Assembly: GCA_964437665.1 (NCBI GenBank)
Contig: CAYTHS010000003.1
Coordinates: 205-64,204 of the forward strand
Direction: 5' to 3'
DNA: 64,000 nt
DNA from: an uncultured Oscillospiraceae bacterium
GTDB taxonomy: Bacteria > Bacillota > Clostridia > Christensenellales > CAG-138
The notes under the pieces were generated by a model. The model had not been told where the DNA came from. It was given only the letters and a program-made list of their open reading frames with translations, and did not search any database. Shown piece after piece: positions 1 through 64,000 of the stretch (position 1 is the first letter of the stretch; each line of letters opens with the position of its first letter). The position numbers were made by a program, and so were the translations under genes.

Positions 1-92
1 CTGCGCGGTTTGGCAGCCTTGCTGCATAATAAAGTCAAACCAGCCGCACACACAGCCGGGTTTGACGGAGTATCATACAAGCGTATTTTTAT

Positions 93-254
93 TAGGGTGT
101 GTTCCCAAAATCCGCAAAGCGCATTTTAGCCGTCTCAAGTTGCATATTCTTGTTGAAAAGCCTTGCCGCAGCACCACTGCGCCTGCGTTTTTCGCCTCAA
201 TCTGCAGGCCAATCCAGCAAAACCGCATCTTCCAGACTTTAGAAACACACCCTA
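93..254 (+). mobile_element. MITE copy 1 (162 bp, TIR TAGGGTGTGTT.. / ..AAACACACCCTA, TA at both flanks)
   Basis: Same 162-bp unit as 16598-16759, 39015-39176 (inverted) and 56494-56655. Its ends are reverse complements of each other. Confidence 0.85.
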
Positions 255-477
255 GACGAATGCGGAATGTTACCGATGCCGGACATGGCCGTTAAGCTGA
301 CCGCCTGCAACAGGCGGCTGCTTGGCACGCCCCACCTTTCACGCTCCCGGCGGAAGAAGCAAGACGTATCGTCCTGCTGGGAAAACAAGTTGATTGACGT
401 TTCCGGTCGCCCGAGAGGGCGGATTTTTTATGCTTTTTGTTTGAAAGTCCGCATACAGTTTAGCCGTCCGGAGACAG

Positions 478-1683
478 TTATGCTTTGAGCCTGCGGGCAA
501 GGTAGACGCCGAATTGCTCTACGGTTTCCTTTGCGCCGGCGGCGTTCTGCGCCATGCCCTGCGCGAGCGTTCCGCGTCCGCCGCCTTTCCCGCCGGTTGC
601 CGCGTTGAGTGCCGCAATCAGTTCGGAAACATCCAAACCGGCGTTTTCCGCCACGGAGACGACATAGTGGAGTCTGCCGCCGTTTTCGGAGAGAAGAACG
701 GCGAGCGGCAGGGACGCTGCGGCGCTCTGTGCGAGATCTTTCAGCCGCCCTGCGTCGATGCCGGAAAACAGGCGGAGCGCAAACCGCAGTTTACCTGCGG
801 ACACTGCGTTTTCAACGAGTTCGGCGGTGATATAGCCGTTCAGTTCCCGCGTTAGTTCGCGCTCGCGCTTTTTCAGCGCGCCGTAATCGTCGCCGAGCTT
901 CTTTACCGCGTCCGCCGCGTTCTCGCGCGCCGCGGAAAACCGACGGGCGATGCCGTCGAGCTGGTCGTGCTCGGCGCGCAGGAGCCCCAGCGCCCGTCCG
1001 CCGCAGAAAAACGTGATGCGCATCCCGCCCTTGTAGGATGCAGCGTCCCGTACGAAGATCAAACCGATTTCGCCCGTGTGCGCGCAGTGCGGCGCACAGC
1101 AGGTGCACATGTCCGCGTCATGAATGGACACGATGCGGATTGGCGCGTGCAGCCCCTCGGCGTGTTTTCGCAGAGGGAGGTCTTGTATTTCCTCCTCGGT
1201 TTCGTAAAACGCCGCCCGCACGGGCAGGTTTCTCCAGACAAACGTGTTGGCGAGGCGTTCGGCTTCCAGAACCTGTTCGTGGGAAAGAGGTTTGTCGAAG
1301 TCGATGGTGGCGTAGTCCGGCGCGAGGTGGAATCCGACGTTTGCGGCGGAAAAAAGCTTGTAAAACGCGAATGAAAGCAAGTGTTCGCCTGTGTGCTGCT
1401 GCATAAAGTCAAACCGGCGCACCCAGTCTAGTTTCACGGAGACCTCCTCCCCGGGAGTGAGCGCGCGGTCGGTCAGATGCCAGACTTCGCCGTCCTGCTC
1501 GCGGCAGTGCAACACGGCCGCTTCGCCGATCGTGCCCGTGTCGGACGGTTGTCCGCCGCCTTCGGGAAAAAGCACGGTGCGCTCAAGCAGCACCTCGTAG
1601 CCGCCTTTGACGGGGGTGCAGGCGCGCACGTGCGCCGTGGTTTCGGTTTGGTGGCTGTTTTGGTCGTATAGCTTTTCGGTCAT
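478..1683 (-). CDS. alaX: AlaX-L type alanyl-tRNA editing protein (AlaRS second-additional-domain plus DHHA1-like C-terminus)
   Basis: HTGEHLL and CCAPHCAHTGEIG zinc/editing motifs; 401-aa ORF. Confidence 0.8.
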   Translation of the reverse strand: MTEKLYDQNSHQTETTAHVRACTPVKGGYEVLLERTVLFPEGGGQPSDTGTIGEAAVLHCREQDGEVWHLTDRALTPGEEVSVKLDWVRRFDFMQQHTGEHLLSFAFYKLFSAANVGFHLAPDYATIDFDKPLSHEQVLEAERLANTFVWRNLPVRAAFYETEEEIQDLPLRKHAEGLHAPIRIVSIHDADMCTCCAPHCAHTGEIGLIFVRDAASYKGGMRITFFCGGRALGLLRAEHDQLDGIARRFSAARENAADAVKKLGDDYGALKKRERELTRELNGYITAELVENAVSAGKLRFALRLFSGIDAGRLKDLAQSAAASLPLAVLLSENGGRLHYVVSVAENAGLDVSELIAALNAATGGKGGGRGTLAQGMAQNAAGAKETVEQFGVYLARRLKA

Positions 1684-1720
1684 GGCGAATCTCCGTTTTC
1701 TATTGTCTGTGAAATTTGAA

Positions 1721-2659
1721 TCAGATGAACGCGAACTGCTTGAGCAGGAAAATGAAAAGGAACATGCTCGGCATGGAAAGCAGGCTCGTCACGGCGACTG
1801 CCGAACCGGCCAGTTCGTCGTCCGCGCCGACGCCCGCGGCCATAGTGTAGGTCGTCATCGCAACCGGCGCGCCGAACACGATCAGCGCCACGACGATCGG
1901 TTCCCCGCGAAAGCCCATCAAGAGGAACGCCGCCAGAGCGATTACCGGAACAAGAACGAGCCGCAGGAGGCTTACGGAGATCAGCGCAGCGCGGTTTCTG
2001 CGCAGTGCGGAAAACGTGATTGTCCCGCCTAGGGCGATGAATGCAAGCGGCGTGGTGAGCGAGGCGGCGCCGTCGAGCGGTTTTTGCAGGACGGCGGGAA
2101 GGTCTACATGCAGCAGGTTGCCCAGAAAGCCTGCGATGCAGCCGAGCAGTATTGGGTTTTTAAAGATGCGCAGAACAATCCTGCCGAGGGCGACTTTTCC
2201 GTCCCGGTAACGCTCGAGCACGACCACGGAAAGCAGGTTAAAGATCGGAATGGTCAGCGCGACGGCCAGCGCCATGAGCGTGAGACGGTCGCTGCCGAGC
2301 AGCGCGGCCGCGACGCTCAGGCCGAAGATTGCGCCGTTCGAGCGGAAGATGCTCATGACCAGTACGCCGCGACGGCGGTCGTCCCGGCAGAAGCGCGGCA
2401 CGATCAGGACCGCAAACGCGAACACCAGCAGGACGCCTGTGCCCAGGTAGAGCAAAAACGGTGTATCGACCATGCCGGCCAGATCGCTTTTTGCGATTTT
2501 TTCGTAGCAGAGCGCGGGCAGCGACACATAGAATACGATGCTGTTTGCGCCGCGGCAGATGCGCTCGTCGACGATCCCGCAGGCGCGCAGCAGCACGCCG
2601 ACGGCCATATAGATCAGCAGCGGCGTGACGACGCCGAACGAAAGCAGCAGGTTTTCCAT
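1721..2659 (-). CDS. AEC (auxin efflux carrier) family permease
   Basis: About 10 hydrophobic segments in a two-halves membrane architecture typical of the AEC family; 312 aa. Confidence 0.7.
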   Translation of the reverse strand: MENLLLSFGVVTPLLIYMAVGVLLRACGIVDERICRGANSIVFYVSLPALCYEKIAKSDLAGMVDTPFLLYLGTGVLLVFAFAVLIVPRFCRDDRRRGVLVMSIFRSNGAIFGLSVAAALLGSDRLTLMALAVALTIPIFNLLSVVVLERYRDGKVALGRIVLRIFKNPILLGCIAGFLGNLLHVDLPAVLQKPLDGAASLTTPLAFIALGGTITFSALRRNRAALISVSLLRLVLVPVIALAAFLLMGFRGEPIVVALIVFGAPVAMTTYTMAAGVGADDELAGSAVAVTSLLSMPSMFLFIFLLKQFAFI

Positions 2660-2785
2660 TTCAGACCCCGTTATTCATCTCTTGGCGCGCGGAAAAACGC
2701 TCCGCGGCATTGCGTGTATTATAACATAATTTTACGGCGGCGGGCGCGCATTTCGGCGTGCGCGGGAAATGCGGCGGCATACGGC

Positions 2786-2815
2786 TTGCAAAACGCACCG
2801 TTTCACAGCTATAAT
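2786..2815 (+). promoter_or_regulatory. candidate sigmaA promoter of the glg operon (TTGCAA-18-TATAAT)
   Basis: TTGCAA at 2786-2791 and TATAAT at 2810-2815, upstream of glgB. Confidence 0.4.
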
Positions 2816-2929
2816 GCGTATTGGTGGTAAAGACTGTGCGCGCCGGTCGGATTGAGAGAGATACCTGTTTCATTTGCGCGGCAAAAATGGTATCATCTAC
2901 TTGTAAGCGTATTACGCGGGGGTTGCACG

Positions 2930-4846
2930 ATGAGCAGATTTATGGATGAAACGGCACTCTACTATTTCAATAGGGGTGTTTCGACAGCCGCATATCGGGA
3001 GCTTGGCTGTCACGAGGAAGTCGGCGAATACGGCGAGCGCGTTTTCCGCTTTGCGGTCTGGGCGCCCAACGCGGAGTTCGTCAGCGTGGTTGGCGAGTTT
3101 AACTTCTGGAATGTGGAGGCCGACCGGATGGAGCGCGCCGGAACGACCGGCGTGTGGGAGCTTTGCGTCGGCGTCGCGCACGAGGGCGATCTTTACAAGT
3201 ACGCCATCGGTACGAATACGGGCGAAGTGATCATGAAAGCGGACCCGTTCGCGTTTCGCTCCGAAGCGCACGGCACCGCTTCCGTCGTGGGCGGCATGCC
3301 TATGTTCGAATGGACCGACGAGGCTTATCTGGAGAGCCGCGGCGGTTCGTTTTCTTCTTACGATCAGCCGATGAGCATCTATGAGGTGCATCTCGGAAGT
3401 TGGAAGCAGGGGCTCGACTACCACGAACTGGCGGACGAACTGATCGAGTACGTCGCGGACATGGGCTACACGCACATCGAATTCATGCCGCTGACAGCCT
3501 ATCCGTACGACCCGAGCTGGGGCTATCAGGTGACGGGGTACTATGCCGCCACCGCCCGTTACGGCGAGCCGGAAGACCTGATGTATCTCGTCGACCGGGC
3601 GCACGAAATGGGAATCGGCGTAATCATGGACTGGGTGCCGGCGCATTTTACGCGGGACGCGCACGGCTTGCGTCTCTTCGACGGCACGCCTCTATTCGAG
3701 CACCCCGACCCGCGCCGCAGCGAGATGCCGCAGTGGGGTACGCTGCTGTTCAACTTCGAGCAGACCCAGGTGCAGTCGTTCCTGCTTTCTAGCGCGATGT
3801 ACTGGCTGCGCGAATTCCACTTCGACGGGCTTCGGGTGGACGCGGTGAGCTGTATGCTCTACCTTGATTTCGGAAAAAAGGACGGCGCGTGGCTTCCCAA
3901 TCGCTACGGCGGGCACGACAATCTCGATGCGGTCGCGTTTTTCAGAAAACTCAACTCGGCGGTGCATAAGCTCCACGGCGGGAAGATGCTCTTTGCCGAG
4001 GAAAGTTCGGCGTATCCTTATGTGACAAAGCCGGTTTCCGAGGACGGGCTGGGCTTTGCCTATAAGTGGAACATGGGGTGGATGAACGATGTGCTCGCCT
4101 ATATGGAAATGGACAGCATCTACCGCAAATACCACCATGACAAGCTCACTTTTTCGCTTTGCTATGCGTTTTCAGAGCATTATATCCTGCCTTTTTCACA
4201 CGACGAGGTCGTGCACGGCAAAAAAAGCCTGCTATCGAAAATGCCCGGCGATTACTGGCAGCAGTTTGCGCAGCTTCGGCTCCTGTATGCCTACCAGTTT
4301 GCGCATCCGGGTAAAAAACTTATGTTCATGGGGGACGAGTTCGGCCAGTTTATCGAGTGGAAGTTTGACGACTCGCTCGACTGGTTTTTGCTCGACTACC
4401 CCAAACACGCCGAGATGCAGCTCTTTGTGCACGATTTGAATCATTTTTACACGCAGGCGCCGCCGATGTTCGAGTGCGACGACAGCTGGGAGGGGTTCCA
4501 GTGGTGCGGTGTGGATGACAACATTCATTCGCTCCTGTCGTTTATGCGGATCGATCGGGACGGCAACGCGCTGCTTTGGACGTTTAATTTTACACCGATG
4601 CCCTGGTTGGACTATATGGTCGGCGTGCCGCGTTACGGGCTGTACACGGAAGTGTTCTCGACAGACGCGCCGTATTACGGCGGCACGGGCGACTATCCCA
4701 ACGCGCCTACCATGGCGGAAGCGGAACCTTACGGCGAGCACCCTTGCAGAATCCGTCTGCGACTGCCGCCGTTTGGCGCGGTGTGCTATGAACTGACGCC
4801 GGAACCCCTGCCGGAACCGACTGAAGAAATGGAGGGCGATGCATGA
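2930..4846 (+). CDS. glgB: 1,4-alpha-glucan branching enzyme
   Basis: GH13 branching-enzyme sequence ([29 protein letters not shown]). Start moved to ATG 2930 (MSRFMDE), in frame with ORF 2852. Confidence 0.93.
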
Positions 4847-6072
4847 AAAAAAGAATCGTTGCGATGCTGCTTGCCGGAGGGCAGGGAAGCCGTCTCGGCG
4901 TGCTTACCTCCAGCATGGCCAAGCCCGCCGTGCCGTTCGGGGGTAAATACCGCATTATTGATTTTCCTCTGAGCAACTGCGTTAATTCGGATATCGATAC
5001 CGTCGGCGTTTTGACACAGTATCGTCCGCTCGCGCTCAACAGCTACATCGGCACAGGCCAGCACTGGGACCTCGACCGGATTCACGGCGGGGTATTCGTG
5101 CTCCCGCCCTATGTTACGGCGGTTGATAACCGCTGGTACACGGGCACGGCCAACGCCATCTTTCAAAACCGCGAATTCGTGGACCAGTACGACCCGGATT
5201 ATGTGCTCATCCTTTCGGGCGACCACATCTATAAAATGGATTACGGCGAAATGCTGCGCTTCCATATCGAAAAGCAAGCGGCCGTTTCCATCGCCGTTCT
5301 GCCGGTGCCGCTCGAGGAGGCGAACCGCTTCGGCATCATGAATACCGACGAAGAGGACCGCATCGTTTCATTTGAGGAAAAACCCAAACAGCCCAAATCC
5401 AACAAGGCTTCCATGGGTATCTATATATTCAACTGGCCGGTGCTCAAAGAGTATATGAAACGCGACGATCACAACCCGGACTCGGGCAACGACTTCGGGC
5501 ATGACATCATCCCGGCCTGCATTGCGGGCGATCAGCCTGTATACGCCTATCCTTTCAGCGGATACTGGAAGGACGTCGGTACCATTCAAAGCCTTTGGGA
5601 AGCGAATATGGACATCATCTCCACGCCTCCCAAGCTCATACTCAACGATCCGCTCTGGAGGATTTACAGCCGCAACCCCATCATGCCGCCGCACGTCGTC
5701 GGGCAGGACGCTTCCATTACGCAGAGCCTTGTGACCGAGGGTTCGCGCGTGGAGGGCAAGGTGCACCACAGCGTACTGTTTTATAATGTGACCGTCGAAG
5801 AGGAGGCGGAGGTTTACGATTCCGTCATCTTCCCCGGCGCTGTGATCGAACGCGGCGCAAAGGTCTATCAGGCCATCGTGGGAGAAAACGCGCGTATCGG
5901 CGAGAACGCGACCGTCGGCGGACCGCTGCGGCACGGCGACCATGTGGACAACGCGCTTACCGGCAGCATCACGCTCGTCGGCAACGATTTCTGCGTATAC
6001 GCGGGCGCGTACCTGCCGCAGGGAACGGTGGCCACCGAGGACGAAAACGGAGGAAGATGCTATGACAAGTAA
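4843..6072 (+). CDS. glgC: glucose-1-phosphate adenylyltransferase catalytic subunit
   Basis: [10 protein letters not shown]-terminal motif followed by a left-handed beta-helix C-terminus. ATGA overlap with the glgB stop. Confidence 0.93.
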
Positions 6073-7186
6073 CGCGTTCGGACTCATCTACACCGGCGAA
6101 AACAACCCGCTGCTGCGCGATCTAGCGCTTTCGCGTTCGGTTGCGGCGGTGCCGTTCGGCGGGCGTTACCGCTGCATCGATTTCATCCTTTCGGACATGG
6201 TGAACAGCGGCGTGACCAGCGTTGGGCTGATCGCGCAGAAAAACTATCATTCGCTCATGGACCATCTCGGTGCGGGCAAGGAATGGGACCTGCACAGGAA
6301 GCGCGAGGGCCTTTTCGTGCTGCCTCCGTTCGTGACGAAGGAAAACACGGGGTTATACCGCGGCAGTATCGACGCGATTCGTTCCTGCCTCGGCTATGTG
6401 CGCCGCTGTCCCCAGCAATACGTCATCCTTACCGGCAGCCACACGATTTTCAACATGACGTTTGACGAGATGATCCAGCGCCATATCCAAACCCGCGCGA
6501 ACATCACGATGCTTTACAACGAGACCGAAACGAGCGCGCCGGAAGAGCAGAACCTGGACCTGCGGCTCATACTCGGCGGCGACGGCCGCGTGACCGAGAT
6601 GGAACTCAACCCCTTCACGCCGCGCTCGACGCACCAAAGCTGCGACGTAATGGTGCTCGACAAGCTTTTGCTTGAATACCTCGTCGAGGAAGCGTATTCT
6701 CACGGAGATTACGATTTCACGAGGGATATCCTGCTCAAAAAATGCGGCACGCTCAAGATCATGGGGTACCGTTACGACGGGTACGTCGCCCGGCTGGATT
6801 CCGTCAACGACTTTTTCAGACATAACCTTGCACTCCTCCAGCCGGAGGTGCGCGCCGACCTGTTTAACCCGGCGCACCCGATCTATACGAAAGTCAAGGA
6901 CGAGGTGAGCGCGCGTTACGGTGAAAACGCGAAGGTGAAAAACGCAATGCTTGCCGACGGCTGCGCGATCGAGGGCACCGTCGAAAACAGCATTCTCTTT
7001 CGCGGGGTTGCCGTCAAGAAAGGCGCGGTCGTCAAAAACAGTATTCTTATGCAGGCCGTGACCATCGGCGAAAACTGCCTGATGGACCACGTCATCCTGG
7101 ACAAAGGCGTGACCGTTCGCGACAACCGGACGCTCACTGGCTACGACGGGTTCCCGATCATCCTCAAAAAGGGAACGACGATCTGA
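6062..7186 (+). CDS. glgD: glucose-1-phosphate adenylyltransferase regulatory subunit GlgD
   Basis: GlgC paralogue lacking the GGxGxRL motif ([21 protein letters not shown]). Start is the in-frame ATG 6062; the ORF-track extension overlaps glgC. Confidence 0.88.
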
Positions 7187-7232
7187 TAAAAACGGACCGA
7201 ACGATTACTGCGAAAAAGGAGGCGCGTATCTT

Positions 7233-8879
7233 ATGAAAGTGTTGTTTTGCGCAAGCGAGTGCGTACCGTTTGTCAAAACGGGAGGGCTTGCGGACGTTAT
7301 CGGCGCGCTTCCGATTGCGCTGAAGCAAAACGGGACGGACGCGCGTGTGATCCTGCCGAAATACGGCCTGATCGACGAGTACTGGAAAAGCCGCATGCAG
7401 CACGTCTGCCATTTCGAGGTGCTCTTCGGATGGGAGAGGGTGTACTGCGGCGTGGAGAGCGTCACGGACAACGGCGTCACTTATTATTTCATCGACAACG
7501 AGTCGTTCTTTCAGGTGACCGACATCTACAGGGACGGGCTGAACGAGGGACTGCGCTTTTCGTTTTTCTGCCGCGCGGTGCTCGAAGCGCTCCCGCAGAT
7601 CGGCTTTTTCCCGGACGTGCTGCACCTCAACGACTGGCAGAGCGGCATGATCGCCGCGCTGCTGAAAACCCAATATGCCGGCGCTTCGGAATATGCGCAT
7701 GTCCGTACGGTGTTTTCCATCCACAACCTTAAGTACCAGGGCCTCTTTGACTGGAATGAGATCGCCGGCCGGCTGGGCCTGGACGAGCGGTATTTCACAT
7801 CGGAATATCTCGAATTTTACGGCTGCCTGAGCATGATGAAGGGCGGGCTGGTGTTTGCCGACCGCATTTCCACCGTAAGCCCGACGTACGCAAACGAAAT
7901 TAAAACGCCGTATTACGGCGAGAATCTCGACGGGCTTCTGCGCGCACGGGAAAATACGCTTTCCGGTATCCTCAACGGCGTCGACTACACAATATTTGAC
8001 CCTGAGACCGACCGGTTCCTGCCGTACCATTACGATGCGGGGCACCTTGAGGGTAAGCATAAAAGCAAACTTGCGCTGCAGGAGGAATGCGGCCTGGCGC
8101 AGCGTGACGTACCGCTCGTCGGCATGATCGCGCGCCTTTCCCCGCAGAAGGGACTGGACTTGATCGAACGTGTGCTCGGCGACGTCATGCGTGCCGACCT
8201 GCAGATCGTCTTTCTCGGCAAAGGCGACCAGCGGTATGTCGATCTGCTCAACTGGGCGAACTGGCGCTACCCGAAGCGCGTACACGCGCGCATCGAGCTG
8301 GACGAAGGACTGGCGCACCGTATCTATGCGGGCTCCGACATGTTTTTAATGCCTTCCCAGTTTGAACCCTGCGGGCTTTCGCAGATGATCGCGCTCCGCT
8401 ACGGCTCGGTGCCGATCGTCCGCGAGACGGGCGGCCTCAAGGATACGATCGTGCCGTACAACATGTATACGGACGAAGGCAACGGATTTTCATTTGCCAA
8501 CTACAACGCACACGAGATGCTTTTCACCATCGAGCGCGCCGTGCACTACTGGTATGAAGATAAACCGATGTGGAAGCGCATGATGCTGCGCGGTATGGCG
8601 GACGATTTCAGTTGGGGGAATCCGGCCAGGGAATACCTCGCGCTCTATCGTTCCCTCGTTCCGCCGGAACAGGCAGATGGAGAGAAGCGCCCGCCCTGCG
8701 TTAGGTCTGCCGGCGCGAGACCGCAGGTTGTCCCGAAAGCGCCCGAGGAAGCGGAACCGTCCGCAGTTTCGAAAGACCCTGACAAAGCGCGGCCGCCGGT
8801 TTCGTCGGATGGCGCCGGCGAACCAAAGCCGTCCGATGCGCCTGTTCCGTCCCCGGCGGACACGCCGCAGCAACGGTAG
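7233..8879 (+). CDS. glgA: glycogen synthase (GT5) with a roughly 70-aa Pro/Ala/Asp-rich C-terminal tail
   Basis: KTGGLADV motif and EPCGLSQM motif. The ORF runs about 70 codons past the usual GlgA end. Confidence 0.92.
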   Translation: MKVLFCASECVPFVKTGGLADVIGALPIALKQNGTDARVILPKYGLIDEYWKSRMQHVCHFEVLFGWERVYCGVESVTDNGVTYYFIDNESFFQVTDIYRDGLNEGLRFSFFCRAVLEALPQIGFFPDVLHLNDWQSGMIAALLKTQYAGASEYAHVRTVFSIHNLKYQGLFDWNEIAGRLGLDERYFTSEYLEFYGCLSMMKGGLVFADRISTVSPTYANEIKTPYYGENLDGLLRARENTLSGILNGVDYTIFDPETDRFLPYHYDAGHLEGKHKSKLALQEECGLAQRDVPLVGMIARLSPQKGLDLIERVLGDVMRADLQIVFLGKGDQRYVDLLNWANWRYPKRVHARIELDEGLAHRIYAGSDMFLMPSQFEPCGLSQMIALRYGSVPIVRETGGLKDTIVPYNMYTDEGNGFSFANYNAHEMLFTIERAVHYWYEDKPMWKRMMLRGMADDFSWGNPAREYLALYRSLVPPEQADGEKRPPCVRSAGARPQVVPKAPEEAEPSAVSKDPDKARPPVSSDGAGEPKPSDAPVPSPADTPQQR

Positions 8880-8910
8880 CCCAGCAGCGCAACACCCTAG
8901 GGATAGCATC

Positions 8911-8937
8911 AAAGCCCGGCCATTCGGCCGGGCTTTA
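8911..8937 (+). terminator. intrinsic terminator after glgA
   Basis: AAAGCCCGGCC-ATTC-GGCCGGGCTTT hairpin. Confidence 0.65.
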
Positions 8938-9021
8938 GACAGCACTGTTTTAGTGTGAAGAGTGCGGTTGCAGCAATCCGGCAGTTGGACTGCGATGAAG
9001 AGCCATTCGGCTTGACGCTCC

Positions 9022-9060
9022 TAAAAAGTAAACGGCGGTCAGGCGAGGCTGGCCGCCGTA
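9022..9060 (-). terminator. intrinsic terminator after the DUF975 gene
   Basis: On the minus strand, AACGGCGGCC..loop..GACCGCCGTT followed by TACTTTTT. Confidence 0.6.
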
Positions 9061-9100
9061 ACACCCTGTTTGGAAAACTTGCTTGAGAAAAACGATCCGC

Positions 9101-9931
9101 TCAGACCCATTCGGTATGGATCGTTTCGTCTTCAGGCTTCGGCGGCTCGCCGGAAGGCGGCGGCGTGGCTGAATTGCCGTCCGAAGGCCGCGCCGCAGCG
9201 TCCATCAGCGGGAGCCTTCCGGTCAGCTCCATATAGAACGCGGTTACCGCAGCCTTGGGATATGGCGCGAGGAACAGCCAGCCCACTCCGGCAGTAAGCG
9301 CCGCGAGCAGATACCAGCCGATGAAGCTCAATTGCAGGCAAAAGAGCCGGCCTTTGTTGCCGCACATCATTTTTTTTGAAAGCTCGATCGCATCCATGGC
9401 GGTCATATCCGGGTGTTCGGCGAGCAGGTACGGCGCCATTGCGTAGCGGTATGCCGCGATGATGCCCGGAATGATGAACAGAAGCGTCCATGCGAGGATT
9501 TTTAAAAACATCAGTATACGCAGCCCCAGTGCGCGCCCGAAGATGGAAAACCGCGAAAACAGCAGTTCAAACTTCGGCCGCTCGTGCGAGGTATAGAGCG
9601 AAATATTGAAAAGGTTAAAACCGAGTTCCACCGCGCTGCCGACGAGGAAGAAGACGATGTGGATTGTAAAAACGGACGCGGCAAGCGCCGAAGCAAGACC
9701 GACGCCCCAGTGCAGGATGCTCGTGTTGGCAAATACCAGCTTTACGTTTTGGAACCACTCGCCGAAATGCGAAAGGTCCACGTCCGAAAACCGGAAATTA
9801 AACGAAGGCGACGAACCTGAGGCATATCCGCCCAGAATGCCCGCCACAAGCGCGGCGAGCACCGCCCACCAGTATCGTCCGGTCAGGGTTTTCCATGCGG
9901 TGTCGCGAAACTCCTTAGCCGTTCTTTTCAT
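9101..9931 (-). CDS. DUF975 family membrane protein
   Basis: N-terminus MKRTAKEFRDTAWKTLTGRYWWAVL plus multi-TM body, as in DUF975. Pro-rich C-terminus. Confidence 0.7.
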   Translation of the reverse strand: MKRTAKEFRDTAWKTLTGRYWWAVLAALVAGILGGYASGSSPSFNFRFSDVDLSHFGEWFQNVKLVFANTSILHWGVGLASALAASVFTIHIVFFLVGSAVELGFNLFNISLYTSHERPKFELLFSRFSIFGRALGLRILMFLKILAWTLLFIIPGIIAAYRYAMAPYLLAEHPDMTAMDAIELSKKMMCGNKGRLFCLQLSFIGWYLLAALTAGVGWLFLAPYPKAAVTAFYMELTGRLPLMDAAARPSDGNSATPPPSGEPPKPEDETIHTEWV

Positions 9932-9959
9932 CGTAAATCCTCCAAGCTTTATGAATCGT

Positions 9960-10856
9960 TCAGTCTTCCACCGTGACCCAGTATTTATCGATCAGCCTGA
10001 TCGGCCGATAAGACATCTTGGAATAGCGCAGCCGTTCCTCGCCGGAATCGTCCTCGCGGTTGATATAGAGCGTGTCGGTTTGCGCGGCATATTCGGCGAA
10101 CATGGAGACGATGGCCTGGTACGAACCTTTGTAGTCTACGCGCGCTTTTTCCACATGCACGTAGAGCGTGTCTTTCACGACTTCGCCGATGGACAGCGCG
10201 ACGATCGTGCCTTCAACGTCGATATAACCGGCCTTCTGTTCCAGCTTCAAAGCGTCCGCGAGCAGCTCTCGTGCACGCAGCATTTCTTCGGCTTCGATGA
10301 TTTTGTCGATGGGCGCATATTTCTCGTATTCATCGAAAAAGGCGAGCGCCGCGGGCAGCGTTTCCTCCGTAATCGGGACGAACCGCGCAGTCGGGTTGTC
10401 CTTAAAAAAGCGGTTAAGGTGGTTGCGCTGGGTGTGGTAACGCTTGCCGGGGAAGCGGATCAAATCGTCCTTGTTATATAAGTAGTCCGCCCAGTTGCGG
10501 TGCGTGGATACAACGGCGCGTTCGCCGTAACGTTCCGTAAGCAGGGCAAGGCCCTCGTCGGGCACCGCGCAGTAGGTCAGCGGCATTCCTGTTTCGTGCG
10601 CGTACGTTTCGATCGCGCCAAGCGCGCCCTGCACGTCCCCGTCGCCTACGGGGAAAACAAAGCAGTCTACTTTTTCGTTCGGGTAGGTTGCCATCATAAC
10701 GAGCATACCGTCCGCGAACGCGAAAGCGGAGCGGAAATACGCTCTCCATTGGAACACTGCGCCAAGCGTGTAATCGCAGGAGCGGAAGGATTGTGTGTTC
10801 AGAAACGGACGCAGAGAAGCGGCGTTCTGAATCGTTACCGGTTTAAAAGATATCAT
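9960..10856 (-). CDS. DUF2156 (lysyl-phosphatidylglycerol-synthase C-terminal-like, GNAT-fold) protein
   Basis: MISFKPVTIQNAASLRPFL..CDYTLGAVFQWRAYF is the characteristic N-terminus. Start taken at ATG 10856. Confidence 0.65.
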   Translation of the reverse strand: MISFKPVTIQNAASLRPFLNTQSFRSCDYTLGAVFQWRAYFRSAFAFADGMLVMMATYPNEKVDCFVFPVGDGDVQGALGAIETYAHETGMPLTYCAVPDEGLALLTERYGERAVVSTHRNWADYLYNKDDLIRFPGKRYHTQRNHLNRFFKDNPTARFVPITEETLPAALAFFDEYEKYAPIDKIIEAEEMLRARELLADALKLEQKAGYIDVEGTIVALSIGEVVKDTLYVHVEKARVDYKGSYQAIVSMFAEYAAQTDTLYINREDDSGEERLRYSKMSYRPIRLIDKYWVTVED

Positions 10857-11156
10857 AACTTCCCTGGCTTTTTTCCGCACGGGACTTGCCTTTCCTTCCC
10901 CGCGGACAATAATACTCTAATCTATAATACCACGCGTGCATGTGGCAGGCAATCGCCGTATTGTACGCGCAGTGCGGGCGGGATGACGAAAAAAAGCAAA
11001 AATACCTTGTAAATCGACAAAAAACGCAAATAATCGCAGTTATCTGTCAGATTAAGTACGAAATCGTACATTCTGCATGATCACAAAGCAATGGGTTAAG
11101 CGTTATAATATACGTACAAACGTTCGCATGACGCGAACGACAGGAGGGGATATCAA

Positions 11157-11591
11157 ATGAGCCTTATGACACTGCCGCAGATGCGTACGCAGGCTAAGAA
11201 GCAATTGCTTGCTTACCGCAGGAACAACGCGCGTGCTTACCGGAACCCGTCGCGACGCGCCCAGAGCGAATGTGACGACGGATGGGTGCACGCCATCGAA
11301 GCGGCACGCGCATATTTTCGCAGTACGAACCCGCTTAAGGAGCGGTTTATGTGCCGGCTGTTCGGGCTGGAAACGCCTGTGCCGCGGCGGCAGCCGACGC
11401 GCGAGCGGATGATTAAGCTTTCCATCGAGCTCTGTGTTTCGGAGAGCACTCTGTATAAATGGCGCGAGGACGTCTTCGAGATCGTGCTTTATGCGGCAGT
11501 CGAGGGCGGCCTGCTGCGTCCGTTTGGGTTGGACGGCGGGCAGACGGAAAGAAAAGGTGAAGAAATTGAGACGAAACACAGCGGTGATTGA
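11157..11591 (+). CDS. small ArpU/RinA-like helix-turn-helix transcriptional regulator (hypothetical)
   Basis: 144 aa. C-terminal HTH-like segment ERMIKLSIELCVSESTLYKWRE; GGAGG RBS at 11143-11149. Confidence 0.45.
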   Translation: MSLMTLPQMRTQAKKQLLAYRRNNARAYRNPSRRAQSECDDGWVHAIEAARAYFRSTNPLKERFMCRLFGLETPVPRRQPTRERMIKLSIELCVSESTLYKWREDVFEIVLYAAVEGGLLRPFGLDGGQTERKGEEIETKHSGD

Positions 11592-11615
11592 CGCTGAACG
11601 GAAAGGAATGATAAA

Positions 11616-12494
11616 ATGCACAGGAAAGAAATTTCGGAGGCACGGCGTTTGATGAAAGAACGAATCGGAAACATCTTCAGAGGGGTTTTGATCGGTTGCG
11701 CAAATATCATTCCCGGGGTTTCCGGCGGGACGGTCGCGGTATCCATGGGTGTGTTTGACACGATCATACTGTCGGTTAACGGTCTGATCGGCGACCGTGG
11801 AAACCGGAAACGGCATTTTTTCACCCTGCTTCCGATTCTGCTCGGGGTGCTGATCGGGCTGGTCCTGTTCAGCAAACTGATCTCGTTCCTGTTTGATTAC
11901 GCGCCGCTGCCCACGTTTGCGGCGTTTCTGGGCATGGTGCTCGGCAGTTTGCCGATGCTCGCGAAAAACTCGCTGAAAGAAGGCTTCCGGCCGATATCGC
12001 TCGTTTGGTTTATCACGGCGACGGGGTTGGTGCTGCTGATGGAGTTTGCGCAGGGCGGCTTTACGGTCAGTGAACCATATACCTTTCTGAGCGCAATCCT
12101 GCTTATGCTTTCGATGATGTTCGCTTCCGCCAGCATGGTGATGCCCGGGCTCTCCGGCTCGTTTGTGATGCTGCTGCTCGGCTGGTATGAAATTGCCGTG
12201 GGCGCGCTTGCTAACCTCGAATGGCTTAAGCTCCTGCCGATGATCGCCGGCGCGCTGCTTGGGGTCGTGCTGGTTTCCAAGCTGATGGCGAGCCTGCTGA
12301 AAAATCACTATGCGAGCACATACGCCGCCATTATGGGGTTTGTATGCGGCTCGGTGGTGGTGATGGTCCGCCGCACGATCAGTTATCTGCCCGTGAGCGC
12401 ATGGCGGATTATATTCGCGGCCGTAATGCTGATTGCGGGCGTGCTTCTGACGATTCTCAGCCAGCGCGGCGAGGGCAGGACGGACGCTTCGTAA
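11616..12494 (+). CDS. DUF368 family membrane protein (polyprenyl-phosphate transporter family)
   Basis: Duplicated IPGVSGGT / MPGLSGSF motifs in an 8-10 TM protein. Confidence 0.8.
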   Translation: MHRKEISEARRLMKERIGNIFRGVLIGCANIIPGVSGGTVAVSMGVFDTIILSVNGLIGDRGNRKRHFFTLLPILLGVLIGLVLFSKLISFLFDYAPLPTFAAFLGMVLGSLPMLAKNSLKEGFRPISLVWFITATGLVLLMEFAQGGFTVSEPYTFLSAILLMLSMMFASASMVMPGLSGSFVMLLLGWYEIAVGALANLEWLKLLPMIAGALLGVVLVSKLMASLLKNHYASTYAAIMGFVCGSVVVMVRRTISYLPVSAWRIIFAAVMLIAGVLLTILSQRGEGRTDAS

Positions 12495-12525
12495 AGGCGC
12501 TTCCGCGCGGGGGACGGCGGCCAAT

Positions 12526-13209
12526 ATGGAAAAGACATTTCAAACCGAATCCGGTCCGATCCGCGTTTCCGTAACGAGAAAACGCATGAAAAACCTCTAC
12601 CTTCGCGTCCTGCCGCCCGAGGGAAGTATTGCGGTGAGCGCGCCGCTCGGCACGAGCGACGCGGAGATCGGGCGATTCGTGACGGGACGGTTGGGGTGGA
12701 TTGAGCGCCAGCGGGACAGAATTTCCGCGCACCGAGCGGCGGAATACCGCTGCGGCGACACGGTTTATTATTTCGGCAAGCGGCTGCGCCTGCAGGTGGT
12801 CGAGCGTACAGGCCGTCCGAAAGCGGAAAAATCAGGAGATACGCTGACTCTGTCCGTCAAGCCGGATGCAGACCCGGCTGCGCGGAAGCGTACGCTCGAC
12901 GCATGGTACCGCAAAGAACTCGTCGAGGCGGCCGGGGCGGTCCTGCCGTCCTGCGAGCGGACGGTCGGCAAACGCGCGGGAGAGCTGAAAATACGGGACA
13001 TGAAGACGCGGTGGGGTACCTGCAACGTAAAAAACGGTGCGATTACCATCAACCTGCGGCTGGCGGAAAAGAGTGCGGAATGCCTGCGTTATGTTTTGAC
13101 GCACGAGCTCTGCCATCTCTACGAGCCGGACCACGGAGAGCGCTTCTGGAAGCGCATGGACGAGTATTACCCGGACTGGAAGCGCGTGCGCAAGCTGCTG
13201 CGCGGCTGA
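12526..13209 (+). CDS. YgjP-like (DUF45/M48-type) zinc metallopeptidase
   Basis: HELCHLYEPDHGERFW (HExxH...H) near the C-terminus; 227 aa. Confidence 0.8.
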   Translation: MEKTFQTESGPIRVSVTRKRMKNLYLRVLPPEGSIAVSAPLGTSDAEIGRFVTGRLGWIERQRDRISAHRAAEYRCGDTVYYFGKRLRLQVVERTGRPKAEKSGDTLTLSVKPDADPAARKRTLDAWYRKELVEAAGAVLPSCERTVGKRAGELKIRDMKTRWGTCNVKNGAITINLRLAEKSAECLRYVLTHELCHLYEPDHGERFWKRMDEYYPDWKRVRKLLRG

Positions 13210-13524
13210 ACCTGAAGGACCGTTTGTTCTGAATAAGTCTGTATTTGGCTTCCGCGCTGCAAACGTCTCAATGCTGGAAAAACGGTTCAACACGGAGCCG
13301 AACGTAAAACGAAAAAATCAACCTCTCGCTGCGTAATGAAACGGCGGGAGGTTTTTTGATGGGGAATTCGGAGAAAAGCGCAGCCAAACATTCCTGAACG
13401 TTCTAAATGCAATAATATATCGTATAAAATATACGCAAACGATGTTAAGTCAACACGATGCTGTGCTATAATAACAAAAATATACTATATACACGTCTGG
13501 ATATAAATCGAAGGGAGAAAAGGG

Positions 13525-14259
13525 ATGGAATTTAATCCGAACAGCGGGTTTATGTACGTGCTGGTCGCAATCGTGATCGCGTTTGTAATCCTGCAATCCG
13601 TCGCGTTCCTGGTGAAAGCCTGGAAGCGCGGCAAAGAACTGGGTATGGACGTCAGGCTGCTGCGCAAAACGGTCGGTTCTTCGGCGGTTTTCACCGTTGC
13701 GCCGGCGGTGGCGATTCTGCTCGGCGTCATCGCGCTTTCCAAAGCACTCGGTTTTCCGCTGCCGTGGCTGCGGCTTTCGATCATCGGCGCGCTGACGTAC
13801 GAAACGACCGCCGCGGCGAGCGCGGCGAGCGCGATGGGGACGACGCTGTCCCAACCGATCCTGGACGCGAAGGTGTTCACGGCGATCACCTGGGTGATGA
13901 CGCTTGGTATTGTGCCCGGTCTGGTCCTGGTGCCGGTGTTCGGTAAGAAAATCGAAAACGGGATCGTGAAAATCAAGACCAAGGATCAACGCTGGGGCGA
14001 AATCTTCGTTTCGGGACTGTTCCTCGGCATGATTTCCGCATTTCTCGGCGTCGTGTTCGCGCACGTCGGCGAGGGGCTGACGGGATGGATCCCCGTGTTC
14101 GTCATGCTTTCAAGCGCTGTCATCATGCTGCTTTGCGCCCTGGCGCGCAAGGCGTTTAGCGCCAAGTGGATCGACGATTACGCGCTGCCGATCAGTCTGC
14201 TTGGCGGTATGGCGCTGGCGATCCCGATCACGTCGCTCGTGCAGGCCATCGCAGGATAA
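13525..14259 (+). CDS. DUF5058-like integral membrane protein
   Basis: MEFNPNSGFMYVLVAIVIAFV..AWKRGKELGM N-terminus; about 6 TM. Confidence 0.55.
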   Translation: MEFNPNSGFMYVLVAIVIAFVILQSVAFLVKAWKRGKELGMDVRLLRKTVGSSAVFTVAPAVAILLGVIALSKALGFPLPWLRLSIIGALTYETTAAASAASAMGTTLSQPILDAKVFTAITWVMTLGIVPGLVLVPVFGKKIENGIVKIKTKDQRWGEIFVSGLFLGMISAFLGVVFAHVGEGLTGWIPVFVMLSSAVIMLLCALARKAFSAKWIDDYALPISLLGGMALAIPITSLVQAIAG

Positions 14260-14271
14260 GGGGGTGCAGAT

Positions 14272-14934
14272 ATGAAAAAAGAAAGAAGTTATCGCGACAG
14301 CGTCCATTTTTCAGGACGCATTTGGATGTTCTGCGCGCTGATCATGCTGCTCTCGGTCCCGGCCAGCATTTGCGTGTACTATGATGCGTGGCCGGCCATC
14401 GGCGGCGTGCTGAAGGGCTTTCTCAGCGTCGCGCCGATCTTCTGGACGGTCGGCGTGATCGAGGTATTCACTTATGTTCCCATGCTCGGCACCGGCGGAT
14501 CGTACCTCGGGTTTATTACGGGGAATCTTTCCAACCTGAAAGTCCCCTGTGCGCTGAACGCGCTCGAACGCGCGGACCTGCATGCCGGAACGGATGAGGG
14601 GGAAGTGGTTTCCACCATCGCCATCGCGACCAGCGCCATCGTCACCACCGTCATCATTGCGCTGGGCGTGCTGCTGCTCGCACAGATCGAACCGTTCCTG
14701 GAAAGCGAGGTCATGCAGCCCGCTTTCGACAACATTCTGCCCGCGCTGTTCGGCGGACTTGCGGTCGTTTATGTCTCCAAAAACTGGAAAATCGCCATGG
14801 CGCCGCTGCTCTTCATGATCGTGCTGTTCGTTCTGGTGCCGTCGCTTGCCAGCTCAGTCGGCGTTCTGGTGCCGGTGGGCGCGCTGATTGCGATTGGCGT
14901 TGCGCGGCTGCTTTACAAAAAAGGATTGCTGTAG
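14272..14934 (+). CDS. uncharacterised integral membrane protein (partner of DUF5058)
   Basis: About 6 TM. 12-nt gap from the upstream gene and same strand. Confidence 0.6.
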   Translation: MKKERSYRDSVHFSGRIWMFCALIMLLSVPASICVYYDAWPAIGGVLKGFLSVAPIFWTVGVIEVFTYVPMLGTGGSYLGFITGNLSNLKVPCALNALERADLHAGTDEGEVVSTIAIATSAIVTTVIIALGVLLLAQIEPFLESEVMQPAFDNILPALFGGLAVVYVSKNWKIAMAPLLFMIVLFVLVPSLASSVGVLVPVGALIAIGVARLLYKKGLL

Positions 14935-15039
14935 CATCAGCGGCGGGAGCAATTTCCTCCCGCGGCGCAAGCGTTTGGTAGTATACTGTAACAAAGGAGA
15001 GCTCCCCGCCGTTGGCGGGGAACGGGACAGGAGGATTAT

Positions 15040-16479
15040 ATGATGTATTTTTGGCTGGCGCTGCTTGCGCTGGCGGTTGCGTTTCTCGCGGTCGTTCTGA
15101 TCCGCGCGCTGCGCTTCAAACCGAGAGAAGCCGAATCCGTCCAGCCGACCGAAGCCGAAGTGGACGGACAGAAGGCGATCGGCGATCTTGCCGAGATGAT
15201 CCGCTGCAAAACGGTTTCATCCTATGACGAGAGTAAAATCGACTGGGCGGAGTTCAAGAAATTCCGCGAACTGCTCAAGCGGCTGTATCCCGCCGTGTTT
15301 GAAAAGTGCGGCTATGAGGAAATCGGAAAATCCGGCGTCCTCTTTACGCTCCAGGGAAAGAGCGCGGAGAAGCCCTCTGTATTTATGGCGCACTACGACG
15401 TGGTTCCCGTCAACGAAGAGGGCTGGTCGAAACCCGCGTTTGAGGCGGTCATCGAGGACGGCGTTCTCTGGGGACGGGGCACGCTGGACACGAAGTGCAC
15501 GTTGCTCGGCGTGATGGAAGCTGCCGAAAAACTGCTTGAGGACGGATTCATACCCGCGAACGACATGTATTTCGCGTTTGCCGGGGATGAGGAGGTCGCG
15601 GGTGAAACGCAGCCGCTGATCGTCGAAACGCTGCGGCAGCGCGGCGTCGTCCCGGCAATCGTCGTAGATGAGGGTGGCGCGGTCGTCGACGGCGTTTTCC
15701 CTGGAGTGAAACAGCCCTGCGCGTTGATCGGCATCGCGGAAAAGGGACTGCTTGACGCGCAGTTTGTTATCGAAGGCGCGGGCGGACATGCTTCCGCGCC
15801 GCCGCCGCACACCGGGCTCGGCCGGCTGGCGCGCGCTGTTTGCGAGGTAGAAGACAAACCTTTCACACGCGTGTTGACCAAGCCCGTTGCGGAGATGTTT
15901 GATACGCTGGGCAGACACTCTACGTTTCTTTACCGTGTGATCTTCGCAAACCTCTGGTGTTTTCTGCCGCTGCTCGATTCGCTCTGTAAAAAAACCGGCG
16001 GAGAACTCAACGCCATGATGCGTACGACCTGCGCCTTTACGATGGCCGAGGGCAGCAAAACCTCAAACGTGCTTCCGCCGCGCGCGGCGGTGACAGCGAA
16101 TCTCCGCCTGATTACGGGGACGGCCTGCAACGAAACGATCACGGCTCTGCAAAAGCGCGTAAGCGACAAGGACGTTCACGTTTCCAAGCTGCATGGCATG
16201 GATCCGAGTAAGTGCTCGAGAACGGAAGGCTATGGATGGGAAAAGCTGAAGAAGGCGATTTCCGAAACATGGCCCGGCGCGCTGATATCGCCGTATCTGA
16301 TGGTTGCCTGTTCCGATTCCAGGCATTACTGCGCGATTTCGGAAAACGTGTTCCGCTTCTCCGCGATGGCGCTGACAAAGGAAGAACGCGGCTGCATCCA
16401 CGGGCACGACGAACGGATTCCGACCGAAAAGATCGTAAAAACCGTGCAGTTTTACGTGCGGCTGATGCGTGCTCTGTAA
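15040..16479 (+). CDS. membrane-anchored M20 family metallopeptidase / carboxypeptidase
   Basis: N-terminal TM helix, then HYDVVP, GRGTLDTK and DEE metal-site motifs. Confidence 0.85.
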   Translation: MMYFWLALLALAVAFLAVVLIRALRFKPREAESVQPTEAEVDGQKAIGDLAEMIRCKTVSSYDESKIDWAEFKKFRELLKRLYPAVFEKCGYEEIGKSGVLFTLQGKSAEKPSVFMAHYDVVPVNEEGWSKPAFEAVIEDGVLWGRGTLDTKCTLLGVMEAAEKLLEDGFIPANDMYFAFAGDEEVAGETQPLIVETLRQRGVVPAIVVDEGGAVVDGVFPGVKQPCALIGIAEKGLLDAQFVIEGAGGHASAPPPHTGLGRLARAVCEVEDKPFTRVLTKPVAEMFDTLGRHSTFLYRVIFANLWCFLPLLDSLCKKTGGELNAMMRTTCAFTMAEGSKTSNVLPPRAAVTANLRLITGTACNETITALQKRVSDKDVHVSKLHGMDPSKCSRTEGYGWEKLKKAISETWPGALISPYLMVACSDSRHYCAISENVFRFSAMALTKEERGCIHGHDERIPTEKIVKTVQFYVRLMRAL

Positions 16480-16597
16480 CATTCGGGACGGCCATAAAAA
16501 CCGCTCGGGCGCAGAGCGGGCCACGCCGCGGCTGTTATAGACAATCTTGTTTTGATGGACGGAGCCGTCTTCGAGCGAGGACGACTCCGTCTGTCGT

Positions 16598-16759
16598 TAG
16601 GATGTGTTTTTAAAATCACAAAAGCGAATTTCCACCGCCTTGACATGCATATTTTTGTTAAAAAGCCTCGCCGCAGCACCACTGCGCCTGCGTTTATCGC
16701 CTCAATCTGCAAGCCGATCCAGCAAAACTGCATCTTCTAGACTTTAGAAACTCACCCTA
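16598..16759 (+). mobile_element. MITE copy 2 (162 bp)
   Basis: Full-length alignment to copies 1, 3 and 4. TAGGATGTGTTTT.. / ..GAAACTCACCCTA ends. Confidence 0.85.
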
Positions 16760-16939
16760 GGGGGCATGGGGGGCTCGTTCAGGTCTGCAGCCTGAACCCA
16801 TGGGAAGCGGTCGCGCCGAAAAAAGCCGATTTGTGAAAGAAAATTCCCAGCAATAGGCACGTATGCTATACTATATTATATCGGTGCCTGGGTATCCGGT
16901 TTGTTTCTCTTACGGCGATGGTCTTTTCGGGGGATACAA

Positions 16940-18088
16940 ATGCAAAACGCAATTTATGTCGAAATCAGCCTGGTTGGCATCGCGATACTTGTCATTATTC
17001 TGCTGAATCAGCATGGCAATGTCGGATTATCTTCCCTGCAGCAACAATTTGACAGGATGGTGTTTGCAATCATCACCATTCTGGTGATCGACGCGGTTTG
17101 CTGGCTGAGCGACGGAGCCGTCTTTCCGTACGCGCGGCAGTTTAAGCATCTGATTGAAACGCTGTATTTCATTTTTAATATTTGCATACCGTATCTGTGG
17201 GCGGTCTATGTGGATACCGTACTGAAAAAAGACGACGAAGCGATTCGCGCGCGTATCCGGATTCTTGCCATACCGCTGGTGCTGTTCGTTGCATTGCTGA
17301 TTGTCAACCTGAAGCACGGCATGATATTTTACATTGACGAGCAGAATTTCTATCATCGCGGGTCATGGTTTCTTCTGACCGCGTGCCTCTCGTTTGCTTA
17401 TCTGGCCTATGCTACGGTGCGCGCGCTGCGTGAAGCCGCACGGCATAAAGGGGACAGCGACGGCAAACAGTATTACATGATGGCGGCGTTTATCATTCCG
17501 CCGGTGATCGGCGGGATTATTCAGACGCTTTATTACGGTATCAACAGCATTTGGATCAGCACGGTGATTTCCGTGATTCTGTACTATATCGATATGCTGA
17601 ACCGCCAGATTTCGACGGAACCGCTGACGGGACTGAACAACAGGGCGGAGATGAACAAATACCTGCGCCGCGAATCGAGGGATCCCGAGCGGCCCGAGTT
17701 GCTTGCCATGCTGATCATGGACGTCGACCGCTTCAAGGAGGTCAACGATACTTACGGGCATTATTACGGGGACCGGATGCTGATTGCCGTTGCGGATATC
17801 CTGAAGAGCGCCTGCAAGAACACGCCGGCGTTTCTCGCGCGCATCGGCGGCGATGAGTTCTGCATCGTCTATCCTGCGGAGAGCATTGAAGCGGTGGAGA
17901 GGCTGATTGGGAAAATCCAGTTGAACATCGCTAACTGGAACGCCGCCCATCTTGAAAGGATACCGATGAGTCTGAGCCTGGGGTATTCGGTCTGGGACCC
18001 GGAAAACGATAAGGACATCGACGCGCTCTACCGGCGTGCGGATCAGAAAATGTACGAAGCCAAGCGTGCCAAGCGGCTTGCGGCTTAG
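16940..18088 (+). CDS. membrane-bound diguanylate cyclase (GGDEF)
   Basis: About 6 N-terminal TM helices, then a GGDEF domain (RIGGDEFCIV). ATG 16940 has a GGGGGA RBS; the ORF track starts at TTG 16901. Confidence 0.85.
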   Translation: MQNAIYVEISLVGIAILVIILLNQHGNVGLSSLQQQFDRMVFAIITILVIDAVCWLSDGAVFPYARQFKHLIETLYFIFNICIPYLWAVYVDTVLKKDDEAIRARIRILAIPLVLFVALLIVNLKHGMIFYIDEQNFYHRGSWFLLTACLSFAYLAYATVRALREAARHKGDSDGKQYYMMAAFIIPPVIGGIIQTLYYGINSIWISTVISVILYYIDMLNRQISTEPLTGLNNRAEMNKYLRRESRDPERPELLAMLIMDVDRFKEVNDTYGHYYGDRMLIAVADILKSACKNTPAFLARIGGDEFCIVYPAESIEAVERLIGKIQLNIANWNAAHLERIPMSLSLGYSVWDPENDKDIDALYRRADQKMYEAKRAKRLAA

Positions 18089-18280
18089 ACCGGCAATCAT
18101 AAGGAGCGCTTGCGCTCGCGGAGAAGTCGTGAGCCTCGCCGGCGTTTTTTTAGCGGATATTTGTTCTTTGCCGGCCGAAGCATGCAAAAAAGTAAACCGG
18201 CGGCGGATTACATCTTTTCAATAATCTTTAATAATATGTTTAGAAACGGACCCGGCCGAAAGGCCGGGATTTTGCTTTGT

Positions 18281-18844
18281 TCAACGGCTGTACGGTTCCA
18301 GCGCGGGAATCATGCGCCGGGCGACCAGCGCCGCAATGACGCTCATCGCCCCGTCGCCGGGGACGAACACGACAAAGCAGTATAAAAGCGCCGTCCAGAC
18401 CCCCACGGGACTGCCGAGGTAATAGTTGCTCAAAAGGTAAAAATAGACGCTGCCGAGCGTATAGATCACGGCCAGTCCCGCCAGCGCCGCGCAAAGCAGT
18501 CGGCCGAAGGAAGGTTTACCTGTTTTGCGCGCGATTGCGCCGGTAACGAACGCGCCGAGCACAAAGCCGATCAGATAGCCGAAACTCGGCTTGAGCACGT
18601 AACCGATTCCGCCGCCCTGCGTGAACACGGGCAGGCCGATCAGGCCGATGAAGAGATAGAGAAGCGCGCTGAGCGCGCCGAGCTTCCTGCCGAGCAGCAT
18701 GCCCGCTAGCGACACGAAAAACGTCTGCAGCGTAAACGGCACAAGCGGCACGGGGATGCGGATAAACGCGCCGACGGCGATGAGCGCGGCAAACAGCGCG
18801 CAGAGCACCATGCGGTAGGTGCGGGACTTGGCGATGGGGTTCAT
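18281..18844 (-). CDS. bioY: biotin transporter S-component BioY
   Basis: 187-aa 6-TM protein with a BioY-like sequence, immediately downstream of birA. Confidence 0.85.
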   Translation of the reverse strand: MNPIAKSRTYRMVLCALFAALIAVGAFIRIPVPLVPFTLQTFFVSLAGMLLGRKLGALSALLYLFIGLIGLPVFTQGGGIGYVLKPSFGYLIGFVLGAFVTGAIARKTGKPSFGRLLCAALAGLAVIYTLGSVYFYLLSNYYLGSPVGVWTALLYCFVVFVPGDGAMSVIAALVARRMIPALEPYSR

Positions 18845-18886
18845 ACCTTTGTTTCGTTCTCCTGTTCGTCGGGATAAAAGTGTGTT

Positions 18887-19858
18887 TTACAGGCGGATGC
18901 TGATTTCGCCGGAGGACAGCGCGGCGCGCTCGCCGTTTTCATATTCCACCAGCAGACGGCAGCGCTCGTCCACGCCCAGCACATGCGCCGGGGTTTCGCG
19001 TCCGCTCGAAAGGACGGTTACGTCGCGCCCGACCACGAAACTGCGGCGGCGGTATTCCTCGCTGGCCTGTTCGCCGCCGAGGCTGCGGTAAAGCGGCAGG
19101 AACGCGTTGAGGTATTCGGCGATGAGCCTATTTTTCGCGTCCGGCTGCGGCTGATCGAACACGCTGCCTGCGACCCGGCGGATTTCCTCCGGAAAACCGC
19201 CTTCCGGCGTGTAGACGTTGATACCGGTGCCGAGCACGGCGTAGTCGACGCGGCCGCTCTCCATGCCGAACGAAGCTTCCGTGAGGATGCCGCAGATTTT
19301 CTTCCCGCCGAGCAGCACGTCGTTGACCCATTTGATCTGCGCCTGTCTGCCGGAAACCGCTTCCACGGCGCGGCAGACCGCGACGGCGGCGGTGGTCGTG
19401 ATTTGGAGCGCGTCGCCCGCGGCGAGGTCGGGCCGGAGCAGGAGGCTCACGTACACGCCCGTTCCCGCGGGGGAAAAGAAGCTGCGTCCTTTGCGCCCGC
19501 GCCCGCCGGTCTGCGTGGACGCAACGACCGCGGTCCCTTCCGGCGCGCCTTGTTCCGCAAGTTCGCGCAGAACGAGATTGGTCGAAGAGACGGTATCGAA
19601 CACGTGCAGCGAAAGGGATTCCGCCTCGCCGCGCAGGTACCGGCGCACGCCGCTTTCCGAAAGCACGTCGCTCGTCGGCAGCAGGCGGTAGCCGCGGTTG
19701 GGCACGGCGTCGATGGGGTAGCCGCCGGCCTGGAGCGCCTTTGCGGCCTTCCAGACGGCGTTGCGGGAAACGCCTAGGGTTTTTGCGATCTGCGCGCCGG
19801 AGAGGAAAACGTCCTTGTTTGCTTCCAGCAGGGCGCGCAGGTGGTCTTGCACGGTCAT
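18887..19858 (-). CDS. birA: bifunctional biotin-protein ligase / biotin operon repressor
   Basis: N-terminal wHTH (LSGAQIAKTLGVSRNAVWKA) and the GRGRKGRSF biotin-binding loop. Confidence 0.9.
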   Translation of the reverse strand: MTVQDHLRALLEANKDVFLSGAQIAKTLGVSRNAVWKAAKALQAGGYPIDAVPNRGYRLLPTSDVLSESGVRRYLRGEAESLSLHVFDTVSSTNLVLRELAEQGAPEGTAVVASTQTGGRGRKGRSFFSPAGTGVYVSLLLRPDLAAGDALQITTTAAVAVCRAVEAVSGRQAQIKWVNDVLLGGKKICGILTEASFGMESGRVDYAVLGTGINVYTPEGGFPEEIRRVAGSVFDQPQPDAKNRLIAEYLNAFLPLYRSLGGEQASEEYRRRSFVVGRDVTVLSSGRETPAHVLGVDERCRLLVEYENGERAALSSGEISIRL

Positions 19859-19883
19859 GGCAAATCAAGCCTCCTAAGTGGGT

Positions 19884-19912
19884 ATTATAGGGGGTGGGGA
19901 GGGGAATGTCAA
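19884..19912 (-). promoter_or_regulatory. sigmaA-type promoter of birA-bioY (TTGACA-17-TATAAT on minus strand)
   Basis: Plus-strand ATTATA at 19884-19889 and TGTCAA at 19907-19912. Confidence 0.6.
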
Positions 19913-19952
19913 CCCGACGGGGTGGAAACGGGTGACGAATGCCGGACTGAAA

Positions 19953-20723
19953 TCATTCATCGTAGGAATATTGTATATGGCTCATTGAAAAAACTGTATT
20001 GATTAATTTTATTAAAGTAAATGATATCAGGACTTTTCTTGTTTCACCAAGACTATTTGTAAGTTCTAGTTTCAATTCATGAGGCGCAACAGTGATTTCC
20101 TCAAATTTCTCAAGGGAAGTACCTAAATAGATTTTGAATACTTCTCCTGGCTCAATCGAAATGAGATCGATTTCCTGCCCAAAAACATATCTCATATTGC
20201 AATGAAATGCCATTGGTTTTCCATTAGGATCCAGACATTTTAGCGAGAGAGGATTTACTACTGTATAGGACCTAGAGGTGTTCCGAAGGATTAAAGACAG
20301 AATGCATTCTTTATCCGGTTCGCCTTGGAAAGGTATAGAAGCGCACTGAAAAACGCCATTCCCTGTTGCTGCAAACTCTTTCATTATGGCAATTTCACAT
20401 TCTTTCCCAAGCAGCAAGACACTCGGCTGTCTTTCAAAGGCATCTCGCTTTTCTTCATTTTCAAGTATTCGCGCATTTAATTCATTTGCCTTCTTGTTTT
20501 GATAAACGGCAACGCAACCTAAAAAGAGCGAACCAAGAAATGCCTCAAATCCCGCGATATATGTAATCAAATTACCTGAATCCCAAGTGGATACGAAAAA
20601 TGGAGAGACGGCGTTGATTTTATAGGCAATATGGACGCAGACAAGCGGAAGCAGAAACACCGCGGCGGCAATCAGAACGGTCAATGCTTTATGCGATTTA
20701 ATCCAATCGAGAATTTTTGACAT
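19953..20723 (-). CDS. ORFan membrane protein in an AT-rich islet
   Basis: 256 aa with two N-terminal TM helices. Composition is strongly AT-shifted relative to the flanks. Has its own GGAGG RBS and TGgTATAGT extended -10. Confidence 0.7.
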   Translation of the reverse strand: MSKILDWIKSHKALTVLIAAAVFLLPLVCVHIAYKINAVSPFFVSTWDSGNLITYIAGFEAFLGSLFLGCVAVYQNKKANELNARILENEEKRDAFERQPSVLLLGKECEIAIMKEFAATGNGVFQCASIPFQGEPDKECILSLILRNTSRSYTVVNPLSLKCLDPNGKPMAFHCNMRYVFGQEIDLISIEPGEVFKIYLGTSLEKFEEITVAPHELKLELTNSLGETRKVLISFTLIKLINTVFSMSHIQYSYDE

Positions 20724-20812
20724 ACGCTACCTCCAAAATGATCCCGCTTGCAATTACTATACCATCTTGTATTCCGCTTTACGAGCGGGTGTTTGACCGC
20801 TCTAAAAAAATT

Positions 20813-20839
20813 CCCCCGCCAACTTCCGTCAGCGGGGGC
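20813..20839. terminator. bidirectional intrinsic terminator
   Basis: CCCCCGCC..loop..AGCGGGGG flanked by an A7 run on one side and A6 on the other. Confidence 0.65.
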
Positions 20840-20866
20840 AAAAAACAACCTATTGAATTGGTTACC

Positions 20867-21721
20867 CTACTTCTTCTTCCGCGAGAGGCTCAGAATCGAC
20901 AGGCCAAGGAATAATAGCCCGCTGAGCGCGAGGATGCCCATGCTCATCAGCGGCGTGACGGTCGTATCGCCGAACTTGAATACGATTCCCATCGTCTCCT
21001 TGAAGCCTTCGAGGTATTCCGCCGGAACGCCCGCAAACGTCTGTGCCAGCGGTTCGGTCATGATCACCTGCCGCAGCAGTACCGCCGAGTGCGACGGCGG
21101 GAACACGCGGATAACCCACTGCACCGCGTCCGGCAGCTGCCCGATGGGCAGATAGATGCCGGTCAGAAACCCGATGACTGTGCCGATGATCGTGCTTGCC
21201 GTTGCGAACGCATTGTTGCTCTTGAAAAACGAAACGATGAAGAGCACCAGCGCCGTGTTGGAAAACGTCGAAAGCAGCAACAGCCCCAGAACCTTCAGCA
21301 GCGCCGCCGCACCGATCAGCGCACCGCCGTTACTGAGGATATACAGCTCCGCGAGCACGAGCGTCACGAGGCACATGATCATGCCGATGATGAACGCGCT
21401 GAGGATATAGCCGCCTGCGATGCTTGCGCGCGGGATCGGAGAAGAGCGGATGTCCTTGATGATCTTCTTGGACTTGTCTTCGACCATGATGCCGAACGCG
21501 CCCATCGTCGTCGTGACTGACGTGACTGCCAGCAGCCCTGCGACGATCCAGCTGTCCATGAGATACCGCACGCCCGTGAGGTCGGAAAAACTGCTCGTCC
21601 ATACGTCGCCGAGGAAGAGCGCGTACAGCCCGATGATGATAAACACCGAAAGCAGCGAGAAGAAAACGGACGATTTGTCCTTGAAGAAGACCAGGAGGTT
21701 GCGTTTCATAAAGTTAATCAT
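20867..21721 (-). CDS. ABC-2 type exporter permease
   Basis: 6-TM 284-aa protein. 4-nt overlap with the upstream ATPase gene. Confidence 0.8.
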   Translation of the reverse strand: MINFMKRNLLVFFKDKSSVFFSLLSVFIIIGLYALFLGDVWTSSFSDLTGVRYLMDSWIVAGLLAVTSVTTTMGAFGIMVEDKSKKIIKDIRSSPIPRASIAGGYILSAFIIGMIMCLVTLVLAELYILSNGGALIGAAALLKVLGLLLLSTFSNTALVLFIVSFFKSNNAFATASTIIGTVIGFLTGIYLPIGQLPDAVQWVIRVFPPSHSAVLLRQVIMTEPLAQTFAGVPAEYLEGFKETMGIVFKFGDTTVTPLMSMGILALSGLLFLGLSILSLSRKKK

Positions 21722-22632
21722 TCCCGGATCTCCTTTCCCGTGATGGCGATGAACGCGTCGTCCATGGTGCCCGTGGTGACGGTAAAGCCGCTCACGCCGT
21801 CTTTGAGCGATTCCACGATCGGCAGCGCGGCCATGGTGTTCGGAATCGGGACGATCACGCGGTCGGCGCTTTCTTCGCAGGCAAGGCTGCGTTCCCGCAG
21901 CGCGGCGCAGATTTTTCCGGGTTCGGACGTTACGAGCGTAAGTTTATCGGTCGTGTAGCGCTCCATCAGGCCGGAGGGCGTGCCCTTGGCCGCGATTTCT
22001 CCATCGTCAATGACGATCACAAAGTCCGCCTCCGCGGCTTCTTCCATGTAGTGCGTCGTGAGGAAGATCGTCATGCCGCTTTCACGCTGAAGCGAGGCGA
22101 CGGTTTCCCAAACGCTCTTGCGCGTTTGCGGGTCGAGACCGGTGGTCGGTTCGTCGAGAAAGAGGATTTTCGGCGTGTTGACCAGTGCGCGGGCGATATC
22201 GCACCTGCGGCGCTGACCGCCGGAGAGTTTCCCGTACGGTCGCTTGAGCAGGTCCGTGACGCCGGTCGTTTTGGCGACCTCCGCGACCACGGCGCTGCGT
22301 TTTTTGCCGTGCAGGCCGTAAAACCCCGCACGGATGCTCAGATTTTCCTGAATGGTGAGCAGCGGGTCTAAAAGGCCGTCCTGGAACACCGCGCCGATGC
22401 TGTTGCGGATGGCGTTGTCGTCCTTTCCGAGCGTGTGGCCGTCCACCTCGACGACGCCTGCGTCCGCCTTGAGAAACGTGCAGATGACGTCGATGGTCGT
22501 GGACTTGCCCGCGCCGTTAGGCCCGAGAAACGCGAAGATTTTGCCTTGCTCGACATAAAAGTCGATGCCCTTGACCGCGTGTACAGAGCCATAGGACTTC
22601 TGCAGGCCGTTTACCTCGATGATGTGATTCAA
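21718..22632 (-). CDS. ABC transporter ATP-binding protein (DrrA-like)
   Basis: Walker A GPNGAGKST, signature LSGGQRRR, Walker B ILFLDEPT. Confidence 0.9.
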   Translation of the reverse strand: MNHIIEVNGLQKSYGSVHAVKGIDFYVEQGKIFAFLGPNGAGKSTTIDVICTFLKADAGVVEVDGHTLGKDDNAIRNSIGAVFQDGLLDPLLTIQENLSIRAGFYGLHGKKRSAVVAEVAKTTGVTDLLKRPYGKLSGGQRRRCDIARALVNTPKILFLDEPTTGLDPQTRKSVWETVASLQRESGMTIFLTTHYMEEAAEADFVIVIDDGEIAAKGTPSGLMERYTTDKLTLVTSEPGKICAALRERSLACEESADRVIVPIPNTMAALPIVESLKDGVSGFTVTTGTMDDAFIAITGKEIRE

Positions 22633-22790
22633 GCAGTCTTTCCCCCAATCGTTTGAAAGCTGTTAGCATCGTAACATACTTCGCGTGGCGAGGCAAGCGA
22701 ATTACAAGGATTTTGTGGTGGAGGTGACATATATTACTTAATGTATTTGTTGAGTAAAAAACAAAATGCTGGAGGAATAGAAGGACGCAA

Positions 22791-22819
22791 TTGACGAGTC
22801 TGCGTTTTTTGCATACAAT
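22791..22819 (+). promoter_or_regulatory. candidate promoter of the TetR-ABC operon (TTGACG-17-TACAAT)
   Basis: Hexamers at 22791-22796 and 22814-22819. Confidence 0.5.
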
Positions 22820-22866
22820 GACCAAAAAAGCAGAAACAGTCAAACGTAAAGAAAGTAGAAATTCCT

Positions 22867-23481
22867 ATGCCCAAATCCTTCAGCAAAAGCGAACGCGCAT
22901 ACATCCGGGAGCGCCTGATCAGCGAGGCGGAAAAGTGCCTTGCACAGTACGGCATCCGCAAAACCACCGTGGACGAACTGGTACGGCGCGCCGGCATCCC
23001 GAAAGGGACGTTTTACCTCTTTTATGAGTCCAAGGAGCGGTTGATCTTCGATGTGATATTGCGCCTCAACGACCGCATTCAGCAGGAACTGCTTGAAGCG
23101 GTGTCCGCTTTGCCGGATGCACCGGACGCGGACGCGCTCACAGAGATGATCTTCGGGCTCTATAAATCGCTGGAAAACACGTTCCTGCCGCGGCTGATGC
23201 TGGAAGGCGAGATGGAATTCTTCATGCGGACGCTCCCGCCGGAACTTTCAAAACTGCATGCCGAGCACGACGCGGACAAGGTGCGCGCGCTGATCTGCAT
23301 GCTGCCGGGCATACGGGAAGAGCGTGCGGAACTCTACAGCGCCGCGCTGCGCAGCGTGTTTCTGACATTGATGTACAAGGATGAAATCGGTGAGGCGCTG
23401 TTCGACGAGACACTGCATATGCTCATTCGTGGTGTGGCGCTCCAGATGACGGAAGAAAGCAAACAGGGAGAAAAAGCATGA
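22867..23481 (+). CDS. TetR/AcrR family transcriptional regulator
   Basis: N-terminal HTH YGIRKTTVDELVRRAGIPKGTFYLFY. Confidence 0.8.
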   Translation: MPKSFSKSERAYIRERLISEAEKCLAQYGIRKTTVDELVRRAGIPKGTFYLFYESKERLIFDVILRLNDRIQQELLEAVSALPDAPDADALTEMIFGLYKSLENTFLPRLMLEGEMEFFMRTLPPELSKLHAEHDADKVRALICMLPGIREERAELYSAALRSVFLTLMYKDEIGEALFDETLHMLIRGVALQMTEESKQGEKA

Positions 23482-24323
23482 TTACCGTAAAGGACTTGTC
23501 ATTTAGTTACACCCGCCGCGCGTTTATAGAAGGCGTTTCGTTCGATGTAAACGACGGGGAAATCTTCGGTTTTCTCGGGCCGTCCGGCGCGGGCAAGAGC
23601 ACGCTGCAGAAGATATTAACAGGGCTTCTACAGCGCTACGGCGGCAGCGTGACGGTCTGCGGCGAGGAAGTGCGCAGGCACACAAAGGGGTTTTACGGCA
23701 AAATCGGCGTTGATTTTGAGTTTCCCAGCCTCTATGAAAAACTCACCGGGCGCGAAAACCTCAAATTCTTCGCTTCGCTCTATCCGGCGCACCGCGAAAT
23801 CGATGTGCTTTTGCAGAGCGTCGGGCTGCTGCACGACGCGGAAAAGAAAGCGGGAGACTATTCCAAGGGTATGAAATCGAGGCTTAATTTCGTCAAGGCG
23901 CTGCTGCACGATCCGGACGTGCTCTTTCTCGACGAACCGACCTCCGGGCTGGACCCTTCCAACGCGCGTGTGGTAAAGGACCTCATCCTCGAAGAAAAGC
24001 GGAAAGGTAAAACGGTCATCCTCACCACGCATAACATGTACGATGCGACCGAGCTTTGCGACCGCGTGGCGTTCATTGTGGATGGAGCGATCCTCGCGCT
24101 GGACAGCCCGCACGCGCTGATCATGCGGCAGGGCGCGGGAAAGATTGTGTATACGTATCTTGACGACGGCACGGAAGCGACGGGCGAAACGCCGATCGAC
24201 CGGACCGGCGCGGACGAAACGCTGCAAACACTGCTGCGCGAAAACCGCATTTTGAGCATCCATTCCGGCGAACCGACGCTCAACGACATCTTCGTGGAGA
24301 TCACGGGGAGGCAGCTGCAATGA
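23478..24323 (+). CDS. ABC transporter ATP-binding protein
   Basis: GPSGAGKST, YSKGMKSRL, VLFLDEPTSGLD. Confidence 0.9.
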   Translation: MITVKDLSFSYTRRAFIEGVSFDVNDGEIFGFLGPSGAGKSTLQKILTGLLQRYGGSVTVCGEEVRRHTKGFYGKIGVDFEFPSLYEKLTGRENLKFFASLYPAHREIDVLLQSVGLLHDAEKKAGDYSKGMKSRLNFVKALLHDPDVLFLDEPTSGLDPSNARVVKDLILEEKRKGKTVILTTHNMYDATELCDRVAFIVDGAILALDSPHALIMRQGAGKIVYTYLDDGTEATGETPIDRTGADETLQTLLRENRILSIHSGEPTLNDIFVEITGRQLQ

Positions 24324-25000
24324 GGATGTTTTCGCTGGTGAAAGCGGATATCCGTTTTCAGTACCGATACGGATTTTACTTCCTGTATCTGCTGTTTTCC
24401 ATCCTCTATATCGGCGTTCTTTTCGCGTTGCCCGCGGCCTGGAGAAAGGATGCGGCGCTTCTGATGATCTACACCGATCCGGCGGCGATGGGGCTGTTTT
24501 TCATGGGCGCGATCGTGCTGTTTGAAAAAAACGAGCACGTGCTCGACAGCATTGCGGTGTCCCCGGCGCAGCCGTGCGAATATGTAACCGGCAAGCTTGT
24601 TTCCATCGGCCTGATTTCGATGCTTGTTGCGCTTGCGATCGCTGTTCCGGCAGGCGTGATTTTGCACCCGGTGCGGTTTTTATGCGGCGTGTTTCTTTGC
24701 TCATGCATGTTTTCGTCGCTGGGGCTCGTCATCGCCTGCAAAGTGTCCTCGCTCAATCGATTTATCCTCGCAACCGTCCCGGCCGAAATCGTCGTGGTGG
24801 TTCCCGCGGTAATCTGGTTATTTTGGGATGCGGGACAGATTGCACTGCTGCATCCCGGCGTGGCGGGACTTGCGTTATTAACGCGGGAGGGCGGCGCCGC
24901 TGCGTTTTTCATTCTGCTAGTCTGGACGGCGGCGTTCGTGCTTATGGCGGTGCGTTCTGCAAAGCGGATGCTGCGCTCGCTGGGAGGGGTGAAGCTATGA
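24320..25000 (+). CDS. ABC exporter permease subunit 1
   Basis: 6-TM protein, translationally coupled by an ATGA overlap. Confidence 0.7.
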   Translation: MRMFSLVKADIRFQYRYGFYFLYLLFSILYIGVLFALPAAWRKDAALLMIYTDPAAMGLFFMGAIVLFEKNEHVLDSIAVSPAQPCEYVTGKLVSIGLISMLVALAIAVPAGVILHPVRFLCGVFLCSCMFSSLGLVIACKVSSLNRFILATVPAEIVVVVPAVIWLFWDAGQIALLHPGVAGLALLTREGGAAAFFILLVWTAAFVLMAVRSAKRMLRSLGGVKL

Positions 25001-25710
25001 AAGCGGTGCAAAAATCCTTCGGTCTGTTTTTGCGTCAGATTGCGAACGACGGTATGCTCTGCATGGTGCTGGCCGCGCCGCTGCTGGCCGGGTGTGCGTT
25101 TCGCTTCGGTGTGCCCGCGCTCGAAACGCTCCTTTGCAAAACGTTTGGACAAGCGAGCGTGCTGGCGGATTATTACCTGCTCTTCGATTTATTTCTCGTG
25201 GTGATGACGCCGTATCTGTTTTGCTTTGTGTCGAGCATGGTCATGCTTTCGGAATATGACGACAACACGGCGGCCTATCTTGCCGTCACGCCGCTTGGCC
25301 GACGCGGATATATCGTTTCCCGGCTCGTGCTGCCCGCGCTGCTGGCCGCGGTTGTTACCGTACCGGTAATGAAGCCTTTTGCGCTTACGAGCTGGAGCGT
25401 CGGCGGGTTACTGCTGGCCGGACTGCTCGGCGGCGCGCTGAGCGTGCCTGTTTGCCTGCTGGTGGTTGCGTTTTCGCACAACCGTGTGGAGGGGATGGCG
25501 CTGGCAAAAATTGCGGGCGTGATTCTGCTGGGGCTGCCGGTCCCGTTTTTCATTGACGGTGGCGCGCAGTATCTTTTTTCACCGTTGCCGTCGTTTTGGG
25601 TTGCGAAGGTGTTTATGGGCGGCGGTGTGTTTTCGCTGATAATTTCGCTGGCGGCGTCGGCGCTCTGGACGCTGGCGCTGTACCGGGCTTTTGCACGAAA
25701 GTTTACATAG
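24997..25710 (+). CDS. ABC exporter permease subunit 2
   Basis: Start set to ATG 24997 (MKAVQKSFGLF), overlapping the upstream stop. The ORF-track N-terminal extension overlaps the previous gene. Confidence 0.7.
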   Translation: MKAVQKSFGLFLRQIANDGMLCMVLAAPLLAGCAFRFGVPALETLLCKTFGQASVLADYYLLFDLFLVVMTPYLFCFVSSMVMLSEYDDNTAAYLAVTPLGRRGYIVSRLVLPALLAAVVTVPVMKPFALTSWSVGGLLLAGLLGGALSVPVCLLVVAFSHNRVEGMALAKIAGVILLGLPVPFFIDGGAQYLFSPLPSFWVAKVFMGGGVFSLIISLAASALWTLALYRAFARKFT

Positions 25711-25802
25711 CGCCGGGAACAGGGTAAAAAAACAAGTTCCGCGAGCAAATGTTCGCGGAACTTGCCGTTCCTCATGCGGTTTGTTATGATGAGCTTACAG
25801 TT

Positions 25803-25997
25803 CTACTTGGTTTTCCGGGTGCTGACGCCGAACAGCGAGTAGAGCGGGCAGTATCCGAAAATGCCGGTGATAAGCGGGATGAACCCGATCAGCCCGATCC
25901 AGCGTATGCCGCCGGAGAGGATAAACACCATACTTAACAGCGCAGCTCCTACTATGACCCGGACCCATTGGTCCGTTCTGCCTACGTTCTTTTTCAT
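25803..25997 (-). CDS. DUF2892 (YgaP-like) small membrane protein
   Basis: 64 aa; GLIGFIPLITGIFGYCPLYSLFG motif. Confidence 0.7.
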   Translation of the reverse strand: MKKNVGRTDQWVRVIVGAALLSMVFILSGGIRWIGLIGFIPLITGIFGYCPLYSLFGVSTRKTK

Positions 25998-26045
25998 GAT
26001 AATCGCCTCCTTGCCGAAGATTTCGTCCGCCGTACGAAAAAACGC

Positions 26046-26375
26046 TCAGTCCAGCCCGACGAGCACGTTGTTTCCTTCCAGCTTAACAGGGTACGCTCTG
26101 ACGTTATCGACCTTAAGAGGGATGAACGCCAGTTTGCCGCTTGTGGTGACCTTGCCTGTCTTCAGATCGAATGCCGTTTTGTGTTTGGGGCAGATGACGG
26201 ACGTGCCATCGAGCGTCCCGTCGGCGAGGGAACCTCCCATGTGCGGGCAGCGGTTGTCAAGCGCGTAATACATGCCGTCCACGTTTGCAAGGAGCAGCAC
26301 TCTGCCTTCGAGGGTCACTTTCATTTTTCCGCCGTTTTTCAACTCCGCTTCTGCGGCTGCCTTGAGATACCTCAC
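26046..26375 (-). CDS. Rieske [2Fe-2S] domain protein
   Basis: CPHMGG...CPKHKTAF Rieske ligand motifs; 109 aa. Confidence 0.8.
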   Translation of the reverse strand: MRYLKAAAEAELKNGGKMKVTLEGRVLLLANVDGMYYALDNRCPHMGGSLADGTLDGTSVICPKHKTAFDLKTGKVTTSGKLAFIPLKVDNVRAYPVKLEGNNVLVGLD

Positions 26376-26585
26376 GCGACCACCACCTTTCTTCCGCTTT
26401 GTATACTTAATTATAGCAGAAAAACCGGCATAAACAGTGCCTTAGTCACACTTTTTACGGAAAGGAGAGGATGAGACGTTTTGCCAATGTGACTAAGACA
26501 CGGTTTGAATGCGGCTGAGACGGTATACTCTAACTATAACAGGAACGGCATCAGGGACCTGGCCAAGAAATGGAGGAAACAAGAG

Positions 26586-27098
26586 ATGTTCAGTGAAAAG
26601 GTAAAACAGCTGTTGAACGAACAGGTTCAGAAGGAGTTTTTCTCCGCGTATCTGTACTTATATTTCTCGAATTACTATGAAGAGCAGGGGCTCAAGGGAT
26701 TTGCGAACTGGTTTCGTATCCAGGCGCAGGAAGAGCGCGACCACGCGATGCTGATGATGCAGTACATGCAGAACAACGATTTACCTGTCGTGCTGGAGGC
26801 TATCGAAAAGCCCGCCACGCCGCTCAGCGCCCATATGGACGCGCTGAAAGCCTCGCTGGCGCACGAGCAGTTCGTCACGCGGTCGATCCACGCGATCTAC
26901 GAGGCCGCATATGAGGCCAAGGACTTCCGTACGATGCAGTTTTTAGACTGGTTCGTCAAGGAGCAGGCCGAGGAAGAGACCAACGCTTCGGACAACATCA
27001 AAAAGATGGAGTTGTTCGGTTCGGAGAGCAAAGGACTCTACATGCTCGATCAGGAGCTTGGCGCGCGGGTCTATGCCGCGCCGAGTCTGGTGCTGTAA
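26586..27098 (+). CDS. ftn: ferritin (non-heme)
   Basis: Ferroxidase-centre residues (E..Y, EERDH, E..Q). Start at ATG 26586 with a GGAGG RBS. Confidence 0.9.
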   Translation: MFSEKVKQLLNEQVQKEFFSAYLYLYFSNYYEEQGLKGFANWFRIQAQEERDHAMLMMQYMQNNDLPVVLEAIEKPATPLSAHMDALKASLAHEQFVTRSIHAIYEAAYEAKDFRTMQFLDWFVKEQAEEETNASDNIKKMELFGSESKGLYMLDQELGARVYAAPSLVL

Positions 27099-27114
27099 GA
27101 AGGGTGAAAGAGAC

Positions 27115-27356
27115 AGGCCGCCGGGAAACCGGCGGCCTGAGACCGTCAAAAAACTTGTTTTTTGACGGGATAACCGCTCTTTGCCTCTCGTCCTTCGGAC
27201 TCCCGGGCGGCAAAGAGCACAGAGAAACCGCCCGTTCCGGGCGATCCGTTCCGCCGGATGAACCGGCGCAGCCGGAAAAGCGGGTTAAGGGCTGTGGCCC
27301 TTAACAATCCCAAGGACTTTTTTGACAGGCTGAGGCCGCCGGGAAACCGGCGGCCT
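27115..27356 (+). mobile_element. hairpin-rich repeat element copy A (core about 27138-27333), flanked by a 24-bp direct duplication of a terminator hairpin
   Basis: AGGCCGCCGGGAAACCGGCGGCCT is present at 27115-27138 and 27333-27356. The core is homologous to 59238-59433. Confidence 0.8.
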
Positions 27357-27378
27357 TTGCTGTGAAACAAAATCTTAC

Positions 27379-28491
27379 TTAAAGTTGTTTATACGGATAC
27401 ACCTTCGAACGGTTCTGGTAGATCAGGATGTCCTGATTCATCACCTTGCCGTTTTGGATGTCCACCGCGCCTTCGATGACCTTGTTCGGCTGCTCAAACA
27501 CGACCGATTCGAGGTACGGCAGCAGCGCTTTGGAAATTTCCCAGGTGGCGCTGTTCCAAAGCAGCGTCGGCGTGTGGTCCACGCCGTAATAGGTGATGTT
27601 GCCGGTTTGTTCCACGGGGTGCTCGAACGTCGTCGGGTCGGCAAAGCTGAAGCCCATCCCGCGCGAACAGCTCACGTCGATTACGAGGCACGGCTTTGTA
27701 AAGCGCGGCACGTCGTCGTCGGAAACCAGCGTGATGGGATCGACCGGGTTTTGCAGGATGCCGTTAACGATCACGTCCGCTTCGGTCAGTACGTCGAGTA
27801 TCGGCGTGCGCGTGCCGTCGAGGTTGACGATCTCGAACCCGCCGGAATCGTTCTCCACAAACCGTTTGTAGACGACCCCGGGGATCTGGTTGGCGACAAG
27901 CGACGTCGGCCGCTGCGTGAAAACTGCAATATTATGGATGCCGTGCGCGCGCAGGGAAATGATTGCGCCGCGGCTCACCGAGCCGAAGCTGATGACGACG
28001 GCCTTTCTCGCCGGACCGAAGTTGCCGTCGATCCCCATGACTTCCAGCGCGTGCTGCACGCCGCAGTAACCCGCCATTTCGTTGTTGCGGCAGAAGGTAT
28101 GGATGAGCTCGCGCCCGCTTTCGTAATACATGTTTTCCCAGGCGACGAGCGTAAGTTTTTTATCGATGCCGAGCTGTGCGATATAGCGTTGCTGCACGCT
28201 GTGCATCCAGCCCCAGACGAACGCGCCGTCGCGCATTTGCTCGAAATCTTCGATTACAGGCTTCGTAATGAGCACGGCCGGAGAATTGCGCAGAAGTTTT
28301 TTGCGTTCCGCCGGCGGATGGCCGGTGAGCGCCTCCAGCTCGCTGTCCTGCATGCCGAACGGCAGACCGTAGCCGGTCTCAAAATAAAGCCGATTGCGGA
28401 CGTTTTCCGGGACGCCGGGTAAATGCGCGGGGTGAATGGGGTGCCTTTTTTCGTTTTCTTTTCGGGATGTGCCGATGATCGCGAGTTCCAT
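27379..28491 (-). CDS. AlaDH/PNT-family NAD(P)-dependent dehydrogenase (saccharopine dehydrogenase / carboxyethyl-ornithine synthase-like)
   Basis: Family-typical N-terminus MELAIIGTSRKENEKRHPIHP and an internal Rossmann segment VVISFGSVSRGA. Start at ATG 28491 with an AGGAGG RBS. Confidence 0.55.
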   Translation of the reverse strand: MELAIIGTSRKENEKRHPIHPAHLPGVPENVRNRLYFETGYGLPFGMQDSELEALTGHPPAERKKLLRNSPAVLITKPVIEDFEQMRDGAFVWGWMHSVQQRYIAQLGIDKKLTLVAWENMYYESGRELIHTFCRNNEMAGYCGVQHALEVMGIDGNFGPARKAVVISFGSVSRGAIISLRAHGIHNIAVFTQRPTSLVANQIPGVVYKRFVENDSGGFEIVNLDGTRTPILDVLTEADVIVNGILQNPVDPITLVSDDDVPRFTKPCLVIDVSCSRGMGFSFADPTTFEHPVEQTGNITYYGVDHTPTLLWNSATWEISKALLPYLESVVFEQPNKVIEGAVDIQNGKVMNQDILIYQNRSKVYPYKQL

Positions 28492-28809
28492 ATTAGCCTC
28501 CTTTGGGCGGACGTGCTGATGTGTTCCTGCTCCTTTCAATTTTCAACGATTCTTTAACAAAAGCCGCTTAAGCGGCAAAGATGTGATATACAATTTTATC
28601 ATAAAGCGTCCGTTCCGGCAAGAAATGAGGCATTCCTCGCGGGAAACCCTGTGTTCCGGCGTTACTGCGCGAATAAAAAACGGCCATACCACAGAACGCG
28701 CGTCAGCCTGCCAAAATAGTCGCCGGGATGTCCAAGACCGGAGTCTTATGTTATATCCGGCGCGGCACCATCGCCCGTTTCGGGCGGTTTCTTTGTGTTT
28801 TTCGCCGCG

Positions 28810-29202
28810 CTATCCGAACAGGTAATACAGCGCGCTCGGGAAAATCTGGTGCAGCAGCACCATTACAAGAAGCAGAACAATCAGATAACGATGCCACACG
28901 AGGAAGGCCTTCTTCTTTGTGAAATAAAATGTCGCGCCGAACGCCGCCACCAGCACGATGGAAAACCATTCCAGCGTACCCGTGTGCAGCCGGAATCCGC
29001 CGAACACGAGCAGCCCGTGCAGCAGCGCAAGCAAAACGATTGCAATCCCGAGCGGCTTGTGGACCTTTCGCAGGACTTTCATAAGCTTTGGGTACCAATT
29101 GCCCCGGAAGCGGCGTACCCGCATATGGAACTGCCGCAAAAGGAACGGCAGCACCATAATCACAAGCAAAGAGATATTCAGCCAGCCAAGAAAACGAATC
29201 AT
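28810..29202 (-). CDS. 4-TM His-rich membrane protein (possible b-type cytochrome-like partner)
   Basis: 130 aa with four TM helices and conserved-looking His residues in the helices (LLHGL, VWHRY, LLHQIF). Confidence 0.5.
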   Translation of the reverse strand: MIRFLGWLNISLLVIMVLPFLLRQFHMRVRRFRGNWYPKLMKVLRKVHKPLGIAIVLLALLHGLLVFGGFRLHTGTLEWFSIVLVAAFGATFYFTKKKAFLVWHRYLIVLLLVMVLLHQIFPSALYYLFG

Positions 29203-29217
29203 GCCTCGTGTTCCTTT

Positions 29218-29619
29218 CTAGTCGATCAGTTCGCCAACGACCGGCAGGCCTCTGAGCTTGGAGACACCGTGCGGGGAAACGTTTTTAATCGCGTCCGTTA
29301 AATCGGCTCCGGCAGAAAAGCCGTTATGCCGGCCGCCCGCCCAGAAGGACACGTCCGATACGTCATAGATTATGCCGTCCACCGCGATATATGCGGGGTT
29401 TTCGTTTTGGCCGTCATACTGGCCTAACTCTTCCAGCGTAAGCTGCAAAACGTCTTCGCCGGCGGCGGTTTCTTCCGCCGAGGCGGCGTCCCCGGCGGTT
29501 GCGGCGGATTCGACAGAGGCGGCGGCGTCCCCGGCGGTCGCCGTGTATGTAACCGGTGCGCATGCGAGCGCTGCGCTCATTATTAGGACCGTGATAACGG
29601 CTAACAGCGTCTTTTTCAT
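29218..29619 (-). CDS. lipoprotein with a cytochrome b5-like heme/steroid-binding domain
   Basis: Signal peptide plus lipobox (SAALACA), an Ala/Asp-rich linker, then YDGQNENPAYIAVDGIIYDVS. Confidence 0.7.
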   Translation of the reverse strand: MKKTLLAVITVLIMSAALACAPVTYTATAGDAAASVESAATAGDAASAEETAAGEDVLQLTLEELGQYDGQNENPAYIAVDGIIYDVSDVSFWAGGRHNGFSAGADLTDAIKNVSPHGVSKLRGLPVVGELID

Positions 29620-29723
29620 ATTGCATACCGCTCCTTTCCAAACTACTGCCTATAGTATACGGGTTTTTCACAATGAATGAAAGTGATCTTGTTACGCAGC
29701 AGGAAAAGGGCGGGGCCCCGGGA

Positions 29724-30305
29724 CTATTTGTCTGCGGGCAGTTCCCGGCTGCCGGGCTTTTTAAGTGCGATTTTCCCCGCGCGGCAGAGCGGGCAGTCGA
29801 CTGGGTCGTAGGAACTTATGTCCAGCTTCAGCGCCGCGTAAACCGGCAGCTGAAAATCGCAGTCCGGCGCGCGCCGGTCGGCGATGCACGCGACCCCAAT
29901 CACCTTTGCGCCGAACGCTTCGAGCGCGGCGACGGTTTCCAGCGTGGACTTGCCGGTCGTGACGACGTCCTCGGCAATCAGCACGACGTCCCCGGGGCCG
30001 ACGGAGAAGCCGCGCCGCAGTTGCATGCTGCCGTCCTTGCGTTCGGTGAAGATGCTTTCTTTTTTCAGCTGGCGCGCCAGCTCGTAGGAAACGATCACGC
30101 CGCCCATGGCCGGGCCGCAGACCTTCGTAACGGGAAGCGAGGCGACCTGATCGACGACGCTTTTGAGCACGGCTTCGGCCAGATCGGGGAAGCGCAGCAG
30201 CTTTGCGCACTGGCAGTATCCGCCGCTGTGCCGCCCGGAAGAGAGCAGAAAATGCCCCTCCAGAAAAGCACCGCAGTCTTTCATGATGGTGAGATTGTCT
30301 TTCAT
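29724..30305 (-). CDS. pyrE: orotate phosphoribosyltransferase
   Basis: PRPP-binding motif VVLIAEDVVTTGKS. Start at ATG 30305 (MKDNLTIMK). Confidence 0.9.
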   Translation of the reverse strand: MKDNLTIMKDCGAFLEGHFLLSSGRHSGGYCQCAKLLRFPDLAEAVLKSVVDQVASLPVTKVCGPAMGGVIVSYELARQLKKESIFTERKDGSMQLRRGFSVGPGDVVLIAEDVVTTGKSTLETVAALEAFGAKVIGVACIADRRAPDCDFQLPVYAALKLDISSYDPVDCPLCRAGKIALKKPGSRELPADK

Positions 30306-30366
30306 GCTTCTATCGTTCCTCCTGAAAAATATCGTTGCCGCATCCGTCAGAATCAACTGCCGAATG

Positions 30367-31275
30367 CTAAATAATTCCGCGCACGTCGTGGATGGAACCG
30401 AGATTCTGCGTTTCGCAGTAATCGGAGAGACCGTCGATGATATCGAGCATGACGGCGGGATGCGCAAACGTTGCGCAGCCGACCTGCACGGCGCTTGCGC
30501 CGACCATGATGAAACGCAGCGCGTCTTCGGCGCTGGAGACGCCGCCCATGCCGATTACGGGAATTTGCACCGCCTTGCACACCTGGTGTGTCATCCGAAG
30601 TGCGATGGGGAAAATCGCAGGGCCGGAGAGCCCGGCGTATACGTTGTCGAACACGGCGCGCTTTGCCCGAACGTCCACCGCCATGCCGAGGAATGTGTTG
30701 ACCAGGCTCAGCGCATCCGCGCCTGCGTTTTCGCACGCGCGCGCCACGGCGACGAGGTCCGGTGCGTTCGGCGAGAGCTTGACGATCAGCGGACGATCCG
30801 TAACATCTTTTACTTTCTTTGTGATGTCTGCGGCGGATTCCGGGGTCATGCCAAACGCCATGCCGCCGTTTTTCACGTTCGGGCAGGAGATATTCAGTTC
30901 CAGAAAGTCGAAGTCGGCGGCGTTGAGCAGGCGCGTGCCCTCGACATATTCCTCTTCGCTGTGTCCGCCGAGGTTGCAGAGCACCGCCGGGCCGAGTGAA
31001 CGCAGAAACGGCGCTTCCTCTTCGGCGAATGTCCGCACGCCGGGATTCTCCAGCCCGATGCTGTTGAGCATGCCGGCGGGCGTTTCCCAAATCCGGATTC
31101 CGTCGTTGCCCGGGCTTCCAAACAGCGTCAGCCCTTTGCCGGAAATGCCGCCGAGCCGGGACACGTCGAAAAGCGCCGCGTATTCGCGCCCGAATCCGAA
31201 CGTTCCGGAAGCGGCGATGACCGGGTTTTTCAGCGGTACGCCGAGAAGGTCGATCGTCAGCGGGTCAGATTGCAT
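30367..31275 (-). CDS. pyrD: dihydroorotate dehydrogenase 1B catalytic subunit
   Basis: NPVIAASGTFGFG, SCPN and GGV motifs. Start at ATG 31275, overlapping the pyrK stop. Confidence 0.9.
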   Translation of the reverse strand: MQSDPLTIDLLGVPLKNPVIAASGTFGFGREYAALFDVSRLGGISGKGLTLFGSPGNDGIRIWETPAGMLNSIGLENPGVRTFAEEEAPFLRSLGPAVLCNLGGHSEEEYVEGTRLLNAADFDFLELNISCPNVKNGGMAFGMTPESAADITKKVKDVTDRPLIVKLSPNAPDLVAVARACENAGADALSLVNTFLGMAVDVRAKRAVFDNVYAGLSGPAIFPIALRMTHQVCKAVQIPVIGMGGVSSAEDALRFIMVGASAVQVGCATFAHPAVMLDIIDGLSDYCETQNLGSIHDVRGII

Positions 31276-31981
31276 CGGCAACCTCCTGGTAGGCGAACAC
31301 CGGCCCGTCCTTGCAGATGCGCTTATTGCCGTGCGTGGTTTTGCAGGTGCAGCCGAGGCATGCGCCGACCCCGCAGGCCATGCGTTTTTCGAGCGAAACA
31401 TAGAGCTTTGCGTCCGCCGCTTTTGCGGCGGCGCACGCGGCGCGCAGCATGGGAAGCGGTCCGCAGGCATAGTAGGCCGTGTCCAGCGAAAAATCGACCG
31501 CTTCGGTCACGATCCCGCCGACGTTTACCTGCACGCGGTCGGCAACGCGCTCGAACGCGTCCGCCAGATAGGCCGTTTCGCGGAAGCCGAGGAACGCGTC
31601 GATCCGCCGGTTCGGGTTTGCCGCGCGCAGCTCCTTTGCAAGCTGGAACAGCGGCGCGGCGCCGACGCCGCCGCCGACAAGCACGGCGCGTCCGTTTTCG
31701 AGCGGGAATCCGTTGCCGTAAGGGCCCTGCACTTCGAGCGGCTGTCCGGGCAGAAGCGCGGTCAGCATCGCCGTGCCGCGTCCGGCGGCCTGCACGACGA
31801 ACGAGAGCGTCTCGCTGGCCGGATTGACCTCAAAGATGCTGATCGGGCGGCTCAAAAACGGGTCCTGCACGCCCGGCAGGCGCAGCATGTAAAACTGCCC
31901 CGCGCGGCCCGGCGGCGCACCCGTAACGTCCAGACGGAACACGCCCGGCGCAAGCGGCTCGTTGGCAAGGATCACAGCCAT
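31265..31981 (-). CDS. pyrK: dihydroorotate dehydrogenase electron-transfer subunit
   Basis: FAD/NAD-binding fold plus a C-terminal Fe-S cluster motif CGVGACLGCTC. Confidence 0.9.
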   Translation of the reverse strand: MAVILANEPLAPGVFRLDVTGAPPGRAGQFYMLRLPGVQDPFLSRPISIFEVNPASETLSFVVQAAGRGTAMLTALLPGQPLEVQGPYGNGFPLENGRAVLVGGGVGAAPLFQLAKELRAANPNRRIDAFLGFRETAYLADAFERVADRVQVNVGGIVTEAVDFSLDTAYYACGPLPMLRAACAAAKAADAKLYVSLEKRMACGVGACLGCTCKTTHGNKRICKDGPVFAYQEVADAI

Positions 31982-32823
31982 TTAAGAATGTCCTCCTTCA
32001 TGCCGAGCACGGCCTGATGCACATAATCGGTAAAATCTTCCCCCTCGGTCTTTCCCTTGTGCGCGGTAATCAGTCCACGGGACGAATTGACGACCCCGCG
32101 CACGCCGTCACTGAAAAAGCTTGCGATGTCTTTGCCCGTGCCGCCCTGCGCGCCATAGCCGGGGATGAGCAGAAACGTATGCGGCATCCGGTTGCGAATG
32201 CGGGCGAATTCCTCCGGATAGGTCAGTCCCGTGACCGCGCCGATTGCGGAAAATCCGCTTTTCCCGATGAACGCTTCCCCCCATTGGGAGACCTTTTCCG
32301 CCATGCGTTCATAGAGCGTTTCTTTTCCAACGGACAAATCCTGAAAATCCTTTCCGCTGGGATTGGAGGTTTTTACGAGTACGAACACGCCTTTGCCATG
32401 CTCAAAGTATGGGTAGTAAGGTGATACCGCGTCTTCGCCCATATAGGCGTTGACCGTGATCAGGTCCGTTTCAAAGTCGCCGGAAAAGTGCGCTTTTGCG
32501 TACAGGGAAGCGGTGGAGGAGATGTCCCCGCGCTTGACGTCCGAGATTACGACGCAGCCTGTTTCGTGAATATATTTCAGCGTTTTTGCGTAGGCGCGCA
32601 GGCCGTCGAGGCCGAGCGCCTCGTAGCAGGCGATCTGCAGCTTAAAGCAGCCCGCGTCGGGATGCACTGCATCGATGATGCGGCGGTTGAACTCAAAAAT
32701 CTTTTCCCCGTCGGTCGCGTTCGTTTTTTGAATGCATGCCGGCAGGAACGGAACCTGCGTGTCCAGCCCCACGCAGACGGGGCCTTTTTTTTGTACCGCC
32801 TCAAACAGCCGTTCCATACTCAT
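31972..32823 (-). CDS. pyrF: orotidine-5'-phosphate decarboxylase (type 2)
   Basis: VCVGLD...DVKRGDI motifs. An alternative start at 32844 is possible. Confidence 0.88.
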   Translation of the reverse strand: MSMERLFEAVQKKGPVCVGLDTQVPFLPACIQKTNATDGEKIFEFNRRIIDAVHPDAGCFKLQIACYEALGLDGLRAYAKTLKYIHETGCVVISDVKRGDISSTASLYAKAHFSGDFETDLITVNAYMGEDAVSPYYPYFEHGKGVFVLVKTSNPSGKDFQDLSVGKETLYERMAEKVSQWGEAFIGKSGFSAIGAVTGLTYPEEFARIRNRMPHTFLLIPGYGAQGGTGKDIASFFSDGVRGVVNSSRGLITAHKGKTEGEDFTDYVHQAVLGMKEDILKWL

Positions 32824-33961
32824 ATCGTGTTTCTCCTTCCACAATCGTCATTTTCACTCTGCCGCGCACCTGCCTGCCGTCGAACGGCGTGTTGTGCGAG
32901 CGCGAGCGCATGTTGTCTTTTTCAATTACCGCGTTTTCGTCTGTATCGATGACGACCAGGTCCGCGGGATAGCCCGGGCACAGCAGTCCGGCTTTGCGGC
33001 CGAGCAGGTTTGCGGGGGTACAGGAGGTCATCTCGGTCAGCCGCGTGAGCGGGATGCCGTTTTCGGCGAATACCCGCAGGTAGATCTGCGCGGCGTATTC
33101 GATGTTGGAGATGCCCGCCATACCGCCTAGCTTGTCGGCTTCGGTATGCGGCGCATGGTCGGTCGAAAGGCAGTCCACCGTGCCGTCCTTGATGCCCGCT
33201 ATCAGCGCGTCCACGTCCGCGCGTGAGCGCAGCGGCGGATTGACGGCGTACTTGTCGTCCCAGCCGAAGAGGTGATGCGGGGTAACTTCGCAGGTGATCT
33301 TTAGGCCTTCCGCTTTTGCGGCGCGGATCATTGTCACCGTCTCCGCGCGGCTGATATGGCCGACATGCAGATGGCCGCCGACTTCGCGCAGCAGCGCGAT
33401 GTCCCGGCGTACGATCTCGCGTTCCGGCTGGCAGTGCGTGCTGATCAGGAAACCATATTTTTGGGAGTCGATCAAAAGCTGGCGCATAAACGCGTCCGAA
33501 AAGATCGTCTTCCCGTCGTTGCTGAGCATGGGCGTAACCTTGCCGAGCGCCGCGTGGTCTGTCGGGAACTCGTCGCCGAGCGTTTTTCCGGCGGCGGCGG
33601 CCTGCGTCAGGCGGCAGAGCCGCAGGGATTCGGCCTTTTTGAGGTTGGCCTCCACGAGCGCAGGCGTTTCGATGACGGGATGCGTATTCGCCATCGCGCA
33701 GAGGTGTGCATACCCACCGGCCAGCGCCGCGCGCATGCCGGTCTCCATGGTTTCCTTTTCCGGGCAGCCAGGGTCGCGCAGGTGGCAGTGCAGATCGATA
33801 AACGCCGGCATAACGACCAGCCGTGCCGCGTCGATCATCTTGTCTGCACGCCGCCAGCAGAGCGGGCCGCAGCTGACAATCACGCCGTTTTCGATGCATA
33901 AGTCCCCATAGCGTTCGCCCGTCGCGTCGATCATGCGGGCGTTGCGGTAGAGCGTAATCAT
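32801..33961 (-). CDS. pyrC: dihydroorotase
   Basis: DLHCHLRDPG and STDHAPH metal-site motifs. Start at ATG 33961 (MITLYRNARMID). Confidence 0.9.
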   Translation of the reverse strand: MITLYRNARMIDATGERYGDLCIENGVIVSCGPLCWRRADKMIDAARLVVMPAFIDLHCHLRDPGCPEKETMETGMRAALAGGYAHLCAMANTHPVIETPALVEANLKKAESLRLCRLTQAAAAGKTLGDEFPTDHAALGKVTPMLSNDGKTIFSDAFMRQLLIDSQKYGFLISTHCQPEREIVRRDIALLREVGGHLHVGHISRAETVTMIRAAKAEGLKITCEVTPHHLFGWDDKYAVNPPLRSRADVDALIAGIKDGTVDCLSTDHAPHTEADKLGGMAGISNIEYAAQIYLRVFAENGIPLTRLTEMTSCTPANLLGRKAGLLCPGYPADLVVIDTDENAVIEKDNMRSRSHNTPFDGRQVRGRVKMTIVEGETRYEYGTAV

Positions 33962-33989
33962 GCGCGTTCCTCCTTTATTGCAGGTTCTT

Positions 33990-34412
33990 TTACAGGCTGG
34001 TGCGCGCGTCGCAGTATTCGCAGGCGTACTGGTTGGTTTCCGCGTCCACAAGGTAAAACATTACATCTTGTATATGCTCCTGGTTGGTAATGCAGCGCGG
34101 GTTTTTGCAGGTTAGAATGCCTGTAACGGTCTCTGGCGGCGAGAGTTTGATCTTATCGACGCGTACGCCCTCTTTCACGTAGGAGATGGTGACGCCCGGA
34201 TCGATCAGACCGAGTACGTCGAGGTTGAGGTCCAGGTGCGTTTCAATTTTGATGAGGTCTTTTTTGCCCATTTTGACACTGTCCACGTTGCGCATGAGCA
34301 CGACCACGTCGCTTAGCCTGTCCAGCCCGAGTTGCTGAAAGATTTTGTAACCGTGACCCGCGCATATATGGTCGATCACGATGCCTTCCTTAAGTTTGGA
34401 TACGTTAATCAT
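33990..34412 (-). CDS. pyrI: aspartate carbamoyltransferase regulatory subunit
   Basis: C-terminal zinc domain CKNPRCI...CEYC; 140 aa. Confidence 0.9.
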   Translation of the reverse strand: MINVSKLKEGIVIDHICAGHGYKIFQQLGLDRLSDVVVLMRNVDSVKMGKKDLIKIETHLDLNLDVLGLIDPGVTISYVKEGVRVDKIKLSPPETVTGILTCKNPRCITNQEHIQDVMFYLVDAETNQYACEYCDARTSL

Positions 34413-34416
34413 TGTG

Positions 34417-35376
34417 TTACGCCTCCTCTTTGGTTTCCGCGGCGCAGGCCGCGGGCGATTCCGCGCCGAGCAGCTTCATAATCAGTGCCATGCGCACGTA
34501 CATGCCGAATTTCACCTGGTCAAAGTAGACCGCGCGCGGGTCGTTATCGACTTCCGGCGCGATCTCGTTAACGCGCGGCAGCGGATGCATAACGATCAGG
34601 TTCGGCCCCGCCAGCGCCATTTTTTTTTCGGTGAGGATGAAGTAGTCTTTCAGCCGCAGGTATTCTTCCTCGCTGATGAAGCGTTCGCGCTGCACGCGGG
34701 ACATATAGAGCACGTCCAGCCGTGAGATGTTTCCAACGAGATCCGTCGTTTCGCGGTACCGGATTCCCTTTGCGTCGAGCGCTTCTTTGACGAACGCTGG
34801 CATACGCAGTTCTTCCGGGGAGATGAATAGGAACTTCATATCCCGATAGCGCGCAAGGCAGGTCACCAGAGAGTGAATGGTGCGCCCGAACATCAGGTCG
34901 CCGCATACCCCGACGGTCAGCCCGCCGAAGCCTCCCTTGCAGTGCCGGATGGTGAGCAGGTCGGTCAGCGTCTGGGTCGGGTGGTGATGCCCGCCGTCGC
35001 CTGCGTTGACCACCGGGCGGCCCGCGTACTTGCTCATGAGCCGTGCCGTACCCTCTTTAGGGTGCCGCACGACGATCATGTCCGCGTACGAGCCGACGGT
35101 GCGCGCGCTGTCGGCAACGCTTTCGCCCTTGGCGGTGCTGGAGGTGCTGGGGTCCGAAAAGCCGAGCGTGCTGCCGCCGAGACGCAGCATCGCCGCATCG
35201 AAGGAAAACTTGGTGCGCGTGGAGGGTTCGTAAAACAGGCTGGCAAGTATTTTTCCTTTGCAGACCTGCGTGTATGCGCCGGGATTTTGCACGATACGCT
35301 CGGCGAGCGCAAGCACTTCGTCGAGTTCCTCCGGCGAAAAGTCGGTCGGGGCGATCAGGTTCCTGTTTTTCAGCAT
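34417..35376 (-). CDS. pyrB: aspartate carbamoyltransferase catalytic subunit
   Basis: [12 protein letters not shown] and HPLPR motifs. Start at ATG 35376 with an AAGGAGAG RBS; the ORF-track 5' extension covers the leader. Confidence 0.92.
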
Positions 35377-35423
35377 TCGATATCTCTCCTTCTTCATTGC
35401 GGCTTCACTGCCGGTATATTGGC

Positions 35424-35455
35424 AAAAAAAAACACCGGTTATTAAAAACCGGTGT
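35424..35455 (-). terminator. leader (attenuator) terminator upstream of pyrB
   Basis: Minus strand: ACACCGGTT-TTTAAT-AACCGGTGT followed by T9, about 45 nt before the pyrB ATG. Confidence 0.75.
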
Positions 35456-35571
35456 CGTTGAAAACGAAAACAGATGGAACACGGAACGTCTGGACGCAAG
35501 TTTTTTTTCGATCCAGTTTCCGTCGTGTGCGCATGGCGTGCTCTCTCCGTTCATTTTTACTTATTTTTGCT

Positions 35572-35600
35572 AGAATACTAAAAAACGGGGCGCTTGTCAA
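35572..35600 (-). promoter_or_regulatory. candidate pyr operon promoter (TTGACA-17-TATTCT)
   Basis: Plus-strand AGAATA at 35572-35577 and TGTCAA at 35595-35600. Confidence 0.5.
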
Positions 35601-35767
35601 TGAAAAATTTCGTACTTTTGGCAAAAAAGACCGATTGCGGCAGGCGGCACAGCCGTTGACTTTGGAATATGCATACGGCAAAATAGAAACAGAACAGATC
35701 AAAACAAATCGTTGCCCAAACATCCCGCTTCAGCGGGGATTTCCGGGAAGAAACAGGGGGGGGAAAA

Positions 35768-36640
35768 ATGAAAAAGATTATGTTGTTTTGCATGTGCTGT
35801 CTTTTTGCGCTGCCGCTATGCGGGTGTGCCAACCGGGAAGTGCTTGAACGTCTGGACACGCTGGAATGCCAGGTGGCGCAGCTCAGCGAAACCGTCGCAG
35901 AGCTGAACGCTACCCCGGAGGCTTCCGCACCGGCTGCGGCCGAAACGCCGGAGCCTGTACTTGCAACTACGCCGGAGCCGAAAAGCGAGCTTTCCTATGC
36001 GACCATAACCGACTTGCTGGGCAAAGCGAACGTGATGGACGGCATGGACGACCGGTTCATCGACGGCGGCATCAGCGTTTCTGAGGACGAGTATTTTATC
36101 TTTTTGCATTACGACGGCACGTTTACGAGCGACGTTATTGAAAACATGAACCGTGTACTTCGCCAGGGGTATCAGTCGGAGATTGAAGATATATCCGAAG
36201 GATTCAGCGGCGATGGCGATTACCTGAGTTTCGGCGAGGAAGAAAACGGAACGCTATATATCGGGTTTGAATTGGTCAGCATTGAAACCGCGTCGAAAAT
36301 ATACCAATTGGACAAGGAATATTTTTCTTCCTATGAGGAATTCGGTTTGACGCAGGACGTGCTGGACGAGTATGGCATTCCGGAGCCTTTGCACATGTTT
36401 AATTATATCGAGGATGGTTCAATCTATGTTTCGCTCGACAGGCAGATGGGGCAGACACAGACGGAACAGATTTCCGCATACTACGCAAAGAAACTCCTTG
36501 GGCAGGACGATTTCAGCATGGACGGAAACAATGTGCATATTGAAGGAACGGCCGCCGACGGAACGAAACTCGTATTTGTGGCAAACGATTATGGAAGCAA
36601 TTACGGCGTGTCGATCCGGCGCATATGCAAGGACGCATAG
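35768..36640 (+). CDS. hypothetical lipoprotein
   Basis: Signal peptide with lipobox LPLCGC; acidic 290-aa mature protein; no recognisable domain. Confidence 0.7.
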   Translation: MKKIMLFCMCCLFALPLCGCANREVLERLDTLECQVAQLSETVAELNATPEASAPAAAETPEPVLATTPEPKSELSYATITDLLGKANVMDGMDDRFIDGGISVSEDEYFIFLHYDGTFTSDVIENMNRVLRQGYQSEIEDISEGFSGDGDYLSFGEEENGTLYIGFELVSIETASKIYQLDKEYFSSYEEFGLTQDVLDEYGIPEPLHMFNYIEDGSIYVSLDRQMGQTQTEQISAYYAKKLLGQDDFSMDGNNVHIEGTAADGTKLVFVANDYGSNYGVSIRRICKDA

Positions 36641-36691
36641 CGGACGAGGACACGTCAGCCAGGCAGAGAAAAAGGATGGAGGGAAAGCGCA

Positions 36692-37240
36692 ATGGAAGGG
36701 AAATCGGTTCAGGAACTCATGCATATCGTTGACGGCGGTGTAAAGACGACTTATCCGACCGAAATTCGCTACAGGACCGTCAAACCGCATTGGTGGAGCA
36801 GGAAAACGATTCAGGAACCCTACGAGTTTACGCCGGAACCGGAATATTACAATGGTGAAGAAGCGCTGGAGGCGGTTCGTCTGCTCGGCGAATCGGGCAG
36901 CGCAGAGGCTCTTGCATTTCTGGAGAATATCTATCTGCACCCGATGATCGATTACACATGTGAGGAATACGAGGTTTCCGGCGGGAGCGAGCCGCGCGAC
37001 GACGACATGAAATACATCATCCGTTCTTACGTTGTTTACAGCCGCGCATACGGAGATTTCCGCGGATGGCTTACCTACTTTGTCGGCAGTGACGATGGCT
37101 ACTGCGACGATGCGGAATTCAACATGCCGGATTATGACGAGATGCTTCAAAACGGCGAACTTCCACCGCCGGAGGACCGCCGGGGACATGCGGTGATGCG
37201 CGCCGCGATCGCAAAGCTCAAAGAATCGCTCGGCAGTTAG
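36692..37240 (+). CDS. hypothetical acidic protein with one HEAT-like repeat
   Basis: EALEAVRLLGESGSAEALAFLENI resembles a PBS-lyase HEAT-like repeat; 182 aa. Confidence 0.55.
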   Translation: MEGKSVQELMHIVDGGVKTTYPTEIRYRTVKPHWWSRKTIQEPYEFTPEPEYYNGEEALEAVRLLGESGSAEALAFLENIYLHPMIDYTCEEYEVSGGSEPRDDDMKYIIRSYVVYSRAYGDFRGWLTYFVGSDDGYCDDAEFNMPDYDEMLQNGELPPPEDRRGHAVMRAAIAKLKESLGS

Positions 37241-37317
37241 CGTTTTAGAGCGGTACGTTCCATTTTGGCGGGGCTTGTGGTATATTGGGGTGAAAAAACG
37301 AAAGGAACAACGCCGCC

Positions 37318-38004
37318 ATGCCGTCGCCTGCGATCCAAAATAAACGCCAGCGCTCCGAATCGTTCCCGGTCGGGGCGATCCTTGCGCTTGTCGGCGGATT
37401 TCTGGACGCGTATACCTACGTGTCTCGCGGCGGGGTGTTTGCCAACGCGCAGACGGGGAACATGGTCCTGCTCGGCCTGCGGCTGGCGGATGGGCGCTGG
37501 AGTGAGGCGCTGTATTATCTCCTGCCGATTATTGCGTTTGCCGCGGGTGTGATACTTGCCGAGCGCGTACAGTCTGCGCTTAAATACGCGAGGGCGGTCC
37601 ACTGGCGGCAGATCGTTATCCTGCTTGAACTGGCGCTGCTCTCCGGCATCGGCTTCGTGCCGGTGGGCGCGTGTAATCCGTATGTGAACGTCGCCGTGTC
37701 GTTTGTGTGCGCGCTGCAGGTCGAGAGCTTCCGCACGCTGCACGGGCTGGCTTTTGCGACCACCATGTGCACCGGAAACCTCAGGAGCGGTACGGAACTG
37801 CTGTTCCGGTACTTAAGGGAGAGGAATAAATCGCTTCTCAAAAGCAGCCTGAAGTATTATGGTATTATCGCTGTGTTCATTCTGGGCGCGGTCACGGGGA
37901 TGTTTGCGACCAACGCGTTTGCAGAACGCGCGGTGTGGATCCCCGCATCGCTGCTGCTGCTCGTCCTGATACTGCTGCACAGGCGCGAGCCGGAAACGTT
38001 CTGA
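37318..38004 (+). CDS. YoaK/DUF1275 family membrane protein
   Basis: GGFLDAYTYVSRGGVFANAQTGNMVLLG signature; 6 TM. Confidence 0.8.
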   Translation: MPSPAIQNKRQRSESFPVGAILALVGGFLDAYTYVSRGGVFANAQTGNMVLLGLRLADGRWSEALYYLLPIIAFAAGVILAERVQSALKYARAVHWRQIVILLELALLSGIGFVPVGACNPYVNVAVSFVCALQVESFRTLHGLAFATTMCTGNLRSGTELLFRYLRERNKSLLKSSLKYYGIIAVFILGAVTGMFATNAFAERAVWIPASLLLLVLILLHRREPETF

Positions 38005-38177
38005 TCCGGCGGCTGCCCGAAAAAAGTGTGAACTTAAAGAAAGAATACGGCTCCTTTCGCGGTAAGATGGAAACCGGAGAGGGGGCGTTTTTCATATGTA
38101 TCGTGTGTATTTCACCGCATATCAAAGTTTTCTGGAAGCAAGCGGCCCGCTTAACGACGCGGAACGGGGGCTGTGGG

Positions 38178-38783
38178 TTACTTTTTGAGCGCAAATACGC
38201 CAAGGTTCCTGTCCGGAGCGGTGGAAGTGACCTTCAGGTGCGTCAGGTCCGCCTTAAAGGGCACGAAGCTTTCCCAAAGGATAGAGAGCAGCACGCCCGC
38301 CTGCGCCGGTGCGGCCGAGGCGAGCGTCATATGCGGCGTCCAGTTGTTCCGGCTAAGCGAATACAAACAATCCTTGTCCGTACAGCAGTGGTCGAAGCGC
38401 TCGTGTATTTTTGCGTGAAGGGCGATCAAGGCGCGGCTTGCCGACGGGGCGAGAAAACAGTACGGCGCACCCGGGAAGAACCCGATATGGTCGAAATTCA
38501 GCGTGAACGCATGCCGCCGCGCGGCGATGGGCTCGATCCAGCCGAGGAGGCTCGCGTCGTCCACGCCGGAATAAATACCGAAGGTGACGTGCGGCTCGTA
38601 AGCGTCCGGCTGGAAGCCGCCTGCAAGCAATTTCCGCTTGATTTTTTCGACCTCGCCTGCCGCGCGCGCGTCAAACGTGCCCATAACGCAAAGCGTCCGC
38701 GATGGATTCAAAATACGCCTCCCTGCCCGATTGAACGGGGGATTGTTTGTGTCCATGATACCATCTGTGTGGGAAGTTGTCAC
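38178..38783 (-). CDS. 2H phosphoesterase / 2'-5' RNA ligase (LigT-like) family protein
   Basis: Two HxT motifs (PHVTFG, PHMTLA). The start is uncertain; the internal Met at about 38684 is possible. Confidence 0.7.
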   Translation of the reverse strand: MTTSHTDGIMDTNNPPFNRAGRRILNPSRTLCVMGTFDARAAGEVEKIKRKLLAGGFQPDAYEPHVTFGIYSGVDDASLLGWIEPIAARRHAFTLNFDHIGFFPGAPYCFLAPSASRALIALHAKIHERFDHCCTDKDCLYSLSRNNWTPHMTLASAAPAQAGVLLSILWESFVPFKADLTHLKVTSTAPDRNLGVFALKK

Positions 38784-39001
38784 TCGAATGAGAAGGAAAA
38801 GGATTGTGTCGAATAAAATTCATCGCCATGTGGACAACGCCTTTATTGGGGAGACATGAATGTTATCCCGAAACATACGGATCGATCAGATATTACACAA
38901 CAGCGCTGTTTTCTATACCCGACGCCTGCTGCATTTGCCCTGAACCCATGCCTTGAGGCCGGCTGAACATCATTTTTCTGCATGCAGACTGTACTGCTAA
39001 T

Positions 39002-39014
39002 TAGGGTGCGTTTC
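39002..39014 (+). repeat. orphan 13-nt MITE terminus (TAGGGTGCGTTTC) abutting MITE copy 3
   Basis: Identical to the left terminus of copy 4 (56494-56506) and directly adjacent to the full copy. Confidence 0.55.
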
Positions 39015-39176
39015 TAGGGTGTGTTTCAAAAGTCTGAAAGATGCAGTTTTGCTGGATCGGCTTGCAGATTGAGACGAAAAACACAGGCGCAGTGGTACTG
39101 TGGCGAGGCTTTTCAACGAAAACATGCAATTCATGGCGGCGGAAATGCGCTTTTGTGATTTTTGAAACACACCCTA
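39015..39176 (-). mobile_element. MITE copy 3 (162 bp, inverted relative to the other copies)
   Basis: Reverse complement aligns over the full length to copies 1, 2 and 4. Confidence 0.85.
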
Positions 39177-39252
39177 GCGGAACTGGCGATTGAAATTATC
39201 GATTGCACATTTGGACGCACTCTCATTTTTTCATTCGGCCCGGACTTCGTCT

Positions 39253-40158
39253 CTATAGTATGATCAAATCGCCAAGTTTTGAATTGATCTCATCAGGAGA
39301 AAAAAACGCGAATCCAGCTTCAGGGAAAAAAGTGCATTCGCCAAAATATACTTTGTCTTTTATGCTGTAAAAATCAATTCTAACAAATTTTATCCCACGA
39401 GATAATTCACAAGCCATTTTCAACATTTGATCGAGTTTTTCCGGCTTTTGAATATGTTTTTCTCCATCAGTTGGGTAACAATATGACCATTCCAAAAACT
39501 CCCATTGCGTTGTATACAAATTACGCTTGTGCCGGCTGAACCTGTCAAAATCAACCTGGATAAAAACAGGTTCCTCATCAAAACAAAATATCTTATAATC
39601 CTTCAGTTCAAAACCGGACTCGTCTTCCATATAGCTTTCAGCAATAATCCGCGGCTTGCAGTGCTTATACGGCCATTCTCTGTAATTACTATAAAACTCA
39701 CGTCTTAATCGCTTTTCGATTATTTTTTTCGCCGCTTCCCTGTCAAACCGCGCCTTATCCCTGCAAATAACGATAGTGCCGGAATCATGCGTGCATTTCA
39801 ATACAAACTTCTCAGGCAGTTTTGCAAAATCAATTTCATCGAAATGTTCCCAAACTCCTAAGGTTGGAATGATAAACTCTTCACCAAACCTCCCCGCGAC
39901 ATATTCTTTTACGCTATGCTTATCCACCATCATCGTATATTCTGGGCGTCTATCATTTATCTTTAGATATTGCAGCTTTTCGTTAAACGTTCTGGGATTG
40001 TCGAGATTCAATGTTAATCCTGTCCGCATTTTATACTGCAATTTCAAAAAAGCTTCATCTGAAAGCCAACGCAATTTCAATCGATTCAGAACGAATACCG
40101 CTATTATCCTGGGATTATTAAGGACCTTCTTAATCTTTCTAATTAATGCACGTCCCAT
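39253..40158 (-). CDS. ATP-grasp fold amidoligase (TupA-like) family protein
   Basis: NPRTFNEKLQYLK, FVLKCTHDSG, DYKIFCF and RIDFY..YFGECTFFP motifs. AT-rich gene. Confidence 0.85.
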   Translation of the reverse strand: MGRALIRKIKKVLNNPRIIAVFVLNRLKLRWLSDEAFLKLQYKMRTGLTLNLDNPRTFNEKLQYLKINDRRPEYTMMVDKHSVKEYVAGRFGEEFIIPTLGVWEHFDEIDFAKLPEKFVLKCTHDSGTIVICRDKARFDREAAKKIIEKRLRREFYSNYREWPYKHCKPRIIAESYMEDESGFELKDYKIFCFDEEPVFIQVDFDRFSRHKRNLYTTQWEFLEWSYCYPTDGEKHIQKPEKLDQMLKMACELSRGIKFVRIDFYSIKDKVYFGECTFFPEAGFAFFSPDEINSKLGDLIIL

Positions 40159-40270
40159 CAGTCATACTCCCATTACTTCATTTGCCGGAATCACGCGAAT
40201 TCTTGCGCAAGCATCTATAGACATCACGTTTGTTTACATACTGCAATTATAAATTATATCATACACCCTG

Positions 40271-40593
40271 GTGATAATTATCGTTTTTTTCATCTTTATA
40301 GGTGTTGCAGGAATATTATATGAGAGAAAAAAGAAAGGGACAAAATCAAGGACAGCAATCGTCTATTAATCGACACAAAAGCAAGAATCAAAGCGAAATA
40401 TCGGAGTGTTGACCGCTCGACAGGGGAAATTGGAAGAAGTACCGCGATGAGTTTTTTTGTCACGTTTTCTCAGGAGAATGGAGAGAGTGTGACATTGAAA
40501 GTGCCGTATTTTAAGTATATGAAGCTTAAGGAAGGAAGCAGCGGAAATCTCAAATACAAAGAAGCGTCTTTTATTGATTTTGTTGCGGATTGA
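40271..40593 (+). pseudogene. DUF2500-like gene disrupted by a frameshift in an A-run
   Basis: The TM segment VIIIVFFIFIGVAGILYE is in one frame. The rest (..LIDTKARIKAKYRSV..FFVTFSQENGESVTLKVPYFKYMKLKEGSSGNLKYKEASFIDF) is in another, with the switch near AGAAAAAAGAAAGGG (about 40325-40340). No clear start codon. Confidence 0.45.
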
Positions 40594-40694
40594 CGCAAGA
40601 AAACGACTCAACACGAGCCGCTTTTTTAGGTCATAGGCTGTCATATGGCTGTCAAAAGCTGTTGACAAGCGTGATCGCACGAATGGAAGAAAAG

Positions 40695-40720
40695 AAAAAA
40701 GCCCGCAATTACGGGCTTTT
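40695..40720 (-). terminator. terminator after the tRNA pair
   Basis: Minus strand: GCCCG-TAATTG-CGGGC followed by TTTTTT. Confidence 0.7.
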
Positions 40721-40724
40721 CTGG

Positions 40725-40801
40725 TGGTCGGGGTGACTGGATTTGAACCAGCGACCTTTTGGTCCCGAACCAAACGCGCTACCAAGCTGCGCTACACCCC
40801 G
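40725..40801 (-). tRNA. tRNA-Pro (anticodon CGG)
   Basis: Hand-folded cloverleaf: acceptor CGGGGTG/CACCCCG, anticodon loop TTCGGGA, T-loop TTCAAAT, encoded CCA; 77 nt. Confidence 0.9.
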
Positions 40802-40807
40802 AAAAAA

Positions 40808-40883
40808 TGGAGCCAATGTGGGGACTCGAACCCCAGACCTGCTGATTACGAATCAGCTGCTCTACCAACTGAGCTACATTGGC
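40808..40883 (-). tRNA. tRNA-Thr (anticodon CGU)
   Basis: Acceptor GCCAATG/CATTGGC, anticodon loop TTCGTAA, T-loop TTCGAGT, encoded CCA; 76 nt. Confidence 0.9.
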
Positions 40884-40898
40884 GTTTCGCACTGTTCT

Positions 40899-40927
40899 AT
40901 TATAGGCAACCGCCGATGGAGTGTCAA
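40899..40927 (-). promoter_or_regulatory. consensus sigmaA promoter for the tRNA pair (TTGACA-17-TATAAT)
   Basis: Plus-strand ATTATA at 40899-40904 and TGTCAA at 40922-40927, about 15 nt upstream of the tRNA-Thr 5' end. Confidence 0.8.
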
Positions 40928-41025
40928 GGGAAAAATCCTGAAAAAGAGCACGGCTTTTTGAACGGAAATTGATCGCGGCCGAACACGGATTTTTCCATGT
41001 GGAAAAGCGCCCCGCGCAGCCGCGC

Positions 41026-42693
41026 TCAGAGCGTCAGCAGCTCGACGAGCTTACCCGCAAGGATATTGACCACCGCAAGCCCAGCAAGCAGCGAGAGTGT
41101 GCGCTCCCAGTTTTGGATGCGGTTTTCGACGGGCAGCAGGGAAAACGGAAGATATGCCAGTGCGATCACCGGCAGGACGTAACGGTTCTGCATCCCCCGG
41201 ATGGACGTCGACCCGACTGGCGTGAAGCTGATGTACAGCGCGGCGGCGGAAAGCAACACAGTTGCGAGGGCGAAGAAAAGCCATAAGGACGTCCAGCCCC
41301 ATTTCTGCCGGGCCGTCAGTTCCGGCTTGTCCTTTGCGAGGATTGCACCGGCAACCGGCAGAAGCGCCAGCGGCTCGGCGAGGAAGTTGAGCGACATGTT
41401 CCCGTTGTCGATGAAGAAGTGCCGCCGCTCGACGAGACGCGGCATCAGATCGAGCGCAAGCGCCTTTATGAACGTCGCCGGATGGGCGAGAATGAAGCGT
41501 ATCTGCCCGCTGACGCTCGCGCCGGAATGAATCGTGTCGTCGAGGCTGCCGGAGTAGGCAAGGATCGACCAGAGCTGCGCAGCCGCGATCAGAATGAGCG
41601 CCGTGCCGGCGGAGAGCAATGCCGCGCGTTTGTTGGCGACGCGTTTTTTGGGCAGGAACAGCACGAGCAGTACGAGCGCAAAATAGCCCATATATTTGGC
41701 GGAGAGGATAAACGCGGCGGAAAAGCCGAGCAGTACGATATCCTTCGTTTCGATTTTTCCGTCCGTTTCGTCAAAACAGTAATGCAGACAAACCGAAAGG
41801 AACAATAGCCCCGCGGCAATGAGCGAGGAATCGTTCGTGAGCGTGCCCGCCAGTTCCAGGCAGGTCGGTATCAGTGCCGTAAGGAAGATTATGGTGCGAA
41901 AACGCGTTGTGCGGCGGATGGCGTACCAGCAGGCGGCGACATAAAAAAGGTAATTGGTCAGCCGGCCGAGCACGATGTCCAGCGCAAGCGGCAGACCGAG
42001 CATTCTGCCGAGCAGCATTCCAACCGCGCCGGGCAGGTAGCACAGCGGCAGGTAGGAAGCCGAGCGTGTGCGCGCAAAGAAGATCAGCTCGCCGACGGGC
42101 GAGATCAGGTCGGGGTTTTCAAAGAAATTTGCCAGAGTCCAGGCTTCGGTGTCGGCAAAAACGGAGTATCCTCTCGGAACGAACATGCCGACAGCGCCGT
42201 CCGAAGCGACCGGCATCAACGCGCCGCTGGTGATGCTGAACGTGCGCTGAAAGTGGTATTCCTCGTCCGTGCAGTAGGCGAACTTGGTGATCACGACGTA
42301 GAAAACGCCGATCAGCAGCGCAATCAGGAGAAAATTCCTGGGGAGCGAGCCGCCGATCAGCAGCGCAAACGCGACGGAACAGAGGGCCAGCAGCACTGTA
42401 ACGAGTGAAACGGCGATATCGCCCGCGTTTCCGCCGGACGGAAAAAGATGCAACAGCTGTGCGCGCGAAGCGGCCATAACGAGCCAGAACAGCAGCACGG
42501 CCAGCAGCGGGCGAAGTTTTTTTTGCTGAAGTAACGTATGCAAGGCGAAAACGGACCTCCATGCGGATGAATCGGTTGCGGCGGACGCCGGACAGCAGTA
42601 TTTTACAGCAAATTCCGAATTTTGGGAACCATAGAGAGAAGATATTTCACTTTGACGGGCGGCGCAAGGGAAACAAGCCTCCGCTGTCTGCAA
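41026..42693 (-). CDS. large polytopic membrane protein (DUF2142 / GT-C-like, putative glycosyl- or acyl-transfer to envelope)
   Basis: At least 12 predicted TM helices over 555 aa. The N-terminal roughly 50 aa are non-membrane and the start is uncertain. Confidence 0.5.
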   Translation of the reverse strand: MQTAEACFPCAARQSEISSLYGSQNSEFAVKYCCPASAATDSSAWRSVFALHTLLQQKKLRPLLAVLLFWLVMAASRAQLLHLFPSGGNAGDIAVSLVTVLLALCSVAFALLIGGSLPRNFLLIALLIGVFYVVITKFAYCTDEEYHFQRTFSITSGALMPVASDGAVGMFVPRGYSVFADTEAWTLANFFENPDLISPVGELIFFARTRSASYLPLCYLPGAVGMLLGRMLGLPLALDIVLGRLTNYLFYVAACWYAIRRTTRFRTIIFLTALIPTCLELAGTLTNDSSLIAAGLLFLSVCLHYCFDETDGKIETKDIVLLGFSAAFILSAKYMGYFALVLLVLFLPKKRVANKRAALLSAGTALILIAAAQLWSILAYSGSLDDTIHSGASVSGQIRFILAHPATFIKALALDLMPRLVERRHFFIDNGNMSLNFLAEPLALLPVAGAILAKDKPELTARQKWGWTSLWLFFALATVLLSAAALYISFTPVGSTSIRGMQNRYVLPVIALAYLPFSLLPVENRIQNWERTLSLLAGLAVVNILAGKLVELLTL

Positions 42694-42747
42694 GAATAAG
42701 ACCGGGAGCGTCAGCGCCCGGTCTGTGCGCCGCGTTGGTTCAGGGCG

Positions 42748-44487
42748 TCATCCGACCTGCTTTTCAATCTCTTCTTTTTCGAGCACGGTATAGGCCACCT
42801 TACCCACGAGCGTTTTGGGCAGCTCGCTGCGGAATTCGATATCGTACGGCATGGCGTATTTGGCGATGTTTTTGCGGCAGTGTGCGAGAATTTCCTCTTT
42901 GAGCGCGGGCGTTGGCAGTATATCCGGCCGCAGCACGACGAATGCCTTGACTTTGTGCATGCGATAGGAGTCCGGCACGCCGATGACGCAGCTCATGAGC
43001 ACTTTGTCGTGCGCGTCGATGACGTTTTCCACCTGCGAGGGGTATACGTTGTAGCCGCTGGTGACGATCATGCGCTTGATGCGCTGGCGGAAATAGATGA
43101 AGCCGTCCTCGTCCATAATGCCCAGATCGCCCGTGTGCAGCCAGGTGTGGCCGTCGGCGTGCTTTTTAAGGGTGTTGGCGGTCTCTTCCGGCTGGTTGAC
43201 GTATTCGATCATGACCGACGGCCCGCAAAGGCAGATTTCGCCCTCGTCGCCGTAGGGGACCTCGTCCGTCGTGCCGGTTTTGACAATCTTGTAGAACGTG
43301 TCAGGAAACGGCAGGCCGATGCTGCCTTCGCGGTACATATCGTAGGGGGTCAGGCAACTGGCGGTGACGCATTCCGTCGTGCCGTAGCCTTCGCGCACCT
43401 GAACGGTCGCGCCGTGTTCGCGCAAAAAGCGGTCGAATTTCTTTTTCAGCTCGATGGAGAGGCTGTCCCCGCCGGAGAACACGCCGAGCAGGCAGCTTAA
43501 GTCCACGCCGTCCATATAGGGATTGCGCGTGATGCCTTCGTAGAGCGTCGGTACGCCCGCGATGTAGTTGGGCCGCTCTTTTTTGAGCAGCTTTGCATAG
43601 CTTTCCACCGATACGCGCGGCACGAGGATGGCCGTCGCGCCGTGGGCGATCATCGTGTGGATGCAAACGCCGAGGCCGAAGCCGTGAAACATCGGCATGG
43701 CCGCGAGCATGCGCTTGCCGGGCGAGAAGCAGTTGCTCATGGCGGCGGTCTGCATGCCCAGCGCGTTGAAATTAAGGTTGCTTAGGAGGATGCCTTTGGT
43801 TACGCCCGTTGTGCCGCCGGAGAAGAGGATGACGGCGGGATCGTTGGCCTTGCGCGCCTTGAAGCAGTCTTCCGAAACGCGTTTCGCGCCGCTTAAAAAA
43901 GCCTTCCACCAGAGCACGGGCGCGTCTTTGGGTATTTTTTTCAGTTTGTGTCCCTGGGTGAGACGGTAACCGAGTTTCAAAAGCGGTTTGAGCGCGTCGG
44001 CGACGCTTGTGAGCACGAGCGTTTCGACCGGGGTCGTTTTGCGCACTTCCTCAAACTTGCCGTAGAACTGGTCGAGCGTGACCACCGCGCGCGAGCTGGA
44101 GTCTTTGATGTAAAACGCGATCTCGCCGACGCTCGAAAGCGGATGGATCATCACGGCGATCGCGCCGATCAGATTGAGCGCGTAGAAGCAAAGCACGATC
44201 TGCGGGCAGTTCGGCATGCAGAGCATGACCTTGTCGCCTTCGCGGACGCCGAGCGCGGAAAAAGCGCGCGCCGTGCGCTTTACTTCCGCGATCATGCGAT
44301 CGTAGCGCGTGGCCTTACCCATGAACGTAAAAGCGGTATTCCGGGGATAGAGGCCGGCGCTGCGCTCCACAAGCGCGTACATCGAGCAGTCCGGGTAGGT
44401 CAGATTCAGCGGCACTTCGCCATAGAACGCAAGCCAAGGCGCCCTGACGTTGGACATATCTCCGGTATGAATATTTTCAGCACTCAA
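42748..44487 (-). CDS. AMP-forming acyl-CoA synthetase (long-chain fatty acid-CoA ligase-like)
   Basis: SGGTTGVTKG, GYGTTE and GDLG..DEDGF adenylation motifs; 579 aa. Confidence 0.88.
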   Translation of the reverse strand: MSAENIHTGDMSNVRAPWLAFYGEVPLNLTYPDCSMYALVERSAGLYPRNTAFTFMGKATRYDRMIAEVKRTARAFSALGVREGDKVMLCMPNCPQIVLCFYALNLIGAIAVMIHPLSSVGEIAFYIKDSSSRAVVTLDQFYGKFEEVRKTTPVETLVLTSVADALKPLLKLGYRLTQGHKLKKIPKDAPVLWWKAFLSGAKRVSEDCFKARKANDPAVILFSGGTTGVTKGILLSNLNFNALGMQTAAMSNCFSPGKRMLAAMPMFHGFGLGVCIHTMIAHGATAILVPRVSVESYAKLLKKERPNYIAGVPTLYEGITRNPYMDGVDLSCLLGVFSGGDSLSIELKKKFDRFLREHGATVQVREGYGTTECVTASCLTPYDMYREGSIGLPFPDTFYKIVKTGTTDEVPYGDEGEICLCGPSVMIEYVNQPEETANTLKKHADGHTWLHTGDLGIMDEDGFIYFRQRIKRMIVTSGYNVYPSQVENVIDAHDKVLMSCVIGVPDSYRMHKVKAFVVLRPDILPTPALKEEILAHCRKNIAKYAMPYDIEFRSELPKTLVGKVAYTVLEKEEIEKQVG

Positions 44488-45388
44488 TTTTCAGTTCCTC
44501 CTTGGCCGGTACGTCGAGCAGCTCCGGCTCGGAAAGCAGTTTCTTGAGCAGACGGACGGTTTTGGAAAAATAGTATCCGTCGCCGATGCGCTCGTCCAGC
44601 GTAACGCCGAGATTAAGCGCCGGGCGTACGGATATATCGCCGTCCGCGCTGTAGAAGGGGTGCGGGTGTTTCTCGCCGACTACCACGAACACGGAATTCG
44701 TGCTCCAGTTCGAGAGGTGATGGTATCCCGCATTGAGCTTGATGGAGCCGAGGTTTGAGATGAATACGGTGCTGTTGTAGGGATCCTCCCTGGCGAGATC
44801 GTCCGGCATTCTGCCATGCGCGTCGAGCGCGCGCAAAACGTTGATCAGCAGTCGCCGGAACCACTGCGGGCCTTTAGCGAGCGTATCGAGAATATCGGTG
44901 GTGTTGTCGGTTTTGCTTGTGGTGCGCAGCGAATACACAAAATCGCAGAGCTTGTCGTGCAGCACGTCGATCGCGGGTTTTTCGCTTTCCGGGTCGTATT
45001 TCAGAATTACGATTGATTCTTCGCCGTTGTCGGAAAACGCCTTTTTTGCGATCAGCGAAAACGAAATATGCTGTCGGTCGTAATACCTGCCGCCGATGAT
45101 GAAGCGGTTCATGCGCGGGCGCATTTCCACCGTGCGCGCAAGCGCGGCAAGGATTACATGAAAGAGCGTGTATTTATACTGCGGACCGGCTGCGTTTTTT
45201 TTGCCGAGATATGCTTCTATGGCGGTCAGATCGACGAGTTCCTCAATAAAAGCTTCGTTGTCGGCGCGGCTGGGCATCATCAGCGGAAAGAACATGTGCA
45301 TGGAGTCCAGATCGCGTACGAGTGTTGCGTCGCGGCGGTCGCCGCGGCGTCGTTTGGTGCTGTTTGCCATTTGTAGCTTCCATCCCAT
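44477..45388 (-). CDS. stand-alone 2-oxoacid dehydrogenase E2 catalytic-domain-like (CAT-fold) acyltransferase homologue
   Basis: About 300 aa with no lipoyl domain. The C-terminal motif reads LDERIGDG where E2/CAT enzymes have DHRxxDG. Alternative start at 45370 (MANSTK). Confidence 0.6.
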   Translation of the reverse strand: MGWKLQMANSTKRRRGDRRDATLVRDLDSMHMFFPLMMPSRADNEAFIEELVDLTAIEAYLGKKNAAGPQYKYTLFHVILAALARTVEMRPRMNRFIIGGRYYDRQHISFSLIAKKAFSDNGEESIVILKYDPESEKPAIDVLHDKLCDFVYSLRTTSKTDNTTDILDTLAKGPQWFRRLLINVLRALDAHGRMPDDLAREDPYNSTVFISNLGSIKLNAGYHHLSNWSTNSVFVVVGEKHPHPFYSADGDISVRPALNLGVTLDERIGDGYYFSKTVRLLKKLLSEPELLDVPAKEELKIEC

Positions 45389-45428
45389 TTTGCAAGATTA
45401 TTGTAGTATAAGTGCAAATAACGCATAA

Positions 45429-45457
45429 AATATATATGAAATCCTATGAAATGTCAA
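45429..45457 (-). promoter_or_regulatory. candidate promoter of the acyltransferase-like/acyl-CoA synthetase operon (TTGACA-17-TATATT)
   Basis: Plus-strand AATATA at 45429-45434 and TGTCAA at 45452-45457. Confidence 0.5.
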
Positions 45458-45491
45458 TGAAACGGCGTATCCGCGCCGGCCGCCAGGACGC

Positions 45492-45516
45492 AAAAACGGA
45501 GCGCTTTTCGCGCTCC
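45492..45516 (-). terminator. intrinsic terminator ending the parE-parC transcript
   Basis: Minus strand: GGAGCGCG-AAAA-GCGCTCC followed by GTTTTT. Confidence 0.7.
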
Positions 45517-45561
45517 GCAAGGGTCGGTAAAAAGATTTTTTTGCATGGATTCCGTCTGCTA

Positions 45562-45695
45562 TCCCACCCAAGGGACACGTTCCCCGGGAATCCTCCGGTT
45601 TATTCGGGACACATGCAAAAAGTGGGTTCTTAGGGCTTGGTTCTAAGCGGCGGTTCGGAGGCAGAGCCTCCGAGCGCAGGGGTGATCCCCTGCCA
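45562..45695 (-). repeat. intergenic repeat family 3, copy in the parC 3' region
   Basis: Reverse complement aligns to 59474-59600 (GGAGGCTCyGCCTCC, GCTTAGA..CCTWAGAACCC, GGATTCCC..GTCCCTTGGG blocks). Confidence 0.65.
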
Positions 45696-45714
45696 AAGTA
45701 CCTTTTAGCAGCCC

Positions 45715-48111
45715 CTATTCGAGCGAGACCACGTCGTCGTCGAGCACGACGGCAACGAGCATTTCGCCCCGGCCTGCGCGCGGTTCGATATGCACTTCGT
45801 TTGTCGAGAGCGAAGTGCGGTCGCCGTGCCGCTGCAAAAGCGTGATTTCGCGCGGCTCGCCGACAAACAGCGCAGCTGCGATGCAGGTGCCGTTCGCGCC
45901 GTTCTTCTTGAGGTCGAACGCCTTGAGACCTTTGCCGTTGCGTCCCTGCACATCGTAATCGAACAGCGGGGAACGTTTGCCGAAACCTTTGTCGGTGACG
46001 GTCAATACTTCGCCGTCCTCGGGCACCTGTTTTGCGTATAGCACGGAATCGCCCCGATCGAGCTTGATGCATTTCACGCCGCCGGAAACGCGCCCCATGG
46101 CGGGTACGCTCTCCGTTTCGAAGCGGATGCTCATGCCGAGGCGGGTGACGAGCAGGATACTGTCGTGCACGCGCTTTTCCATGCCGATCACGCGGTCTTT
46201 ATCCTTCAGCGACACCGCTGCGGTGCGCTTTGTACGGACGGAATAGTCCGCGGCAGGCGTGCGCTTAACGTTGCCGTTTCGCAGATAGAAGAAATAATCG
46301 CCGTCCGTCTCCTCGGGGAAAAGACCCACGATCTGCTCGTTCTTTTCAAATGGCAGCAGCGCGGCGAGGTTGGCTGCGCGCGTGGTGGCGCGCGTCTCCG
46401 GAATGTCCCCGGCGGGGATGGCCAGCATCGCGCCCTGGTCGGTGAAGATGCGCACGCGCTTGTTGGACTGGGTTTCGACCACGAACAGCGGGTTGTCCTC
46501 CGAAATGGCGGAGAGCGAAAACTGCCGCGTGAGCATCCGCCGCGCCTTGAGGCCCTCGCAGATGCACACGGTCACGTCTTCCACGACGGCGAGGTCTTCG
46601 CTTTCGTCGGGCGGCGCACTTTCGGGCGCGACGAAGGTCGTTTTGCGCGGGGCGGCGAGCATGCCGCGGATTTCCAGCAGTTCCTTCTTGATGAGCGAGA
46701 TGAGTTTTTTGTCGCTGCCGAGGATGGCGCGCAGTTCGGCGATAAGTTTGACCACCGCGGCGTATTCCTTTTTGATCGTGAGCAGTTCCATGTTGGTCAG
46801 CCGCTGCAGCCGCAAATCGAGGATGGCCTGCGCCTGAATTTCGGTAAGCTTGAATTTCTGCATAAGCCCCGTGCGCGCTTCCTTCGGTGATTTGGAGGCG
46901 CGTATCAGCGCGATGATTGCGTCGAGGTTGTCCACGGCGATCATGAGCCCGGCAAGGATATGCTCCCGTTTGAGCGCCGCGTCCAATTCGAACTGCGTGC
47001 GTCGCGTGACCACGTCCCGCTGATGGCGGATGTAATGCGCGAGAATCTGCTTGAGGTTCAGTTGCTGCGGCTTGCCGCCTGCGATGGCGACCATGTTTAC
47101 GCCGAACGTCGTCTGCATATCGGAATATTTGAACAGATACTGCAAAATCCGCTCCGGGTCGCCGTCCTTTTTGATCTCGATGACGGCGCGCATGCCGGTG
47201 CGGTCGCTTTCGTCGCGGATGTCCGCAACGCCGGCGAACAACGCTTTTTTATCCTGCGTGACGGCGAGGATCTTTTCTAGCATGTTCGCCTTGTTGACCT
47301 GATAGGGAAGTTCGGTAATCACGATCAGCGTCTTGCCGTTTTTCAACTCCTCAAAGTGCGTTTTTGCGCGCATATAGACCTTGCCGCGGCCGGTGCGGTA
47401 GGCCTGTTCGAGTTCGGAGGTTTCCAGGATGAATCCGCCGGTCGGAAAGTCCGGCGCGGGGATGATTTTCATGAGTTCGCCGAGCGTGATGCGCGGGTTT
47501 TCCATGACCGCGACGACCGCGTCGATCGCCTCGGCGGGGTTATGCGGCGGGATGTTGGTGGCTAAGCCCACCGCGATGCCGCTCGCACCGTTGACCAGCA
47601 GGTTCGGGAAGCGCCCCGGCAGCAGGTCCGGTTCCTTGAGCGTGTCGTCGAAGTTGAACGAAAAGCTCACGGTGTCTTTTTCGATGTCGCGCAGCAACTG
47701 CATGGCCGCGGGGGTCATGCGCGCCTCGGTATAGCGCATCGCCGCGGCGCTGTCGCCGTCGATGCTGCCGAAGTTGCCGTGCCCGTCCACGAGCGGCACG
47801 CACATGTTGTAGGGCTGCGCCATGCGCACCATCGCGTCGTAAACCGAGCTGTCGCCGTGCGGATGGTATTTGCCGAGGCAGTCGCCGACGATGCGCGCGC
47901 TCTTTCGGTGCGGCTTGTCGGGCGTGAGGCTCAGCTCGAGCATGGTGTACAGGATGCGCCGCTGGACGGGCTTTAAGCCGTCCTCCACGCGCGGCAGGGC
48001 GCGTTCTAATATGACATGCTCGGCATAGGGCATGATGGACTGGTGCATGACCTCGTCCATGTTTCGCTGGATGATGGTTTCCAGCTTAAGCTGTTGCGGT
48101 TTCTTTGGCAT
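45715..48111 (-). CDS. parC: type IIA topoisomerase subunit A, ParC-like (topoisomerase IV) rather than GyrA
   Basis: Active-site region [21 protein letters not shown] and HPHGDSSVY match ParC rather than GyrA (PVHRR / GDSAVY). No GyrA-box at the start of the C-terminal domain; 798 aa. Confidence 0.65.
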
Positions 48112-48163
48112 AGAATAATTCCTCTTAATCGCCCGGCGACCGGGGTTGTCCGCCGGAATCCGT

Positions 48164-50113
48164 TTAGTCCTTCAGTTTTTCGTAAGTTTCGCTCTTGGGC
48201 TTGTTGAAATCCGCGTTTTCAAAGATGTATTCCTTGCGGGACTGCACCTTGTCGCCCATGAGCACGACGACGATGCGCTCCACGTCCGCCGCATCCTCGA
48301 TGGTCACGCGCACGAGCTTGCGCCCGTCCGGATTCATCGTGGTTTCCCAAAGCTGCTCGGGGTTCATCTCCCCGAGGCCCTTGTAGCGCTGGATGGTGTA
48401 GCCGCGACCGACGGCGCGGGTCGCCGCGCGCAGTTCGTCGTCGTCGTAGCAGTATATGCTTTTCGGACCCTTCTGCACCTTGTAGAGCGGGGAAAGGCCG
48501 ATGTATACGTGCCCTTCGGTGATGAGCTCCTTCATGTAGCGGTAAAAGAACGTAAGCAGGATTGCGCGGATATGCGCGCCGTCCTGGTCTGCGTCCGAAA
48601 GGATGATGATCTTGTCGTATTTGAGCGACGAAATATCGAAATCTTCGCCGATACCGGTGCCGACCGCGGTGATGATCGAGCGGAATTCTTCGTTTTGAAG
48701 CACCTGGTCGAGGCGCTTCTTTTCAACGTTGAGTGGCTTGCCGCGCAGCGGGAGGATCGCCTGAAAGCGCCGGTCGCGGCCCTGCTTGGCGCTGCCGCCC
48801 GCGCTGTCGCCTTCCACGATGAAGAGCTCGTTCCGGCTGTAATCGCGGCCTGTGCAGCTCGAGAGCTTGCCGACCAGCGGCGCGTTCTCCAGCTTGTTTT
48901 TTTCGCGCGCGGTGGCTTTCGCCTTACGCGCGGCAGCGCGCACCTTGGCGGAGTTGACTGCTTTCTCGGCGATGGCCGCGGCGGTCTCGCCGTTCTTCAA
49001 ATCCTCCAGAAACGGCACGAGCTTTTCGGTGACTACGGCCTCCACGGCGGGGCGCGCCTCGGTATTGCCGAGTTTGGTCTTGGTCTGTCCCTCGAACTGG
49101 ATGGTACGCATTTTCAGCGACAGCACGGCGGTGATGCCCTCGCGGAAATCTTCGCCGGAGAGCGGCGCGTCCTTATCCTTGAGGCAGCCGGACTTGCGGC
49201 AGTAGTCGTTGAGCACCTTCGTCAGCGCGGCCTTGAGTCCCGTTTCATGCGTGCCGCCTTCGGTGGTGGGAATATTGTTGACGTAGGAAAAGATGTTGTC
49301 GGCATAGCCGTCGTTATGCTGGATGGCGACCTCGACCATGATACCTCCGGAGGAACCGGAGAAGTGGATAGGGGTCGGGTAGAGCGGCGTTTTGTCGCCG
49401 TTGATGTAGCGCACAAAATCGCTCAGCCCGCCGTTGTAGCGGTATTCCGCCTTGCGTCCGGAGCGCTCGTCGCTCAGTGTCATCTTCGTGCCGCGGTTGA
49501 GGTACGCCAGCTCGCGCATCCGCTTTGAGATGACCTCGCTGCTCATTTCTATGGTCTCAAACACTCTGGCGTCCGGCAGAAACGAGATCGTCGTGCCCTG
49601 TTTGCGCGTCCGGCCAATTTCGGTCAGCGGCGTGACGGGTTTGCCGGAGATGATTTTTCCCGTTTCGTCCGCCTCGCTGACGAACTGCATTTCATAACGC
49701 CGCCCGTCCGTGCAGACCTCGACCTTGACCCACTCGGAGAGCGCGTTGACCACCGAAGCACCGACGCCGTGCAGCCCGCCGGAATACCCGTAGGAATCGT
49801 TGCCGAACTTACCGCCCGCGTGCAACTGCGTAAACACGACCTCCACGCCGGACACGCCGGCTTTTTCGTGGATCTGAACCGGAATGCCGCGGCCGTTGTC
49901 GACGACGGTGACGGAATTGTTTTTATGCAGCGTAACATTGACCTCGCTGGCGTAACCGTTGGCGGCCTCGTCGATGGCGTTGTCGATGATCTCCCAGAGC
50001 AGGTGGTGCAGACCGCGCTGGCCGGTCGAGCCGATGTACATGCCCGGACGCATGCGCACCGCGTCCAGACCCTCCATGATTTTAATTTTATCTACCGTAT
50101 AATCCGATGCCAT
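48164..50113 (-). CDS. parE: type IIA topoisomerase subunit B, ParE-like
   Basis: GHKL ATPase ([10 protein letters not shown]), Toprim (EGDSAGG) and PLRGK motifs. Adjacent to the ParC-like gene. Confidence 0.65.
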
Positions 50114-50381
50114 ATAGTTCTCCGTGTATTAAGCGCCGCAGAGGGCGCGTGATCATGCCGCCTGTCCGAGAAATGCGTTCAAACGCAAAAATTCCGGCCG
50201 AAGCCCCGACGGATGGAAATTGAGCGGGCTCGTCCGGCGTTCCGGGCGGCGGTTTATGCCATATCTTGCGATAATTATAAGACAGTATACCATAAATTGT
50301 GGACTTCTCAAACCGGTTTTGCCCGCGCAGAGGGGACGCGCGAAGGTAGAAATGCAGAAATTTGCAAAAAATTAAAAAAAA

Positions 50382-50433
50382 TGGTGCAAAAGTGTTTATT
50401 GGTGGTGACAAATGGGGCAGAGTGGTGTATACT
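50382..50433 (+). promoter_or_regulatory. mraZ promoter overlapped by phased TGGKG direct repeats (candidate MraZ operator)
   Basis: TGGTG at 50403, TGGGG at 50413 and TGGTG at 50423 (exact 10-bp phase), plus TGGTG at 50382. GTGACA-17-TATACT lies at 50405-50433. Confidence 0.5.
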
Positions 50434-50487
50434 TTCTTTAAACTATGGGGTTCCGTATTCCTATTTAAATGTCAGGAGGGTGCGCGC

Positions 50488-50934
50488 GTGCTGATCGGGT
50501 CGTTCGAGCATATGTTTGACGCAAAAGGACGCGTGTTTATACCCGCGAAGTGGAGGGAGAGCGTCGGCGAGACGCTCGTGCTTACGCTCGGCTTGCTGGA
50601 TTCGAAGATGGCGAAGTGCCTTTACGGCATGTCGATGCCGGAGTGGGAACGATTTTCAGAGAAGCTTTCCACCCTGCCGGTGAGCGACGCCAGCGGGCAG
50701 GCGGTCCGCCGCCGGCTGTATTCATTGGCTGCGGCGTGCGATTTGGACAAACAGGGCCGCATCCTGATCCCTGCCGGCCTGCGCGAACAGGCGGGGCTTG
50801 TCAAGGACGCGACGCTGATCGGCGTAAACGAACGCATCGAAATCTGGAACCCGGCGGCCTATTTGGAGTACACCGAAAAAAGCGAAGAAAATTACGGTGC
50901 GGAAATGGCGCATCTGGCGGAACTCGGCATATGA
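50488..50934 (+). CDS. mraZ: transcriptional regulator MraZ
   Basis: Two SpoVT/AbrB-like halves (DAKGRVFIPAKWR, DKQGRILIPAGLR). GTG start at 50488 after an AGGAGGG RBS. Confidence 0.9.
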   Translation: MLIGSFEHMFDAKGRVFIPAKWRESVGETLVLTLGLLDSKMAKCLYGMSMPEWERFSEKLSTLPVSDASGQAVRRRLYSLAAACDLDKQGRILIPAGLREQAGLVKDATLIGVNERIEIWNPAAYLEYTEKSEENYGAEMAHLAELGI

Positions 50935-51872
50935 GTACGGCGTTCCGACATATCCCCGTTTTGCTGGACGAAGCGCTCACGCTGCTCTATCCCGAGCGCG
51001 GGGGCGTGTTTGTAGACGGGACGCTCGGCGGCGGCGGTCACGCGGAGGCCGTTCTGCGGCGGCTGCCGGAATCCGGCCGGCTGATCGGCATCGACCGGGA
51101 CGAGGAAGCGCTCTGCGCGGCGAAGGAACGGCTCGGCGTATTCGGCGGGCGTTTCACCGCGCTGCACGGCAATTTTTTCAACATGAAGGAACTGCTTGCG
51201 GCCGAAGGCGTACACAAGGTTGCAGGCATCCTGCTCGACCTTGGCGTCTCGTCCTATCAGCTCGATACGCCCGGGAGGGGATTTTCCTATAAATATGACG
51301 CGCCGCTGGACATGCGCATGGACCAGGGCGCGCCGCTGTCGGCATACGACGTGATCAACACCTACACTGAGGAACAGCTCGCGCGGGTGATATGGGAATA
51401 CGGCGAGGAACGGTTTAGCCGCCGTATTGCGCGGCGCATCGTATGCGCGCGTGCGGAAAAGCCGGTCGAAACCACGCTGGAACTCGCCGGAATCGTGAAA
51501 GCCGCGATACCCGCGAAATTCCGCAACGAACCGCAGCATCCCGCGCGCCGGACGTTTCAGGCGGTGCGCATCGAGGTCAACGAGGAGCTCAAAGGCCTGG
51601 ATGGGGCGGTGGAGGAAGCCTGCGATCTGTTGCAAAAAGGCGGCAGACTGTGTATAATTACATTTCATTCATTGGAGGATCGAATTGTCAAGCAGGCGTT
51701 CCGCCGCTTTGAGAACCCCTGCACCTGTCCGCCTTCGGCACCGATCTGCATCTGCGGAAAGGAACCCAAGGCGAAGATCCTCACAAAGAAGCCGCTGACC
51801 TGCTCGGACCGCGAGGAAGCCGAAAATCCCCGCTCGTCCTGCGCAAAGATGCGGTGCATCCAGAGAATCTAG
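50931..51872 (+). CDS. rsmH: 16S rRNA (cytosine1402-N4)-methyltransferase
   Basis: HIPVLLDE, DGTLGGGGH and LDLGVSSYQLD motifs. ATG 50931 overlaps the mraZ stop. Confidence 0.92.
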   Translation: MSTAFRHIPVLLDEALTLLYPERGGVFVDGTLGGGGHAEAVLRRLPESGRLIGIDRDEEALCAAKERLGVFGGRFTALHGNFFNMKELLAAEGVHKVAGILLDLGVSSYQLDTPGRGFSYKYDAPLDMRMDQGAPLSAYDVINTYTEEQLARVIWEYGEERFSRRIARRIVCARAEKPVETTLELAGIVKAAIPAKFRNEPQHPARRTFQAVRIEVNEELKGLDGAVEEACDLLQKGGRLCIITFHSLEDRIVKQAFRRFENPCTCPPSAPICICGKEPKAKILTKKPLTCSDREEAENPRSSCAKMRCIQRI

Positions 51873-51949
51873 CGCGGCCAAGGCGTTTTTCGCTCCGCGC
51901 GGATACTTGCGCAGAGCATGGCGCGGCGCTAGAATAGAGGAGATTGTAA

Positions 51950-52540
51950 TTGGACATCCGTTTTGACGACGAACCGAAGAAAGGCCGTTCACCGACGACG
52001 AGGCTTCATCTGCCAAACCAGGCGGAGGAAGACGGCGATACGTCCCGGCCGGGGAAAAGCGGGCGGCGCGGCCGGACAGCCTCCGGCGGCGCGAAGGAAC
52101 CGCAGGTACGTGTTGAAAAGCCGGAACTCAATCCACTCGCGCGTATCGGGCTAATCCTCTGCGGGTTCATTTTTTCGGGCATGGTGCTCTTCACGCTTAC
52201 GGGTTACGAGCGCATTACCCGCGCGCATGCCGACATCAACTCGCTGAACACCGAGATTGAGACGACCAAGCTGCGCATCAACGAACTGGACGTGCAGATC
52301 GAATGCGCCGTGACGATTCAGGACGCGCAGGCGGTCGCCGAGGCATATGGCATGCAGTACCCCGAGCAGTCGCAGTACGTGAAAATCGGCGATGCGCTCC
52401 CGTTTTCCGGCAGTGCGCCGCTCACCGATACGCAAACCGACGGGGATACGCAGCCGGAGCAAGGCACAGGGGATACGCAGGACACGACACAAACACCCGG
52501 TACGGGGGATACGGGTGATTCGACGGACGGGGGGGGCTGA
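51950..52540 (+). CDS. ftsL: FtsL-like cell division protein with long basic N-terminus and GDTQ-repeat tail
   Basis: Single TM helix followed by a coiled coil (INSLNTEIETTKLRINELDVQIE), in the position between rsmH and pbp. TTG start after an AGAGGAG RBS. Confidence 0.65.
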   Translation: MDIRFDDEPKKGRSPTTRLHLPNQAEEDGDTSRPGKSGRRGRTASGGAKEPQVRVEKPELNPLARIGLILCGFIFSGMVLFTLTGYERITRAHADINSLNTEIETTKLRINELDVQIECAVTIQDAQAVAEAYGMQYPEQSQYVKIGDALPFSGSAPLTDTQTDGDTQPEQGTGDTQDTTQTPGTGDTGDSTDGGG

Positions 52541-52582
52541 CCGTCCCAGGACGGCTGATCCTTATGAAAGGACGACCCTGAA

Positions 52583-54784
52583 ATGGCAAAAAAGGCAGCG
52601 CCCGCTCCCAAAATCAAACGCAAGCTTGTACTTCTTATGGTATTTGCCGGCATCCTCGTGTTCGTTTTGACACTGCGCCTCGCGCAGGTGATGCTGGTTC
52701 TGGGACCGGACTATCAGGCAAAGGCGCAGACGCAGTGGACCCGGCGGCAGAACCTGACCGCGCAGCGCGGCAGGCTGGTCGACCGCAACGGGCTGGTGCT
52801 CGCCCAGAGCGGTACGGCATACCGTGTTTTGGCGAACCCAGAGGAAATTGCGGAGGATGACCGCGTCCGCATCGCGACGGAAGTTTCCGACATTCTCGAG
52901 CTGAATTACGATTACGTGCTTGAGAAAATTTCTCCGAGTACGGACCCGGAAAAGAAAAAGCTGCAGGTGCAGCTTAAGCGTCAGGTGGAAAGCTCCGTGG
53001 TCGATCAATTGGAGGCGCTTCAACTCGGCAACGGCATCAGCTTTACGACCGACATGAAGCGCTATTACCCGTTTGGCCAGCTTTTTACGCAGTTGCTTGG
53101 CTTCACCGGTATCGACAGCGAAGGGCAGACCGGGCTTGAGGCGGAGTACGACAGTTATCTTGCCGGCGAAGACGGACTGCTGGTCACCGAGGTCGACCGG
53201 AAGAACCAGCCGCTTTCTTACGGCACGGAAAACTATTTTGCGCCGACGGACGGTTATGACATTACGATTACGTGCGATTCGGTCACCCAGACCTATCTGG
53301 AAAAATACGTCGAACAGTGTTATGAGCTCAACCGTGCCACGAGCGTGAGCGGAATCGTTATGGACCCGAAGACGGGCCAGATTCTGGCGATCACCACATA
53401 CCCTTCCTTCAATCTGAACGAACCCCCGCGAGATCAGGTTACGGAACTGATGGACATGTCCCGCGTGCGGATTGTTACGGACACCTACGAAGCCGGGACG
53501 GCGTTCGATTTTATTACGGTTGCCGCGGCGCTGGACAGCGGGAATACTTCCCTTGAAGAATCCTACGACTGCAGCGGGTCGCGCATCTTCCGTCTTGAAA
53601 AGGTCGTCGGGTGGGACACGGAGGACCACGGAACGCTTTCGCTGACAAAAGCGTTCGGCATCTCCAACAGTACGGCGATGATGGACATCGCGGCCGGCAT
53701 GGGCGTGGATACGTTTTACGATTACATCTATGCGTTCGGCTTCGGCGAATCCACCGAGTGCGGCATTCCCAGCGAAGATACCGGCGAAGTCGTACACCGC
53801 AAGTACATCCGTGCGAGCGATCTTGCCCGCCTCTCCTTTGGCGAAACGATTACCACGACCGGCATCGGCATGGTGAACGCCTTTTGTGCGGCGATCAACG
53901 GAGGCGTGCTCATGCAGCCGTATGTGATCGATCAAGTCACCGATACGGACGGCAACTTGGTGCTGCAGAACGAGCCGACCATCCTGCGGCGCGTGATTAA
54001 TTCTTCTACGAGCGCGACGCTGCGCACGCTGATGCAGTCCAACGTGGAGAGCGGCAATGCGAGCAACGCCCAGGTACTCAACTACACTATGGGCGGCGTA
54101 ACGGGCGTTTCCCGCAAGTTTGAAGAGGATGGCGAAACGGCGTCCAACGTGCGTGTGGTTTCGACATTCATCGGGTTTCTGCCGGCGGACGATCCGGAAC
54201 TGGTGTGCATGCTCCTTATCGACGAGCCTGCCGTGCCTGTGATGGAAGCGGGCAGCATCGCGGCGCCGTGGGTCAAGGCGATCTTTACGGACCTGGTGCA
54301 GTATTACGGCATCCTGCCGGACACCACGACGGCGACCGCCACTGTGCCTGACGTGACCGGCGAAACCGGACAGGACGCGGTGTATCATCTTGAGCAGGCG
54401 GGATTTGCCACCAACCTCATCGACGACGAGGAAGCGGCGGTTGTGATTTCACAGTACCCTGCCGCGGGCGAAACGGTTTCCAAGGGCTCTATTGTGATTG
54501 TCTACACGACCATGACGACATTTAACGCCCAGGGCGTGTACAAAGAGCAGGTGCGAGTTCCGAACCTGCTGGAAAAACGCAGGCAGGATGCGTTCGACAG
54601 GCTGGCGGAACTGGGGCTGGTTCTTGCGTTCGATAAGACGCAGTGCACCGGGCAGATCATCTCGCAGTCCATCGAGCCGGACACGCTGGTGGACCCCGGC
54701 ACGACGATTTACGTGGAGTTCCCGACGCCGACGCCGAGCCCGACGCCGGATCCCGCGCAGGCGACTCCGGAGCCGGAAGAGTAA
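52583..54784 (+). CDS. class B penicillin-binding protein (PBP2B/SpoVD/FtsI type) with two PASTA domains
   Basis: N-terminal TM anchor plus PBP dimerisation and transpeptidase regions. Two C-terminal PASTA-like repeats (VPDVTGETGQDAV.., VPNLLEKRRQDAF..) and a Pro/Thr-rich tail. Confidence 0.88.
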   Translation: MAKKAAPAPKIKRKLVLLMVFAGILVFVLTLRLAQVMLVLGPDYQAKAQTQWTRRQNLTAQRGRLVDRNGLVLAQSGTAYRVLANPEEIAEDDRVRIATEVSDILELNYDYVLEKISPSTDPEKKKLQVQLKRQVESSVVDQLEALQLGNGISFTTDMKRYYPFGQLFTQLLGFTGIDSEGQTGLEAEYDSYLAGEDGLLVTEVDRKNQPLSYGTENYFAPTDGYDITITCDSVTQTYLEKYVEQCYELNRATSVSGIVMDPKTGQILAITTYPSFNLNEPPRDQVTELMDMSRVRIVTDTYEAGTAFDFITVAAALDSGNTSLEESYDCSGSRIFRLEKVVGWDTEDHGTLSLTKAFGISNSTAMMDIAAGMGVDTFYDYIYAFGFGESTECGIPSEDTGEVVHRKYIRASDLARLSFGETITTTGIGMVNAFCAAINGGVLMQPYVIDQVTDTDGNLVLQNEPTILRRVINSSTSATLRTLMQSNVESGNASNAQVLNYTMGGVTGVSRKFEEDGETASNVRVVSTFIGFLPADDPELVCMLLIDEPAVPVMEAGSIAAPWVKAIFTDLVQYYGILPDTTTATATVPDVTGETGQDAVYHLEQAGFATNLIDDEEAAVVISQYPAAGETVSKGSIVIVYTTMTTFNAQGVYKEQVRVPNLLEKRRQDAFDRLAELGLVLAFDKTQCTGQIISQSIEPDTLVDPGTTIYVEFPTPTPSPTPDPAQATPEPEE

Positions 54785-54865
54785 AGAAATTTTCCCGACG
54801 CGCAGGCGGAACGGGAAACGGACCAAAACGGCGATTGTGCCGCAAACCAACGGGAGGAATCAAAC

Positions 54866-56299
54866 ATGCTGCTTTCGGAACTTGCAATGGCGACCGGGCT
54901 GCGCTACGAAGGCGAAGACCGGGATATCGTATCCATCGAATACGATTCGCGGAAAGTGAAACAGGGGAGTATGTTTTGCTGCATCGTCGGCGCGATGTTC
55001 GACGGGCATACGTTTGCAAAAGGCGCCGTGGAAAGCGGCGCGACCGCGCTTTTAGTCGAACGCGAGCTGCCGGTGCCAGTGCCGCAAATCGTGGTGAAAA
55101 ACGCGCGAAAAGCCATGGCGGAAATGGCGGCGGCGTTTTATGGATATCCCCAGCGTGAAATGATGGTGCTTGGCGTGACCGGCACCAACGGCAAGACCAC
55201 GACCACCTATATGGTCAAGGCCATTGCCGAGCAGGCGGGCAGAAAGGTCGGTGTGATCGGCACCATCCGCAACATGATCGGTTCGGAGAGCATCCACACC
55301 GAGCGCACTACGCCGGAGTCGGTCGATCTCTTCCGGCTGCTGCGGAGGATGGCGGACGCGCATGTGGACCTCGTGGTCATGGAGACCAGTTCTCACGCGC
55401 TTGCGCAATACCGCGTGCACGGCATCAAATTTGACGTGGGTTTGTTCACAAACCTGACGCAGGACCATCTGGACTATCATAAATCGTTCGACGAATATCT
55501 GCAGGCGAAAAAAACTCTGTTCCTCAACAGCAAGAAGGCGGTCGTCAATGTGGACGATCCATATTCGAGCCGCATTATGGAGGGGCTTTCCATTCCGATT
55601 CTCACATTCGGCGTGCGCGACCGCGCGGACATTTCCGCGACGGATATCGACATCACCGCAGGCGGCGTGCAGTTCGACATGCATACGCCGGAAGGCGACG
55701 TGCTGATGCACCTTGCGATACCGGGGCTTTTTTCGGTGTTCAACGCTATGGGCGCCGTCGGCATTACACAGTCCGTCGGGATTCCGCTCGGCGCGATCAA
55801 GGCGGGACTGGAGTCTCTGCGCAGCGTTTCCGGCAGGCTGGAGTCCGTTCCGACGGGAAAGGGCTTTTCGGTGTTTGTTGACTATGCGCACACGCCGGAC
55901 GCGCTGGAAAACGTGCTCAAGACTGCGCGGCAGTTCGCAAAAGGGCGCGTCGTTTGCGTGTTTGGCTGCGGCGGTGATCGCGACCGCGCGAAGCGGTCCA
56001 TCATGGGAGAAATTGCGGGCAGGTTCTCCGAATTTGCAGTGATTACCAGCGATAACCCGCGCACAGAAGCGCCTATGACGATCATCGACTCCATCGAGGA
56101 GGGGATGAAGCGCAGCGGTACGAAGTATACGATCATCGAAAACCGCAAGGAAGCTATCCGCTATGTGCTGATGACTGCAAAGAAGGACGACGTGATCATG
56201 ATCGCCGGGAAAGGCCACGAAAACTACCAGGAGATCAACGGCACCAAGTATCATTTTGACGACAAAGAGATTGTCGTCGAAATACTCAGGGAGATGTAG
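54866..56299 (+). CDS. murE: UDP-MurNAc-L-Ala-D-Glu:meso-diaminopimelate ligase
   Basis: GVTGTNGKTTT P-loop. The DNPR motif (SDNPRTE) is typical of meso-DAP-adding MurE. Confidence 0.92.
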   Translation: MLLSELAMATGLRYEGEDRDIVSIEYDSRKVKQGSMFCCIVGAMFDGHTFAKGAVESGATALLVERELPVPVPQIVVKNARKAMAEMAAAFYGYPQREMMVLGVTGTNGKTTTTYMVKAIAEQAGRKVGVIGTIRNMIGSESIHTERTTPESVDLFRLLRRMADAHVDLVVMETSSHALAQYRVHGIKFDVGLFTNLTQDHLDYHKSFDEYLQAKKTLFLNSKKAVVNVDDPYSSRIMEGLSIPILTFGVRDRADISATDIDITAGGVQFDMHTPEGDVLMHLAIPGLFSVFNAMGAVGITQSVGIPLGAIKAGLESLRSVSGRLESVPTGKGFSVFVDYAHTPDALENVLKTARQFAKGRVVCVFGCGGDRDRAKRSIMGEIAGRFSEFAVITSDNPRTEAPMTIIDSIEEGMKRSGTKYTIIENRKEAIRYVLMTAKKDDVIMIAGKGHENYQEINGTKYHFDDKEIVVEILREM

Positions 56300-56313
56300 G
56301 GCGGACCTTTTGA

Positions 56314-56365
56314 TCGCACCTGCGTTCCGCGGGGAGTTCCCGTCGGGGCAAGGGTGCGGTTTTTC
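56314..56365 (+). terminator. putative terminator after murE
   Basis: CGCACC...GGTGCG stem enclosing a CGGGGA-GT-TCCCG hairpin, followed by GTTTTT. Confidence 0.45.
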
Positions 56366-56493
56366 GTGCACTGCGAGATTGTGCGCAGCATGGTAAATAG
56401 AGTATAATAGCAGCGTTAAAGTTTCTTTAACAAAGCGGGCGCTCATTGTTCCCCGGCGGAGGACAAAGAGCACGAAAAAAACCCGTATGGGAG

Positions 56494-56655
56494 TAGGGTG
56501 CGTTTCAAAAATCACAAAAGCGCATTTTCGCCGCCTCGGCATGCATATTTTTGTTGAAAAGCCTCGCCGCAGCACCACTGCGCCTGCGTTTATCGCCTCA
56601 ATCTGCAAGCCGATCCAGCAAAACTGCATCTTCTAGACTTTAGAAACACACCCTA
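56494..56655 (+). mobile_element. MITE copy 4 (162 bp) between murE and mraY
   Basis: Full-length alignment with the other copies. TAGGGTGCGTTTC.. / ..GAAACACACCCTA ends. Confidence 0.85.
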
Positions 56656-56751
56656 GGGCGCGCCTGCGGACGCGGCGCGGTCGAATGGTCCGGGTGAAAG
56701 GCTCCGCCTTTAGACCCGAAAGATTATTGAACAGGTTGGTATTGTATCGTT

Positions 56752-57756
56752 ATGTTTCGAGTTTTTCTAACTGCACTGAGCGCGTTTGTAATTGTATGGG
56801 CGCTCGGCCCGCTGTTTATCCCAATGCTCAAACGGTTCAAATTCGGGCAGATCGAGCGCGAACTTGGGCCGGAGTCGCATAAAAAGAAGCAGGGCACGCC
56901 GACAATGGGTGGGATCATGACGCTGCTGGCGGTGACGATTGCTTCGCTGATCTTCGGGCTGGAGGGCATGGAGTTCGTAATGCCAGCGCTGCTGGTGACG
57001 GTCGCATTCGGCGTCGTCGGGTTTTTGGACGATTTTTTGAAGATCCGCAGAAAGCAGAATCTGGGGCTTCGCGCCTACCAGAAGATCATTGCGCAGCTTC
57101 TGATCGCGGTACTGGTGGCGGTTTGGGCGTATCGTTCGCCGCTGCTGGGGCCGACGCTGTATCTGCCGGTCTCCGGCGGAGAGTGGAACATCGGCGGCTG
57201 GTACATCCCGCTCGTGATCTTCGTCATTGTGGCGGAAGTTAACGCTGTGAACCTCACCGACGGGCTGGACGGGCTGGCCACCAGCACGACGATGGTCTAT
57301 GCGCTGTTCATGGCCGGCATCTTTGCCGTGATGGCGACGTCCGCCAATCAGGAAGGCGAAATGCTGCTCGGCTCCAACTACATCGGCATGACGGTATTTT
57401 CCGCGGCGATCGTCGGGGCTTCGGTCGGTTTTTTGATCTACAACACGTATCCCGCGCGTGTGTTCATGGGGGACACCGGTTCCCTCGCGCTCGGCGGGGC
57501 GGTTTCGATGCTTGCGATTCTGAGCCGGTCGTTCCTGATTCTGCCGATCATGGGCTTCTGTTTTCTCGCAAGCGCGCTTTCGGTGGTACTGCAGGTGGCG
57601 AGCAACAAGCTCAACCACGGCAAGCGGATGTTCAAGATGGCGCCGATCCACCATCACTTCGAGCTTAAAGGCGTGCCCGAACCGCGCATCGTCGTGATGT
57701 ATACGCTCGTAACGGCGGTTCTCTGTGCGATTTGCTTCCTGCCGTACCTGCGCTGA
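56752..57756 (+). CDS. mraY: phospho-N-acetylmuramoyl-pentapeptide transferase
   Basis: 10-TM protein with NAVNLTDGLDGLA and MGDTGSLALGG motifs. Confidence 0.93.
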   Translation: MFRVFLTALSAFVIVWALGPLFIPMLKRFKFGQIERELGPESHKKKQGTPTMGGIMTLLAVTIASLIFGLEGMEFVMPALLVTVAFGVVGFLDDFLKIRRKQNLGLRAYQKIIAQLLIAVLVAVWAYRSPLLGPTLYLPVSGGEWNIGGWYIPLVIFVIVAEVNAVNLTDGLDGLATSTTMVYALFMAGIFAVMATSANQEGEMLLGSNYIGMTVFSAAIVGASVGFLIYNTYPARVFMGDTGSLALGGAVSMLAILSRSFLILPIMGFCFLASALSVVLQVASNKLNHGKRMFKMAPIHHHFELKGVPEPRIVVMYTLVTAVLCAICFLPYLR

Positions 57757-57857
57757 CGGATATTGGTTTGGCCGGAGAGCCGGTCTTTTGACGGATATTT
57801 TTATAAATTGCGCCCGAAGAACGCTTCGGGCCTTATTTAAAGGGGTGCGATACAACT

Positions 57858-59207
57858 ATGGCGCGAAAGCATACGGCGCTGATCGTCGGCATGGCGAAAA
57901 GCGGAATCGGCGCGGCAAAACTGCTCTTTAAAAGCGGCTGGCGCGTGATCGTCAACGATAAAAAGCCGGAGATTCCCGGCCTGGCCGAAGCGCTGCGCGG
58001 GATAACCGCCGAATACCGGTTGGGCGAGCGCCCGGAAACGCTGCTCGACGGCGTGGAGCTGATGGTGATCAGCCCCATCATCCCGATGAGCGTTCCGTTC
58101 GTGATCGAGGCCAAACGGCGCGGCATGGAGGTCGTCAGCGAAATCGAGCTGGGGTACCGCTACAGCCATGCGGATTTCGTCTGCATCACGGGCACCAACG
58201 GCAAGACCACCTGCACCGCGCTGACGGGCGAAATGTTCATTGCCGGCGGGCGGCACACGTTCGTGCTCGGCAACATCGGCGTGCCGATCACCGAGCACGC
58301 GCTCGAAACCAGGGAAGGCGACGTGGTCGTCGCCGAGACCGCCGGGCTTCAGCTCGAAGGCAACGTGCGCTTCCATGCGCGCGCGGCGGGCGTTTGCAAC
58401 ATCACGGAAGACCATCTCGACCACTTCGGCACCATGGAAAACTATATTGCCGCCAAGTGCAAGATTTTTGACAACCAGACGGAAAACGATGTGGCGGTGC
58501 TCAACTACGACGATCCGGTCGTGCGCGGCATGGCGCGGCTTACGCCCGCGAAAGTCTATTACTTTTCGCGCGAAAGCGAAGTGCCGCGCGGGCTGTTTTT
58601 GCGCGGAAACACCGTGATCTACCGGGACGAAAACGGCGAATGGCCGCTGATTGAAACGAACGAAATCCGTATCCCCGGCGGGCATAACCTCGAAAACGCG
58701 ATGCTTTCTTCTCTGCTCGCGCTCGGGATGGGAATCAGCGAAGACGCGGTGCGTAAGGCGCTGCGCGCATTCCCCGGCGTGGAACACCGCATCGAGTTCG
58801 TGCGCGAATTTGGCGGCGTTGCATACATCAACGACTCCAAGGGGACGAATCCGGACAGCACGATCAAGGCCGTACAGGCCATGACGCGGCCGACGGTGCT
58901 CATTCTCGGCGGGTTCGACAAGCACAGCGATTTTCACGAACTGTTTTCGCATTTTCCGGGCAGCGAGGTCAAGGCGGCGGTCGTGCTCGGCGAAACGAAG
59001 GAGAAGATTCTGCAGACCGCGGCGGACGCGGGGCTTTCCGGCCTCTGCCGCACGGCGGACGCCTTCGAAGAGGCCGTGCTGCTTGCGCGCTCGCTGGCCG
59101 AACCCGGCGACGCGGTGCTGCTTTCGCCCGCGTGTGCAAGCTGGGACATGTTCGATAACTTCGAGCAGCGCGGGGACGTGTTCAAAGAGATTGTCAACGA
59201 ATTTTAA
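57858..59207 (+). CDS. murD: UDP-N-acetylmuramoylalanine-D-glutamate ligase
   Basis: GMAKSGIGAAKLL Rossmann N-terminus and ITGTNGKTT P-loop. Confidence 0.92.
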   Translation: MARKHTALIVGMAKSGIGAAKLLFKSGWRVIVNDKKPEIPGLAEALRGITAEYRLGERPETLLDGVELMVISPIIPMSVPFVIEAKRRGMEVVSEIELGYRYSHADFVCITGTNGKTTCTALTGEMFIAGGRHTFVLGNIGVPITEHALETREGDVVVAETAGLQLEGNVRFHARAAGVCNITEDHLDHFGTMENYIAAKCKIFDNQTENDVAVLNYDDPVVRGMARLTPAKVYYFSRESEVPRGLFLRGNTVIYRDENGEWPLIETNEIRIPGGHNLENAMLSSLLALGMGISEDAVRKALRAFPGVEHRIEFVREFGGVAYINDSKGTNPDSTIKAVQAMTRPTVLILGGFDKHSDFHELFSHFPGSEVKAAVVLGETKEKILQTAADAGLSGLCRTADAFEEAVLLARSLAEPGDAVLLSPACASWDMFDNFEQRGDVFKEIVNEF

Positions 59208-59217
59208 CGGACATAAT

Positions 59218-59452
59218 AAAACGCCCAAGGGGGCGTTTGAGGCCGCCCCAAAACCAGTTTTTTGACGGGACAACCGTTCTTTGCCTCTCGTCCTTCGGAC
59301 TCCCGAGCGGCAAAGAACACAGAGAAATCGCCCGTTCCGGGCGATCCGTTGCGCCGGATAAACCGGCACAGCCGGAATATGCGGGTTAAGGGTTACGACC
59401 CTTAACAATCCCAGGGGCTTTTTTGACAGGCTGAAACGCCCAAGGGGGCGTT
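59218..59452 (+). mobile_element. hairpin-rich repeat element copy B (core about 59238-59433), flanked by a 19-bp direct duplication of the murD terminator hairpin
   Basis: AAACGCCCAAGGGGGCGTT is present at 59218-59236 and 59434-59452. The core is homologous to 27138-27333. Confidence 0.8.
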
Positions 59453-59473
59453 ATTTGTTTGGATATAAGCGGG

Positions 59474-59600
59474 GGCGCATTGGAGGCTCCGCCTCCAAAC
59501 CACGGCTTAGAGCCCGGACGGTCCTTAGAACCCGCTTTTTTGAAAAGAGGGATTCCCAAGGGATTCGTCCCTTGGGCGGGGTGCAGGGGAGCCCCTTGCA
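59474..59600 (+). repeat. intergenic repeat family 3, copy downstream of murD
   Basis: Aligns to the reverse complement of 45562-45695. Contains the perfect hairpin CCCAAGGGA-TTCG-TCCCTTGGG. Confidence 0.65.
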
Positions 59601-59618
59601 AAGCCCTTCAATTTCACT

Positions 59619-60179
59619 CTACTCGTTTATAATCTCGATCTGGCAGGGTTTCATGGCCGCGAGCGCCGTTTTGTGTCCATCCGGGGTCGCGCCCGCGCAG
59701 GCCGCCGCGTCCACGGTGATCTGCGCTTCCGGATAAAACGCCTTGAGCAGCAGCGCGTTGCTGATCACGCAGATGTCCGTGCAGAGCCCCACCAGCGTGA
59801 TTTCGTCCGGCTCCGCACCGTCGAGCATCTCGTGGATGCGCATTGGCAGACTCACGCCGCCGAACGTGTCTTTTGCGATCATGTGCTGATTGTCGGCGAC
59901 GTTTTTGTCCGTCAGCGCTTTCCAGACGGCGGGAGCGGGCGCCCAGCCGTCCGTGCCTGCGATACAGTGCTGCACGGGCAGCTTTCGGCCTTCCTGCGTT
60001 TCGAGGTATTTTTCGGTGTGCGTGTCCAGCGTGTAGAGGATCAGCCCGTTGAAGCTCAGGATATGCTTCACGACGCTGTCCACGATGGCCTGTGCCTCGC
60101 TCGTGCCGAGTGTGCCCGTGATGAAGTCGTTTTGCATATCGACCACGACGAGGACGTTTTTATTTGCGCTTTGTTCCAT
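59619..60179 (-). CDS. isochorismatase-family cysteine hydrolase (nicotinamidase-like)
   Basis: VVDMQNDF and GLCTDICV catalytic motifs. Confidence 0.8.
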   Translation of the reverse strand: MEQSANKNVLVVVDMQNDFITGTLGTSEAQAIVDSVVKHILSFNGLILYTLDTHTEKYLETQEGRKLPVQHCIAGTDGWAPAPAVWKALTDKNVADNQHMIAKDTFGGVSLPMRIHEMLDGAEPDEITLVGLCTDICVISNALLLKAFYPEAQITVDAAACAGATPDGHKTALAAMKPCQIEIINE

Positions 60180-60245
60180 ATCGGTTCTCCTTTATTGTTC
60201 CGGTTGCTCGGTTACGCTATTTATTGAAAAATTTTAGGCGGCGCG

Positions 60246-60998
60246 TCAGCTCTGCGGCATCGCCCCCGAAACGACGTATAAAAGCACGCCCGCCGCGACG
60301 GCGGCATTGAGCGATTCCGCCCTTCCGCGCATGGGCAGGCGGTACGGCACGCAGAGCGCCGCGACCTCGGCTGACACGCCACCGCCCTCGCTGCCGATGA
60401 CCAGCGCGACATTTTTGTTGAGCGCGGGCAGCGTCTCGCTCCCGGAAAGGTCGCCGCAGAGCGGTAAAAATCCCTGTTTTTTCAGTTTGGGCAGTTCCGC
60501 GGCAAGCTCGCCCTGCCAAACGGGCAGGTGATAGGTCGAGCCCATCGCTGCGCGGAGCGTCTTTGGCGCGTAAGGATCGGCGCACGCCGGCGAAAGAAGC
60601 AGACCGCAGGCGCCGAACGCGTCCGCCGCGCGGAGGATCGTCCCGGCGTTGCCGGGATCCTGCACGCCGTCGAGCAGGACGAGCAATCCATCCGGGTACA
60701 TTTCCGGCGGTTCGGAGGAAGGCGTTTCGACGACGGCGGCTACTCCCTGCGGCGTTCGGCTTTCGCAGAGCGATTCCAGCACGCTGCGCGAAACGGTCAG
60801 CGTCTCCGCGCCAGCTGCTGCTTCAAACGGCATGCCGTCCACGACAAAGAGCGTTTTGACGCGTGCGCCGGAAACGAGCGCCTCGTGAACGAGCTTATCA
60901 CTTTCGATGAGGTGCAGGCCGGTTTTCTTGCGCTCTTTATGCAAAAAGAGCTTGCGCGCCTGTTTGACGCGTTCGTTGGAACGGCTTTCGATGACCAT
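60246..60998 (-). CDS. TrmH/SpoU family RNA 2'-O-methyltransferase
   Basis: N-terminal substrate-binding domain plus SpoU motifs (GNAGTILR, VIGSEGGGVS, ESLNAAVAAG). Confidence 0.82.
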   Translation of the reverse strand: MVIESRSNERVKQARKLFLHKERKKTGLHLIESDKLVHEALVSGARVKTLFVVDGMPFEAAAGAETLTVSRSVLESLCESRTPQGVAAVVETPSSEPPEMYPDGLLVLLDGVQDPGNAGTILRAADAFGACGLLLSPACADPYAPKTLRAAMGSTYHLPVWQGELAAELPKLKKQGFLPLCGDLSGSETLPALNKNVALVIGSEGGGVSAEVAALCVPYRLPMRGRAESLNAAVAAGVLLYVVSGAMPQS

Positions 60999-61030
60999 GC
61001 GCTGTGCTGCTCCTTAAAAACGGTTTTCGT

Positions 61031-61594
61031 TCAGTCTGCCTGATTCGCGCCCTGCGCGCGGTGTGCAAGCCACTCCTGCCGGGTAAGCGAGTAGATCGCT
61101 TCGTCGAAAAGCTGCCCGTCGTAGCGCAGGAACGCGCTGCGGAGGATGCCCTCGCGCACAAAGCCGCACTTCTCGATTACGCGGCGCGAACGGTCGTTGA
61201 ACGTATAATGTGAAACGCTCAGCAAACGCAGGTTTGCTTCGGTGAACGCGTACTCGCTGGCACGCTTCACCGCCTCGCTCATATAGCCGCGGCCCCAGCA
61301 GTCGCGAGAAAGCACATAGCCGAACGTCCGCACGTCCGGAAGGTTGCGCCACTTGTCTTTGTGGAGGCCGAGCGATCCGATCACGCGGCGGTCGCTTTTG
61401 CGCTCGATCGCCCAGACGTTGTCCTCGGAGAGGAACATGCGGATGATCGCCAGCGACTCGGCGCGGGTTTCATGCGGTTTCCAGCCTGCGGGAGGGCCGA
61501 CCTCGGGGTCGGACGCGTAGCGGAAGAGGTCGTCCGTGTCCAGCTCGGTAAAATTACGCAGGACCAGGCGGTCGGATTCGAGGGTCTGCATCAC
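61031..61594 (-). CDS. GNAT family N-acetyltransferase (RimJ/RimL-like)
   Basis: LVLRNFTELD N-terminus and WGRGYMSEA acetyl-CoA motif. Confidence 0.8.
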   Translation of the reverse strand: MMQTLESDRLVLRNFTELDTDDLFRYASDPEVGPPAGWKPHETRAESLAIIRMFLSEDNVWAIERKSDRRVIGSLGLHKDKWRNLPDVRTFGYVLSRDCWGRGYMSEAVKRASEYAFTEANLRLLSVSHYTFNDRSRRVIEKCGFVREGILRSAFLRYDGQLFDEAIYSLTRQEWLAHRAQGANQAD

Positions 61595-61686
61595 ACATTT
61601 GCTCCTGTCGCGGTTTCTTTACAGTATAGCATATTTGTGCGGCGGCGCGTGCGGGACGACCACAATCCGGCGTACAGGGGAAAATG

Positions 61687-61722
61687 AAAAACGGAACACC
61701 GTCAACGATGCTCCGTTTTCTT
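61687..61722 (-). terminator. terminator after rplT
   Basis: Minus strand: AACGGAGCA..loop..TGTTCCGTT followed by TTTCATTTT. Confidence 0.6.
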
Positions 61723-61737
61723 TCGTTCGTGCGCTGA

Positions 61738-62094
61738 TTATGCGCGCGCCTTGTCGGCAACGTCCACGAGCGCTTTGAAGGCGTTCATGTCGCTCACGGC
61801 GAGGTCGGCGAGGACCTTGCGGTTGATATCGACGCCTGCGAGCTTCAACCCGTTGATCAGGCGGCTGTAAGTGGTGCCGCACATCCGTGCGCCGGCGTTG
61901 ATGCGGGCGATCCAGAGACGCCGGTATTCGCGCTTTTTGAGTTTGCGTCCGACGTACGCGTACGCCATGGATTTCATGACCTGCTGCGAAGCGGCACGGT
62001 ACTGCTTGCTCTTTGCACCGTAATAACCTTTGGCGAGCCGCAGGACTTTGCGGCGTTTCTTCACGGCGTTGACTGCTCTTTTAATTCTGGCCAT
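61738..62094 (-). CDS. rplT: 50S ribosomal protein L20
   Basis: [26 protein letters not shown]. Confidence 0.97.
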
Positions 62095-62107
62095 TTTTCT
62101 TTCCTCC

Positions 62108-62305
62108 TCAGCTGTACGGGATCAGTTTGCGGATCTTTTTCTCTTCGCAGTCGGCGATATAGCCGGTCTGCCGGAGTCCGCGCAGCCGCTTGGTGGACTT
62201 CTTGGTCAGAATATGGCTTTTATAGGCCTTGTTCCGCTTGATCTTGCCGGACTTTGTCGTGGAGAAGCGTTTGGCCGCTCCGCGATGGGATTTTAATTTT
62301 GGCAT
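62108..62305 (-). CDS. rpmI: 50S ribosomal protein L35
   Basis: [24 protein letters not shown]. Confidence 0.97.
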
Positions 62306-62335
62306 AATGTCGGTTCCTCCTGGTATTTCTTTGCG

Positions 62336-62860
62336 TTACTTCTTAATTTCGCTCTTGGGAGCGAGGATCATAAACATGCTGCGGCCTTCCATCTTAGGCA
62401 TCCGTTCCTTGACGGCGCTTTCGGCGACCATTTCAAAGAAACGGTTCATCACGTCCCGGCCGATCTCGTTATGCGTGATCTGGCGGCCGCGGAAACGGAT
62501 GGAGACCTTGACCTTGTTGCCGTCCGCAAGGAACTTAAGGCAGTTTCTCGCCTTGATTTCCATGTCCCGCACGTCTATGGTAGCGGACAGCCGGATTTCC
62601 TTAAGCTCGATGATCTTCTGGTTTTTGCGCTGTTCCTTTTCGCGTTTGCTCATTTCAAAACGGTACTTGCCGTAATCCATGAGCTTGCAGACGGGCGGCC
62701 TGCTGTTGGGCGCGATCTTTACCAGATCCAACTCCCGTTCGTCCGCCAGTTTCTGCGCGTCCCGGACGTCCATGATGCCGAGCTGGCCGCCTTTTTCGTC
62801 GATCAGACGGACCTGCGGGTCACGGATTTCTTCGTTGATCATCAATTCCGCGATAGCGAT
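62336..62860 (-). CDS. infC: translation initiation factor IF-3, probable non-AUG (AUC) start
   Basis: INEEIRDPQVRLID.. IF-3 sequence. GGAGGTG RBS 7 nt upstream of ATC at 62860. The long ORF-track extension covers the leader. Confidence 0.9.
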   Translation of the reverse strand: MAIAELMINEEIRDPQVRLIDEKGGQLGIMDVRDAQKLADERELDLVKIAPNSRPPVCKLMDYGKYRFEMSKREKEQRKNQKIIELKEIRLSATIDVRDMEIKARNCLKFLADGNKVKVSIRFRGRQITHNEIGRDVMNRFFEMVAESAVKERMPKMEGRSMFMILAPKSEIKK

Positions 62861-63000
62861 GAGAGAACACCTCCGTAAAAAAAATAGTGGGCGCAAGCCA
62901 TGCTGCGCCCACGGGAACGATCGTTGCAAAGAACAAAGGTTTGTTGCTACCGTGCCTGGCAATCGCCGGCAGGTGAGAAGCGGGCGCTTCTGCTTGAACA
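62861..63000 (-). promoter_or_regulatory. L20-leader-type attenuator of the infC-rpmI-rplT operon
   Basis: About 140-nt leader ending in the terminator GTGGGCGCAGCATGGCTTGCGCCCAC followed by TATTTTTTT (plus-strand 62874-62912), just before the infC RBS. Confidence 0.7.
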
Positions 63001-63005
63001 GACAC

Positions 63006-63034
63006 ATTATATGGGTTAACGGCCCGTATGTCAA
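63006..63034 (-). promoter_or_regulatory. consensus sigmaA promoter of the infC operon (TTGACA-17-TATAAT)
   Basis: Plus-strand ATTATA at 63006-63011 and TGTCAA at 63029-63034. Confidence 0.8.
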
Positions 63035-63076
63035 GCGTTTCTCGCCCGCTTTACGCGGATTTTACACGTGCCGGGG

Positions 63077-64000
63077 TCAGTCGTCCGCGCCTTCAAACGC
63101 TTCGAGCTTGTCCTTCGGCGCGCCCGGCTTGCTGTCGCCGTACTTGGTCAGCGCGACGGGGATGATGGCGAGCGCAACGAAAAACGCCGCGTAAGGGAAG
63201 AGCGAATTGTAACCCACATACTGCAGCAGGTAACCGGAAACGATAGGGGTTACGATCTGTGCCGCCATGGAGCAGGTGTAGTAATAACCGGTGTATTTGC
63301 CGACGTTGCCGTAGCGCGAAATCTCCCAGACCATCGGGAAGGTGTTGACCGTGACGGCAGCCTGCGCAAAGCCGACCGCCGCGAACATCACATACAGCGC
63401 GAGCGAGAAGGTCTGCGCATAGAATGCGCCAAAGGCGAAGCACGCCGCGGCGACGATCAAGCCGATGATAATGGTCTTTTTACGGCCGATGCGCGACGCA
63501 AGGAAGCCGATCGGCATATAAGAAATGATGGCAGCCGCAGTCGCCACGAGCAGGCAGTTGGATACGTGTTCAAGCCCGGACGCCCACATTTTGGTTGCGA
63601 ATTTACTGAACGCGGTGGTCACGGCGTTGTAGCCGAAGAACCAGAGCGTGATGGTCGCGAGGATCAATATCAGGCTCCTGCGCACGGCCGGAGGGAGCTT
63701 TTGTTTGCCGTCGACCTCGATGGATTTGCTCTGGTCCTCCTCCTGGGAGACGCCGTAGTTGATGTCTCGCATCTCTTGGACGAACTTATGCTCCGGCACC
63801 GTGAACACCACCGTGAGCGCGGCGATCAGCATGAGCACGCCGACCGCGAGGAAAAGGTAGAGGTATTCGCGCTCGCCCGTGACGTTCTCCTGAACGAGCA
63901 GGTTGATCGCTACAAGCGAAAACGCGCCGCCGACCGCGCCCATCAGGTTAATGACCGCGTTGCCTTTGCTGCGCAGAGGCTTTGGCGTTACGTCAGGCAT
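63077..64000 (-). CDS. MFS transporter (GPH/sugar-cation symporter-like), N-terminus outside the window
   Basis: Multi-TM C-terminal half with an MFS-like loop (SRIGRKKTII). The ORF runs off the window edge. Confidence 0.7.
   Translation of the reverse strand: MPDVTPKPLRSKGNAVINLMGAVGGAFSLVAINLLVQENVTGEREYLYLFLAVGVLMLIAALTVVFTVPEHKFVQEMRDINYGVSQEEDQSKSIEVDGKQKLPPAVRRSLILILATITLWFFGYNAVTTAFSKFATKMWASGLEHVSNCLLVATAAAIISYMPIGFLASRIGRKKTIIIGLIVAAACFAFGAFYAQTFSLALYVMFAAVGFAQAAVTVNTFPMVWEISRYGNVGKYTGYYYTCSMAAQIVTPIVSGYLLQYVGYNSLFPYAAFFVALAIIPVALTKYGDSKPGAPKDKLEAFEGADD

Follow-up and report, generated by a model that had tools for sequence, protein, structure and literature searches.

The four copies of a 162-bp repeat in the window, a stretch of 64,000 nucleotides from an uncultured Oscillospiraceae bacterium, belong to a MITE family that shares its ends with an IS of the IS5 family. 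We consider it most probable (probability about 0.85) that this MITE is moved in trans by an ISLpl3-like IS5-family transposase, which inserts it into YTAR sites and duplicates the TA. The initial annotation had also recognized a MITE family and had placed its mobilization with IS630/Tc1-mariner elements. The first of these assignments holds, since the four dispersed copies carry no gene and have terminal inverted repeats and unrelated flanks. The second does not, as the autonomous elements detected with these ends all encode a transposase of the IS5 family.

The positions and strands given for the copies in the initial annotation were borne out by direct reading and by a gap-free alignment that included 20 bp of flank per side. 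The length of each copy, both TAs included, is exactly 162 bp, again as described, and inside the flanking TAs lies a core of 158 bp (GGGTG...CACCC). All four copies start with TAGG(G/A)TG.GTT and end with AAC.CACCCTA. Similarity among them ends abruptly at the TA on both sides, and the sequences beyond are unrelated. An interior 22-mer occurs four times in the window, compared to 0 expected occurrences in 100 shuffles. Pairwise identity of the cores ranges from 84 to 93%, and copy 4 is nearest to the family consensus. Recent activity of the window copies is not evident because of this mutual divergence of 7-16%; the copies in this lineage seem to be old and have perhaps lost their mobility. 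The host, an uncultured member of the Clostridia, has a G+C content of ~57%. Metagenome contigs from several samples match the window at 99.8-100% identity. The GyrB of the window shares 99% identity with a JGI metagenome protein and 91-92% with proteins on two contigs of 3.6-3.9 Mb, and named relatives at a greater distance carry the annotations Oscillospiraceae, Clostridia, Candidatus Aphodomorpha, Christensenellales and Feifaniaceae.

All four copies are intergenic, which agrees with the first description and was confirmed from the positions of the neighbouring genes. Copy 1 (93-254, plus strand, core 95-252 between the TAs) lies 223 bp past the stop codon of a 401-aa gene at 478-1683 on the minus strand. 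Copy 2 (16598-16759, plus strand, core 16600-16757) is located between an M20 peptidase gene (15040-16479, plus strand) and the next plus-strand gene. Its ends are the most degenerate of the window copies (GGATGTGTTTT.. and ..AAACTCACCC). The left terminal inverted repeat of copy 2, a presumed transposase-binding end, spans 16600-16619 on the plus strand (GGATGTGTTTTTAAAATCAC). The right one spans 16738-16757 and reads GGGTGAGTTTCTAAAGTCTA on the minus strand, with a 19/20 match to the end of the IS at locus L093. The JGI annotation places a 61-aa ORF without a Pfam hit at 16555-16740 of the window (3229-3414 of contig L070), almost wholly within copy 2. It is the sole gene call that overlaps any of the copies and probably a false one due to the repeat.

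Copy 3 is inverted (39015-39176, minus strand, core 39017-39174) and lies between the convergent genes at 37935-38816 (plus strand) and 39253-40158 (minus strand). Directly abutting it, a solo 13-bp fragment of the terminal repeat is found at 39002-39014 on the plus strand (TAGGGTGCGTTTC). Fragment and copy end together read TA-GGGTGCGTTTC-TA-GGGTGTGTTTC, and the terminal repeat of the MITE itself holds a YTAR site (C-TA-A). The fragment could be the leftover of an older end that was hit by copy 3, or it could be a duplication of the terminus. The remainder of an older element is absent from the far side of copy 3. Copy 4 (56494-56655, plus strand, core 56496-56653) sits in a cell-wall cluster, between the gene of a 477-aa Mur ligase (54866-56299) and mraY (56752-57756). 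Gene order in this part of the window (50550-59207) is mraZ, rsmH, a small gene, a PBP gene with PASTA domain, the Mur ligase gene, mraY and murD, and it recurs in the related genomes L157, L158 and L160. A single Mur ligase gene is thus found between the PBP gene and mraY, a place where many bacteria have murE and murF.

As a whole, the MITE is an imperfect palindrome. The terminal 18-20 bp (GGGTGTGTTTCWAAARTC) are present at both ends of all copies with a few substitutions, and the ends match each other over ~20 bp (GGGTGTGTTTC-W-AAA-R-TC). The terminal inverted repeat of the initial annotation is therefore present, but its length of about 14 bp was set too low. To define the wider distribution, the terminal 18-mer GGGTGTGTTTCWAAARTC was scanned against one genome per GTDB species (596 Gb), which yielded at least 65 loci. 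Many lone matches fell in unrelated phyla, at the chance level for an 18-mer in 596 Gb. Among the matches listed, a concentration was seen in a few Clostridia MAGs that are labelled Oscillospiraceae, Eubacteriales, Clostridiales or Christensenellaceae. Using a profile made from the four window copies, full-length relatives were detected in those same MAGs. They amount to at least 25 full-length copies beyond the window, and they fall into four subfamilies. An alignment of 29 copies from the four subfamilies (159-187 bp) extends from end to end with a mean column identity of 66%. The related MAG JAVBRU01 carries at least 16 copies according to the 18-mer scan; CAYUUB01, DAOTGE01 and JAVBRU01 are MITE-rich MAGs. 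A scan of viral contigs with the terminal 18-mer returned one chance match, which had no TA flanks. A literature search by terminal sequence and host taxa, with incomplete coverage, retrieved no account of this MITE family. The family is new as a member of its kind, whereas TA-flanked hairpin MITEs and MITEs paired with IS5-family elements are already known.

The ends of the MITE led to an autonomous element in Clostridiales bacterium UBA5448 (locus L054). Here, two exact inverted copies of the 18-mer delimit an element of 920 bp with a TA outside each end, and the termini of this IS match those of the MITE. Two overlapping ORFs lie between the terminal repeats. ORF 1 matches DUF4096, described as 'putative transposase of IS4/5 family' (Pfam E 2e-28), and ORF 2 matches DDE_Tnp_1 (Pfam E 9e-19). 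Both also match the NCBIfam model transpos_IS5_3, 'IS5 family transposase', with 126.8 and 137.6 bits at a cut-off of 110. No IS630 model was matched, and the protein is not of the DDE_3/IS630 type. A AAA AAG stands in the overlap of the two ORFs, with ORF 2 in frame -1.

Metagenome contigs were then searched with the fused L054 protein, independently of the terminal repeats, and 80 loci were kept. They include ~20 complete IS copies of 899-920 bp with the ends GGGTGTGTTTCTAAA.. (or GAGTG..). Nearly all of these copies have a TA outside both ends, and their flanks follow a YTA/TAR pattern. Of 21 complete copies, 19 have the A AAA AAG heptamer at the same place in the ORF overlap. The transposase is predicted to be made from both ORFs via a programmed -1 frameshift at this heptamer. 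In a plasmid collection, the nearest named relative is ISLpl3 (PGAP name 'IS5-like element ISLpl3 family transposase'), with ~50% amino acid identity. None of the 80 kept loci derives from the samples of this organism; the metagenome scan relied on exact peptide seeds, which makes this a weak negative. The partner IS is also absent from the window: tblastn with the partner transposase found no IS5-type transposase there, in line with the initial annotation, which had listed no transposase gene.

Comparison of MITE and IS ends gave matches at up to 19 of 20 positions, and similarity drops further in. The transposase tblastn found no IS coding remnant inside the MITE, and the MITE profile found no shared interior. 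With matching ends and different interiors, the MITE is of the kind in which the resemblance to the partner is confined to the ends. The IS group itself sheds non-autonomous derivatives. Internally deleted copies of 311 bp keep both terminal repeats together with the last 40-50 transposase codons and were observed at no fewer than five different TA-flanked sites in metagenome contigs (L138, 1371-1681; L139, 433-743; L143, 1457-1766; L147, 441-751; L148, 1371-1682). These copies represent an intermediate size class. Together, the data support an IS5-family partner for the MITE.

The target site of the IS could be read directly at L054, where the element interrupts a kinase-like gene. In silico, we removed the core, the core with one TA, or the core with both TAs. 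Only removal of the core with one TA yielded a continuous ORF, of 222 aa. This restored ORF has ~480 protein matches, and the 120 listed are 214-268 aa long with 60-78% identity and a query coverage of 96-100%. Aligned with eight homologues, it shows no gap at the junction, and the residues E, L, K, L, S and Q (in ELIKLSQ) are invariant. As the gene is restored in this way only, the L054 IS duplicates exactly 2 bp, TA, within TTAA. An insertion-site logo, as proposed in the initial annotation, could be derived from the flanks of 30 elements. The counts are C16/T13 at position -3, T28 at -2 and A28 at -1, followed by T29 at +1, A28 at +2 and A18/G11 at +3. This pattern, YTA-element-TAR, is consistent with YTAR as the target and with a duplicated central TA. 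It seems likely from the ends shared with the IS that the MITE duplicates TA as well, and the view that the TA at its borders most probably stems from target duplication is thereby strengthened, a 2-bp TA duplication being directly visible for the full-length IS.

An exact empty site was not obtained for any MITE copy. Contigs that encode the exact flanking proteins (L001 and L070-L074) are 99.8-100% identical to the window and all carry the copies; the presence/absence polymorphism among sister strains that the initial annotation had in view was not seen in these near-identical strain contigs. In three related genomes (GyrB 87-92% identical), the orthologous spacer ahead of mraY lacks the MITE. 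These spacers are too diverged to align with the window, which leaves the junction unreadable. In silico excision of the 29 MITE copies restored no gene. Long ORFs that appeared after excision were rejected as antisense artefacts or as two adjacent genes read together.

According to the reading that we prefer, the element with its 158-bp core and without a gene of its own would rely on a transposase provided in trans. The 0.9-kb IS5-family IS would supply this DDE transposase from its two ORFs via the -1 frameshift. The enzyme would recognize the ~20-bp terminal repeats (GGGTGTGTTTCWAAARTC) and insert the element at YTAR sites, where the central TA becomes duplicated, presumably by a cut-and-paste mechanism. 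Mobilization of the 158-bp element by this particular IS5-type transposase is what we infer from the shared ends.

That an IS630/Tc1-mariner-type transposase mobilizes the MITE and duplicates TA appears very improbable. The TA on both sides of every window copy would suit such an enzyme, since TA duplication is the classical signature of IS630, and RUP in pneumococcus provides a precedent (PMC2229807). However, the TA flanks do not discriminate in favour of IS630, because the ISLpl3-like subgroup of IS5 has them likewise, as is seen for the named element ISLpl3 itself. Every autonomous element with MITE ends, that is L054 and the ~20 metagenome copies, carries IS5-family DDE_Tnp_1 and not DDE_3/IS630. 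We reject the IS630 attribution on the ground that no IS630-type gene or protein accompanies these ends in any locus examined.

A further property of the MITE concerns its fold. On the minus strand of the window, copy 4 forms a single hairpin over the length of the element with -76 kcal/mol (z = -8.4), whereas the plus strand reaches -48 kcal/mol (z = -3.5). The homologous strand folds better in all 29 copies, by 20 kcal/mol on average. The consensus structure of this better-folding strand has 57 pairs, and 96.1% of 1648 alignment cells are paired. Compensatory changes between subfamilies were found at 27 of the 57 pairs. The observed pairing values were not attained in any of 500 column shuffles, and in slid controls 34-51% of the cells were paired. 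For the opposite strand, the consensus contains only 40 pairs with -25 kcal/mol. G·U cells outnumber A·C cells by 196 to 21 (~9:1), the G·U positions vary between subfamilies, and in no subfamily does a pair have A·C as its consensus. A palindrome that is of consequence only as duplex DNA should lack such asymmetry, and the single-stranded form of one strand therefore seems to be constrained. Double-stranded cut-and-paste does not account for a hairpin that is conserved with G·U on one strand only.

Of the 29 copies in the window and the loci L008-L069, 21 have their weaker-folding strand on the strand that is G-rich locally (p = 0.024). This bias with respect to GC skew hints at a preferred orientation relative to replication or to the main direction of transcription. 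Orientation relative to the flanking genes showed no significant bias, with 9 to 5 copies counted by a script that used crude gene calls and mis-called mraY at copy 4; with copy 4 re-scored by hand, the count is 10 to 5.

Promoter and terminator scans were carried out on the four spacers that bear the copies. The initial annotation had assigned a TTGACA-like hexamer to each copy and had considered read-out transcription from an internal promoter. An exact TTGACA is found in copy 2 only, the other copies having TTGCAT or ATGCAT at this place. No sigma-70-like promoter was predicted inside any copy, which speaks against read-out of this kind. Terminator-like stems were weak and limited to copies 1 and 2.

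The hairpin raises two other explanations, which have to be weighed against mobilization by the IS5-type transposase. The MITE might primarily be a structured RNA or a single-stranded DNA hairpin module, with transposition as a mere means of spread. Such a module might serve, for example, as a target of double-strand RNase, as a stabilizer or attenuator of transcripts, or as a replication-associated hairpin. The reading is compatible with IS5-type mobilization, and we regard it as doubtful. The depth of the fold on one strand (z = -8.4), the 96% of paired cells, the 27 of 57 compensatory pairs and the 0 of 500 shuffles argue for it, as do the predominance of G·U (196) over A·C (21) on the strand that folds better in 29 of 29 copies and the modest bias in orientation with respect to GC skew (21 of 29, p = 0.024). 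Transcripts of other bacterial MITEs also form such hairpins (PMC2229807). On the other hand, Rfam 15 yielded nothing at the gathering score over the window and no hit with E ≤ 1 for copy 4, the element lacks a predicted promoter, and gene-relative orientation lacks a significant bias (9 to 5, or 10 to 5 when re-scored). Four subfamilies also provide few independent events for compensatory changes, and the palindrome could stem from the origin of the element by fold-back of one end.

Least probable of all is a REP/BIME-like or IS200/IS605-type palindrome that a Y1 (HUH) transposase moves in single-stranded form. In favour of this, the MITE forms a long strand-specific hairpin. IS200/IS605 elements, however, lack terminal inverted repeats, do not duplicate their target and have subterminal hairpins. 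The MITE is bounded by true terminal inverted repeats and, beyond these, by a constant TA, and it has its ends in common with a DDE IS for which TA duplication is proven; the surroundings of the copies revealed no Y1 transposase. Within the preferred reading of an IS5-type MITE, it is a tentative and rather doubtful proposal that the hairpin is selected on one strand and acts as RNA or single-stranded DNA, rather than being just passive IS5-type debris. The compensatory changes across four subfamilies, the ~9:1 ratio of G·U to A·C and the bias relative to GC skew would point that way.

Apart from the MITE, the window contains a second repeat family, which is rich in stem-loops and has a core of ~197 bp. 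Its two full copies (27139-27335 and 59239-59436) are 88% identical. A diverged partial copy lies at 28702-28817 on the minus strand, and the end of L041 contains another partial copy. The two full copies each lie between direct duplicates of their own terminator-like hairpin, which reads GGCCGCCGGGAAACCGGCGGCCT at 27116-27138 and 27334-27356 for the first copy and AACGCCCAAGGGGGCGTT to either side of the second. In the related genomes L157 and L158, the spacer between murD and an isochorismatase gene contains one terminator hairpin and lacks the element; it is 57 bp long, compared to 411 bp. It looks as if rho-independent terminators are the insertion sites of this second family, with a duplication of ~18-23 bp that includes the hairpin. 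No Rfam match was obtained for it, and it may be more unusual than the IS5-type MITE.

Among known systems, the partner IS resembles ISLpl3 and other two-ORF IS5 elements of ~0.85-0.92 kb. It has DUF4096 and DDE_Tnp_1, the A AAA AAG heptamer, GGG...CCC ends and TA flanks. In the L. brevis plasmid NC_008499, ISLpl3 begins after CTA with GGGACTGTCTGAAAACTA and ends in CCC before TAA; ISLpl3 and a relative in Kurthia have GGG/GG...CC ends with TA on both sides. The partner transposase is, however, only ~50% identical to that of ISLpl3 from Lactobacillaceae, and the sequence of the terminal repeat is unlike. Moreover, the window element is not an IS but belongs to a class of non-coding derivatives of 158 bp.

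MITEs associated with the IS5 family have been described before, namely BrickBuilt, MITE239 and MITE464 in Porphyromonas gingivalis and ATR in Neisseria meningitidis (PMC4596501). Like the present family, they are short and non-coding and have only the terminal inverted repeats in common with IS5-family elements, from which their parent was inferred (PMC4596501). Their sequences, hosts and partner IS are unrelated to those of the present family. BrickBuilt also carries an internal minisatellite and has variable target duplications, whereas the present family shows constant TA flanks and a full-length hairpin. The classical MITEs of 100-200 bp with 5′-TA-3′ termini, Correia/NEMIS, ERIC/IRU and RUP (PMC2229807), are similar in that they have terminal inverted repeats, are mostly intergenic and sometimes lie within operons, and give transcripts that fold as one long stem-loop (PMC2229807). 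They have no sequence similarity to the present family. RUP has been assigned to IS630-Spn1, and no parent is known for Correia or ERIC, whereas an IS5-family type of parent is identified here.

Our data indicate that TA flanks alone do not diagnose mobilization by IS630, as the ISLpl3-like subgroup of IS5 duplicates TA at YTAR. They link a MITE superfamily of four subfamilies in uncultured gut or anaerobe Clostridia to a likely partner IS. One of the copies sits within the cell-wall (dcw) operon, and the 61-aa ORF over another illustrates that MITE repeats can draw false gene calls. If the hairpin is indeed selected on one strand, it could signal the processing or stability of host transcripts in a manner that depends on orientation. 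Alternatively, the hairpin could be an intermediate by which a very short element more easily unites both ends for the DDE transposase. The strand-specific hairpin offers a modest lead on whether selection at the level of RNA or single-stranded DNA shapes short bacterial MITEs.

Follow-up and report, generated by a model that had tools for sequence, protein, structure and literature searches.

A 195-bp repeat of Clostridia as a probable MITE with whole terminator stem-loops as target-site duplications

Two copies of a repeat between duplicated hairpins

The window, i.e. the whole stretch of 64,000 nucleotides analysed here, contains two copies of a repeat of about 195 bp (copies A and B, Table 1), both of which sit between convergent genes. 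The original prediction had described their cores as about 90% alike and free of notable indels. This agrees with our alignment, in which copy B shows 88.8% identity to copy A over 196 columns (blastn) and a single 1-nt indel separates the two copies from end to end. Across the copies of this family, referred to as family 1, the element is 194 to 197 bp long. The segment 27115-27356 consists exactly of a duplication, copy A and a second duplication. The T and the A at the junctions were assigned to the duplication since they vary together with the outer flanks, and the borders of copy A were placed on this basis. In the window, two occurrences of a 21-mer of the core compare to 0.01 expected ones, and six of the end motif TTTTTTGACRGG to 0.97.

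Table 1. Positions of the two repeat copies in the window, their ends, internal hairpins and flanking duplications
Feature	Sequence or structure	Position	Strand	Remark
Copy A, family 1 (probable MITE)	194 bp, GAG...CTG	27139..27332	+	blastn reference for near-full copies
Copy B, family 1 (probable MITE)	195 bp	59239..59433	+	blastn versus copy A
Left terminal inverted repeat	GAGACCGTCAAAAAAC	27139..27154	+	12/16 positions match the right end in reverse complement, CAGCCTGTCAAAAAAG
Right terminal inverted repeat	CTTTTTTGACAGGCTG	27317..27332	+	includes the 12-bp end motif (third copy)
Family-1 end pair	GAGRCCGTCAAAAAAC ... TTTTTTGACAGGCTG			
Left-end palindrome H0	CCGTCAAAAAAC-TT-GTTTTTTGACGG	27143..27168	+	12-bp end motif forms both arms, as inverted copies
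Stem i		27176-27185 / 27209-27218	+	possible 3-bp extension; encloses inner hairpin
Inner hairpin of stem i	GTCC-TTC-GGAC	27190-27200	+	
Stem ii	CGCCCG-TTC-CGGGCG	27229-27234 / 27238-27243	+	
Stem iii	CGCCGG-ATGAA-CCGGCG	27252-27257 / 27263-27268	+	
Stem iv	GTTAAGGGC-TGTG-GCCCTTAAC	27284-27292 / 27297-27305	+	
Left target-site duplication, copy A	AGGCCGCCGGGAAACCGGCGGCCT	27115..27138	+	terminator hairpin of the upstream ferritin-like gene
Right target-site duplication, copy A	AGGCCGCCGGGAAACCGGCGGCCT	27333..27356	+	followed by the original T-rich tail
Left target-site duplication, copy B	AAACGCCCAAGGGGGCGTTT	59219..59238	+	terminator hairpin after a MurD-like gene
Right target-site duplication, copy B	AAACGCCCAAGGGGGCGTTA	59434..59453	+	

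The imperfect inverted repeats already proposed for the ends (GAGACCGTCAAAAAAC versus the right end in reverse complement, CAGCCTGTCAAAAAAG) are 16 bp long and conserved in 87 distinct copies. Furthermore, each element holds three occurrences of a 12-bp end motif, TTTTTTGAC(G/A)GG. The left-end palindrome H0 is paired in 98% of the cells of the 87 copies, and in one copy (L026) both of its arms are altered (CCGACAAAAAGC/GCTTTTTGTCGG). The four conserved hairpins of the original prediction, stems i to iv, were all detected where it had placed them. This applies also to its two pairing-preserving double changes between the copies, GCTC../..GAGC to GTTC../..GAAC in stem i and GGGC/GCCC to GGGT/ACCC in stem iv. 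The + strand of the element folds at -85.4 kcal/mol (z-score versus shuffles, -4.6) and the - strand at -88.6 kcal/mol (-4.7). No conserved ORF was found in the element, as had been anticipated; since 1-nt indels separate the copies in the 87-copy alignment, no reading frame is kept across them.

The defining feature of the repeat was missed by the original prediction: the whole terminator hairpin is duplicated on both sides. The left and right duplications of copy A are identical at 24/24 positions. Those of copy B (consensus AAACGCCCAAGGGGGCGTT(T/A)) match at 19/20, and in a terminator scan the left one scores on the - strand and the right one on the + strand. The copy-B insertion is present in two other assemblies, too (L170 and L171), with an identical spacer of 411 bp. 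An empty site for copy B was sought among these by exact-protein look-up, and both were already filled.

Distribution, target sites and related families

A similarity search for further copies, as recommended with the original prediction, yielded at least 111 near-full family-1 copies (blastn, copy A as reference). They were drawn from 38 genome loci and at least 120 metagenome loci, the sources being MAGs of Oscillospiraceae, Eubacteriales and Christensenellaceae as well as digester-type metagenomes. Among the matches listed, 71 of the 103 copies with two flanks are directly abutted by a duplication of 16-34 bp, which is perfect in 50 of the 71 cases. These represent 60 distinct sequences among the matches listed, which fold at -16 kcal/mol on average. 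Among 27 distinct perfect duplications there were 18 with a palindrome over the full length and another 5 with a symmetric arrangement that leaves 1-2 nucleotides unpaired per side, so that 23/27 are symmetric about the dyad. The duplicated stem-loop measures 17-34 bp (median about 25), and its borders lie symmetrically about the hairpin dyad, at most 2 nt from the stem base. About 30% of the copies lack a clean duplication and exhibit loop changes, indels or unlike hairpins on either side, which we tentatively attribute to later mutation and recombination between copies.

The insertions lie at GC-rich stem-loops, which belong to intergenic intrinsic terminators that are mostly bidirectional. 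These targets can have any sequence, with A-rich flanks upstream and T-rich flanks downstream. Neither orientation of the element was preferred with respect to the T tract, and no flanking oligonucleotide is common to all copies. The presence of the element varies between related genomes, and two empty sites were detected. In the orthologue of the copy-A locus (L035) the element is absent and one hairpin is present, and a contig with a paralogous pair of an empty and a filled site (L067) carries a single hairpin at the empty one. More than 100 loci, terminal inverted repeats, duplications specific to each locus and the two empty sites thus strongly support the non-autonomous element that was one of the two readings offered in the original prediction.

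Two further MITE families, 2 and 3, have unrelated cores, share the end architecture (the right end of family 3, GGTTCTTTGACAGGCTG, is of the same kind) and show the same hairpin duplication. Since ends and hairpin duplication are shared and cores are not, the mobility of these elements appears, judged from the sequences, to be defined by the ends and not by the core. Among the collected copies the family-1 core was never seen apart from transposon ends. Tandem insertions result in the order hairpin-element-hairpin-element-hairpin.

In about 1 Mb of locus DNA, we detected no autonomous copy and no transposase gene bounded by these ends. At one contig end (L104:10022-10176) a promoter-like site and the start of an ORF, comprising 14 codons, come after the same left-end palindrome. 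This short N-terminus presumably resembles a helix-turn-helix of the IS630 or IS3 type and not an IS1182 transposase. The element matched no plasmid or phage sequence in blastn, and the L104 end no plasmid. A viral scan with the end motif led to ten freshwater phage contigs (L039-L048) carrying an unrelated and dissimilar tandem promoter-like repeat, and a viral scan with the left-end palindrome detected one ordinary family-1 copy (L169). Further end-motif matches were due to chance. Four candidates for an autonomous element were rejected, namely a truncated copy with a deletion between stem iii and the right duplication (L023), a copy beside tRNA genes (L026), a fragment (L018) and a short diverged copy (L027). 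When hairpin pairs separated by as much as 5 kb were sought in a generic scan, it revealed spacings of MITE size and no insertion sequence. Here, the spacing in L027 was an assembly artefact with a run of N, and the 1.9-kb spacing in L067 a segmental duplication instead of an insertion sequence, which supplied the empty site mentioned above. No orphan right end joined to an ORF was found, and the multi-copy ORF clusters considered as transposase candidates encode ABC transporters and other housekeeping functions. An IS630-style junction model with TA as target was dropped because the duplications are A...T and not T...A palindromes.

Covariation of the internal hairpins and alternative readings

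The internal stems are paired in 95.5% of the cells. In the covariation check on the copy alignment, which the original prediction had proposed, double changes were detected at 19 pairs and in 182 cells, compared to 12.4 and 61.2 in shuffles, these counts being cells and not independent events. The observed values were reached in 0 of 500 shuffles, and slid controls gave 8-27 cells. Stem i (helix 2) contributes seven pairs with double changes, e.g. GC in place of UA in 28 copies and UA in place of CG in 32, and its inner hairpin GTCC/GGAC is replaced by GCCC/GGGC, ACCC/GGGT or GGCC/GGCC in other copies. Stem iii (helix 6) has three such pairs (CG to GC in 16 copies and to UA in 4) and stem ii (helix 4) two (GC to CG in 7 copies and to AU in 4; CG to UA in 1), and in stem iv (helix 7) the innermost pair changes from CG to UA in 20 copies. 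These values indicate that the internal stems are kept by compensatory mutation, and a free-standing RNA gene is without support.

The original prediction had also regarded the repeat as a candidate structured RNA, and here our data agree in part. Stem covariation is clearly present and, as expected for something outside the known families, Rfam gave no match: with Rfam 15 at the gathering threshold the whole window contains two tRNAs only, and at E<=10 the element yields sub-threshold noise (best rteR, 22 bits versus a cut-off of 72). On the other hand, neither a clear strand polarity nor an internal promoter of the sigma-70 type was found. As an alternative that we regard as unlikely, the MITE would in addition contain a structured RNA with a function, e.g. 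a 3'-UTR-borne small RNA, a stabiliser or an RNA acting in its own mobilisation, so that the covariation would reflect selection on RNA folding. In its favour, covariation is strong in five local helices, the folding z-score is around -4.6 on both strands and the unpaired blocks GATCCGTT, CAGCCGGAA and AACAATCCC are highly conserved. A hairpin without T tract before the element and one with T tract after it would furthermore ensure read-through transcription. Two conserved U.G pairs in a putative extension of stem i form only on the + strand, and a putative closing helix CCGTT/AACGG comprises 19 G-U and 1 A-U. However, all well-supported helices are local hairpins, alike on both strands and in double-stranded DNA, and they fit DNA cruciforms or either RNA strand equally well. 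The uncompensated intermediates on the + strand are mostly A.C rather than G.U in stems i (33:7), iii (21:8) and iv (21:12) but G.U in both the putative extension and the putative closing helix, so that the wobble counts give no consistent polarity. The absence of an Rfam match at either threshold and of a sigma-70-type promoter inside the element, the unbiased orientation relative to the T tract, the mobility of families 2 and 3 with unrelated cores and the fact that the covariation was counted in cells speak against this RNA reading, too.

Quasi-palindrome template-switch mutagenesis is an established process, in which a change in one hairpin arm is transferred to the other during replication or repair, and it could produce compensatory changes as a by-product and keep short hairpins perfect, without selection or function. 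In favour of this, every covarying helix is a short local hairpin, and the host-derived flanking hairpins show mutations specific to hairpins: in L001 and L070 one duplication copy has its loop inverted with respect to the other, and loops are replaced and stems kept in L051/L092 and L100. Furthermore, one pairing-preserving double difference between duplication copies was found in L030. Altogether, however, these copies differ mostly by single changes (16 in loop or flank, 16 in stems, 1 double). Stem i, whose arms lie 23 nt apart and enclose a hairpin, nevertheless has the most double changes, and the strong conservation of the unpaired blocks points to selection on the whole element. We consider it quite unlikely that template switching explains the compensatory changes. 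Spread via an RNA or single-stranded DNA intermediate, either as a SINE-like target-primed retroelement or as a palindrome-associated element moved by an HUH enzyme of the IS200/IS605 type, seems highly improbable. It would be in line with the variable duplication length, known from target-primed retrotransposition, with hairpin targets as used by several single-stranded-DNA elements and with the many hairpins throughout the element. It does not agree with terminal inverted repeats and a thrice-repeated 12-bp motif, which are typical transposase binding sites, with duplication borders symmetric about the dyad, or with the lack of a bias in orientation, an A-rich tail, an association with reverse transcriptase and any match to a group II intron or other Rfam family. 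To our knowledge, IS200/IS605 elements have neither target-site duplications nor terminal inverted repeats, their palindrome-associated derivatives having instead subterminal hairpins beside a fixed tetra- or pentanucleotide, and the inverted ends, the long duplications and the lack of a common flanking oligonucleotide rule against a derivative of them. A REP/BIME-type palindrome (units of 20-40 bp which are repeated as such and usually have a conserved head, e.g. GTAG) was rejected as well: the repeated unit has 194 bp with terminal inverted repeats, and the flanking hairpins differ from locus to locus.

Proposed mechanism and relation to known elements

Taken together, we consider it likely that the 195-bp repeat is a MITE inserted at terminator hairpins, with the entire stem-loop as target-site duplication, and that it is moved in trans. 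The most fitting mechanism would be a DDE transposition of the cruciform type, directed by structure, for which IS1272 (IS1182 family) provides the model. Since no transposase was found, we can only infer the class of the enzyme, its DDE chemistry and the step via a cruciform. The non-coding element would be moved by a transposase encoded elsewhere, which would recognise the structure of the stem-loop, in the simplest case a cruciform whose extrusion brings both feet of the palindrome together. Gap repair would then copy the hairpin to each side, as in pathway b of the IS1272 model. At the far side of the element, each convergent gene would retain a hairpin with its own T tract behind it, and in either orientation the element would become a transcribed 3' extension. 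Because both convergent genes keep hairpin and T tract, the insertion is likely to be nearly harmless.

Hairpins i to iv seem to be held by selection for pairing. Most likely they are a cis-acting structure derived from the non-coding ends of a parent insertion sequence or are needed for mobilisation, and this is the weakest point of the proposal. Covariation as strong as that of the interior is not expected in a simple deletion-derivative MITE, so the core may have a function of its own. A more far-reaching reading, which we regard as rather improbable, is a superfamily of MITEs and putative parent insertion sequences of anaerobic Clostridia whose transposase reads the shape instead of the sequence of terminator cruciforms and integrates at the four-way junction, which would turn the whole stem-loop into the target-site duplication, the conserved core of family 1 being a functional structured nucleic acid. 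Such a core could be an RNA in a 3'-UTR extension of the adjacent genes or a DNA cruciform array, and mobilisation or neutralisation of the insertion would require it. If true, this would be a new class of transposon-borne structured element.

IS1272 and TnSha1, members of the IS1182 family in staphylococci, target terminator hairpins of any sequence. In the cruciform model for IS1272, attack on the 5' feet is predicted to duplicate the whole stem-loop; the insertions of both elements delete it wholly or partly and show no target-site duplication (PMC5678879, PMC4923244). Our elements share with them hairpin targets of variable length without common sequence, often just 3' of genes, insertion in both orientations and cuts at the stem feet. 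IS1272 variants moreover hold an extra copy of the left inverted repeat, comparable to the repeated end motif described here. In contrast, the stem-loop is duplicated here and deleted there, so that our elements match the hypothetical pathway b only; the deletion documented for IS1272 is a point against the proposed mechanism. Furthermore, IS1272 is an insertion sequence of 1.9 kb, whereas the element in Clostridia is a non-coding MITE of 194 bp, and no IS1182-type transposase was found.

Like the bacterial MITEs Correia, RUP, Nezha, Chunjie and QMITEs, the repeat is small, has terminal inverted repeats and no ORF, occurs in many intergenic copies that recombine and nest, has a stable predicted fold and would need a transposase in trans (PMC10969869). 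A MITE duplicating a terminator hairpin is not mentioned in this review of bacterial MITEs (PMC10969869). The duplications of those elements are short, fixed and set by the enzyme (2-10 bp), whereas here they have 17-34 bp, an atypical length for a MITE, and are set by the target stem-loop, and the compensatory evolution of the interior is unusually clear. Other elements homing to hairpins, i.e. IS1397/ISKpn1 and members of the IS110/IS1111 family at REP sequences and, after terminators, class C group II introns, insert within or next to the hairpin with a duplication of 0-4 bp, by sequence- or RNA-guided recombination or by retrohoming. They use extragenic palindromes or terminators as safe sites, too, but in our case the whole hairpin is duplicated and the targets share no sequence. 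Long duplications are known from the IS1202 family (24-29 bp) and, with variable length, from IS1634/IS1549. Cas1-mediated integration of spacers and casposons duplicates a partly palindromic repeat, and inverted-repeat motifs of the CRISPR repeat position both cuts. Common to all these systems and our elements are staggered joins tens of bp apart, but there the length is set by the enzyme or by a single particular repeat sequence and here it follows each stem-loop.

In the literature searched, duplication of a whole stem-loop by a transposon was previously only a hypothetical branch of the IS1272 model. It is now documented by more than 70 independent natural insertions of three element families, with cuts symmetric at the stem base, which makes structure-directed, cruciform-type target choice directly testable. 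An enzyme integrating at any terminator hairpin with termination preserved for the genes on both sides would be an attractive sequence-independent tool for insertion into safe sites. The elements duplicate terminators and add a structured 3' extension of about 220 nt to convergent genes. In covariation screens they mimic novel structured RNAs, leading to false or ambiguous ncRNA calls. Furthermore they drive rearrangements, visible as copies with unlike hairpins on either side, and break metagenome assemblies. Many of the collected copies sit at contig ends.

Two copies of the repeat and their flanking hairpins

The two window copies of the repeat (copies A and B, referred to as family 1) can be aligned over their full length with one 1-nt indel and an identity of 88.8% (blastn), matching the near 90% estimated by eye, and all four predicted hairpins (stems i to iv) were found at their coordinates. 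The double changes between the copies were confirmed in stem i (GCTC.../...GAGC to GTTC.../...GAAC) and in stem iv (GGGC/GCCC to GGGT/ACCC). The repeat is not a product of chance, since a core 21-mer occurs twice in the window (0.01 expected), the end motif TTTTTTGACRGG occurs six times (0.97 expected), and the fold of either strand of the element is more stable than that of shuffles by about 4.6 standard deviations. It had been described as no recognised Rfam family; Rfam 15 indeed gave no match at the element, neither at the gathering threshold nor at E<=10, and a described Rfam family was rejected on this basis. Two adjacent tRNA genes were the only Rfam matches in the window at the gathering threshold.

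A GC-rich, locus-specific hairpin is duplicated around each window copy, a feature absent from the original prediction, whose interval 27115-27356 is exactly duplication, element and duplication. Among the matches listed, an abutting direct duplication of 16-34 bp was present in 71 of the 103 copies with both flanks and was perfect in 50 of these 71; the 60 distinct duplication sequences of this set have a mean folding energy of -16 kcal/mol. Copies without a clean duplication mostly carry the same stems on both sides, with an altered loop or an indel.

Features of the hairpin-flanked elements (L-numbers denote collected contigs or loci of related genomes and metagenomes)
Feature	Location	Strand	Remark
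Copy A, family 1	window 27139-27332		between convergent genes, ferritin-like and AlaDh-like
Duplication of copy A, AGGCCGCCGGGAAACCGGCGGCCT	window 27115-27138 and 27333-27356		24/24 identical
Copy B, family 1	window 59239-59433		between convergent genes, MurD-like and isochorismatase-like
Duplication of copy B, AAACGCCCAAGGGGGCGTT(T/A)	window 59219-59238 and 59434-59453		19/20 identical
Two adjacent tRNA genes	window 40728-40883	-	Rfam, gathering threshold
Family 2 copy	L022:2216-2437	+	adjoins family-1 copy
Family 2 copy	L004:about 5938-6146	-	adjoins family-1 copy
Family 3	L049, L057, L072, L079, L086, L089, L114, L121, L167, L168		
Candidate left end of autonomous insertion sequence	L104:10022-10176		end of contig JGI994J12354_10006088

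At L001:2989-3230 and L070 (same locus) the two hairpin copies have identical stems and an exactly reverse-complemented loop; at L051/L092, L100/L143 and L071 the stems are also identical, and the loop is replaced or carries an indel. Differing loops on identical stems suggest a hairpin-specific mutation after or during insertion. In L168 (family 3) a double change that preserves pairing distinguishes the two hairpin copies. Two unlike hairpins flank a single copy in L083, L096, L149, L124 and L094, for which recombination between copies from separate loci is the best explanation. L124:1-340 shares its left flank with window copy A and carries a different hairpin on the right, with an inverted MITE-end fragment behind it. 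A duplicated hairpin on the two sides of a run of N at L027:2283-2457 was rejected as an element, being a scaffolding artefact.

The search for further copies proposed in the original prediction yielded at least 111 near-full family-1 copies in all, 79-98% identical to copy A. Scanning species-representative genomes with a core 20-mer detected 38 loci, about 22 of them in one Eubacteriales MAG and the others in two complete 'Christensenellaceae' chromosomes and four uncultured Oscillospiraceae MAGs. With the left-end palindrome at least 120 metagenome loci were detected in JGI and ENA contigs, which are taken to come from anaerobic-digester-type samples.

The family-1 repeat is an insertion. 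A contig of the Eubacteriales MAG (L035), syntenic with window 18.8-28.5 kb and encoding proteins 81-97% (mostly 92-97%) identical, contains the empty site: the same ferritin-like gene end is followed by one GGCCGCCGGGAAACCGGCGGCC copy without the element. A 1.9-kb tandem segmental duplication (L067:3825-6100) has a single hairpin CAGCCGCTTATGCAAAGATAAGCGGCTG (empty site) in one unit and hairpin-element-hairpin in the other; it includes a 495-aa protein with an N-terminus that we take, from its appearance, to be zinc-ribbon-like. Copy B is also present in both other assemblies encoding the identical neighbouring protein.

Just downstream of copy B lies another hairpin-rich repeat of about 130 bp (window 59472-59602), with a partial copy at window 45617-45671 and no Rfam match at the gathering threshold. 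Further copies (68-77% identity) occur in L002, L033, L013, L018, L120, L156, L150 and L032, several of them adjoining family-1 copies.

Target geometry and proposed insertion mechanism

The base preceding the terminal GAG is usually T and the base following CTG usually A. In the exceptions L016 (A/A), L095 (G/G) and L163 (C/C) the outer flank deviates likewise, and L098, L129 and L163 have CTGG at the right end and G ahead of the left copy. Because they co-vary with the outer flank, the junction bases belong to the duplication, the element proper being GAG...CTG. The 27 distinct perfect duplications (17-29 bp, median 25) are palindromic from first base to last in 18 cases, symmetric with 1-2 unpaired bases per side in a further five, and asymmetric or unscorable in four. 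From this symmetry it follows that the two joins lie at the stem base, placed symmetrically on either side of the hairpin dyad, regardless of stem length or sequence. The target flanks are A-rich upstream and T-rich downstream, as in bidirectional terminators, and no orientation bias of the insertions at these targets was found.

The family-1 element is non-coding, multi-copy and polymorphic, has terminal inverted repeats, and inserts at stem-loops of any sequence, duplicating the whole stem-loop symmetrically. We propose that a transposase supplied in trans reads the stem-loop as a structure. In an extruded cruciform both feet of the palindrome would lie side by side, and a stagger that is physically short and ordinary at the junction would give a duplication of palindrome length. 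Joining of the element 3' ends to the 5' feet would leave each hairpin single-stranded, to be copied by repair. This course of events corresponds to pathway b in the model drawn for IS1272, a member of the IS1182 family (PMC5678879, PMC4923244). After insertion, both convergent genes retain, beyond the element, a hairpin followed by their own T tract, so their termination should be preserved; in either orientation the element would form a 3' extension of the transcript.

Terminator hairpins, irrespective of sequence, are the targets of IS1272 and TnSha1, which delete them, and some IS1182 members target palindromes according to a review cited by both papers (PMC5678879, PMC4923244). The choice of stem-loops by structure is common to the IS1272 class and family 1, but IS1272 deletes the stem-loop whereas family 1 duplicates it, and for this reason we do not file the latter as an IS1182 derivative. 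REP/BIME elements, IS200/IS605-type elements and group II introns were rejected as its identity. By every testable criterion save a known partner the element is a MITE, and its reality as a hairpin-duplicating element is well supported. No bacterial MITE that duplicates a whole terminator hairpin is described in the searchable literature or in a recent MITE review.

Covariation of the internal stems

A seven-helix model was 95.5% paired in 87 distinct copies. Both-sided changes affected 19 pairs and 182 cells (cells, not events), compared to 12.4 pairs and 61.2 cells in column shuffles, of which 0 of 500 reached the observed values, and 8-27 cells in slid controls; a smaller set of 33 copies gave the same picture. 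GCTCTTT/AAAGAGC of stem i is replaced by GCGTTTT/AAAACGC, GCTTTTT/AAAAAGC or GTTCTTT/AAAGAAC, GTCC/GGAC of the inner hairpin by GCCC/GGGC, ACCC/GGGT or GGCC/GGCC, GCGCCGG/CCGGCGC of stem iii by GCGGCGG/CCGCCGC or GCATCGG/CCGATGC, and the stem iv change seen in the window recurs.

This upholds the predicted covariation but falls short of demonstrating an RNA. The helices with good support form local hairpins, whose meaning is the same for either strand and for a DNA cruciform. Among the uncompensated intermediates, A.C on the + strand predominates in stems i, iii and iv, but G.U in a possible stem-i extension and a possible closing helix. No internal promoter was found in the element, and among the copies collected the core was never seen without transposon ends. 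Moreover, the counts are of cells, and owing to the search patterns the 20-mer could not vary in the genome set, nor the left palindrome in the metagenome set. Double changes could also arise without selection, by template switching inside quasi-palindromes; where the two copies of a duplication differ, the change is mostly single or lies in a loop, which decides neither for nor against this reading. The unpaired blocks GATCCGTT, CAGCCGGAA and AACAATCCC are strongly conserved too, and selection therefore acts on more than pairing alone. Of the two predicted identities, the non-autonomous element stands by its copy number, polymorphism and terminal inverted repeats; of the structured RNA, the pairing holds and the RNA is not established.

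Element ends, related families and candidate transposase

At its left end family 1 has the inverted repeat GAGRCCGTCAAAAAAC and, 2 bases further on, GTTTTTTGACGG, an inverted copy of it; the same 12-bp motif is contained in the right end, CTTTTTTGACAGGCTG. Families 2 and 3 have cores unrelated to family 1, the same end architecture, and duplicated hairpins at their borders. Family 2 (about 205-220 bp) has the ends (C/T)AGGCCATCGAAAAACC..GGTTTTTCGATGG ... TTTGTCGATAAACCGA, family 3 (about 215 bp, extended to about 360 bp where an internal insert is present) the ends AGGCCGTCAAAAAACTTGTTTTTTGACGGGATAAGG ... GGTTCTTTGACAGGCTG, of which the left is the same as in family 1. In these families mobility goes with the ends and not with the core. 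The tandems of families 1 and 2 in L022 and L004 are arranged hairpin-element-hairpin-element-hairpin, with a shared hairpin; in L004 the loops of the three hairpin copies differ.

No transposase gene was found in partial copies, at extra end motifs, beside orphan right ends, between duplicated hairpins spaced by up to 5 kb in a generic scan, or among multi-copy ORFs of the collected loci. The contig end in L104 is possibly the left end of an autonomous insertion sequence: behind the family-1 left palindrome come a stretch resembling family 3, the promoter-like motif TTGAAA-17-TAAAAT and an ORF that begins with MSYDKKYRLRAISY and is truncated where the contig stops. This start is presumably closer to the N-terminal helix-turn-helix of IS630-type or IS3-type transposases than to IS1182.

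The left-end palindrome alone, e.g. AGGCCGTCAAAAAACCTGTTTTTTGACGGCCT, occurs at L157:3764-3792, L117:1094-1120, L146:4324-4349 and L127:1944-1974, without core or duplicated hairpin; such sites may represent footprints, remnants or minimal elements made up of two ends. A family-1 copy amid tRNA genes (L026:5199-5392, chromosome OY764017.1) has its right half replaced and its left palindrome changed in both arms (CCGACAAAAAGC/GCTTTTTGTCGG), and the tRNA 3' segment GAGCCCCGTTTCCC is repeated on its right side.
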